This document shows positions 1 through 32,000 of a DNA stretch of 32,000 nucleotides, piece by piece. The position numbers and the translations under genes are program-made. The stretch is from Bellilinea caldifistulae. Lineage in GTDB: Bacteria; Chloroflexota; Anaerolineae; Anaerolineales; Anaerolineaceae. The stretch covers positions 90,001 to 122,000 of the forward strand of contig NZ_LGHJ01000018.1 in assembly GCF_001306055.1 (NCBI RefSeq), given 5' to 3'. The stretch's first letter is position 1. Every line of letters starts with the position of its first letter. A model generated the notes under the pieces. It had not been told where the DNA came from. It was given only the letters and a program-made list of their open reading frames with translations, and made no database searches.

Positions 1-828
1 CGGCAGCACAGCCGGCATTTACCCAATGCCCGAAAACAACTTCGCCAGAAATCGCAGGAAGTTCCGATATCGCCACCGGAATTGACTATTGTGACGCTGG
101 GCAGAATCCAAATTTCGCTCGGAGACCACATGATTACAGGTATGGAGTGGCGCTCTCAAACAGCCCGTGATTTGATGCTGTTGTTGATGCTTCACCCCGA
201 AGGTCTAACCAAAGAACAGGTCGGACTGATCTTCTGGCCGGATATCAGTCCGGGTGAATTGAAGATCCGATTCAAGAATACTATTTACCGATTACGCCAC
301 GCTGCCGGCAAAGATGTGGTGGTTTTTGAAGACGACATTTACTACTTCAACCGCGCCATGGATTACGAGGCGGATTTTGAGACGTTTAATCGCGAAATTC
401 AACTTGCCGGGCTTGCCCGAAAGCCAGAACAGGAAATTGAGCATTATCGTCATGCGATTGAACTGTATAAAGGCGAATTCTTGCCGGAAATTAACGAGGA
501 ATGGGTCGTTGTCGAAAGGGAGCGTCTGCACCAAAAGTACATTACCGCTTTGAGGCGATTGGCCGAGTTGTATCTGGAGACTTCTCAACCGGTGGAAGCG
601 CTGGCGTTTGCCAATAGATACCTTCAATATGATCCTCTCAATGAAGGTGTTCACCAGCTGATTATGCGATGTTATGCCAGCATGGGGAATGTCAACATGG
701 TGATCAAGCAATACCAGACATTGAATTTCATACTGGAAAGTGAGCTGGGCGCTCAGCCGAGTCCGCAAACAATCTCACTTTATGATTTACTAACCCGCAA
801 CCGTCGCAAGACTGAGAACGATCATTGA
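1..828 (+). CDS. SARP-family (winged-helix + BTAD) transcriptional regulator; possibly 5'-truncated by the window edge
   Basis: Frame 1 has no stop from base 1 to the TTG at 82, so the CDS may begin upstream of the window. The translation shows an OmpR/PhoB-type winged helix (RSQTARDLMLLLMLHPEGLTKEQVGLIFWPD...KNTIYRLRHA). A BTAD-like helical domain follows (AIELYKGEFLPE..EWVVVERERLHQKY...DPLNEGVHQLIMRCYASMGN...LESELGAQPSPQT). This is the AfsR/DnrI/EmbR-type architecture. Confidence 0.8.
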   Translation, partial: RQHSRHLPNARKQLRQKSQEVPISPPELTIVTLGRIQISLGDHMITGMEWRSQTARDLMLLLMLHPEGLTKEQVGLIFWPDISPGELKIRFKNTIYRLRHAAGKDVVVFEDDIYYFNRAMDYEADFETFNREIQLAGLARKPEQEIEHYRHAIELYKGEFLPEINEEWVVVERERLHQKYITALRRLAELYLETSQPVEALAFANRYLQYDPLNEGVHQLIMRCYASMGNVNMVIKQYQTLNFILESELGAQPSPQTISLYDLLTRNRRKTENDH

Positions 829-844
829 TGGCTTCTTAATCAAA

Positions 845-865
845 TGTTAACATTTTGTTAACATT
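845..865 (+). promoter_or_regulatory. Tandem operator-like repeat TGTTAACATT x2 with an 11-bp period; each core TGTTAACA is a palindrome
   Basis: Read directly as aaTGTTAACATTtTGTTAACATTaaatt. Copy 1 is 845-854 and copy 2 is 856-865, one helical turn apart. It lies 17 bp after the SARP stop and about 105 bp before the ATG at 972. A weak -10-like TAAATT sits at 865-870 and there is no -35 hexamer, which fits an activator-dependent promoter. The function is inferred. Confidence 0.45.
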
Positions 866-899
866 AAATTGCCCAAAAACAGCCTCAAAACCGGTTTAC

Positions 900-919
900 G
901 GAAGCCTCTTTGGAAGCCT
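900..919 (+). repeat. Direct repeat GGAAGCCT x2 (12-bp period) in the leader of the micropeptide operon
   Basis: The copies are at 900-907 and 912-919. AGCCTCT (903-909) is the exact complement of AGAGGCT (962-968), which overlaps the Shine-Dalgarno GGAGAGG (960-966) of the ATG at 972. Confidence 0.5.
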
Positions 920-971
920 ACCCCTGATTAAACTGGATTTATCCAAACACAAGAAAAAAGGAGAGGCTGAA

Positions 972-1097
972 ATGAAAAAGATCAATTCCCGTGTTGTTTT
1001 GTTCGTTCTGACGGTTGCCCTGTATGTTCTGGGTTCTGGTGCACCGGAAGCTGGCGGCGGAATCATCAACAGCATCATCAATTTCCCGGGCTGGTAA
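972..1097 (+). CDS. 41-aa micropeptide with an N-terminal signal/anchor-like segment (hypothetical)
   Basis: The ATG at 972 lies 5 nt after GGAGAGG (960-966), and the stop TAA is at 1095-1097. The sequence is MKKINSR, then a hydrophobic stretch VVLFVLTVALYVLGSGA, then PEAGGGIINSIINFPGW. The longer 80-aa track ORF starts at a TTG inside the operator repeat with no SD, so it is less likely. I recognise no family, and whether it is coding is unproven. Confidence 0.5.
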   Translation: MKKINSRVVLFVLTVALYVLGSGAPEAGGGIINSIINFPGW

Positions 1098-1122
1098 TCT
1101 CCCTCTCAAACTTTTTGCTTGA

Positions 1123-1710
1123 ATGATACTCCTCACAGCCGTCATCGCAGGCCTGACTCTGGGTCTAATTCGAGCAAAAATCGGCAATCGCCCGTACCGT
1201 CCGTTCTCCTTTCGGTGGGGGTGGATGGTGGCGGCGGCGCTCATCCTTCAATGGCTTGCATTTGGTTTTCCGCTTACCCGAACCATTTACCCGGATGAGG
1301 CAGCCAGTATCAGTTTAGTACTTTCACAATCCATATTGCTCATTTTTGCATGGTTCAATCGGAAAATTCCCGGTTTCTGGCTTTTGACCATCGGGCTGGT
1401 GATGAACCTGCTGGTTATCAGTGCCAACGGCGGTTTTATGCCGATCAGCCCAGACACCGTCCAATGGTTGCGCGGAGACGCCGTCACGGCTGGTTGGGAG
1501 GTGGGAGAACGGTTAGGAACGGGAAAAGATGTTGTGTTGCCGGTTGAACAAACCAAACTCGAATTTCTTTCCGACCGTTTCCGAACGCCGGACAACCCCT
1601 ACTATCGGGTTGCCTTCAGTGCAGGCGATGTATTGATTGCTTTGGGTGCATTCTGGTTGTTATGGTCAGTCGGCGGCCGGTTTGAACGAAATTCGGGAAA
1701 GGAGATTTAA
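1123..1710 (+). CDS. DUF5317-family integral membrane protein
   Basis: It has about 5 hydrophobic helices and the pattern I associate with DUF5317 (PF17248): N-terminal MILLTAVIAGLTLGLIRAKIG, then ANGGFMPIS, then a C-terminal LEFLSDRF....FSAGDVLIALGAFWLLW. It starts 25 nt after the micropeptide stop. Confidence 0.75.
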   Translation: MILLTAVIAGLTLGLIRAKIGNRPYRPFSFRWGWMVAAALILQWLAFGFPLTRTIYPDEAASISLVLSQSILLIFAWFNRKIPGFWLLTIGLVMNLLVISANGGFMPISPDTVQWLRGDAVTAGWEVGERLGTGKDVVLPVEQTKLEFLSDRFRTPDNPYYRVAFSAGDVLIALGAFWLLWSVGGRFERNSGKEI

Positions 1711-1712
1711 CG

Positions 1713-2000
1713 ATGACACCTACATTGATGGATTCGAGAAAACCCACTTATCGAGATGTTTCGGAAGAATATGGACGTATTCTCACCGCGGCGGTGATCA
1801 GCGCTCAGTTTCGTCAATTGCTGCTCAGCAATCCGGCTAAGGCACTTGCGGCTGGCTTTGGCGGCGAGGCGTTTCACCTTAGCAGTGAGGATCGTTCACG
1901 TCTGGTAGCGATCCGGGCTACCTCTCTGGCTGATTTCGCTTCTCAATTGAGTGGTTACAATGCAAACCGCTCGGTTCAGTCGGCGGTGTGTGGAGATTAG
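1713..2000 (+). CDS. Small NHLP-clan / LigA-like helical protein (95 aa), function unknown
   Basis: The ATG lies 2 nt after the preceding TAA, with GGAAAGGAG inside the end of the upstream gene, so the two are translationally coupled. The segment FRQLLLSNPAKALAAGFGGEAFHLSSEDRSRLVAIRATSLADFASQL resembles the nitrile-hydratase-leader-peptide / LigA-subunit-like helical repeat (xLLxNPxxAL...LSxEExxxL). The family call is from memory and has not been searched. Confidence 0.6.
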   Translation: MTPTLMDSRKPTYRDVSEEYGRILTAAVISAQFRQLLLSNPAKALAAGFGGEAFHLSSEDRSRLVAIRATSLADFASQLSGYNANRSVQSAVCGD

Positions 2001-2022
2001 AGGTTTGTATTTTTAACAAGAA

Positions 2023-3252
2023 ATGGGGATACCGGAAACTGTTTCCCTGCCTGTGCATCGAAGCTCGCGTTTTTGCTCACAAGGAATGGACTCCATGATT
2101 ACAGGGAATCTTTATTTTGGCGGGGATTTTTTAAACCGCTTTGGGAAATTCCAATCTCCCCTCTTGACAGAGGTATGGGGGGAATCGGGCGATCTGGCTG
2201 CGCAATGGCTGCAGGTTGAAGGATCGTCCAGTTTGCTTTTTGAAATAACCGTCAAGGCAGTTGAACTGCTGGATGTCAAGCATTCTCAGGTTCTTGTCTT
2301 ATGTGCGGATGGGACCTTTCACCGACAGGCATTTTATCAGGCTCAAACTTTGTTGAGCCGTTCCAATGGAGTTTTACGCAATTATCCACGTCTGAATCAT
2401 TTTCTTCAAAAAGTTGTGCTTAGCGATGGACCAGTTCTGATCGGGTATCGAGATGCTTTTTTAGGTGTGGAAGAACGGCGGGTATTGAAGCTGCAAGCCA
2501 ACGAAAATCTGGTATTTTTCCCAATGAGGTTAGAAACCGAACCTGTTGGTATTTTTGGCCTTTGCTTCGACCGTTTTCATACGATTGAGCAGCGCTTACC
2601 GCTGGCGATGATGTTTGCCGAACAGGCTGCTCAAGCCATTCAGCGAGAGGGGCTGGCGCTAACGGAGGAGGAATCCGCCGTTGAGATTGTATTGGCGCTG
2701 GCCAAAGCGCAAGAGGCTAGAGATTTATCCACCGGCTCGCATTGCCGAAGAGTGACCCGTATGGCCGAACAGATTGCCTTGCGCATGGGTTGCACTTTTC
2801 GTGAAATTCAGGATATTCGCAGGGCAGCCCTGTTACACGATCTTGGGAAGATCGGGATCCCGGATCAGATTCTACATAAACCCGGCCCGCTCACCGAACG
2901 TGAATGGGCGGTCATGCGTCAGCACCCGGAGATTGGGGCAAGAATTTTGCGGCTGGTACATGGATTAAGCGAGGTTGCCCAACTGGTGCTGGCTCATCAT
3001 GAACGTTATGACGGCTCAGGTTATCCTTATGGATTGAGTGGGGATGCGATCCCGTTGGGTTCTCGAATTCTGGCCGTAGTGGATGCTTTCGGGGCGATGA
3101 CAACCGATCGAGTCTATCGGCCAGCGTTGTCTTTTCGGGATGCACTGGCAGAGTTAAAGCGGTGTGCGGGCACCGATTTTGATCCGAAAGTGGTGGATGT
3201 TTTCTTGGAAATGATGAACGCAGACTCGGATGGGATGGAAGATGTAGGGTGA
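2023..3252 (+). CDS. HD-GYP domain c-di-GMP phosphodiesterase with an N-terminal GAF-like sensor domain
   Basis: It has the HD motif (AALLHDLGKIGIPDQIL) and the HD-GYP signature (HHERYDGSGYPYGL), followed by DAFGAMTTDRVYR. The first ~200 aa resemble a GAF fold (ENLVFFPMRLETEPVGIFGLCFDR). An alternative start is the ATG at 2086 (MDSMITG). Confidence 0.9.
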   Translation: MGIPETVSLPVHRSSRFCSQGMDSMITGNLYFGGDFLNRFGKFQSPLLTEVWGESGDLAAQWLQVEGSSSLLFEITVKAVELLDVKHSQVLVLCADGTFHRQAFYQAQTLLSRSNGVLRNYPRLNHFLQKVVLSDGPVLIGYRDAFLGVEERRVLKLQANENLVFFPMRLETEPVGIFGLCFDRFHTIEQRLPLAMMFAEQAAQAIQREGLALTEEESAVEIVLALAKAQEARDLSTGSHCRRVTRMAEQIALRMGCTFREIQDIRRAALLHDLGKIGIPDQILHKPGPLTEREWAVMRQHPEIGARILRLVHGLSEVAQLVLAHHERYDGSGYPYGLSGDAIPLGSRILAVVDAFGAMTTDRVYRPALSFRDALAELKRCAGTDFDPKVVDVFLEMMNADSDGMEDVG

Positions 3253-3272
3253 AGTCATCCCAATCTTAAGTC

Positions 3273-3311
3273 GGGTGCCCCGTGCGAAGTGTACAGCGCG
3301 ACGGGGCACCC
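3273..3311. terminator. Hairpin terminator between convergent genes
   Basis: GGGTGCCCCGT (3273-3283) and ACGGGGCACCC (3301-3311) form a perfect 11-bp stem around a 17-nt loop. ATTTATT follows on the plus strand. The hairpin sits between the HD-GYP stop (3252) and the stop of the minus-strand gene (3336). Confidence 0.7.
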
Positions 3312-3335
3312 ATTTATTAAGACGGAGTTTGTTGG

Positions 3336-3752
3336 TCAAGTGTTAGAGGCAGCGCGGCGATTGATCAGACTGATACGGACTTCTGGCAAATCGGTATAAA
3401 GCAAATATAATGCGGAGAGGAAAATGCTGATTAAGGTCAGGGAAACGTAGGAGACATTCAGCTGAACAGCGCCGTCCACGAGAATGGAGGCGCGTGGCAT
3501 GAGCAGCATCAAGCGGCTGATGATGTTGAAACCATGAGCAAAAGAAAGCAGATACCACGGCCAGGGTTGAACTGCCCCGCGAAAAACCAGTTGAATAGCG
3601 GCGATTAATGCAAAAATTGCCAGCAATAGCGGAAGCCACCACTCCTGAGTGGCGGGTGAATAAGATTCTGGAGGAAGGAGAAGGATTGGAAAAAACTGAA
3701 TAATGAATAAAAAGATAACCACATTCGGTTGGGCAAGTTTTTTCCGCAACAT
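3336..3752 (-). CDS. Hypothetical 4-TM membrane protein
   Basis: This is a 138-aa ORF with four clear hydrophobic segments. A matching promoter lies upstream on the minus strand. I see no recognisable motif. Confidence 0.6.
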   Translation of the reverse strand: MLRKKLAQPNVVIFLFIIQFFPILLLPPESYSPATQEWWLPLLLAIFALIAAIQLVFRGAVQPWPWYLLSFAHGFNIISRLMLLMPRASILVDGAVQLNVSYVSLTLISIFLSALYLLYTDLPEVRISLINRRAASNT

Positions 3753-3807
3753 AATTGAGCAGCTCCCTGAAGGAAAATGGAAGAAGGGGGAAAGGACTTA
3801 CAGGACA

Positions 3808-3836
3808 ATCTTACAATTTGTGAGTGTAATTGTCAA
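3808..3836 (-). promoter_or_regulatory. Sigma-70-type promoter for the 3336-3752 gene
   Basis: On the minus strand: -35 TTGACA (plus coordinates 3831-3836), a 17-nt spacer, then -10 TAAGAT (3808-3813). Confidence 0.45.
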
Positions 3837-3871
3837 GCAATGCCGCCCAAAAATTAGAGGAAGTTAAACAC

Positions 3872-3900
3872 TTGACAATTTGAGCATGTTTCTCTATTAT
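3872..3900 (+). promoter_or_regulatory. Sigma-70-type promoter of the ABC importer operon
   Basis: -35 TTGACA (3872-3877), an exact 17-nt spacer, then -10 TATTAT (3895-3900). The predicted transcription start near 3907 gives a ~200-nt leader. Confidence 0.6.
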
Positions 3901-4105
3901 ATGCACTATGCAATTTCATGCAACATCGAAATTGCTGATTTCGATTAATTCCCTCTTTTTTATCATTGATATGCGAGGAGTTGCCTTTCGGGAAGGAGGT
4001 GGTATTGTTCCACACAAGTAACAGCGAAGATCGCAGGCACAGACTGGCTCTGATGCCCGATGGGGGATAAAAATTGAATAATTTTCATCATTCATTTGCC
4101 AAACT

Positions 4106-5284
4106 ATGGAGGAGAAAATGCGTTTCGTAAAGTTTTTCAGTTTGTTGATTGTAGCTGCCCTGATTCTCTCGGCGTGCGCTCAAGGCGGAAGCACCGGCGG
4201 CCAGCAGAAAGAATTGAAGGTGGCAATTTTAGCGCCTTTGTCCGGGCCAGTGCCGACCTTCGGGGTATCCACCCGTGACGGCGCCTTGATGGCGATTGAT
4301 GAATGGAACGCCAAAGGCGGTGTGTTGGGCATGAAAATTGTCCCAATTGTTGAGGACAGTCAATGCACACCTGATCCTGCGGTCAATGCGGCAAATAAGG
4401 TCATTGATCAGGATGGCGTGAAATTCATCATCGGCGAGGTGTGCTCCAAAGCATCCATTCCGGTGTCCGAAATTGCTAATGCCAAAGGTGTCATTCAAAT
4501 CAGCCCTACCTCCACCAATGAACAGGTTACGGTGGATGCGAATGGGAATGTGAAGCCCTATATCTTCCGCGCCTGTTTCATTGATCCATTCCAGGGCTTT
4601 GTCGGCGCTAAATTTGCTACGGAACAGCTGGGCGCAAAGACTGCCTTTGTCATGCTGGATCAGGCGAATGACTATGTTAAGGGTCTGGCGACCGAATTTG
4701 CAAAGAATTTCGAGATGATGGGTGGCAAGGTGGTTGGTACCGTGTCGTACACTTCCACCGATACCGACTTCTCGGTCATCCTCGGCAAGATTGCCGAAGC
4801 CAAGCCGGATGTGGTCTACCTGCCGGATTACTACAACATTGTCAATCTGGTTGCAAAGCAGGCCAAGGAAAAAGGGATCAATGTGCCCTTCATCGGTGGT
4901 GACGGTTGGGACTCTCCGGATCTGGATCTGGCGGCAGCCGCTGGTGGATATTTCACCAATCACTATTCGCCGGATGATCCGCGCCCCGAAGTGGTCAACT
5001 TCTTGAAGGCCTACGGCGAAAAGTACAAAGATGAAAGCGGCAATCCGAAAGTTCCGGATGCGCTGGCTGCTCTGGCTTACGATGCTGCCAACGTATTGCT
5101 GCAGGCGATCAATGATGCCGGTACGACCGATACTGCCAAGGTGAAAGACACCCTGGAAAAAATTACCTATAAGGGTGTTTCCGGTACCATCACCTTTGAT
5201 GCCAATCACAATCCCATCAAATCTGCCGCCTTGCTGGCAGTCAAACCTGACGGGGTCAAGTTCGAGACTATTGTCAACCCCTAA
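4106..5284 (+). CDS. ABC transporter substrate-binding lipoprotein, branched-chain amino acid (LivJ/K, type I PBP) family
   Basis: It has a signal peptide with lipobox LSAC (MRFVKFFSLLIVAALILSAC). The typical Leu/Ile/Val-binding-protein layout follows (KVAILAPLSGPVPTFG..., GVKFIIGEVCS). The true start may be the ATG at 4118, just after GGAGGAG (4108-4114). Confidence 0.9.
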   Translation: MEEKMRFVKFFSLLIVAALILSACAQGGSTGGQQKELKVAILAPLSGPVPTFGVSTRDGALMAIDEWNAKGGVLGMKIVPIVEDSQCTPDPAVNAANKVIDQDGVKFIIGEVCSKASIPVSEIANAKGVIQISPTSTNEQVTVDANGNVKPYIFRACFIDPFQGFVGAKFATEQLGAKTAFVMLDQANDYVKGLATEFAKNFEMMGGKVVGTVSYTSTDTDFSVILGKIAEAKPDVVYLPDYYNIVNLVAKQAKEKGINVPFIGGDGWDSPDLDLAAAAGGYFTNHYSPDDPRPEVVNFLKAYGEKYKDESGNPKVPDALAALAYDAANVLLQAINDAGTTDTAKVKDTLEKITYKGVSGTITFDANHNPIKSAALLAVKPDGVKFETIVNP

Positions 5285-5308
5285 TTGTGCATGGTATTAA
5301 CCAATCTG

Positions 5309-5346
5309 TGGAGGGCAACCTCGAGTTGCCCTCCATCTTTGGTTTG
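5309..5346 (+). terminator. Intra-operon hairpin / partial terminator after the binding-protein gene
   Basis: TGGAGGGCAAC (5309-5319) and GTTGCCCTCCA (5325-5335) form a perfect 11-bp stem around a 5-nt loop. The T-rich run TCTTTGGTTTG follows. Confidence 0.6.
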
Positions 5347-5408
5347 ATATTCTTTCCTTCGCTTTCATCCCAGGAGACAGGTATTCTCAATTTGGAGGTG
5401 CTCGGCCG

Positions 5409-6542
5409 ATGCAACAGGTGAGCGGTTCATCTCAAGTGGTCATTCCCGTGCCTAAAAAGAAAAAACAGCCACCCCTTGCTTGGGTTGGTCAGGGGTTTTT
5501 CATTTTACTGGGTATTGTTGTAGTGGCGATTTTAATCAGTAACCTGATCCGCCAGCCCACTTTATTTGCTCAATTTTTTATCAGTGGGTTGCAATTAGGA
5601 TTTGTGTACGCCCTGATCGCATTGGGCTACACAATGGTTTATGGAATCGTCAAATTAATCAATTTTGCTCATGGCGATGTGTTCATGGTGGGAGCCTTTG
5701 TTTCTTATTTCGCGGTGGCCCGCTTCCGGCTGCATCAGTGGCCGCTGGCAGCTTTTCCGCAAATCTCACCCGGTCTCGGTGTGGTGATCGGATCGCTTAC
5801 TGTTATCTTGCTCTCGATGGTGATTTGCTCCGCCCTGGCCATTACGATTGAGCGAGTGGCTTATAAACCCTTGCGGGATGCACCTCGCATCGCCGCTTTG
5901 ATTACCGCCATTGGTGTTTCTTTCTTTTTGGAATATTTTGGGGCTTTGAATTTTGTTTTTTCGCCTCGTTTTATCCCATATGAACGACCGTTTGAAGTGG
6001 TAGCCTGGTATATCAAGGATGGCATTCATCTGATTAAACCGGGCGAAGCGCCGCCGGATGGCGCAATTACTTTCTCAAATATTTTGTTGATTATCATCGT
6101 TGCCTCCATTCTTGTGCAAATCTTTTTACAATTTTTAGTGAGGCGAACCAAGATTGGAATTGCCATGCGGGCGTCCTCGTATGATAAGCCTGCAGCCCGA
6201 TTGATGGGCATCAATGTTGATTCGGTGATTTCCTTCACCTTTGCAATTGGGGCTGCTTTTGCCGGTCTTGGCGGGGTTTTGTATGCGATTGCGTATAGTT
6301 CAATCTGGACTCAGTTGGGTATTCTGCCCGGTCTGAAAGCCTTTGTTGCGGCAGTCTTGGGTGGGATTGGAAGTATTCCCGGTGCTTTTGTCGGAGCGTT
6401 GATCATGGGACAGGCAGAAGCCATGACGATGGGTTACATTTCAACCCCCATGCGGGATGCCGTGGCTTTTACAATCTTGATCATTGTGCTTCTCATCCGA
6501 CCGACTGGCATTTTCGGTGAACCTGAAAAAGAGAAGGTATAA
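5409..6542 (+). CDS. livH: Branched-chain amino acid ABC transporter permease (LivH family)
   Basis: GLQLGFVYALIALGYTMVYGIVKLINFAHGD is the LivH signature region. SD GGAGGTG lies 9 nt upstream of the ATG. A ~45-aa N-terminal extension carries an extra TM segment. Confidence 0.9.
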   Translation: MQQVSGSSQVVIPVPKKKKQPPLAWVGQGFFILLGIVVVAILISNLIRQPTLFAQFFISGLQLGFVYALIALGYTMVYGIVKLINFAHGDVFMVGAFVSYFAVARFRLHQWPLAAFPQISPGLGVVIGSLTVILLSMVICSALAITIERVAYKPLRDAPRIAALITAIGVSFFLEYFGALNFVFSPRFIPYERPFEVVAWYIKDGIHLIKPGEAPPDGAITFSNILLIIIVASILVQIFLQFLVRRTKIGIAMRASSYDKPAARLMGINVDSVISFTFAIGAAFAGLGGVLYAIAYSSIWTQLGILPGLKAFVAAVLGGIGSIPGAFVGALIMGQAEAMTMGYISTPMRDAVAFTILIIVLLIRPTGIFGEPEKEKV

Positions 6543-6554
6543 AGGAGAGCCCTG

Positions 6555-7919
6555 ATGGAACTTGGATTTCTCTTGGGTTCAATTGTTAAAATTTTAGGGA
6601 TTTTGGCTTACTTATATGGTTTGTTGTGGGTGCTAGCACGCCCTAACCGCTGGGTTAAACTTATTGGGGTGGTGGGAGCTTTTGGGGTGGTGCAATTAGC
6701 CCTGACGGATTTTGGCGGCTTTCAGATCCTGACCAATTTCGACAGCGGTTTGCTGTTTCAGGCCTGCGCCATGACCATGGTTGCACTCGGTTTGAATCTG
6801 ATTTACGGGTTCAACGGGCAATTCAGCCTTGGTCAATGGGGCTTTTATGGAATTGGCGCCTATACGGCTGCGGATATCACCTACCGCTGGGTTAATGGAG
6901 ACGCCAGAGGTCTGCTGGTGGTGGGTTTTGGCACAATTCTGGGCGGACTGGCGCTCATTTACATTGGGCGCTGGTTAAAACGCTTTCGGGGCGTGCCGGT
7001 ACTTTCGTCTTTTACACTCTATTTGATCGGCGCTATTCTGGCAGGAACTGTGGCGGTTTACATTGGCAATGCGCTCAATCCCATGTTTGAACCGTTGCTT
7101 GGCACCAGCCTGAATCCGGGCATTCTCAATTCTCCGTTAGCTTTGCAAATTGTCTTTTTCCTTGCGGTGGTGTTTGCCGGTATTTTCGCGGCGGAAGTGA
7201 GCTTTCTGTTCGGCTTGCCGGTATTGACGCTGGGTTCGGATTACTTTGGGATTGCCACCCTGGGCTTTACGATTGTGGTCAATGTTCTGATGATCAACTC
7301 GGATACCATATTACCCTTCCCGGAAATGAAAGGCGGTCGTGGTATGGTGGGGATTCCGAAGCTGACAACCTGGTTCTGGGCGTTTTTCTTCATGATGGCA
7401 GTTATCATTATCATGAGAAATTTGATCCAATCCAGCACCGGCCGGGCAATCATCTCTGTGCGCGAGGATGAAGTAGCCGCTAAGGCAATGGGTATTGACG
7501 TGGCCGGTTCAAAATTACTGGCATTCGTGGTGGGCAGCTTTTTCGCCGGGGTTGGTGGGGCGGTGTATGCTCACTTTATCGGTTTCCTCAGTCCCGGAAC
7601 ATTTGGCTTTTTACAAAGTTTCAATCCTCTGATTATTATCGTGTTTGGCGGGTTGGGTAGCATGACGGGTACGATTGCGGCATCTTTTGGCTGGATCTTC
7701 TTCCTGGAAGGTTTGCTGCGGGTGTTGCTCAGTCAGATGGGTACCGAGGCGCCAACCTGGCGGTTTGTCTTGTATCCTATCACGTTGTTGCTGTTGATGC
7801 TGATTCGACCGCAGGGTTTGCTGGGAAATATCGAGTGGGGCTTTTTGAAGCAGAAAGACGTGCTGCCGCGAGAAACCTCCGCGGTTGATCAACCCGAAGT
7901 TGCGGCCAGTAAAGCCTGA
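6555..7919 (+). CDS. livM: Branched-chain amino acid ABC transporter permease (LivM family)
   Basis: This polytopic protein has LGLNLIYGFNGQFSLGQ and the C-terminal LMLIRPQGLLG typical of LivM. It lies 12 nt after livH. Confidence 0.9.
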   Translation: MELGFLLGSIVKILGILAYLYGLLWVLARPNRWVKLIGVVGAFGVVQLALTDFGGFQILTNFDSGLLFQACAMTMVALGLNLIYGFNGQFSLGQWGFYGIGAYTAADITYRWVNGDARGLLVVGFGTILGGLALIYIGRWLKRFRGVPVLSSFTLYLIGAILAGTVAVYIGNALNPMFEPLLGTSLNPGILNSPLALQIVFFLAVVFAGIFAAEVSFLFGLPVLTLGSDYFGIATLGFTIVVNVLMINSDTILPFPEMKGGRGMVGIPKLTTWFWAFFFMMAVIIIMRNLIQSSTGRAIISVREDEVAAKAMGIDVAGSKLLAFVVGSFFAGVGGAVYAHFIGFLSPGTFGFLQSFNPLIIIVFGGLGSMTGTIAASFGWIFFLEGLLRVLLSQMGTEAPTWRFVLYPITLLLLMLIRPQGLLGNIEWGFLKQKDVLPRETSAVDQPEVAASKA

Positions 7920-7932
7920 GGAGACCTTGACA

Positions 7933-8721
7933 ATGACCACCATTTCAACAATCCTCGAAATCAGTGATCTGACCAAATTTTTTGGCGGTTTGGGGGCAGT
8001 GCGGAATTTTGACCTGACCCTCAAAAAAGGTGATTTGAATGGATTAATTGGCCCCAATGGGGCAGGAAAAACCACCGTTTTCAATTTGATCACCGGTATT
8101 TACGAACCGACCGCTGGGGATATTGTCTTCAACAATACTTCCATCGTCGGGTTAGAGCCGTTCGAAATTACCCGTTTAGGAATTGCGCGAACCTTTCAGA
8201 ATATCCGCCTGTTTTCCAACCTGACCGTTCTGGATAATGTCCGTATCGCCTATCATCCGCATACCAAATACGGTATGGCGGATGGTATCCTGCATAACCG
8301 TAAGTTTGATGTTCATGAAAAAGAATTAACTGAAAAAGCACAGGACTTTCTGGCGATTTTTGGGTTGGAAAACCTGCAAAACGAAATTGCGAAAAATCTG
8401 CCGTACGGCCAACAACGACGGGTTGAAATTGCCCGTGCGCTGGCTTGTGAACCGCGTTTGTTGCTGCTGGATGAACCAGCAGCCGGGATGAATCCGCGTG
8501 AGATTCTGGAGTTAATGGATCTAATCCATTTCATCCATGATCGCTTTGACCTGACCATTTTGCTGATTGAACATCAAATGCGGGTGGTGATGGGAATTTG
8601 CAAATATATCACCGTGATGGACTTTGGTCAGGTGATCGCGCGTGGAACGCCGAAGGAAATTCAGGAAAACGAACGGGTGATTGAGGCTTATCTGGGAAAA
8701 GGAGCCGGTCATGCTGCTTGA
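7933..8721 (+). CDS. livG: Branched-chain amino acid ABC transporter ATP-binding protein (LivG family)
   Basis: Walker A GPNGAGKTT, signature LPYGQQRRVEIARAL and Walker B LLLLDEPAAG are all present. I prefer the ATG at 7933 (MTTISTILEISDLTKFFGG), preceded by GAGGAG, over the track start at 7885. Confidence 0.9.
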   Translation: MTTISTILEISDLTKFFGGLGAVRNFDLTLKKGDLNGLIGPNGAGKTTVFNLITGIYEPTAGDIVFNNTSIVGLEPFEITRLGIARTFQNIRLFSNLTVLDNVRIAYHPHTKYGMADGILHNRKFDVHEKELTEKAQDFLAIFGLENLQNEIAKNLPYGQQRRVEIARALACEPRLLLLDEPAAGMNPREILELMDLIHFIHDRFDLTILLIEHQMRVVMGICKYITVMDFGQVIARGTPKEIQENERVIEAYLGKGAGHAA

Positions 8722-9418
8722 GGTTGAAAATCTGAATGTTTATTACGGGGCAATTCATGCCTTACAAGGTGTTTCTTTTCACGTTGAGGAGGGCGAAATT
8801 GTTACCCTGATCGGCGCCAATGGCGCTGGTAAATCCACAACCCTGCGCACCATCTCTGGTTTGCTGCGTTCGCGTACCGGACATATCAAATTCAAAGGTC
8901 AGGATATTTCGATGATGCCAGCCGATCAAATTGTCAGGCTGGGCATCAGTCATGTGCCGGAGGGGCGCAAGATTTTTGCTCCTTTGACCGTGAAAGAGAA
9001 CCTGTTGATGGGAGCCTACACCCGTAAAGATCCCAATGAAATTGAACGATCCATGCAACGCGTGTTCGCCAGCTTCCCACGATTAAAGGAGCGTTTGAAT
9101 CAACTGGGAGGGACTCTTTCAGGTGGAGAGCAGCAGATGCTGGCAACCGGCCGGGGATTAATGAGCCGCCCGACTTTGCTGATGATGGATGAACCTTCGA
9201 TGGGGTTAAGTCCCATCCTGGTTGAAGAAATCTTCAACATCATCAAGGACATCAACTCGCAAGGGACCAGCATTCTTTTGGTGGAACAAAACGCTCAGAT
9301 GGCGCTTTCAATTTCACACCGGGCGTATGTGCTGGAAACGGGACGGATCGTTCTTTCTGGTAGCGCAAAAGAGATTGCTGAAAATCCACGGGTAAAAGAA
9401 GCCTATTTAGGCGTATAG
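8711..9418 (+). CDS. livF: Branched-chain amino acid ABC transporter ATP-binding protein (LivF family)
   Basis: Walker A GANGAGKST, signature LSGGEQQMLATGRGL and Walker B LLMMDEPSMG are all present. The ATG at 8711 (MLLEVENLNVYYG) overlaps the livG stop by 11 nt. Confidence 0.9.
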   Translation: MLLEVENLNVYYGAIHALQGVSFHVEEGEIVTLIGANGAGKSTTLRTISGLLRSRTGHIKFKGQDISMMPADQIVRLGISHVPEGRKIFAPLTVKENLLMGAYTRKDPNEIERSMQRVFASFPRLKERLNQLGGTLSGGEQQMLATGRGLMSRPTLLMMDEPSMGLSPILVEEIFNIIKDINSQGTSILLVEQNAQMALSISHRAYVLETGRIVLSGSAKEIAENPRVKEAYLGV

Positions 9419-9420
9419 GG

Positions 9421-9807
9421 TACCGGGCTGGCCTGTAAGCCGCATTCTGTCCACCCGCAGGGTATCCCGATTGGGACGGCTGCGGGTGGGGTGATCATCT
9501 CTCTTGACCGGCTGTTACCAGACGGTTCTATGCAGCCTACCCGGAACTCAAACGGGACGAGCAGCCCCTCGTTCCTGCTTGGCTTTGCTCCCGGCGGGGG
9601 TTGCCTGGCAGCCGCATTACTGCGGACTCCGGTGGTCTCTTACACCACCTTTTCACCCTTGCTGCCTGAAACAGGCAGCGGTTTGTTTCTGTGGCCCGAT
9701 CCAGCAGGTTACCCCGCTCCGGGTGTTACCCGGCGCCGTGCTCTGTGGAGTGCGGACTTTCCTCAGCAGCCGAAAATGACTGCCGCGATCACCCGGCCAG
9801 CCCGGTT
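9421..9807 (-). ncRNA. rnpB: RNase P RNA, bacterial type A
   Basis: The reverse complement carries the conserved type-A blocks in the correct order. These are AACCGGGCUGGCC...GAGGAAAGUCCGCACUCCACAGAGCA...GGGUAACACCCGG...AAGGGUGAAAAGGUGGUGUAAGAGACCACC...GGAGCAAAGCCAAGCAGG...CCGGGUAGGCUGC...ACAGAAUGCGGCUUACAGGCCAGCCCGG. P1 forms from CCGGGCUGGCC (5') and GGCCAGCCCGG (3'). The ends are approximate, within about 5 nt. Confidence 0.92.
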
Positions 9808-9814
9808 AATATAG

Positions 9815-9843
9815 AATATACCCTAAGAAATCCCAAACGTAAA
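9815..9843 (-). promoter_or_regulatory. Candidate promoter of rnpB
   Basis: On the minus strand: -35 TTTACG (plus 9838-9843), a 17-nt spacer, then -10 TATATT (9815-9820). This places the transcription start about 7 nt downstream, at the AACCGGG 5' end of the RNA. Confidence 0.4.
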
Positions 9844-9882
9844 GTATAATCTACTCAAGCCATTTTTTTCTCGGAGGGAACA

Positions 9883-10641
9883 ATGCGTACACCTTTGATT
9901 GCTGGAAATTGGAAGATGAACAAAACTGTGGAACAGGCACGCGCGCTGGTAGCCGAAATGTTACCCGGTTTGCAAGCGGTTCCGTCGGTCGAGCGGGTGC
10001 TTTGTCCGCCGTTTACGGCGCTGATGCCCATTTCAGCCATGCTGGTAGGGACAGAGATTGGACTGGGGGCGCAAAACATGCACTGGGAAGCCCAGGGAGC
10101 CTTTACGGGTGAGATTTCACCAGGGATGGTTAAGGAATTTTGTCAGTACGTCATTTTAGGGCACTCTGAACGACGCACCTATTTTGGTGAAACCGATCAG
10201 ACGGTTAACAAAAAAGTTCATGCCGCACTGGCAAACCAGTTAATTCCGATTGTGTGTGTGGGAGAAACTCTGGAAGAAAACGAAGCTGGTCGAACTGCGG
10301 AAGTGGTTGCCCGTCAGGTTTGTGATGGATTGAAGGATGTATCCAAAGATCAGGCCGCCAAGCTGGTGATTGCCTACGAACCGGTTTGGGCAATTGGCAC
10401 CGGCAGGGCAGCCAGCGGTGAAGTGGCCAATCGGGTGCTGGCCGAAATTATTCGCCCGGCGTTGGCAGGTCTGTTTGATACGCCAACAGCCCAAAAAATT
10501 AGAATTCTATATGGCGGTTCGGTCACGGCCGCGAACGCCCAAGAGTTTTTTGGTCAACCTGAAATTGATGGCGCATTAGTGGGCGGCGCCAGCCTCAAAC
10601 CGGCTGAGTTTGTCAATATCGCCATTGCTGCTGCAAAGTGA
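9883..10641 (+). CDS. tpiA: Triosephosphate isomerase
   Basis: IAGNWKMN, GHSERR and AYEPVWAIGTG are all present. SD GGAGGGA lies upstream of the ATG. Confidence 0.96.
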   Translation: MRTPLIAGNWKMNKTVEQARALVAEMLPGLQAVPSVERVLCPPFTALMPISAMLVGTEIGLGAQNMHWEAQGAFTGEISPGMVKEFCQYVILGHSERRTYFGETDQTVNKKVHAALANQLIPIVCVGETLEENEAGRTAEVVARQVCDGLKDVSKDQAAKLVIAYEPVWAIGTGRAASGEVANRVLAEIIRPALAGLFDTPTAQKIRILYGGSVTAANAQEFFGQPEIDGALVGGASLKPAEFVNIAIAAAK

Positions 10642-11390
10642 GTTGGTTTCAACCCTATAGCGGGCTGATATTTTTTGTTCTAAGTCTGCTGATGTATCTG
10701 GTGGTGCAGCGCAGGCTGCACCGCGAGATACAGGGGGTTTTTCTTCTGTTGACGCGCAGCCCGGCGCTGGCTTTAGGGCTGTTTGCCTTGTTGTTCTTTC
10801 CCGGTGTTTTGATCCATGAAGCCAGTCACTGGATTATTGCCAAACTGGTGGGTGTACGCACCGGAAAATTTTCACTCATTCCGCAATTGCAGCCGGATGG
10901 CACTTTGCGATTGGGATATGTTGAAGCAGCGCCGGCGGATGTCTTCCGTGAGACTTTAATTGGAGCAGCTCCTTTTATGAGCGGTGTGCTGACCGTTGGC
11001 TGGATTGCTCTTTTCCCTTTGAAGATCATGTCCTTTGGGCAAATCCAATCTGTCGCAAGTTTTTGGAGCGCTCTGGCCGAAATGGTCAGCCTGCCGGATT
11101 TTTGGTTGTGGTTTTATCTGGCATTTACAATCAGTTCCACCATGCTGCCTTCGGCATCGGATCGGCGTGCATGGCTGCCAGCCCTGTTGATCATCAGTAT
11201 GATTTTGTTGATTTTTCTGTTGGCCGGTGCGGGCGATTGGTTGTTAGCCATGGTGGAGCCAATCAATCGAATTCTGAGCGCGTTAGCTCTTGTCTTTGTA
11301 TTTTCCTTGCTGCTGCATGTATGTTTGATTCTGCCTTTCTGGCTCTTGCGCAGGTTCCTGAGCCGGATCACTGGCTTGGAGGTAATTTGA
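10638..11390 (+). CDS. Polytopic membrane protein with an HExxH motif (putative membrane zinc metalloprotease-like)
   Basis: It has about 6 TM segments, and HEASH (LIHEASHWIIAKLVG) sits at the end of TM2. The GTG start overlaps the tpiA stop (GTGA). The family is not identified with confidence, and the start is uncertain. Confidence 0.55.
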   Translation: MSWFQPYSGLIFFVLSLLMYLVVQRRLHREIQGVFLLLTRSPALALGLFALLFFPGVLIHEASHWIIAKLVGVRTGKFSLIPQLQPDGTLRLGYVEAAPADVFRETLIGAAPFMSGVLTVGWIALFPLKIMSFGQIQSVASFWSALAEMVSLPDFWLWFYLAFTISSTMLPSASDRRAWLPALLIISMILLIFLLAGAGDWLLAMVEPINRILSALALVFVFSLLLHVCLILPFWLLRRFLSRITGLEVI

Positions 11391-11478
11391 CAATCATCAT
11401 CCAATTTTAGGACTAAGGTTAGGTGAAAAATTTGTCCATTTTCATTAGAATGGTGGATAAAACAGGGAGAATGACCAC

Positions 11479-12468
11479 TTGTTAACCGACCCGTTTGGCA
11501 GGCAAATTACCTATTTGCGTATCTCGGTCACCGACCGGTGTAACTTCCGGTGTGTTTACTGCATGCCGCCACAGGGTGTGCCGCATGTTCCCCACGAACG
11601 GATTATGCGTTACGAGGAAATTGCGGCATTTGTTCAGGTGGCAGCCCGGCAGGGTATTCGTAAAGTACGCCTTACCGGCGGTGAACCTCTGGTACGGGCT
11701 GATATACCCCGGCTGGTGGAGATGATTTCGGCCATCGAAGGAATAGAGGACATCAGCCTGACAACCAATGGCATTTTGCTTGAAAAATATGCCGGAGCCC
11801 TTGCTCAAGCAGGTCTAAAACGCGTGAATGTCAGTCTGGACACGCTGAACGCTGAAAAATTTGCCTGTATCACCCGCGGAGGTGAACTGGAAAAAGTTCT
11901 GAGGGGCATTGCTGCGGCAGAAGCGTATGGGTTAACCCCGATCAAAATCAATACCGTCATCATGCGCGGAATCAACGATGACGAATTGGTTGATCTGGCA
12001 AAATTGACGCTGAGTCATCCGTGGAATCTGCGCTTTATTGAGCTCATGCCGATTGAAAATCAGCGGCCGTGGGGGGAAGGTTTTCCTCCCCCGGAAGACA
12101 TCTTCATGCCGGTCAGTGAAGTGATGGACATTTTGCAGCCTTTGGGTTTGCATCCGGTGGAATTGTCCGGTGATAGCGGCCCGGCGATCCCCTATCGGCT
12201 GGTTGGCGGGGTTGGGACGGTGGGTTTTATTTCGCCGTTGACCGAACAGCATTTTTGTCAGCGCTGCAACCGTATCCGCCTGACGGCAGATGGTCATTTA
12301 CGACCCTGCCTGATGAGTGATGCGGAAATTCCAATCTTGCCGGCCCTGCGAGCCGGTGAACCGGTTTTGCCTTTGTTACAAGAGGCAGTCAACAAGAAGC
12401 CTGTTTCTCATCAGCTGGCTTACCACATTTCGCCCAACGGCCGCTGCATGATTCAGATTGGGGGGTAA
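11479..12468 (+). CDS. moaA: GTP 3',8-cyclase (molybdenum cofactor biosynthesis protein A), radical SAM
   Basis: It has the CNFRCVYCMP radical-SAM cluster motif and LTGGEPL. The C-terminal second cluster reads CQRCNRIRLTADGHLRPCL. It starts at a TTG about 9 nt after GGGAGA. Confidence 0.9.
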   Translation: MLTDPFGRQITYLRISVTDRCNFRCVYCMPPQGVPHVPHERIMRYEEIAAFVQVAARQGIRKVRLTGGEPLVRADIPRLVEMISAIEGIEDISLTTNGILLEKYAGALAQAGLKRVNVSLDTLNAEKFACITRGGELEKVLRGIAAAEAYGLTPIKINTVIMRGINDDELVDLAKLTLSHPWNLRFIELMPIENQRPWGEGFPPPEDIFMPVSEVMDILQPLGLHPVELSGDSGPAIPYRLVGGVGTVGFISPLTEQHFCQRCNRIRLTADGHLRPCLMSDAEIPILPALRAGEPVLPLLQEAVNKKPVSHQLAYHISPNGRCMIQIGG

Positions 12469-12474
12469 GGATCA

Positions 12475-13101
12475 TCACCCCGTGCCAAACTGGCGGTCGC
12501 CGGCGTCTCCCAGTCCGGGTACGATATAGCCAATCTCGTTCAGGTGGTCATCCACGGCTGCCAGATGGATGGGAACATCCGGGTGGTGTTGCTGCATGTT
12601 ATGGATGCCCTCCGGTGCGCCGATTAATCCAACAAACTTGATTCGTCTGACGCCCCATTGTTTGAGAATGTCAACAGTGGCGACTGCTGAACCACCCGTA
12701 GCAAGCATCGGGTCGAGAATCAGGCAGACGGAAACACGCGGTTCGGTGGGTAGTTTGTTGTAATATTGTACCGGTTTGAGAGTCTTTTCGTCGCGATAGA
12801 TGCCGATGTGCCAGACTTCGGCGGAAGGCATCATTTCCCAGATCCCCTCGACCATTCCCAGACCAGCACGGAGGATGGGCACCAATCCAATTTTTTCTAA
12901 TAACTCAGCCCCCGGTGCAGTACCTAATGGGGTTTGTACCTCGACGGGCTGGATTTGCAAATCGGCGGTGGCTTCGTAAGCGAGCAAGATGGTGATTTCC
13001 CTAACCAGTTCCCGAAATTTTTTCGGTTCGGTTTGGGTTGAGCGAAGTTTAGCCAGTTTGTGAGCAACCAGCGGGTGTTGGGAGATGAAGACCTGGGACA
13101 T
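12475..13101 (-). CDS. upp: Uracil phosphoribosyltransferase
   Basis: [12 protein letters not shown] and PILRAGLGM are present, along with the PRPP loop [13 protein letters not shown] prefer the ATG at 13101 ([10 protein letters not shown]), preceded by AAGGAG, over the track start at 13149. Confidence 0.9.
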
Positions 13102-13173
13102 ATCTGCTCCTTGGAGAAGATTTTTCCCATTATAAACCCATTCAGGCAAACGAAAGAGGGTATAATCGTTGCC

Positions 13174-14220
13174 ATGAGCGATTCATCAAGCCGATTGGTA
13201 CAACCCGAAGCCCGTCCGGATGACCGTCTGGATCAGGCGTTACGTCCCCGCCATTTGAATGAGGTGATCGGGCAGGATCAGGTCAAAGAAAACCTGTCCA
13301 TTTTGATCAGTGCTGCCCGAAAACGCAACGAACCCCTTGATCACGTGCTTTTTTACGGTCCGCCGGGATTGGGCAAAACCACATTCGCCCATGTACTGGC
13401 CAATGAGATGGGAGTCAACATCAAAATCACAGCCGGTCCGGCAGTTGAGCGTGCTGGCGATCTGGCGGCCATCCTTACCAATCTACATGCCGGTGATATT
13501 TTGTTTATTGATGAGATTCACCGGTTAGGAAAAACCGTTGAAGAAGTGCTTTACCCGGCAATGGAAGATTTTGCCCTGGATATCGTCATTGGCAAGGGGC
13601 CATCGGCGCGTTCGATTCGTTTGAAATTACCCCGTTTTTCGGTGATTGGAGCCACAACACGGCTGGCGCTGGTCAGCGCACCGCTGCGCGCCCGCTTTGG
13701 GGCGGTGTATCGGTTGGATTATTACGAACTGCAGCCGATGTGCATCATCGTTCAGCGGGCAGCCCAAATTCTAAAGGTGCCAGCCGACCAGGGCGGCATT
13801 GAGGAAATTGCCAGACGAGCGAGAGGAACGCCGCGGGTGGCTTTGCGTTTATTGCGGCGAGTGCGGGATTTTGCCCAGGTTCGGGCCGATGGAATAATCA
13901 ACCGTGAGGTAGCCCGCGAAGCCTTGAATTTGCTCAACGTTGATCCATTGGGTTTGGATGATGTGGACCGCCGGGTTTTAAATACGGTAATTGAAAAATA
14001 TGGCGGCGGCCCGGTCGGATTGAACACAATTGCCGCTTCCATCGGAGAGGAAGCAGATACGATTATGGATGTGGTCGAACCTTACCTGCTGCAATTGGGC
14101 TTTTTGGATCGCACTCCTCAGGGAAGGGTTGCTACTCGGCTGGCCTATGAGCACTTGGGAATCGCCTTTCCGGGTGATCACCGTCAACCTACATTATTTG
14201 ATGCTTCAAACTCGGAGTAA
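13174..14220 (+). CDS. ruvB: Holliday junction branch migration DNA helicase RuvB
   Basis: [13 protein letters not shown], Walker [10 protein letters not shown], Walker B IDEIHRL and [16 protein letters not shown] are all present. I choose the ATG at 13174 because the 38 upstream residues of the track ORF overlap the divergent promoter region and the start of upp. Confidence 0.95.
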
Positions 14221-14245
14221 CTTGACCGAAAACCATTTCCGCTCC

Positions 14246-15265
14246 ATGCGTACCAGTGATTTTGATTATTACCTTCCACCGGAACGAATCGCTCAACACC
14301 CGATCGAACCGCGTCACAATGCCCGTTTGCTTGTGTACGACCGAAAAACGGGCAAAATGGATCACCGCATCTTTTACGACCTGCCGGAGTATTTGAATGC
14401 CGGAGATGTGCTGGTCATTAATCAGACGCGGGTGATACCGGCACGAATCTTCGGTTTCAAACCCAGTGGCGGAAAGGTGGAAATTCTTTTGCTCAAGCGG
14501 GAAAGTGATCTGGTGTGGGAAGCCCTGGTGGGGGGCAAGAAAATCCGGGAAGGAACCATCCTTCAACTGGTAGAAGGGCCGCTCGCTGTCGTTGAGCAGG
14601 TACTCGATGGCGCACGCCGTCTGATTCGGTTCGAGACGGAAATTGAACCCTACCTTGAAAAACAAGGCCAGATGCCGCTTCCACCATACATTCACGAAAA
14701 ACTGGAAGATCCGGAACGCTATCAAACCGTGTTTGCTCGGCAGCCCGGTTCGGCAGCGGCACCTACTGCCGGCCTGCACTTCACACCGGAATTGATCCAA
14801 CTTCTGGAACAAAAAGGCATCCTTTTTGGGCGGGTTACCCTGCATGTGGGGCTGGATACCTTTGCGCCGGTTACAGAAGAAGATCCCCGCCAACACGCCA
14901 TTCACAGCGAATGGTGCGAGTTGGACGAGGAAACCGCCAGCCTGATCAATTCGGCTCGGGCGAAAGGCGGGCGAATCATTGCGGTGGGAACCACCTCCGT
15001 GCGAACGCTGGAAAGTGCGGGGGTGAATGCCCAAAGCGGGCAGGTAGTTGCACCATTCCACGGCAGTACCCGTTTGTACATCTTACCGGGTTTTACTTTC
15101 AAAGCAGTGGATGCAATGATCACCAACTTTCATTTACCACGCTCGACCTTGCTCATGCTGGTATCGGCTTTTGCGGGAAGAGAACAGATTTTGAGAGTGT
15201 ACGAGGAAGCCATTCGCCGGGAGTATCGGTTTTACTCGTTCGGTGATGCGATGTTGATTTTATAA
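14246..15265 (+). CDS. queA: S-adenosylmethionine:tRNA ribosyltransferase-isomerase
   Basis: [19 protein letters not shown] matches the QueA N-terminus. [10 protein letters not shown] and [16 protein letters not shown] are also present. An alternative in-frame TTG lies at 14222, and there is no clear SD. Confidence 0.9.
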
Positions 15266-15281
15266 CCCTAAAGGAGAGATC

Positions 15282-15803
15282 ATGACTAAAAAGAGTTTAC
15301 AATGGGCGCAACCACCTGCGATGCAGATTGACCCCAAAAAACACTACACGGCAACCTTTGTGACTGAAAAGGGGGATATTATTGTCCGCTTACACGCGGA
15401 CAAGGTTCCCAAAACTGTGAACAATTTTGTCTTTCTTGCTCGCCAGGGTTTTTATGATGATACGATTTTTCATCGGGTAATTGATGATTTCATGGCCCAA
15501 GGCGGAGATCCAACCGGAACGGGCAGGGGCGGGCCGGGCTATCGCTTTGAGGATGAATTCCATCCCGACCTGAAGCATGATAAACCCGGCATTCTCTCGA
15601 TGGCGAACGCTGGCCCGAATACCAACGGTTCTCAGTTTTTCATTACCCACGTGCCAACACCATGGCTGGATAACCGTCATGCCGTATTTGGTGAGGTCAT
15701 TGCGGGAATGGACGTGCTCCTGTCCATCCCTGCCCGTGATCCAATGAAAGTCAACAGCCCGGCTGTACGTTTGAAAACCGTGACGATCAACGAAGAGGAT
15801 TGA
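15282..15803 (+). CDS. ppiB: Peptidyl-prolyl cis-trans isomerase, cyclophilin type
   Basis: [25 protein letters not shown] and [17 protein letters not shown] are present. SD AAGGAGAG lies upstream. Confidence 0.9.
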
Positions 15804-15810
15804 GCCTTTC

Positions 15811-16491
15811 TTGACTGTGCAACGAGATTTATGGGAGCAGTTGAATCGGGAAATTATTGGCTGCCGGCGCTGCCCGCGGTTGGTGGAATGGCGCGAGCAG
15901 GTGGCGCGGGAGCGCCGACGTGCTTTTGCAGATTGGGAATATTGGGGAAAACCGGTTCCGGGATTTGGGGATACTCAAGCGCGGGTGTTGATTGTCGGGC
16001 TGGCACCCGGTGCTCACGGTTCAAACCGTACCGGCAGAATGTTCACTGGTGATTCTTCCGGTGATTTTCTTTACAGGGCTTTGTATGAAGCCGGTTTTGC
16101 CAGCCAACCCACCGCAAATCATCAGGGAGACGGATTGAAGCTACAGGATGTTTTCATTACGGCGGTATGTCGCTGCGCTCCACCGGATAACCGTCCCCTC
16201 ACAGAGGAAATTCTCAATTGCCAGCCGTATCTGGTACAAGAATTGCGTCTGCTCAGCCAGCTGGAGGGAATTGTTGCATTGGGGCGAATCGCTTTTGAGC
16301 GGGTTCAAAAAATCCTGCGGCCCGAAAATCCACTGCTACCATTTCGGCATGGGGCATTTTATAAACCGGTAGATCATTTACCCTGGTTGCTGGCTTCGTA
16401 CCATCCCAGCCGGCAGAACACTCAAACCGGGAGGCTCACGCCAGCAATGTTTGCGGGTATCTGGCAGCGGGTGAGGGAAGAACTCGGTTAA
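15811..16491 (+). CDS. Uracil-DNA glycosylase, Fe-S family 4/5 (the motif suggests family 5, UdgB-like)
   Basis: Cys ligands occur at CRRCPRL and AVCRCAPP. Active-site motif A reads GLAPGAHGSNRTGRMFTGD, which is GLAPx rather than the family-4 GEAPG. Motif B is SYHPSRQNTQTGRLT. Confidence 0.8.
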   Translation: MTVQRDLWEQLNREIIGCRRCPRLVEWREQVARERRRAFADWEYWGKPVPGFGDTQARVLIVGLAPGAHGSNRTGRMFTGDSSGDFLYRALYEAGFASQPTANHQGDGLKLQDVFITAVCRCAPPDNRPLTEEILNCQPYLVQELRLLSQLEGIVALGRIAFERVQKILRPENPLLPFRHGAFYKPVDHLPWLLASYHPSRQNTQTGRLTPAMFAGIWQRVREELG

Positions 16492-17255
16492 GCGGGTTTT
16501 TGGGCGAAAAACCACACCCGTCCGGAGTCAGGTTGTGCCGGACTTTGGTCGCTCAGGTTACCAAGCCGATCCAGAACGCGAAAGCCAACCTTTTCCAATA
16601 GCGCTTGAATGGTGTCCATCGGATAGGCTCTTTGGGTGTGTATCTCTTCCCAGCGTTCCCATTGTTGGGTTTGATGATTGCGAATAAACAGGATTATGCG
16701 CAGCGATGCTTCGCTCTTCTCGTAATTACATGAAGGGATGTGAATTTCTAACAGGTCTTCATTGTCTTGAGGAATGTAAACGGGTTGTTGCTGCCAGCGT
16801 ACAAAAAGTCCGTAAAGGGTGTTCATATCAAACAGAAACCCTCCTTTGGCTTTCAGGGCGCGGAATACACGCCTGAAAACATTTTCTAAGTCGCTCACTT
16901 CCAGCAGATAATTCATGCTATCGAACCAGCAAGTAACCAGATCAAACTCATTGTCGAAATCTAAATTGCGCATATCGTCCTGAATCAGATGAAAAGGCTG
17001 GCCGGTTTGTCTTAAGCGCATTTCCGCCAGGCGAAGCATCTCTGCAGATTGATCCAGTCCAGTTACCTGCCAGTTGTTCAACAGCATCCCTTCCAGGAAG
17101 GTGCCTTCGCCGCAAGCAAGGTCAAGTAGCTTGCCGGATTTCGGCAAGGAAAATTTTTCCAAAAGGGATGGCAACAAGCTGAGCACCCATTTTGAAAATT
17201 CCGGGTAAGAACCGCGGCTATATACTTCCGCAAATCGTTGGTAAATTTGGTTCAT
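16488..17255 (-). CDS. Class I SAM-dependent methyltransferase
   Basis: It has motif I LLDLACGEGTF and a post-I acidic residue (VTGLDQS). Its stop overlaps the convergent UDG stop within TTAA. Confidence 0.8.
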   Translation of the reverse strand: MNQIYQRFAEVYSRGSYPEFSKWVLSLLPSLLEKFSLPKSGKLLDLACGEGTFLEGMLLNNWQVTGLDQSAEMLRLAEMRLRQTGQPFHLIQDDMRNLDFDNEFDLVTCWFDSMNYLLEVSDLENVFRRVFRALKAKGGFLFDMNTLYGLFVRWQQQPVYIPQDNEDLLEIHIPSCNYEKSEASLRIILFIRNHQTQQWERWEEIHTQRAYPMDTIQALLEKVGFRVLDRLGNLSDQSPAQPDSGRVWFFAQKPA

Positions 17256-17303
17256 ATTGGGATTCCTGATGAATAGTTTGTAAAACCTTTGTACAATTAT
17301 ATC

Positions 17304-17332
17304 TTGTTCCTGCTGACGGGGTGGTTTAGAAT
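17304..17332 (+). promoter_or_regulatory. Candidate promoter placing the transcription start at or next to the ATG of the 17339 gene (leaderless candidate)
   Basis: -35-like TTGTTC (17304-17309), a 17-nt spacer, then -10 TAGAAT (17327-17332). Only 6 nt (GAAGGT) separate the -10 from the ATG at 17339, and there is no SD. Confidence 0.3.
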
Positions 17333-17338
17333 GAAGGT

Positions 17339-18097
17339 ATGAAAAACCGAAAACTACTCTTTCTCATTCCAGTTGTTCTAATCCTGATCATTTTTAGCGG
17401 GTTTTCGATATGGGCTTACACTCCCTTAGGCCCAATGCCAGAGGCTCGCGCAGCGTTGATTAGCGATGATCAGGTTCAGATTCAACCGCAAGATGATTGG
17501 TGGATATTTACTCCCGTTGGGGATCAGGTTTCTAGAGGTTTGATCATTTACCCGGGTGGAAGAGTGGACTGGCGCTCTTACGCGCCCCTTGCCAGAGCCA
17601 TCGCTCAACGCGGCAACCTGGTTGCGTTGGTGCCGATGCCATTCAATCTAGCGGTTTTTTCACCTCAAAAAGGTTTGGAAATCATCCAGGCAAATCCCCA
17701 GATTGCTTACTGGGCAATTGGGGGGCATTCCCTGGGGGGTGCTATGGCGGCCAATTTTGTTTTTCAAAACTCCGGATTGGTACAGGGCTTAGTCTTGTGG
17801 GCTTCATACCCGGCAGAGAATAATTCTCTGAGCAATGTGCCGGTCAAGGTGATTTCAATATATGGGAGTGAGGATGGACTGGCGACGGTAGATGTCGTGG
17901 AAGCCTCTCGCGCCCTCCTGCCGCCGGATACCCATTGGGTTCAAATTGCTGGAGGGAATCACGCTCAATTTGGCTGGTATGGAGATCAGCCCGGTGATGG
18001 GGAAGCGCTGATCAGCCGTGAAGACCAGCAACTGATCGTTGTGGAGGAAACAGCACGCTTTCTGGAAAAAATTTCTTTCCATGGGGTGGACAAATGA
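17339..18097 (+). CDS. Membrane-anchored alpha/beta hydrolase
   Basis: It has an N-terminal TM helix (LLFLIPVVLILIIFSGFSIW) and the nucleophile elbow GGHSLGG. A late His lies in GGNHAQFG. Confidence 0.75.
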   Translation: MKNRKLLFLIPVVLILIIFSGFSIWAYTPLGPMPEARAALISDDQVQIQPQDDWWIFTPVGDQVSRGLIIYPGGRVDWRSYAPLARAIAQRGNLVALVPMPFNLAVFSPQKGLEIIQANPQIAYWAIGGHSLGGAMAANFVFQNSGLVQGLVLWASYPAENNSLSNVPVKVISIYGSEDGLATVDVVEASRALLPPDTHWVQIAGGNHAQFGWYGDQPGDGEALISREDQQLIVVEETARFLEKISFHGVDK

Positions 18098-19062
18098 AAC
18101 CGTTGCGACTGATTGGATTGTTTCTGCTGGTTGCTTTGCTGGTTGTCATCATTGGGCCGCTGATCATACCTGTACCACCTTTACCCGATGCCGTTCCCGT
18201 GACAGCACTGATGGACGATGACAGCCGTTTTGTCGAGGTCAAAGGGATTGATGTGCATTACAAACAATATGGCAGCGGTGAACCAGTGATGATTTTATTG
18301 CACGGTTTTGGGGCAAGCACCTTCTCATGGCGCGAGGTGATGCAGCCACTCGCCCAGTATGGGACGGTGATTGCTTTCGACCGGCCGGCTTTTGGTCTGA
18401 CGGAGCGCCCGATGCCCGGCGAGTGGTCAGGAGAATCACCCTATACCCTTAATTCCCAAATCCAATTGTTGATGGGTTTGATGGATCAGTTAGGCATCGA
18501 ACGTGCGGTGTTGATCGGAAATTCGGCGGGCGGTACCGTGGCTGCTGCGGCGGCGTTGGCCTATCCTGAGCGGGTAAGCGCTCTGGTATTGGTGGATGCG
18601 GCGATTTATGCTGGCGGGGGTGCCCCGGCCTGGATTCGTCCACTTCTGCGAACGCCTCAATTTGACCGTCTGGGTCCATGGTTTGCGCGTTCAATTGCCG
18701 GTGAGCAGGGGGATGCCTTCCTTCGGGCTGCCTGGCATGACCCTTCCAAAATCACCGAGGATATCATTCAGGGTTACCGCAAGCCTTTACAACTGGCTAA
18801 TTGGGATCGGGCTTTATGGGAGTTAACCAAAGCCAGCGGCGAATCCCAACTTGCGGGTCGGTTGAAGGAATTATCCATGCCGGTGCTGGTCGTAACCGGC
18901 GACGATGACAGGATTGTGCCAACTGCCGAGAGTTTGCGGCTGGCAAATGATATTCCCGGCGCAAAACTGGCTGTTTTTCCAGATTGTGGTCACGTCCCTC
19001 AGGAAGAGTGTCCGCAGTCGTTTTTGGAGGCAGTCGTTGGTTTTTTATCAGAAATTAAGTAA
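18094..19062 (+). CDS. Membrane-anchored alpha/beta-fold hydrolase
   Basis: It has an N-terminal TM helix, the HG oxyanion motif LLHGFGAS and the nucleophile elbow GNSAGG. The catalytic His lies in CGHVPQEE. The ATG overlaps the upstream stop (ATGA). Confidence 0.85.
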   Translation: MKPLRLIGLFLLVALLVVIIGPLIIPVPPLPDAVPVTALMDDDSRFVEVKGIDVHYKQYGSGEPVMILLHGFGASTFSWREVMQPLAQYGTVIAFDRPAFGLTERPMPGEWSGESPYTLNSQIQLLMGLMDQLGIERAVLIGNSAGGTVAAAAALAYPERVSALVLVDAAIYAGGGAPAWIRPLLRTPQFDRLGPWFARSIAGEQGDAFLRAAWHDPSKITEDIIQGYRKPLQLANWDRALWELTKASGESQLAGRLKELSMPVLVVTGDDDRIVPTAESLRLANDIPGAKLAVFPDCGHVPQEECPQSFLEAVVGFLSEIK

Positions 19063-19078
19063 CAAGGAGAATGGACAT

Positions 19079-19561
19079 ATGACAAAGCAATTAAAAACAA
19101 ACATTCCAGCCCCCGATTTTGAAGGAGTAGATACCCGCGGAAATACTGTGCAATTGTCCGACTTTCGCGGTAGAAAAATTATTGTTTTGGTTTTCAACCG
19201 CGGGTTTATGTGACCATATTGCGTGAAGCATTTGGCGCAGTTGCGTCAGGATTACGATGAGTTCACCCGTCGAGGTGCTGAAATTATTGCGTTAGGGCCG
19301 GATGGCCCACGTGCCTATCAGAGATTTTGGGAGTTGGAGAATATGCCGTTCATCGGAATGCCCGATATCCGTTCGAAAATTGCGGATAGCTATTATCAGG
19401 AAGTCAATTTGCTCAAACTGGGCAGGATGCCGGCGGTGTTCGTGATTGATAAAAACGGGATCATACGATACAAGCATTATGCTTCCTCGATGTCGGATAT
19501 TCCACAGAATGAAGAAGTCTTAAGGGTTATTGATCAAATCAATGAGGAGCGGTATGAGTAA
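19079..19561 (+). CDS. Peroxiredoxin-like (AhpC/TSA, thioredoxin-fold) protein with in-frame TGA at 19211-19213: candidate selenoprotein (U-P-Y-C)
   Basis: The ATG at 19079 lies 8 nt after AAGGAGA. Track ORFs 18905..19213 and 19223..19561 share one frame and are separated only by TGA plus 3 codons. Read-through gives 160 codons: ...IPAPDFEGVDTRGNTVQLSDFRGRKIIVLVFNRGFM[TGA]PYCVKHLAQLRQDYDEF...PAVFVIDKNGIIRY. The TGA sits at the first redox position of the family CxxC-type motif. Confidence 0.7.
19231..19250 (+). promoter_or_regulatory. Candidate bacterial SECIS hairpin
   Basis: The hairpin is UUUGGCGC-AGUU-GCGUCAGG: 8 bp, including 3 G-U pairs, with a 4-nt apical loop containing GU. It starts 17 nt after the UGA. 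This spacing and loop content are compatible with bacterial SECIS descriptions, but I did not fold or score it. Confidence 0.4.
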
Positions 19562-20186
19562 GACGGCATTAATCTGGGGAGTAACAGGCGGAATTGGCTC
19601 TGCGCTGGCAAAATTATTAGCGAAGGAGGGCTGGCAGGTTGCAGGTACGGCGAGAGATGAAATACAGGCTCGCCGAATTGTCCCCTTAGCCTTTGAGGTG
19701 GATGTTGCTAATCCATTTTCTGTGCGGGAAGGTGTGGCTGCCATTGCGCAGGAAATTATCAGCGTGGATTGGTGGGTTTTCGCAATCGGTGATATACTTT
19801 CAAAATCGGTCAGCGAGATGAGTGATGTGGAATGGCAGAAAATCTTAAACGCCAATTTGAACGGCGTTTTTTATGCAATCCACGAAAGTCAGGCACTCTT
19901 GAGTGACGGAGCGCCGGTTTACATCCTGGGGGCAGTCAGTGAACGAATGCGCCTTCCCGGTTTAGCGGCGTATGCTGCTGCAAAAGCCGGGGTGGAAGCC
20001 TTTGCTGAAGTACTGCGCAAGGAAATGAAAAGAACCGTTGTGGTTGTAAGGCCGGGAGCGGTCAACACCGATCTATGGAAAAAGGTACCCTTTCGGCTAC
20101 CCGCTAATGCACTCAACGCAGAAGATTTGGCTCGAAAGATGTATTCGGCATATCAAAATAACTATAAAGAATTGTTTTTGGATTAA
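19554..20186 (+). CDS. Short-chain dehydrogenase/reductase (SDR) family oxidoreductase
   Basis: It has the cofactor motif GVTGGIGSA and the catalytic YAAAK. The ATG at 19554 is preceded by GAGGAG and overlaps the upstream stop by 8 nt. Confidence 0.85.
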   Translation: MSKTALIWGVTGGIGSALAKLLAKEGWQVAGTARDEIQARRIVPLAFEVDVANPFSVREGVAAIAQEIISVDWWVFAIGDILSKSVSEMSDVEWQKILNANLNGVFYAIHESQALLSDGAPVYILGAVSERMRLPGLAAYAAAKAGVEAFAEVLRKEMKRTVVVVRPGAVNTDLWKKVPFRLPANALNAEDLARKMYSAYQNNYKELFLD

Positions 20187-20187
20187 C

Positions 20188-21441
20188 ATGGTTTGGGATT
20201 ATCAGCATCTGATTTCCAGACGGCTGCTGTTGTGGAGTTCAATCAGCATCGTCGTGTCGGGATTGGTCTTTGGTCGGGGGGATTTTTGGCGCGGCTTTGC
20301 CATTCAGGCATTGGTGTGGGCAGCGGTGGACGCAATAATTGCCGTGTTTGGCTTGCGTTCTTCCTTGCCGCGCCTTTATCTGCCGGTGGATTTGGCAATC
20401 GCAGAGAGAGAAACGAAAAAACTGCGTAAAATTTTATGGATTAACGCCGGTCTGGATGTCCTTTATATTACCGGAGGCAGTTTGCTTTATATCGCCAACA
20501 CTGCTTCCGACCCATTTCTGGCCGGTACAGGTGCAGGCATCATTCTGCAAGGTGGTTTCTTGCTCCTCTTTGATCTGTGGCATGCGCTTCATACCCCACT
20601 GGAAACACGCTTGCCAGATCTGGGCATTTTCAAAGAACCCCAGCATGATACCACCGACTTAATGGGTGAGCATGGCGGAGCAGTACTGGTGGTACATGGC
20701 TTTCCAGGCAGTCCGGCTGAGATGGCTGCGCTGGGAGAGGCTCTGAACAAAGCCGGCTGGCATGTGCGCCTGTTGCGTTTACCCGGACACGGAACGGCTT
20801 TTTCTCAGCTGTTTCAAACCCGCGTCACAGAATGGGTGAGTGAGGTGGAAAAGAACTTGATGGAGTTGCGCCAGAATTTCTCGCCGGTCTTGCTGATGGG
20901 CTATTCTCTTGGCGGGGGGATTTCGATGGCGGTGGCCAGTCGCAGCAAACCGGATGGTCTGATCCTGCTTTCTCCGTTCTGGAAAGCCGAACCCTGGTGG
21001 GTCAAATGGGTGGCGTTACCGGTCAGAACGCTCCTGCCAGTGTCCATCTATCCTTTTCGGACGCGTTGGCTGAAGCCGGAGCAATTCCGGGCTGCTTCAA
21101 CCGAACTGCTGCCGGGATTTGATTTGGATGATCCGCAGGTGCGGCAATCTTTGATGGACATCCGCTTACCCATGGTGTTTTTGGAACAGTTTAGACGGTT
21201 GAGCCAGCTGATCATCAGGGGTTTAGCGCATATTCAGGTTCCAACTCTGGTGGTGCAAGGAAAATACGATCCGGTAGTATCCCCCCAGGGTACGCGGGCT
21301 TTGATCCAGCAGATTCATGCACCCCTCCAGTATGTCGAAACGGAAGGGGATCACAACATAAATCAACGTTCCAACCGCGGCTATGCTGAAACGGAAACCG
21401 CTGTACTAAAATTTGCGGCACAGTTTCAAAAATCCGGTTAA
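20188..21441 (+). CDS. Fusion protein: 4-TM N-terminal domain + alpha/beta hydrolase (carboxylesterase / lysophospholipase-like)
   Basis: The ATG at 20188 lies 1 nt after the SDR stop. Residues ~1-165 form four hydrophobic helices. The hydrolase core follows: VVHGFPGS, nucleophile elbow GYSLGGG and a late GDHN. Confidence 0.8.
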   Translation: MVWDYQHLISRRLLLWSSISIVVSGLVFGRGDFWRGFAIQALVWAAVDAIIAVFGLRSSLPRLYLPVDLAIAERETKKLRKILWINAGLDVLYITGGSLLYIANTASDPFLAGTGAGIILQGGFLLLFDLWHALHTPLETRLPDLGIFKEPQHDTTDLMGEHGGAVLVVHGFPGSPAEMAALGEALNKAGWHVRLLRLPGHGTAFSQLFQTRVTEWVSEVEKNLMELRQNFSPVLLMGYSLGGGISMAVASRSKPDGLILLSPFWKAEPWWVKWVALPVRTLLPVSIYPFRTRWLKPEQFRAASTELLPGFDLDDPQVRQSLMDIRLPMVFLEQFRRLSQLIIRGLAHIQVPTLVVQGKYDPVVSPQGTRALIQQIHAPLQYVETEGDHNINQRSNRGYAETETAVLKFAAQFQKSG

Positions 21442-21446
21442 AAGAA

Positions 21447-21478
21447 TCGGCGGACAGGTGTGATTGCCTGCCCGCCGA
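21447..21478. terminator. Hairpin terminator between convergent genes (better U-tract for eno on the minus strand)
   Basis: TCGGCGGACAGG (21447-21458) pairs with CCTGCCCGCCGA (21467-21478): 12 positions with one A-C mismatch and an 8-nt loop. The minus strand continues with UUCUUUUAA. The plus-strand tail AAUAGUUUAG is weaker. Confidence 0.6.
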
Positions 21479-21495
21479 ATAGTTTAGAGGAACAA

Positions 21496-24595
<3,100 letters not shown>

Positions 24596-24726
24596 TCAGA
24601 AGTGTGGTTCAAAATCTTGATCCGAAAGCACCATGAAAATATCGAATAACCGGTTGTGTGATTCAACAAACCGTCAGGGAAATTGGGTTTCATTGCAAAG
24701 TTTATCATAGATTTTTTGGAATAGGG

Positions 24727-24760
24727 AAAAAAACAACTCTGCTTTGGCAGAGCAGAGTTG
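24727..24760 (-). terminator. Rho-independent terminator of the S1-domain gene
   Basis: On the minus strand: CAACUCUGC, a 9-nt loop, then GCAGAGUUG (a perfect 9-bp stem), immediately followed by UUUUUUU (plus 24727-24733). Confidence 0.8.
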
Positions 24761-24842
24761 AAAGGCTAACCTTAAAAGGACCCGGGAGAAATTCGAATCC
24801 TGCAAGAATTCAAATGTCAGTCAAATCCCTGAAAGCCTGCCA

Positions 24843-25694
24843 TTACTGGGTGGTGCTTTTATGTTCTAAAGTACGGGCCAGAATTTCCTCTTGTTCGTTG
24901 GAAAGGCTTTTTGCCTTTTCTTTTTTGGCTTTTTCTGCTTTTTTGCGGTCTTTGGCACGTTCCATGGCTTCGCGGAGGGCGATTTCCATGGCAGTGGGTT
25001 CACTTTCAGAGGAAGATTCCTCGCCGGCTTGTTGTATTTCGGCGCTTAAATCTCCGAATTCATGATGACGTTCCTGGCGGGAAGTGTTTTTCTTACCGCG
25101 GCGGGGTCTTTCTTTTCCGGATTCTTTTCTGGGCTCTTTGACGGGTTCGGCAACTTCTTCTTGAACTGGTTCTGGCAAAAGGGCTTTAACGCTGAGCTTG
25201 ATTTGTTTTTTCTTTTTGTTGACATCAATGACTTTGGCTTCCAATTCGTCGCCTTCTTTGACTACATCGGATGGGGTTCGTACGTAACCGTGCGCCAGTT
25301 CGCTGATGTGAATCAATCCGGGGCGTTCGGCGCCAATATCCAGAAATACGCCGAAATTTTCAATGCGGACAACTTTGCCTTTGACCACCATATCGGGCTT
25401 GATTTCGCGCCATTCCAGATCAAGTGGTTTGATCATAGTTAACTCGATGCGGTTGTCTTTGATGCGGCGCACCCATACGTCAATGATTTGACCAACCTGT
25501 AGAACATCTTTAACGCTTTTAATCGGTTGATCGGTAAAGGTGGAAATTTGCGAGATGTGAAGGACGGCTTTTTGGCCTTCCGCAATTTCAACTACTGCAC
25601 CGGCAAGGGTGGTCTTGATGACTTTTCCGGCAAACTTCATCTTGGGTTTGATTTCAAGATTTGAGCTGCTTTCCGCAACTGCGGTATTTTCCAT
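24843..25694 (-). CDS. S1 RNA-binding domain protein (two S1 domains + Lys/Glu-rich C-terminal tail)
   Basis: There are two S1/OB repeats (GKVIKTTLAGAVVEIAEGQKAVLHISQIS... and VKGKVVRIENFGVFLDIGAERPGLIHISELA...QIKLSVK). A ~100-aa K/E/R-rich low-complexity tail follows. Confidence 0.85.
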   Translation of the reverse strand: MENTAVAESSSNLEIKPKMKFAGKVIKTTLAGAVVEIAEGQKAVLHISQISTFTDQPIKSVKDVLQVGQIIDVWVRRIKDNRIELTMIKPLDLEWREIKPDMVVKGKVVRIENFGVFLDIGAERPGLIHISELAHGYVRTPSDVVKEGDELEAKVIDVNKKKKQIKLSVKALLPEPVQEEVAEPVKEPRKESGKERPRRGKKNTSRQERHHEFGDLSAEIQQAGEESSSESEPTAMEIALREAMERAKDRKKAEKAKKEKAKSLSNEQEEILARTLEHKSTTQ

Positions 25695-25734
25695 AATACT
25701 TTTCTCCCAAAGGTCTTAATTACTGCGAGGGTTG

Positions 25735-25763
25735 ATTATACCCCTAGCCGGTGGAACTGTCAA
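25735..25763 (-). promoter_or_regulatory. Perfect-consensus sigma-70 promoter of the S1-domain gene
   Basis: On the minus strand: TTGACA (plus 25758-25763), an exact 17-nt spacer, then TATAAT (25735-25740). SD GGGAGAAA follows, before the ATG at 25694. Confidence 0.7.
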
Positions 25764-25813
25764 TTAAAGGAATGAAAGTTTGGCAAATTCGGCTTTAAAT
25801 CAAATGGAAAACC

Positions 25814-26899
25814 TCAGGAATGAAGACTTCGAAAAGAAATCATTCCAAATAAAAATGGCAGCCAGAAGGTATAACCCCTAAATGCGAGGGTAATTACCGC
25901 AGCGGCTTCAATTGGAACAGACAAGGAGCTGAGAGCGAAGGTCAACAACCCCTCAACGATACCAATTCCGGCCGGTGTGGGCGAAATAATCACAAACAAA
26001 TAAGCAATCGAAAATCCCGCAATCAATTGGCCGGGAGTTACGGGAGTGCCAAATGCGAGGAACATCATTCCGAGAATGCTTACCAGAAGCACTTTATTTA
26101 AAAGCGTTAATCCGGCTGGACGTACCCACCCATTGCGAAGATTTTGAATGGCTTTGACCCCTTCGCTGATTTCAGCGGCGAAACGAATAACTCTTTCTTC
26201 ACTGATCAGGGTCTTTTTAAGGATGCAGGCAGTCTGGCGGTTTAAGAAGCGAGCCATTTTCAATAACAGGCGGGTCAGGCGTTCTTCCGAACGGGATGCC
26301 AGATAAACCACCGAAATAATGGCAGATACAAACAATAAGAACAGTATAAAAGCAAAGATTTCAAATGCCCACAAGACCTGATAAAAAGCAAGAATAATCA
26401 AACCAAAAAAAATAATGGTCAGCAGACCGCAGTAATCGAAAATTAGAAATAAGGCGCTTCCGACCATCATTCTCGCAGTGGAATGCCCATTTTTCTGCGC
26501 ATCTGAGTAAAACACAACCATGCCGCTCATACCAGCACTTGGTGCAACCAGATTTATGAAATTAACTGCCATGAACAAGCGGAGTACCTGTAAGAGAGGT
26601 TTGTTGATTCCAACCATCGAAAAAAGCGATTGAAAAGTAGCAGCTGTGACTAAAATCCATCCCAATAAGAGAAGAAGAGCCGCTCCGAGCCAGAGCCAGT
26701 TACCTTTTTGTAAAACCTGCAGGACCTCCTGGACCTCGGTGAATCGGCTGATGATAAAAAGGATGCCCAACAATACGACGAGGGCGATAATCAATTTTTT
26801 CACGGGTTGATTATAAATGAGAATAACCCGAACGAGGAAAAAATACTGGAAAAAAACAAAAAAAGAACTCCCGGCGTTTCCCACCGGGAGTATAACCAT
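25814..26899 (-). CDS. Polytopic membrane protein, UPF0104 / lysylphosphatidylglycerol-synthase-TM-region (flippase-like) family
   Basis: It has about 8-9 TM segments. The N-terminal layout (KKLIIALVVLLGILFIISRF..VQEVLQVLQKGNWLWLGAALLL) is what I associate with this family, but I did not search. A GTG at 26803 (VKKLII...) may be the real start. Confidence 0.6.
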   Translation of the reverse strand: MVILPVGNAGSSFFVFFQYFFLVRVILIYNQPVKKLIIALVVLLGILFIISRFTEVQEVLQVLQKGNWLWLGAALLLLLGWILVTAATFQSLFSMVGINKPLLQVLRLFMAVNFINLVAPSAGMSGMVVFYSDAQKNGHSTARMMVGSALFLIFDYCGLLTIIFFGLIILAFYQVLWAFEIFAFILFLLFVSAIISVVYLASRSEERLTRLLLKMARFLNRQTACILKKTLISEERVIRFAAEISEGVKAIQNLRNGWVRPAGLTLLNKVLLVSILGMMFLAFGTPVTPGQLIAGFSIAYLFVIISPTPAGIGIVEGLLTFALSSLSVPIEAAAVITLAFRGYTFWLPFLFGMISFRSLHS

Positions 26900-26923
26900 G
26901 AAAATTTCATTTTACATGCAGGA

Positions 26924-28195
26924 TTACTTGCTGGTTCGGCTGGGAGCTTGCTGGTTTAGCAGCAATTCAATTGCTTTTTCCAGCTGAGGATCACGATTGG
27001 CTTTTTGATCTTCTTCGGTCAGTTCTACAACAACATCCGGCGTTAGGCCCTGACCGTTTATTTGACGCTCGTTGGGGGTAAGCCAGCGGGCAATGGTGAT
27101 CTTCACCGCACCGGCATTATCTTTTAATTGCCGCCAGGTTTGAACCGTGCCTTTACCGAATGTTTTCGTGCCCACCAGCAATCCGCGCCCGCGATCCTGA
27201 ATGGCACCTGCGGTGATTTCGGATGCAGAAGCAGAGCCTTCGTTGACCAGGACGACCAGCGGGATATTGGTCGCCAAACCACCCGGCCGGGCTTGATAGG
27301 GAACTTTTTCGCCGTTTCCGTATTGCTCAACCATGACAATCCCATCACCGATAAATTGCGAGGTGATATTGATGGCCGAATTCAGAAAGCCGCCGGGGTT
27401 ATTGCGGAGATCGAGAACGATCCCCCTGGGATTGTTTTTTAGCAGTTCCCGCAATTTGGTGCGCAGGTCGCGATCGGTTCTTTCTCCAAATTGAGTGATC
27501 TTGATGTAGGCGATATTGTTGTCCAGCATTTTCGCACTGACGGTTTCGAGCGTGATCTTCTGACGAACGATGCTGACCTCGAAGGGATTTTCTTCTCCTT
27601 CTCGCAAGATGGTTAACCGAACGGTGGTACCGGCCGGGCCGAGGACGCGGCGTAAAACCAGTTGAGGGTCTAGTGAGGTGACGTCTTCGCCATCAACGGC
27701 AATGACTTGATCACCGGCTTTCAATCCCGCCTTTTCAGCGGGAGAGCCTTCCATTGGGCTGATGATTGTGAGGTATTTACCGCTGGTATCTACCCAGGCG
27801 CCAATGCCATCGTATTCACCCCTTAGGGGAGCGTTTGCCTGCTGATATTCGTCAACGGTCAGGTAGCCGGTGTATGGATCGCCCAAGGCCTCTAACATTC
27901 CCCGGATGGCACCTTGCATCAACAACTGGTCATCCACAGGCTGGTCTACGTAATTTTCATGAACCAGATCCCAGGCTTGCCAGAAAGGACTGAACAGCGC
28001 TTCGCGGTCAATGGCTTGTTGGGTGGCAGAAGGGGTTCCAACTGGGGAATTATTCGATAGGAGGGGAAAGCTGGGCAGGCTTACGGTTGAAGGCAGGCTG
28101 ATCCCGGCAGCCAAACCGATGCTGAAACTGATTCCCATTAAGAGACCCAGAACCAGTAAAACCAGAATGGTTCGGATTATTTTTGAATTCATCAT
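26924..28195 (-). CDS. S41-family C-terminal processing peptidase (Ctp/Prc-like) with PDZ domain
   Basis: It has an N-terminal anchor and a PDZ segment (GSPAEKAGLKAGDQVIAVDG). The catalytic Ser lies in GSASASEI and the Lys in TFGKGTVQ. I choose the ATG at 28195, which is preceded by GGAG. Confidence 0.9.
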   Translation of the reverse strand: MMNSKIIRTILVLLVLGLLMGISFSIGLAAGISLPSTVSLPSFPLLSNNSPVGTPSATQQAIDREALFSPFWQAWDLVHENYVDQPVDDQLLMQGAIRGMLEALGDPYTGYLTVDEYQQANAPLRGEYDGIGAWVDTSGKYLTIISPMEGSPAEKAGLKAGDQVIAVDGEDVTSLDPQLVLRRVLGPAGTTVRLTILREGEENPFEVSIVRQKITLETVSAKMLDNNIAYIKITQFGERTDRDLRTKLRELLKNNPRGIVLDLRNNPGGFLNSAINITSQFIGDGIVMVEQYGNGEKVPYQARPGGLATNIPLVVLVNEGSASASEITAGAIQDRGRGLLVGTKTFGKGTVQTWRQLKDNAGAVKITIARWLTPNERQINGQGLTPDVVVELTEEDQKANRDPQLEKAIELLLNQQAPSRTSK

Positions 28196-28264
28196 CTTTA
28201 CTCCATTAAGTGGTGTTGACACAGTTCAATAAATATCACGGGATGGTTAAGTGAAAATGAAAAA

Positions 28265-28519
28265 TTACTGATTTGTCGTGTCTTTTTCCTGAGTGAAATC
28301 CTTGAGCCGTGCCACCTGTTCTGAAAGTTCCCTAAGGGGCTGATCTTCCTTTTCCCACGGGTTTTTGAGGGCATTCATCGTATCCGAAAGGATGGATGTG
28401 CTGGATTGGTCAGAATTATTTTTATTGCGGAGAAGTGAAAGCAGGCTCAGGTTCGTAACCAGGAGCAAGACGGCAATGATACCCATTGCAACCCAACCGG
28501 TTAAGGGGATATCGTTCAT
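28265..28519 (-). CDS. Small membrane-anchored hypothetical protein (84 aa)
   Basis: The ATG at 28519 overlaps the HAD gene stop (ATGA) and follows GGAGCGAGGA. It has one TM helix (WVAMGIIAVLLLVTNLSLLSLL) and then a charged helical tail. Confidence 0.5.
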   Translation of the reverse strand: MNDIPLTGWVAMGIIAVLLLVTNLSLLSLLRNKNNSDQSSTSILSDTMNALKNPWEKEDQPLRELSEQVARLKDFTQEKDTTNQ

Positions 28520-29184
28520 TCCTCGCTCCTGTCCAGAATGCAAAAGCTGGGGGTAAAAATAGATGCCACTTGATGGATATCTGGAATGTGAAGGTGGGCG
28601 GCTGAAAGAGCGCCATTTTTGCCCACCTGAACGGTGAACATCCCCAGAGAACGAGCCGTTAAAAGGTTGCGGTGAGAATCTTCAAACAGGACACAACGGG
28701 AAATATCCCGAATCCCGGCCTTTTCAACGGCCAATTGAAAGGATTGGGGCATCGGTTTGCAGTATGGATCTATGTCCACGATGTCAATAATGTCATCAAA
28801 GCAGCCGTCTAGTTGCAGCGCTTTTAAAACCCGGTTGGCATGAGGGCGATCGCCATTGGTGAAGATGATTTTCCGCAAGGGAAGTGAAATGAGAATATTT
28901 CGCAATTGAGGATCGGGTTTGAGGTAAACATTCAGCGGAACATCATGGACAAAGGCAAGATATTCCTGGACGGGAATGCCATAATGGATCTGTAACCCTC
29001 TCAGGGTAGTACCGTATTGATGGTACATTTGATCACGGAGAGCCATGGCTTCTGAAAGGGTCAACCCAAGCCTTTGTTGAATGTAAAGATTGATGCGCTC
29101 ACCGATGGCGTGCCACAGTCCCGATTCGGGAGGGTAGAGGGTATCATCCAGATCAAATATCAGTAATTCGGGTTTCATCTTCAA
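28516..29184 (-). CDS. HAD-superfamily hydrolase (pyrimidine 5'-nucleotidase-like)
   Basis: It has HAD motif I FDLDDTLY, motif II (IFTNG) and a late acidic motif (LFEDS). Confidence 0.85.
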   Translation of the reverse strand: MKMKPELLIFDLDDTLYPPESGLWHAIGERINLYIQQRLGLTLSEAMALRDQMYHQYGTTLRGLQIHYGIPVQEYLAFVHDVPLNVYLKPDPQLRNILISLPLRKIIFTNGDRPHANRVLKALQLDGCFDDIIDIVDIDPYCKPMPQSFQLAVEKAGIRDISRCVLFEDSHRNLLTARSLGMFTVQVGKNGALSAAHLHIPDIHQVASIFTPSFCILDRSEE

Positions 29185-29189
29185 TTTTG

Positions 29190-29197
29190 AGTATAAT
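29190..29197. promoter_or_regulatory. Overlapping divergent -10 elements (mutL on plus, HAD operon on minus)
   Basis: AGTATAAT reads TATAAT on the plus strand (29192-29197), about 45 nt before the mutL TTG. On the minus strand it reads TATACT (29190-29195), 5 nt before the HAD ATG (29184). The -35 elements are weak on both sides. Confidence 0.3.
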
Positions 29198-29241
29198 CCA
29201 TAAAACAGGTATCTGAAAAGATCATGTAAAGGGAGAGCGGT

Positions 29242-30978
29242 TTGCCGATACGGATTTTAGCGGAAGAAGTTGCTTCTCAAATTGCGGCCGGTGAGGTGGT
29301 CGAGAGGCCGGCTTCGGTTGTAAAAGAATTGATGGAAAATTCGCTGGATGCCGGAGCCCGGCGCATTGAAATTCGCATAGCCAACGCAGGAAAAGCTTTA
29401 ATCGAGGTCACCGATGATGGCTGTGGAATTCCGGCTGGAGAGCTGACGCTGGCGGTTGCCCGGCATGCCACCAGTAAATTAAGTGCGGCTGAAGACCTTT
29501 TTCGGATTGCAACGCTCGGCTTCCGAGGGGAGGCACTGGCTTCGATTGCCTCTGTATCGCGTTTGACCCTCATTTCCCGCGAGCAAAATGCCGAGATGGG
29601 AAGAAAAATTGTTGTTGAGGGGGGGAAGTTGATTGCCAACGATGCTGCCGGTTTGCCGGTTGGGACACTGGTACGGGTTGAAAACCTGTTTTTTAATGTA
29701 CCAGCCCGCCTGAAATTCCTGAAAAGCGATTTGACCGAAAAAAATCAGATTACCCAACTGGTTTCCCGATATGCACTGGCCTATCCGCAGATTCGTTTCC
29801 GGTTGATGCAGGACGAGCGGGAAGTCTTGCTCAGCCATGGCAAAAATAATCGGCGCGAAGTCCTCGCACAGATTTATGGGAATGATCTTGCCAGACAAAT
29901 GCTTGAGGTGGAATTGGAGGATGAGGACATTCGGGTACGGGGGTTCATCAGTCCTGTTGGAATAAGCCGTTCCAATCGCCGGGAAATTGTCTTTTTTGTC
30001 AACGGGCGATGGGTACAGGATGCCGGCCTCTCAACCGCTCTCATTCAGGCTTATCACACTCTGCTGATGGTGGGTCGTTATCCGATTGCTTCTATCTTCG
30101 TTGAAATGTCCCCCGAAATGGTAGATGTGAATGTTCATCCCGCAAAAGCGGAAGTTCGGTTCCGCGATGCAGACCGGGTTTTCCGGGCTGTGCAAAGGGC
30201 GGTTAAGCGGGCGTTGCTGGCATATTCACCTGCCCCACAATTGAGTTCTTCCACCTGGCTGAGTCGTTCAGGCGAGGCAGGTGTGGATCCGGCGTGGGAG
30301 ATGGCATACGAAGCCAATCTGGCTCAAATGGAGGTTGCACCGGAACCGGCTGGCAAGGAAACCGTACCGCAGCCCGTCCAACTTCCGGTTGACTCATTGC
30401 CGCTCTTGCGGGTGATTGGTCAGGTCGGAGCGGCTTATCTGGTCGCTGAGGGGCCGGATGGTCTGTATCTGATTGACCAGCACGCTGCACATGAACGGGT
30501 TCTTTTTGAAAAGTTCATGCGCGAGGCGGGTAAAGAAATTCCTTCACAAGCCTTGTTACACCCGCAAACCATCGAACTACCCCCGCAAGCAGCTGAATTG
30601 CTACAAACTCAATTAGCGGTACTCAATCGCTGGGGGTTTGAGGTGGAACATTTTGGTGGAAATACTTTCCGGGTACGACGCGTCCCGGCGATATTGAGCG
30701 GTTTGGATCCACTGATCATTGTCCGATCACTGGTTGAGGATTTTGAAGAGGATGAGACGCCTCTACAGGCTGAAATTGAAGCGCGGGTGATTGCGCGGGT
30801 TTGTAAACGCGCGGCAGTCAAAGCCGGACAAATTCTCTCAGCAGAAGAGCAAAATGCGCTGGTACGCGATTTGGAGCGCTGTCAATCGCCGCGAACCTGC
30901 CCACATGGGCGGCCAACCATGATCCATCTCTCGGTGGATTTACTGGAGCGTCAGTTTGGGCGGCGCGGCAGCCGTTGA
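29242..30978 (+). CDS. mutL: DNA mismatch repair protein MutL (endonuclease-type)
   Basis: It has the GHKL ATPase motifs (VVKELMENSLDAGA, DDGCGI). The C-terminal endonuclease motif reads DQHAAHERVLFE, and CPHGRP is also present. It starts at a TTG after AGGGAGAG. Confidence 0.95.
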   Translation: MPIRILAEEVASQIAAGEVVERPASVVKELMENSLDAGARRIEIRIANAGKALIEVTDDGCGIPAGELTLAVARHATSKLSAAEDLFRIATLGFRGEALASIASVSRLTLISREQNAEMGRKIVVEGGKLIANDAAGLPVGTLVRVENLFFNVPARLKFLKSDLTEKNQITQLVSRYALAYPQIRFRLMQDEREVLLSHGKNNRREVLAQIYGNDLARQMLEVELEDEDIRVRGFISPVGISRSNRREIVFFVNGRWVQDAGLSTALIQAYHTLLMVGRYPIASIFVEMSPEMVDVNVHPAKAEVRFRDADRVFRAVQRAVKRALLAYSPAPQLSSSTWLSRSGEAGVDPAWEMAYEANLAQMEVAPEPAGKETVPQPVQLPVDSLPLLRVIGQVGAAYLVAEGPDGLYLIDQHAAHERVLFEKFMREAGKEIPSQALLHPQTIELPPQAAELLQTQLAVLNRWGFEVEHFGGNTFRVRRVPAILSGLDPLIIVRSLVEDFEEDETPLQAEIEARVIARVCKRAAVKAGQILSAEEQNALVRDLERCQSPRTCPHGRPTMIHLSVDLLERQFGRRGSR

Positions 30979-30984
30979 GTGGTG

Positions 30985-31749
30985 TCAGTTCAAATAGTTA
31001 AGGATCGCTGGCCAGATTTGGGCTACATCAAACGGCAATAATAAATCAGCCTGAGAATCGAGGTAGGTGGGTGAGAAGGTGTTGATGATCAAACGCGCAC
31101 CCTGGTCGAGTGCGTACAGGGGTAAATGTGCAGCTGGGGTTACTTCCAATGCACTCCCTACCACCACATACAAATCGGCTTTAGCCGATTGCTGCTCGGC
31201 TTTCTGCCAGACTTCTACGGGAAGAAGTTCCTCAAACAATACGATGCCGGGTTTCAAAATGGCGCGGCAGTTGGGACAGCGCGGGATTTCTTCCTGGGAG
31301 AGAAATGGTTCGATAAAATCGTCAAGCGGGTAATTCTGGTGGCAGGAAAGGCAGTTCAGGGTTTGCATGGATCCGTGCACTTCATAAACTTTCCTGGAAC
31401 CGGCTTTCTGGTGGAGGCCGTCAATGTTTTGAGTTATAACGGCTTTGAGAATGTCTTTGTGTTCTAACTGTGCCAGTGCCAGATGAGCCGGATTAGGTCG
31501 AGCTTTGAGCATTTCTCGGGCTAAAGGGCGCAGCCAATTGAAAAATTTTTCGGGACGGTAGCGGAAAGCGGTTAGAGAAGCAACATCCATGGGGTCGTTG
31601 CGTGACCATAAGCCACTGTTGGGCGAACGAAAATCGGGAATGCCGGAAGGGGTTGAAATTCCTGCCCCGGTCAACACAACCATCCAATGTGATTCGGAAA
31701 TCAGATCAGCCGCTTTCTGAGCGGCTTCTTGCAACGTGAGGTTTGTCAT
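30985..31749 (-). CDS. cobB: NAD-dependent protein deacylase, Sir2 family (CobB-type)
   Basis: GAGISTPSGIPDFRS, TQNIDGLH and the catalytic EVHGS are present. A Zn ribbon is formed by CLSC...CPNC. Confidence 0.9.
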   Translation of the reverse strand: MTNLTLQEAAQKAADLISESHWMVVLTGAGISTPSGIPDFRSPNSGLWSRNDPMDVASLTAFRYRPEKFFNWLRPLAREMLKARPNPAHLALAQLEHKDILKAVITQNIDGLHQKAGSRKVYEVHGSMQTLNCLSCHQNYPLDDFIEPFLSQEEIPRCPNCRAILKPGIVLFEELLPVEVWQKAEQQSAKADLYVVVGSALEVTPAAHLPLYALDQGARLIINTFSPTYLDSQADLLLPFDVAQIWPAILNYLN

Positions 31750-32000
31750 TTATTCAAGCGGTCTGCATAAAGGGACGCCAGACGGTTGATCTGTTGGCTC
31801 AGAATGCCATCGGGCTGTAATTGGATCAGGGGAACATTGCGCAGGGCAGCGTGATAGGATTGTTCGGGGGCGGGCGGAATGACCAGGGTGATCGGCTTGC
31901 CCAGCATTTCCTGTATTTGAAGCGCGGAGAGCTGCAAATCAGCCCGAACGCGGTTTACAATGACCACATTGAGAATTTTTGATTTTCCAAATCCGTACTC
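31746..32000 (-). CDS. C-terminal fragment of a ParA/MinD/CpaE-like ATPase (runs off the window)
   Basis: The frame is open to base 32000 (EYGFGKSKILNVVIVNRVRADLQ...). The pattern ILNVVIVNRV....LGKPITLVIP resembles the C-terminal third of MinD/CpaE-type P-loop ATPases. The stop overlaps the sirtuin ATG (ATGA). No Walker motif is visible in the window. Confidence 0.45.
   Translation of the reverse strand, partial: EYGFGKSKILNVVIVNRVRADLQLSALQIQEMLGKPITLVIPPAPEQSYHAALRNVPLIQLQPDGILSQQINRLASLYADRLNK

Follow-up and report, generated by a model that had tools for sequence, protein, structure and literature searches.

A run of small genes around a DUF5317 membrane protein gene, at the left end of the 32,000-nt stretch of Bellilinea caldifistulae DNA analysed here (the window), raises the question of whether these genes form a unit and what such a unit would do. 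Four ORFs on the forward strand (972-1097, 1123-1710, 1713-2000, and 2023-3252), with intergenic gaps of 25, 2, and 22 nt, were reproduced as annotated. They encode a 41-aa micropeptide (micro41), DUF5317, a 95-aa protein (p95), and an HD-GYP enzyme. A sequence-only reading had proposed them as a candidate peptide-to-c-di-GMP signalling module; its observation was partly confirmed and its interpretation partly supported by the analysis below.

Gene neighbourhoods were compared at 80 related Chloroflexota loci, down to 44% DUF5317 identity. The p95 gene lay directly after DUF5317 in 80/80 loci, a micro41-type ORF was found in 79/80, a regulator gene was located upstream in 67 of the 71 loci whose upstream sequence was long enough for it to be counted, and an HD-GYP gene followed in 65. 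Judged from these sequence comparisons, the four-gene unit is part of a five-gene cassette conserved in Anaerolineae-type Chloroflexota. Its members are a large activator of MalT-type/SARP architecture, which has a direct-repeat operator of its own, a very small membrane peptide, DUF5317, a small protein resembling LigA, and in most cases a phosphodiesterase of the c-di-GMP type. The cassette is apparently undescribed, and we infer its function. The unit is thus genuine, strongly syntenic, and linked to both an HD-GYP enzyme and an activator of the SARP type, and its small ORFs are clearly conserved (80/80 and 79/80 loci; pN/pS approximately 0.1). Micro41 and p95 are the invariant core and the HD-GYP gene is the replaceable, variable part, which reverses the earlier proposal that the two small proteins were lineage-specific additions to a DUF5317/HD-GYP couple. 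A link between DUF5317 and HD-GYP recurs in a paralogous arrangement, in which a MASE9-HD-GYP gene is followed by DUF5317 with a 4-nt gene overlap and the combination of small TM peptide, HD-GYP, and DUF5317 is seen again. No maturase or exporter was found in the 32-kb window, as had been noted before, and its other genes are housekeeping genes. No protease, maturase, ABC/PCAT exporter, or Opp permease was conserved across the 80 loci, and no substrate-related enzyme gene was conserved near the cassette in them; ATP-grasp, YcaO, radical-SAM, LanM, GNAT/HEXXH/SagB, and peptidase/exporter genes were neither conserved in the 80 loci nor present in the window.

Positions 1-828 of the forward strand hold the 3′ end (276 codons) of the regulator gene, whose ORF is open to base 1 and cut by the left edge of the window, only the SARP domain and linker lying inside. 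The domain matched BTAD with E = 4.5e-23, bearing out the SARP/BTAD assignment; the protein is not a small SARP, however, and the window part corresponds to the C-terminal quarter of orthologues 1,074-1,124 aa long. By comparison with these, the full regulator is predicted to be a MalT-type STAND/TPR protein of approximately 1,089 aa, in which a MalT-type STAND ATPase at the N-terminus is followed by a MalT-like TPR region and, at the C-terminus, by a winged helix plus BTAD (SARP). The orthologues carry TPR_MalT, TPR_12, AAA_16, and BTAD domains, match the MalT equivalog over residues 10-526 (E = 6.7e-66), and contain a Walker A motif (AAPAGYGKTSL) with WHD_MalT and TPR_MalT regions.

Between the regulator and micro41, a promoter block at 892-934 (forward strand) was invariant in 8/8 close relatives and its flanks diverge. 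It contains direct repeats GGAAGCCT at 900-907 and 912-919, with a 12-bp period, and a -10-like box (TAAACT) at 929-934, 9 nt past the second repeat; no -35 match was found in the block. The SARP domain is predicted to bind at the GGAAGCCT repeats. Of 77 loci, 51 had a chained repeat motif ahead of the micropeptide gene, compared with 4 occurrences elsewhere in 1.77 Mb, and the period was 12 bp in 58 of 62 intervals. Variant cores occur in other lineages (GCATCC, GTAAGC, GTAGCC, and GAGCC). The core differs between lineages and in part tracks the residue that follows the Arg of the recognition helix: GCATCC was accompanied by R/K in 10/10 cases and GAAGCC mostly by H. The tandem 11-bp-period repeat noted earlier, two copies of TGTTAACATT(T/A) at 845-866 (forward strand; GTTAACA repeat), is indeed present 17 bp past the regulator stop codon and also forms part of AT-rich palindromes that overlap one another. 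This lineage-specific repeat is unlikely to be the SARP operator; it was kept only in the four nearest relatives (L001-L004), with unrelated sequence in L005-L007, and the conserved pair is GGAAGCCT. The strong Shine-Dalgarno sequence of micro41, GGAGAGG at 960-966 (forward strand), was confirmed and is invariant in 7 relatives.

A GC-rich hairpin at 3273-3311, between the convergent HD-GYP and mem138 genes, had likewise been seen before. Its folding energy was -33 kcal/mol (z = -4.9), and none of 200 shuffled sequences was equally stable. It probably serves as a bidirectional terminator, and the only T-run that follows it (ATTTATT) is weak. A terminator scan did not list this hairpin, and a consensus scan detected neither an intrinsic terminator nor a promoter. 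From the gene spacing, one footprinted promoter, and one hairpin, we infer that the four genes are co-transcribed.

Micro41 (972-1097) is a bitopic micropeptide that matched no family in Pfam or NCBIfam. After a basic N-terminal part comes a single TM helix, which is conserved (R-x3-FVLT-x-xLFVL); the chain also carries a G-A-P motif ([GA][AS]GAP) that is invariant, and its short tail is rich in Gly. Since purifying selection is strong on both micro41 (pN/pS approximately 0.1) and p95 (0.05-0.15), the two are real genes. Conservation of the TM helix extends to single residues (R-14, T-7, F-3, GAP), unlike in a cleavable signal peptide. Tail length varies with lineage, being 8 aa in 47 of 75 sequences and 14-17 aa in the Bellilinea clade. 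Tandem micro41 copies, up to four and some of them identical, were found in L004, L029, L065, L080, and L027, the last of which also has p95 multiplied in tandem; such multiplication is seen more typically in genes for precursor peptides than in those for sensor subunits.

The DUF5317 protein (195 aa; 1123-1710) was identified by profile search with PF17248 (118.8 bits), in agreement with the earlier assignment. Five TM helices are predicted, and the most conserved part is an acidic loop at residues 102-166 (approximately 65 aa) whose predicted location is extracytoplasmic. Topologies of the cassette proteins were predicted from the positive-inside rule and an AF2 monomer model, which for DUF5317 had pLDDT 86.6 and pTM 0.81. 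The alignments showed conserved motifs NGGxMPISP, KD, LSD, and FSxGD and no invariant Cys or His. No PDB neighbour was found by fold (best E = 2.9) or by sequence, and no likeness to a known peptidase was seen.

The p95 gene (1713-2000) starts 2 nt past the DUF5317 stop codon and encodes a predicted cytoplasmic helical protein with a 60-aa core carrying an NHase-alpha-like motif (AAV..FR..LL.NP..A). Profile matches stayed below threshold: NF038399 scored 32.2 bits (cut-off 40) and PF14407 25.2 (cut-off 48). PF14407 was matched on many orthologues, and local structural matches were to NHase alpha and the proteusin precursor 8tb1. The proposed NHLP/LigA-like identity is right at the superfamily level (LigA-like/NHLP clan; Frankia_peptide/Os1348-like) and falls short of the curated NHLP-clan models. 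ECOD groups the Os1348, Frankia_peptide, ComX, and proteusin leader families together (PMC12353581). The core is conserved, and the tail ranges from 0 to 50 aa and is absent from many homologues; in the Bellilinea clade it is conserved and ends in CGD. Two independent natural DUF5317-p95 fusion proteins (P0374, with an hhalign probability of 95% against the p95 profile, and P0260) link the two proteins, although gene calling in GC-rich MAGs may have produced them by spurious read-through.

The fourth gene (2023-3252) encodes a divergent-GAF plus HD-GYP phosphodiesterase (HD_5, 139.8 bits) with intact catalytic motifs (HD and HHERYDGSGYP), as had been recognised. The ORF from 2023 gives 409 aa and that from ATG 2095 gives 385 aa; the latter start is more likely because AAGGA lies 9 nt upstream and the orthologues, 377-388 aa long, align from approximately residue 20-25, and the gap to p95 would therefore be approximately 94 nt instead of 22. 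The suggested GAF-like sensor is supported at the family level, being recognisable in 22 of 30 orthologues, but in the window protein this domain has diverged strongly and scores 17.2 bits, below the cut-off of 22.4. Relatives in the PDB were 5z7c, 4mcw, and 4r8z, and the best match, 5z7c, is a 3′3′-cGAMP-specific enzyme, so that c-di-GMP specificity is not implied. Where HD-GYP is missing after p95, REC, GAF-histidine kinase, or PAS-GAF genes are found instead.

The reading that we favour, tentatively, is an activator-driven operon for a membrane sensor complex, in which a LigA-like cytoplasmic adaptor feeds variable signalling outputs. The regulator, switched on by some cue, would bind the two 12-bp-spaced GGAAGCCT repeats, which would stand in for a -35 box 9 nt upstream of TAAACT, and activate a single micro41-DUF5317-p95-HD-GYP transcript. 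Micro41, oriented N-in/C-out, may associate through its TM helix and G-A-P motif with the 5-TM DUF5317, the two together forming a small membrane sensor. As the gene fusions suggest, p95 would dock where the C-terminus of DUF5317 faces the cytoplasm and act as a transmitter; the variable neighbour suggests that it controls, or is co-deployed with, whichever signalling protein comes next. Here the GAF-HD-GYP phosphodiesterase would lower c-di-GMP or a related cyclic dinucleotide, and in other lineages the REC protein, GAF-histidine kinase, or PAS-GAF protein would be the output. A similar logic is known for stand-alone sensors such as H-NOX, which adjoin interchangeable signalling enzymes. A REC-only output, which p95 has no obvious way to control, counts against this reading.

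A peptide-pheromone autoinduction loop (RNPP-, Agr-, or ComX-like) is possible, though on balance unlikely. DUF5317 would then be a membrane processing or export enzyme that releases the micro41 tail or modifies a ComX-like p95 tail, and the extracellular peptide would be sensed, directly or after uptake, by the STAND-SARP TPR domain, giving positive feedback on the operon and an HD-GYP output. In RNPP systems, TPR domains are the peptide receptors. Micro41 resembles a pro-peptide in its basic N-terminus, hydrophobic segment, small-residue motif, and short lineage-variable tail, its gene is the first in an activator-controlled operon, and identical tandem copies occur; DUF5317, about the size of AgrB, adjoins a small gene. 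Against this, conservation in micro41 is higher in the TM helix than in the tail, which is mostly Gly/Ser/Ala-rich, and a Pro directly after the putative A-x-A site would block signal peptidase I. The other known bearers of the LigA-like fold of p95 are RiPP leaders such as ComX, Nif11, and NHLP (PMC12353581), but many p95 homologues are tail-less and two are fused to DUF5317. The 80 loci also lack the conserved protease, maturase, exporter, and permease genes named above, and DUF5317 has neither an invariant Cys or His nor a likeness to any known peptidase.

It is improbable that micro41 and DUF5317, with p95, perform transport or envelope modification, e.g., of a lipid-linked or cell-surface substrate, and that the HD-GYP, REC, or kinase genes are merely co-regulated by the STAND-SARP activator without being controlled by them. 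Polar residues (Q43, N79, N95, N102, S166, and D169) are conserved inside or at the ends of the DUF5317 TM helices, as is typical for a transporter or a membrane enzyme; many DUF5317 genes stand alone, without a signalling neighbour, and only 177 of the 3,650 family representatives (E ≤ 1e-3) belong to the cassette clade. However, a signal-transduction gene follows p95 in nearly every locus examined, its type changing beside a constant trio, DUF5317 is joined to HD-GYP again in the paralogous arrangement, and substrate-related enzyme genes are not conserved nearby. A classical RiPP cluster is very improbable; in it, p95, as a precursor of the NHLP/Frankia_peptide type, and/or micro41 would be matured by enzymes whose genes lie elsewhere in the genome. 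SARPs classically control secondary-metabolite clusters (PMC10936776), and the sub-threshold Os1348/NHLP/Frankia_peptide matches and the conserved CGD-ending tail point the same way; yet the p95 tail is dispensable, p95 can be fused to the cytoplasmic end of a membrane protein, the cassette neighbours are signalling proteins, and maturation and peptidase/exporter genes are lacking both in the window and, as conserved genes, in the 80 loci.

Compared with known systems, the regulator resembles SARP activators (AfsR, ActII-ORF4, "large" SARPs, and SARP-LAL such as PimR) in its OmpR-type winged helix plus BTAD, and AfsR in the link of SARP to a STAND NOD and TPR module. It differs from AfsR-type SARPs in the inverted domain order, the MalT-like NOD-TPR part coming first and SARP last, and from known SARPs in its host phylum, Chloroflexota instead of Actinomycetota, and in governing a membrane/second-messenger cassette and not a biosynthetic cluster. 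The N-terminal 520 residues of the orthologues, a part outside the window, match the model of MalT, but unlike in MalT/LAL STAND activators the output domain is SARP and not a LuxR-type HTH. In the published SARP rule (PMC10936776), the repeats are direct and the 3′ one lies 8 bp from the -10 box; the cassette is close to it, with direct repeats in place of the -35 box ending 8-9 nt from the -10 box, whereas the period is 12 bp, not 11 (canonical) or 22, which counts against the sensor-complex reading. p95 shares its helical core and NHase-alpha-like motif with NHLP-clan/LigA-like proteins (Os1348 of Pseudomonas sp. Os17, Frankia_peptide PF14407, ComX, and proteusin leaders), but it stays below every curated cut-off, its tail is optional, and it is sometimes fused to DUF5317. 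Os1348 is accompanied by GNAT, HEXXH, and SagB maturases (PMC7726476) and Frankia_peptide by an ATP-grasp (PMC8939145), and p95 has neither kind of partner nearby. The locus recalls peptide quorum-sensing loci (PlcR/PapR-type RNPP, AgrB/AgrD, and ComQXPA), with a 30-50-aa precursor-like gene beside an approximately 190-aa polytopic membrane protein and a TPR activator, variable C-terminal tails, and tandem copies. This likeness is anatomical only: no homology to any component was detected, and the AgrB catalytic Cys/His, Opp, and, in most loci, a histidine-kinase receptor are lacking. The phosphodiesterase resembles the PmGH family of GAF-HD-GYP enzymes (Galperin & Chou, bioRxiv 10.1101/2021.11.05.467447) in its HD and HHExhDGxGYP motifs and the N-terminal GAF of most orthologues, and its profile aligns to PmGH (4mcw) from residue 116; unlike PmGH, for which no partner is described, the cassette enzyme has candidate partner proteins.

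The four same-strand ORFs proposed from the sequence alone were confirmed by ORF listing and by the sequence itself. All on the forward strand, they encode a 41-aa micropeptide, micro41 (972-1097), a DUF5317 protein of 195 aa (1123-1710), a LigA-like protein of 95 aa, p95 (1713-2000), and an HD-GYP protein, 409 aa as read from 2023 (2023-3252). The SD GGAGAGG (960-966, forward strand) stands ahead of micro41, and a GC-rich hairpin (3273-3311; dG -33 kcal/mol, z = -4.9) follows the HD-GYP gene. An Rfam scan of 1-4200 returned no riboswitch and no RNA family. Convergent with the HD-GYP gene and sharing its hairpin is mem138 (3336-3752, reverse strand), a polytopic membrane protein of 138 aa with no Pfam or NCBIfam family; it was detected downstream in 15 loci of Bellilinea-like lineages by tblastn (44-95% identity), 14 in the ORF cluster, and is outside the core cassette. 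About 350 nt past mem138 begins a branched-chain-amino-acid-type ABC transporter operon (4106-9418, forward strand), in which ORFs of permease and ATPase size follow a Peripla_BP_6 binding protein; it is, unrelated to the cassette. The remainder of the window is housekeeping (Liv-type binding protein, TIM, MoaA, RuvB, cyclophilin, enolase, CTP synthase, S41 peptidase and MutL). One 444-aa protein (20107-21441, forward strand) joins DUF6992 with an alpha/beta-hydrolase (S33-like) domain and is an uncharacterised fusion.

Scanning a genome collection with a DUF5317 alignment gave 339 loci, all from Chloroflexota, and the best 80 of the 339 were analysed. Among the best 120-150 matches listed in protein searches, the DUF5317 homologues were from Chloroflexota, the closest being from Bellilinea/Anaerolineaceae MAGs; tblastn of DUF5317 against plasmids gave no match. 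The 80 loci come from Anaerolineaceae, Caldilineaceae, Ardenticatenaceae and Thermoflexales, and one of them belongs to a cultured organism, Ornatilinea apprima P3M-1. Synteny was determined by tblastn of the window proteins, ORF clustering and motif search. p95 lay immediately 3' of DUF5317 in 80/80 loci, and a micro41-type ORF was present in 79/80, the sole exception having no upstream sequence. Of the 71 loci having more than 2 kb of upstream sequence, 67 have the regulator there in the same orientation, and an HD-GYP gene followed p95 in 65 loci of 80, usually at a spacing of 20-270 nt. ORF clustering revealed no further gene family conserved across the 80 loci. Values of pN over pS were about 0.03-0.07 over 0.35-0.6 for micro41 and 0.02-0.11 over 0.5-0.74 for p95; both small ORFs are under purifying selection. 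The sequence-only reading had named loss of synteny and unconserved small ORFs as grounds for giving it up, and clearly the opposite was found: the synteny and the selection on the small ORFs indicate a real, conserved module. Chance juxtaposition of the genes is excluded by the synteny.

The same reading had guessed that DUF5317 and HD-GYP might be the conserved couple and the two small proteins additions. The comparison reversed this, as the small proteins are core and HD-GYP is the variable member. Where HD-GYP is absent, the next gene encodes another signalling protein or something unrelated; alternatives include a PAS-GAF-GAF protein, an HATPase_c kinase and, in a distant clade, a GAF-HisKA-HATPase kinase, and in one whole sub-clade with a 47-aa micropeptide and a 71-aa p95 a single REC domain takes its place. 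Where HD-GYP is present, the sensor part N-terminal to it varies in length from about 0 to 550 aa. Since HD-GYP is replaceable and its sensor part variable, micro41, DUF5317 and p95, with the regulator, are the invariant core, and HD-GYP is the commonest of several outputs.

The HD-GYP assignment of the window protein, by the published definition of an HD motif plus HHExh(D/N)GxGYP (Galperin & Chou), follows from LLHDLGK and HHERYDGSGYP and from an HD_5/HD match of 139.8 bits. Its closest solved relatives (E down to 1e-39) are V-cGAP3 (5z7c), which is cGAMP-specific, and the c-di-GMP enzymes PmGH (4mcw) and PA4781 (4r8z); c-di-GMP is a putative substrate. The gene probably starts at ATG 2095 rather than 2023, because AAGGA (2081-2085) lies 9 nt upstream and the orthologues, of 377-388 aa, align from residue ~20-25; the first 24 codons from 2023 lack an SD, and most orthologues have nothing that corresponds to them. 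In the window protein the GAF domain scored 17.2, below the cut-off of 22.4. It was matched in 22 of 30 orthologues (best 5e-10), and the family profile reached two GAF structures, 3oov and 3p01, as well as PmGH at its GAF end; the GAF-like sensor noticed earlier thus holds at family level, the N-terminal domain being a divergent GAF.

Members of the micro41 family have a basic N-terminus of variable length, a single TM helix conserved by position (R -14, T -7, F -3) and an invariant G-A-P inside [GA][AS]GAP. The tail is exactly 8 residues in 47/75 members, with the pattern xAxGGxGx and Cys at position 2 in 11; in the Bellilinea clade it has 14-17 residues, that of the window being EAGGGIINSIINFPGW. 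No Pfam or NCBIfam family was found, and a family-level NCBIfam scan gave chance matches only. Identical or near-identical copies occur in tandem in L004 (2), L029 (2), L065 (4) and L080 (4). L065 is the locus of the cultured isolate O. apprima P3M-1 (NZ_LGCL01000041.1, 5377-8246), which has a full cassette; its four tandem micropeptide genes encode the tail FCVGGVGG, and its operator is TTTTGAAGCCT in 2-3 copies. In L027 (6001-10145; also L072), the upstream regulator is absent and DUF5317 is followed by three p95 copies alternating with three micro41 copies; next come a ParA-like P-loop protein and one of the GH3 family (adenylating amido-synthetase-like).

The DUF5317 protein of the window matched PF17248 with 118.8 bits (gathering threshold 25) over model positions 2-151 of 151. 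In its AF2 model (pLDDT 86.6, pTM 0.81) there are five TM helices, and residues 102-166 make up a loop of ~65 residues that is acidic and conserved, its motifs being NGGxMPISP, KD, LSD and FSxGD. The positive-inside rule would place this loop outside, where the G-A-P of micro41 is also predicted to lie. Foldseek of the model against the PDB gave noise only (best E = 2.9, TM < 0.3), and the profile had no match among PDB sequences. Signal-peptidase-like (SMxP / K / SxDSR), GxGD aspartyl-protease-like and AgrB-like motifs were considered and dropped, because the registers mismatch and both invariant Cys/His and fold support are absent. An exhaustive profile search found 3,650 representatives (50% identity) at E <= 1e-3, and the 177 at E <= 1e-30 correspond to the cassette clade; further DUF5317 genes were solitary. 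The literature searched contained no mention of DUF5317, PF17248 or Franean1_4349. A paralogous arrangement, type B (L082 9027-11512; L088 3248-5561; L089), consists of a conserved 33-aa single-TM peptide (MKW..K..KAV.V..VL.SLVAA.AA..KW[NH]), a MASE9-HD-GYP protein (451-484 aa) and a DUF5317 paralogue whose gene has a 4-nt overlap with that of the HD-GYP. L082 has both arrangements, with type B 3 kb downstream of the full type-A cassette. Type B repeats the theme of small TM peptide, DUF5317 and HD-GYP, without p95.

p95 has a conserved five-helix core, E.SR(I/L)LTAAV.N..FR.LLL.NP..A...G..GE.F.L..EE.....I.A.SL.(D/E)FA.QL. The tail after it varies from 0 to 50 aa, and several members have none and stop after the helical core (71-aa forms). 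Its scores were below all the family cut-offs, with 32.2 against 40 for Os1348 (NF038399), 12.9 against 50.9 for TIGR03793 and 25.2 against 48 for Frankia_peptide (PF14407); some orthologues bear a precomputed PF14407 match. Foldseek of the p95 model gave only local, non-significant matches of 30-33 residues to NHase alpha and a proteusin precursor (E 4-10). ECOD places Frankia_peptide, NHLP-like NHase_alpha, Nif11, ComX and LigA in one LigA-like group (PMC12353581), and the NHLP/LigA-like character first suggested for p95 was therefore upheld at superfamily level. In two DUF5317 homologues, P0374 (357 aa; JACQGU010000282.1) and P0260 (304 aa), a p95-like domain is fused to the C-terminus of DUF5317, that of P0374 aligning to the p95 profile with an hhalign probability of 95% (E = 2.7e-8). 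In the P0374 locus (L081), the fusion gene (6001-7074) has a MalT-TPR-BTAD regulator before it and REC after it. If the fusions are genuine, p95 would act at the cytoplasmic C-terminal end of DUF5317.

The regulator had been read as a small stand-alone SARP, which was not the case. Its frame is open to base 1 of the window and full-length orthologues have 1,074-1,124 aa; therefore, the window contains only the output domain of a large signal-integrating activator. The upstream ORF matched BTAD (PF03704) with 82.7 bits (cut-off 22.1, E = 4.5e-23), and its residues 27-235 align to 52-263 in the AfsR model; the winged helix had no Pfam match of its own. With a BTAD domain after a predicted OmpR-type winged-helix DNA-binding domain, the protein can be assigned to the SARPs. 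Orthologues carry an N-terminal MalT-type STAND ATPase with the Walker A motif AAPAGYGKTSL. In that of L003, a near relative, the MalT equivalog NF003420 covered residues 10-526 (E = 6.7e-66) and MalT-like TPR repeats/TPR_MalT were found; WHD_MalT was present in L081 and L082. By these domains (NOD ATPase with Walker A, MalT winged helix, MalT-type TPR), the orthologues conform to the MalT/LAL STAND activators in the part beyond the window edge. PADLOC matched no defence family and gave generic TPR and Cas3-HD noise only; an anti-phage STAND/Avs-type defence was thus not supported by the defence-system models.

A generic sigma-70 and terminator scan gave nothing useful at the operon ends, and the promoter was detected only via comparative footprinting. 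The repeat initially taken as the operator, TGTTAACATT in two copies at 845-866, is retained only in the four nearest relatives (L001-L004), and that role was not borne out. This GTTAACA tandem repeat also forms a pair of overlapping AT-rich palindromes (838-870; arms 838-852 and 856-870, 87% complementary). It is situated directly 3' of the regulator stop codon, where it may bind a different regulator or weakly terminate the regulator gene. When eight close intergenic regions were aligned, 892-934 stood out as a block without variation, the SD was likewise invariant, and the flanks diverged. The block contains GGAAGCCT at 900-907 and 912-919, followed after 9 nt by TAAACT (929-934). Across the 80 loci, the corresponding site bears 2-6 direct repeats with lineage-specific cores (TTGAAGCC, TTGCATCC, GTAGCC, TGAGCC and TGTATCC; TGTAAGC in more distant clades). 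Unsupervised repeat finding returned AT-rich repeats without relation to the motif for many loci, and a motif-chain search with a genome-wide control took its place. In its strict form, this search found 49 occurrences within 420 nt upstream of DUF5317, 2 more farther upstream, preceding expanded micropeptide arrays, and only 4 elsewhere in 1.77 Mb on both strands. The repeat period was 12 bp in 58 of 62 intervals, and a TAnnnT hexamer began 9 nt after the core in 29/49 loci. The predicted site in the window agrees, its repeats ending 9 nt before TAAACT (8 if the unit takes in the next base). As to the end of the recognition helix, GCATCC occurred with R/K in 10/10 loci and GAAGCC mostly with H, a loose covariation that is confounded by shared ancestry and only suggestive. 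In the distant clades (L086 4660-4735; L082 5735-5775), the core is TGTAAGC(A/G), and the 12-bp period and the ~9-nt distance to TATAAT/TATTAT are retained; the changed core with kept geometry suggests co-evolution with the DNA-binding domain.

Anatomy, conservation and selection were observed, as were the operator footprint, the fusions and the variable output. We rate the cassette as a candidate activator-controlled accessory sensor module for second-messenger enzymes. The STAND-SARP protein would quite probably activate the operon from the 12-bp repeats. micro41 and DUF5317 would then, somewhat less certainly, form a membrane complex with p95 as its cytoplasmic partner. Tentatively, this complex is proposed to control the signalling enzyme encoded next to it and, in the present case, to lower c-di-GMP; the model as a whole (activator, membrane complex, enzyme control) is judged possible, with the balance slightly against it.

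Alternatively, the cassette could be a loop of the pheromone type, with DUF5317 as the processor of micro41 or p95 and the TPR domain as receptor. The tandem precursor-like copies and the variable tails fit such a loop, but no conserved protease, exporter or permease accompanies them, the TM helix of micro41 is more conserved than its tail, and tail-less and fused forms of p95 exist; we consider it unlikely. As for RNPP/Agr-type peptide quorum sensing, micro41 and DUF5317 had no match to its families in Pfam, NCBIfam or the PDB and no homology to PlcR/Rap/NprR or AgrB. A classical RiPP cluster with remote maturases would account for the NHLP-like affinity of p95. Frankia_peptide is found in an ATP-grasp context (PMC8939145) and Os1348 in a GNAT/HEXXH/SagB context (PMC7726476). 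No co-located maturase (ATP-grasp, YcaO/SagB, rSAM, GNAT/HEXXH) and no peptidase or exporter was conserved in the 80 loci; none of these types was found among the genes replacing HD-GYP or in the 32-kb window, where annotation bore out the earlier statement that maturase and exporter are lacking. With its scores below the cut-offs, no maturase and no obligatory core peptide, p95 would not qualify as an NHLP-clan RiPP precursor, and this explanation is highly improbable. A membrane effector merely co-regulated with the signalling genes seems improbable.

Beyond the sensor-module model, it is conceivable, if rather doubtful, that filamentous Chloroflexota possess in this cassette a peptide-based signalling system not recognised before. 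DUF5317 would then recognise or process the anchored micropeptide of 30-50 aa on the membrane's outer face, the LigA-like domain would relay this event as a cytoplasmic signalling adaptor to interchangeable second-messenger or phosphorelay outputs, and the MalT-type STAND receptor with its SARP domain and 12-bp-period operator would switch the system on.

If true, these proposals would provide the first functional context for DUF5317, which has ~3,650 representatives and lacks structural neighbours in the PDB. They would also define a new family of micropeptides missed by annotation, and show a LigA/NHLP-like domain acting outside RiPP biosynthesis. So far, the LigA-like fold is known chiefly from RiPP leaders and the proteins that recognise them. 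SARP-type 'sigma adaptation' promoters would be extended beyond actinomycetes, with a new MalT-SARP order and a 12-bp spacing. The undefined inputs of HD-GYP proteins are recognised as a gap in the biology of c-di-GMP, and a dedicated partner module would make one input testable; the cultured carrier O. apprima P3M-1 offers a practical organism for experiments.

SARP, MalT-STAND, GAF-HD-GYP and LigA-like domains are already known kinds. The cassette, the micropeptide family, the MalT-to-SARP order, the 12-bp operator and the coupling of DUF5317 to a LigA-like domain appear to be undescribed; the survey of HD-GYP proteins that defined MASE9-12 does not mention such partners (Galperin & Chou), and the literature searched for SARP, Chloroflexi and TPR in combination held no paper. 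MalT/LAL activators end in a LuxR-type HTH, whereas the cassette regulator ends in a winged helix and BTAD, and its domain order (MalT-type STAND, TPR, then SARP at the C-terminus) is the reverse of that in AfsR and SARP-LAL proteins. In AfsR/SARP promoters, direct repeats spaced by 11 or 22 bp overlap the -35 region, and 8 bp separate the 3' repeat from the -10 (PMC10936776). The predicted cassette promoter resembles this AfsR-type geometry, except that its period is 12 bp instead of 11.

Follow-up and report, generated by a model that had tools for sequence, protein, structure and literature searches.

In the window (the whole 32,000-nt stretch of Bellilinea caldifistulae DNA that was analysed), two forward-strand open reading frames (ORFs), 18905..19213 and 19223..19561, are parted by a TGA. 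The question is whether they are remnants of a broken gene, two separate products, or one gene in which the TGA is translated. An earlier note on this DNA had proposed a selenocysteine (Sec) codon. The reading favoured here, at a probability of about 0.9, is that 19079-19561 is one intact gene of GOMI-1, encoding a 160-residue peroxiredoxin (Prx)-fold redox protein in which codon 45, UGA, is read as Sec. Feature coordinates are collected in Table 1.

Table 1. Features of the Prx-like locus, in window coordinates
Feature	Position	Strand	Remarks
Alpha/beta-hydrolase gene, probable operon partner	18094..19062	+	Pfam Abhydrolase_1; 16 nt before Prx-like start
Shine-Dalgarno-like AAGGAG	19064..19069	+	9 nt before ATG 19079; read from sequence
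Complete CDS, predicted Prx-like selenoprotein	19079..19561	+	160 residues, Sec45, stop TAA 19559-19561
In-frame TGA, predicted Sec codon U45, residue 1 of UxxC	19211..19213	+	TGA in 81/81 genes
Codons P46-Y47-C48, completing UxxC	19214..19222	+	P46 and C48 invariant residues in 81/81
Small auxiliary hairpin UGC-GUGAA-GCA, between UGA and main hairpin; role uncertain	19220..19230	+	Pair conservation
SECIS-type hairpin UUUGGCGC-AGUU-GCGUCAGG	19231..19250	+	Apical loop AGUU 19239-19242; bSECIS model and conservation
Arg116 codon, GRMPAVFVID; counterpart of conserved Prx active-site Arg	19424..19426	+	Arg in 81/81
Short-chain dehydrogenase gene	19554..20186	+	Pfam adh_short; GOMI-1 record gene call L091:11461-12093

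Reading frame across the TGA

The two ORFs were found to share one frame and to be separated by the TGA and the sense codons CCA TAT TGC, in agreement with the division described in the earlier note. Translation of 19079-19561 gave one AhpC/TSA-fold frame of 160 codons from ATG to TAA, with a single in-frame TGA at residue 45 in the motif GFM*PYC. The read-through protein postulated in the note was matched across the TGA by Pfam AhpC-TSA (PF00578; residues 10-131; E 9.4e-26; 90.6 bits, cut-off 26), and the CDS was also matched by Pfam Redoxin (E 6.8e-21). The true start is ATG 19079; the long 5' portion of the ORF beginning at 18905 overlaps the 3' end of the preceding hydrolase gene. Across the 81 genes compared below, a start codon lay 42-56 codons 5' of the TGA, mostly 43-45.

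ORF pairs bridged by a TGA, both flanks being 40 codons or longer, numbered 44 in the window, so the bare pattern is common; by coordinates, nearly all lay inside genes already identified. The layout at 19211 is not attributed to chance, because one AhpC-TSA match spans the TGA and a TGA occupies the same column in 80/80 orthologues.

Draft genomes do contain single-base errors, yet the chance that this TGA is a misread or misassembled TGC or TGT is negligible, since the gene sequence with its TGA was identical in the GOMI-1 isolate scaffold DF967971.1, where it lies at about 1,749,456-1,749,938, and in the independent Logan assembly of run DRR198553, and the same codon was present in assemblies of 80 other species. 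The independent assembly, with TGA and not TGC or TGT, thus settled a check that the earlier note had named. [quoted passage not shown]

Conservation among orthologues

The orthologue set comprised the 80 best orthologues, each from a different GTDB species (Anaerolineae/Chloroflexota), and with the window gene gave 81 sequences. Amino-acid identities were 51-86%, and the set included the isolates Thermanaerothrix daxensis, Ornatilinea apprima and Leptolinea tardivitalis. Further TGA-containing orthologues, which the note had suggested seeking, proved to be the rule: all 80 carried TGA in the same column, and U-P-[YFH]-C was present in 81/81 genes. Arg116 was also invariant in alignments A1 and A3.

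Coding constraint was examined by codon position. Over codons 2-44, entropy was 0.85 at positions 1/2 and 1.66 at position 3. The third position of P46 varied freely among the 81 genes (CCA 28, CCG 28, CCC 23), and codons 46-48 are thus taken to be translated, since their amino acids are kept while P46 varies synonymously. On these patterns, protein-level purifying selection acts both 5' and 3' of the TGA, the three codons directly after it included.

Were the gene a pseudogene, with a recent nonsense mutation and the two ORFs as remnants, the public gene calls would be accounted for, which cut it into pieces of 44 and 112 residues (a split that the earlier note had foreseen), as would the database homologues, mostly fragments of ~100-117 residues. 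This is extremely improbable: the same TGA was kept in 81/81 genes, down to ~50% amino-acid identity, and all 81 were free of frameshifts and extra stops, with purifying selection on both sides. Random decay would not give such a pattern, as the note had argued.

Homologues with Cys at the TGA column, predicted in the note, were recovered. Seven full-length Cys homologues were present in alignment A1, and the DNA of four Cys orthologues gave TGT (L083), TGC (L084), TGT (L087) and TGC (L088) at the column. Cys orthologues were rarer than the TGA form; neighbouring genes are common to the window and the loci L087 and L088. Full-length database proteins had C or 'W' at the Sec column, and the one 'W' entry with DNA examined (P0019, L086) had TGA, read by another genetic code.

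The TGA could instead be a genuine stop in a split thioredoxin-fold protein, a 44-residue N-terminal peptide being followed by a C-terminal product restarted at GTG 19223 or codon 52. Codon 52 is ATG in 51/81 genes and is where gene callers begin the fragment. In the other 30 it is not ATG, however, and GTG 19223 is not conserved, codon 49 being mostly CGC. Codons 46-48 (P-[YFH]-C), past the TGA but upstream of any restart, are kept as amino acids and so are translated in frame. A restart would also lose the conserved Cys48, counterpart of the catalytic Cys, and the four Cys orthologues are single full-length proteins. Two separate products are accordingly rated very improbable, if less so than a pseudogene.

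SECIS-type hairpin

The hairpin placed at 19231-19250 in the earlier note, with an AGUU loop, was confirmed on the sequence and begins 17 nt past the TGA. It was compared with the bSECIS model (PMC13188914), whose constraints include a spacing of 16-37 nt and a minimum free energy of -7.5 kcal/mol or lower. With an 8-bp stem, a 4-nt loop whose second base is G, an apical loop spacing of 25 nt from the UGA and -8.4 kcal/mol, it agreed with all four published constraints, and its synonymous sites were conserved, in keeping with the note's view that it fits bacterial SECIS elements. As a simple ungapped hairpin, agreement with all four constraints was found in 66/81 orthologues. The core GGCGC-AGUU-GCG(C/U)C was retained in 72/81, and in the other nine the element GCGCGC-AGUUG-GCGCGC, or one much like it, lay 9 nt further upstream.

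Between species the hairpin was nearly invariant, synonymous sites included. Codons 47-56 had the lowest third-position entropy of the gene (0.78, compared with ~1.56). Codon choice over these codons was extreme: Ala was GCG in 95/105 cases (223/845 elsewhere in the gene) and Leu was TTG in 85/109 (240/1134 elsewhere). Compensatory stem changes were G-C to C-G in four sequences and G-C to A-U in one. In 75/81 genes, the SECIS region was in the top 5% of the gene's 30-nt windows by stability; in the window's own gene the hairpin was moderately stable, 4.2% of the other 30-nt windows folding as well. Each of the four Cys orthologues examined had lost either the stem or the loop U; one of the four encodes the identical peptide HLAQLRQ. 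Constraint on the hairpin is relaxed in these four.

Folding tests on their own were less informative. The single-sequence fold of 19205-19275 (71 nt) was not significant alone (z = -1.1), RNAalifold on the 81-sequence alignment returned two meaningless pairs and no useful consensus, and the shuffle control on the 7-bp main helix alone was not significant. The result for the main helix and the sparse covariation are explained by a stem that is nearly invariant; the significance of the hairpin comes from comparison across species and not from single-sequence folding. When a small upstream helix was added and a weak outer pair dropped, 0/500 shuffles reached the observed value, though sequence kinship inflates such tests. 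The pairs of this small auxiliary hairpin (16:26, 17:25 and 18:24 in alignment A2) were kept in 81, 80 and 73 of 81 sequences, with one compensatory U-A, in L005. A2 column 24, the third position of codon 50, was mostly G (entropy 0.65, against 1.56 at each of the first and second positions); the amino acid at codon 50 varies.

Identity of the inserted residue

UGA might be recoded to a residue other than Sec, either Cys, brought by a Sec-like tRNA of Cys identity, or else Trp or Gly through near-cognate suppression. Sec-to-Cys recoding by tRNA-Sec-like tRNAs occurs naturally in some uncultured bacteria, and the inserted residue is not nameable from sequence alone. Such recoding is nevertheless judged improbable, although it fares best among the alternatives. 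A bona fide tRNA-Sec was found on one orthologue contig, L079, alone among the loci scanned (ARAGORN; Rfam RF01852, 68.3 bits). The G-U loop signature of the conserved hairpin is typical of SelB-dependent decoding. Elsewhere TGA acts as an ordinary stop: it terminates 13 of the window's 30 genes, and among orthologues of the Prx-like gene itself 34 end with it. In addition, the supplement of PMC5029168 credits Anaerolinea thermophila with SelA, SelB and SelD and counts 4 selenoproteins for it.

Searches close to the gene and its orthologues gave no other decoding genes. No tRNA genes were found in the window and no sel genes among its 30 proteins; E. coli SelA, SelB and SelD had no tblastn match in the window and the 80 orthologue loci (1.29 Mb of flanks), and neither sel genes nor tRNA-Sec were found in ~52 kb of the 3.70-Mb GOMI-1 scaffold. 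A literature search for Bellilinea and selenocysteine returned nothing useful.

Fold and active site

Fold comparisons were made with an AF2 model of the Cys orthologue P0002 (pLDDT 94.5). Foldseek gave TM-scores of 0.89 to 3hjp (Bcp4), 0.85 to 3drn (Sulfolobus Bcp1) and 0.87 to 4x0x (M. tuberculosis AhpE), and the best PDB sequence matches were likewise BCP/PrxQ and AhpE peroxiredoxins (E 1.5e-14). In alignments to 3drn and 2ywn, the peroxidatic Cys was matched by C48 and the conserved PxxxTxxC Thr by U45; in PDB alignments, Arg116 fell on the Prx Arg region. The PxxxT/SxxC motif itself was absent: in 81/81, Arg41 took the place of the Pro and Sec45 that of the Thr, and only C48 was kept.

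All NCBIfam peroxiredoxin models scored far under their cut-offs; NF040737 (PrxU), for example, gave 24.9 against 270. The best NCBIfam model was NF040769 (SelL-related), with residues 10-89 as the best-scoring stretch, and membership was rejected at 66.6 bits, under the cut-off of 120. A ResA/TlpA-type CxxC thiol-disulfide oxidoreductase was also rejected, NF002854 scoring 51.1 bits against 170 and ResA structures giving TM-scores of 0.73-0.76 to the P0002 model, below those of the peroxiredoxins. A Sec-peroxiredoxin (TxxU) was rejected as well, the predicted Sec standing three residues before a retained peroxidatic-position Cys (UxxC).

Proteins of PF00578 with UxxC are an established class of predicted selenoproteins (PMC13188914, PMC2398784, PMC1794560), and the earlier note's appeal to an established class holds in that the gene matches the described 'Prx-like thiol:disulfide oxidoreductase (UxxC)'. 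The assignment can be refined: since C48 matches the peroxidatic Cys and Sec45 the motif Thr, the predicted protein is better placed in the Prx-like UxxC class than among the Sec-peroxiredoxins (TxxU).

Genomic neighbourhood

A hydrolase homologue was found directly upstream and on the same strand in 35/80 loci, and the Cys loci L087 and L088 likewise have an alpha/beta-hydrolase gene (Pfam Abhydrolase_5) immediately 5' of the orthologue. The orthologous group has a conserved UDG/hydrolase neighbourhood. Downstream, the ATG of the dehydrogenase gene overlaps the Prx-like stop by 8 nt, an arrangement that suggests translational coupling; this neighbour was kept only in the closest relatives (L001-L003).

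Proposed mechanism

By the standard bacterial pathway, when a ribosome reaches UGA 19211 the hairpin, which sits within the codons for LAQLRQD, would bind SelB carrying Sec-tRNA(Sec), and SelB would deliver Sec instead of termination. Sec45 would then cap the N-terminus of the active-site helix, with Cys48 three residues further on and Arg116 retained. The selenolate of Sec45 would likely attack a peroxide or disulfide substrate, Cys48 would resolve the intermediate to give an intramolecular selenenylsulfide, and the latter may be re-reduced by a thioredoxin-type reductant.

A more far-reaching proposal is that the Anaerolineae proteins form a distinct, vertically inherited selenoenzyme subfamily, with Sec in place of the Prx catalytic Thr beside a retained peroxidatic-position Cys, its own U45/C48/R116 chemistry, a family-specific, nearly invariant AGUU-tetraloop SECIS moved by 9 nt in one subgroup, and a substrate possibly tied to the conserved upstream alpha/beta-hydrolase, as opposed to one more generic 'Prx-like' thiol oxidoreductase. 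We consider this unlikely as a whole, though clearly less so than any of the alternatives to Sec set out above.

Significance

The main value of the favoured reading, one Sec-encoding gene, lies in correcting annotation. In the B. caldifistulae type strain and at least 80 other Anaerolineae species the gene is represented by one or two truncated fragments, and translations from short contigs wrongly insert Trp; protein catalogues consequently misrepresent a widespread redox protein. The presence of a class member in a cultured, publicly available anaerobe is also of use, the class being still 'predicted with high confidence': B. caldifistulae could be used for 75Se labelling, for enzymology and for work on SECIS and SelB. 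The near-invariant SECIS and its naturally shifted variant make a neat comparative data set. What is known of Sec decoding and of the existing kinds of selenoprotein is unchanged.

Comparison with known systems

The Bellilinea gene very probably belongs to the described Prx-like UxxC selenoprotein class and is not novel in kind. The UxxC/UxxU class corresponds to what the GOS survey named 'Prx-like 1'; its prototype is WP_010940744.1 from Geobacter (reference 12 of the 2026 review), and the 2006 and 2016 surveys held only 8 and 32 members. Shared with the class are PF00578, the UxxC placement of Sec, Cys homologues, a SECIS directly downstream inside the CDS, and the status of a predicted protein that is not biochemically characterised. 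The Anaerolineae group differs in its own nearly invariant SECIS, GGCGC-AGUU-GCGCC, and in its UDG/hydrolase neighbourhood.

With BCP/PrxQ and AhpE the group shares the Prx fold, C48 at the peroxidatic position and the active-site Arg (R116), but PxxxT/SxxC is replaced by R-G-F-x-U-P-x-C in 81/81. PrxU (Eubacterium acidaminophilum type, TxxU) is likewise an AhpC/TSA-fold selenoprotein; there Sec replaces the peroxidatic Cys, whereas the Bellilinea protein retains a Cys at the peroxidatic position and has its predicted Sec three residues before it. The SelL-related (NF040769) and SelL UxxU family has a Prx-like fold and a CxxC/UxxU-type motif at the same place, with the score of the present protein under the cut-off.

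The hairpin, a predicted SelB target, resembles E. coli fdhF-type SECIS elements and the bSECIS consensus in lying inside the CDS, 3' of the UGA, and in its small apical loop with G followed by U. It differs in its tight 4-nt AGUU loop and GC-rich perfect stem, in which no bulged U was found. The subgroup with the hairpin 9 nt closer to the UGA stands at the lower limit of the bSECIS model, at a spacing of 16.

Reading frame and sequence verification

The ORFs 18905..19213 and 19223..19561 were confirmed from the ORF list and the sequence to occupy one frame, separated by a TGA and the three sense codons CCA TAT TGC. Translation from the ATG at 19079 to the TAA at 19559-19561 gave 160 residues with a sole internal stop at residue 45 (...VLVFNRGFM*PYCVKHLAQLRQDY...). 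With residue 45 set to Cys, residues 10-131, spanning the TGA, fell within a single Pfam AhpC-TSA match (E 9.4e-26; Redoxin, E 6.8e-21), in agreement with the single 160-codon protein that the earlier note had proposed. The splitting it had expected of automated annotation was found in the GOMI-1 record, where the locus is called as 44-residue and 112-residue products. Pairs of ORFs bridged by TGA (at least 40 codons per side) numbered 44 in the window, so the case depends on homology and cross-species comparison.

GOMI-1 is the type strain of Bellilinea caldifistulae, a thermophilic anaerobe of Anaerolineae with a single-scaffold assembly (PMC4574363). The window was 100.000% identical over 20,969 and 11,016 nt to scaffold DF967971.1 (GCA_001050215.2), corresponding approximately to record positions 1,730,378-1,762,377, with the Prx-like gene at about 1,749,456-1,749,938. 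Near-identical contigs (99.56-99.99%) were retrieved from ENA metagenome ERZ795108 and Logan run DRR198553. Sequencing error at the TGA was excluded, as the gene was identical, TGA included, in the independent Logan assembly of DRR198553.

Features of the window and of one orthologue locus (L079)
Feature	Position	Strand	Details
RNase P class A RNA, bacterial	9420-9804	-	Rfam RF00010, 272.7 bits
107-aa ORF	9491-9814	+	overlaps RNase P RNA
250-aa ORF	10638-11390	+	between TIM and MoaA
Shine-Dalgarno-like AAGGAG	19064-19069	+	precedes ATG 19079
Prx-like gene	19079-19561	+	160 codons
In-frame TGA	19211-19213	+	codon 45, predicted Sec45
Small extra hairpin UGC-N5-GCA	19220-19230	+	between UGA and main stem; columns 16-26 of the 81-gene nucleotide alignment A2
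SECIS-type hairpin UUUGGCGC-AGUU-GCGUCAGG	19231-19250	+	8 bp, loop AGUU, spacing 25, -8.4 kcal/mol
GAGGAG	19543-19548		ahead of SDR ATG
SDR ATG and overlap with Prx-like stop	19554-19561		8 nt; ATG at 19554
Terminator-like hairpin	21447-21478		after DUF6992 hydrolase
tRNA-Sec, anticodon TCA	L079:5105-5199	-	Rfam RF01852, 68.3 bits (gathering score 47)

Conservation of the in-frame TGA

Orthologues were scanned in one genome per GTDB species; the best 80 of at least 561 relatives were kept, giving 81 genes with that of the window. These 80 were almost entirely Anaerolineae/Chloroflexota MAGs, with Thermanaerothrix daxensis, Ornatilinea apprima and Leptolinea tardivitalis as isolates. Two loci, L011 and L027, are labelled as Ignavibacteriae and Proteobacteria MAGs; their genes and synteny (UDG, hydrolase, enolase) are Anaerolineae-like, and they are probably mis-binned contigs. 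Other TGA-containing orthologues, which the earlier note had suggested seeking, were present throughout: all 80 carried TGA in the motif R-[GS]-[FL]-x-TGA-P-[YFH]-C.

In 81/81 genes, the frame ahead of the TGA ran without a stop for 44 codons or more, with a start codon 42-56 codons before it (mostly 43-45), and column entropies over codons 2-44 were 0.85 at positions 1/2 versus 1.66 at position 3. Directly after the TGA, the amino acid P46 was invariant, with CCA, CCG and CCC used almost equally, and C48 was also invariant. Codons 46-48 are thus constrained as protein, yet no restart codon is possible until after them, which requires in-frame translation across the TGA. Two separate genes are thereby excluded, and a pseudogene is likewise ruled out by the coding signature both before and directly after the TGA. 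Genome-wide reassignment of TGA was dismissed, since TGA ends 13 of 30 window genes; 34 orthologues of the Prx-like gene also terminate with it.

In a search of 5.8 billion proteins, close homologues (57-88% identity) were mostly C-terminal fragments of 96-122 residues, and full-length entries carried C or 'W' at the Sec column. Trp occupied this position in the full-length catalogue proteins P0018, P0019, P0022, P0028 and P0064. For P0019 (locus L086), the sole 'W' entry with DNA fetched, the codon was TGA; evidently, gene calling had applied a different code (TGA=Trp) to a short contig, a translation artefact that conceals selenoproteins. Cys at the TGA column, as had been predicted for homologues, was encoded by TGT in orthologues L083 and L087 and by TGC in L084 and L088. 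Both L087 and L088 have the neighbours of the window gene, with UDG and hydrolase upstream and enolase and CTP synthase downstream.

SECIS-type hairpin

A published model of bacterial SECIS elements (PMC13188914) calls for a 4-16 bp stem, a 3-9 nt loop whose first two positions include G (usually then G or U), a UGA-to-loop spacing of 16-37 nt and an MFE of -7.5 kcal/mol or lower. The window hairpin, earlier described as SECIS-like, lies within all four limits (Table), as does a simple ungapped hairpin in 66/81 orthologues; most of the remainder fell short on energy only, by 0.2-0.9 kcal/mol. The core GGCGC-AGUU-GCG(C/U)C was almost invariant among the 81 genes. Third-position entropy over codons 47-56 was the lowest in the whole gene (0.78 versus ~1.56), and codon choice there versus the rest of the gene was GCG for Ala in 95/105 versus 223/845, TTG for Leu in 85/109 versus 240/1134 and TTC for Phe in 42/43 versus 344/673. 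At codon 50 the coding pattern was inverted (entropy 0.65 at position 3, 1.56 each at positions 1 and 2); its third base pairs within the small UGC-N5-GCA hairpin and stays G while the amino acid varies. Together with the main stem, this small hairpin may form a longer SECIS.

Compensatory changes in the 81 sequences were few but clean: pair 30:43 was G-C in 68 and C-G in 4, with no half-change within the main register, and further stem changes were G-C to A-U in 1 sequence and G-U in 14. Nine sequences with the peptide CRAQLARLR (L034, L049, L060, L062, L063, L064, L073, L074 and L079) had their hairpin, GCGCGC-AGUUG-GCGCGC or closely similar, shifted by 9 nt towards the UGA (~16 nt after it), with the AGUU loop sequence kept. 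Eight of the nine passed the hairpin test (spacing 16), and the SECIS seems to have relocated naturally in this subgroup.

Among 30-nt windows, the SECIS region was within the 5% most stable of its own gene in 75/81 and ranked first in 37, with a mean of -13.1 kcal/mol versus -5.0 elsewhere. Both by single-sequence folding and against other 30-nt windows of its gene, the hairpin of the window gene was by itself unremarkable in stability. Shuffling gave no significance for the main helix taken by itself, because the stem hardly varies, and RNAalifold found no consensus for the 81-sequence alignment. As a control, four Cys orthologues were examined, and the hairpin constraint was lost in all: in L083, although the identical peptide HLAQLRQ is encoded, the stem is broken by the codons TTA CGG; the loop of L084 is AGCU; and the hairpin is disrupted in L087 and L088.

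Predicted selenocysteine decoding and proposed mechanism

No tRNA or sel genes were found in the window, and E. coli SelA, SelB and SelD queries gave no match in the window and 80 flanking loci (1.29 Mb total). As indirect support for Sec decoding, a tRNA-Sec was detected by ARAGORN ~5 kb from the TGA-containing orthologue on the 1.55-Mb contig behind L079. It adjoins a tRNA-Pro, with no selA or selB nearby. Likewise indirect is the tabulation of Anaerolinea thermophila UNI-1, a cultured species also of Anaerolineae, as SelD+, SelA+ and SelB+, and as having four selenoproteins (PMC5029168, Tables S1, S2).

By the standard route, Sec would be inserted at UGA 19211 in a SelB/SECIS-dependent manner directed by the downstream hairpin, yielding an 18-kDa Prx-fold redox protein. 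This genetic reading is strongly supported (probability about 0.9); the conserved TGA, the Cys orthologues and the constrained hairpin uphold the selenocysteine interpretation of the earlier note. The chemistry, peroxide or disulfide, is predicted from fold and motif: the Sec45 selenolate would attack the substrate, and resolution by Cys48 would give a selenenylsulfide, to be reduced by a thioredoxin-type donor. The analysis corrects the annotation, documents the breadth of the family, with TGA in every one of at least 80 Anaerolineae species, and provides a tidy SECIS data set and a cultured organism fit for experiments.

Gene neighbourhood

The surroundings were ordinary chromosomal housekeeping genes, among them a branched-chain amino-acid ABC transporter, RNase P RNA, TIM, MoaA, UPRT, RuvB, QueA, cyclophilin, UDG, two alpha/beta hydrolases, the Prx-like gene, a short-chain dehydrogenase (SDR), DUF6992 hydrolase, enolase, CTP synthase, MutL and Sir2. 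The 107-aa ORF is probably spurious. The 250-aa ORF had no Pfam match; it is a gene call in the GOMI-1 record and in the Logan contig.

Co-transcription with the neighbours is probable: the upstream hydrolase stops 16 nt short of the Prx-like start, the SDR ATG overlaps the Prx-like stop, and the terminator-like hairpin comes after the DUF6992 hydrolase. The overlap and the preceding GAGGAG suggest translational coupling of the SDR, in which case Sec-dependent read-through could also gate its expression. A co-directional cluster in which UDG and one or two alpha/beta hydrolases accompany the Prx-like gene (window 15811-19561) recurred in 33-36 of 80 loci; in 13-20 of 80, enolase and CTP synthase were encoded downstream on the other strand. 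A functional link of the hydrolase with the redox protein is possible. On the contig of Cys orthologue L083 (Logan SRR16588181), a heliorhodopsin gene (PF18761; L083:904-1707) lies directly upstream.

Protein fold and comparison with known families

The best PDB sequence matches were BCP/PrxQ peroxiredoxins (3drn, 1.5e-14, then 3hjp, 2ywn and 2cx3), followed by ResA-type oxidoreductases. The Cys orthologue P0002, 59% identical, was modelled confidently with AF2 (pLDDT 94.5); the active-site helix of the model starts at residue 46, next to the Sec/Cys position, and Foldseek TM values were 0.85-0.89 to Bcp4, Bcp1 and AhpE versus ~0.74 to ResA. The TGA does fall at the first position of a CxxC-type motif, as had been noted; in residue-level alignments to BCP/PrxQ, however, U45 falls on the Thr of PxxxTxxC and C48 on the peroxidatic Cys. 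Arg41 replaces the motif Pro. The active-site Arg of Prx proteins is present as Arg116 in every one of the 81 genes.

As the PxxxTxxC motif test fails, this is not a canonical peroxiredoxin, and the Sec-peroxiredoxin PrxU was ruled out by its TxxU motif (here UxxC). The best NCBIfam model, SelL_rel_redox, scored 66.6 bits, under its cut-off of 120. Judged by sequence, the gene matches the 'Prx-like thiol:disulfide oxidoreductase' selenoprotein class (PF00578, UxxC/UxxU), graded 'predicted with high confidence' (PMC13188914) and listed in the GOS survey as 'Prx-like 1, pfam00578, UxxC' with 225 sequences (PMC2398784). The class had 8 members in 2006 (PMC1794560) and 32 in 28 organisms in 2016 (PMC5029168). 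BSepDB (2026; ~57,000 entries, 16,621 species), compiled from searches for every known selenoprotein family, may already include the gene, which is new, or at least unannotated, within this known class.
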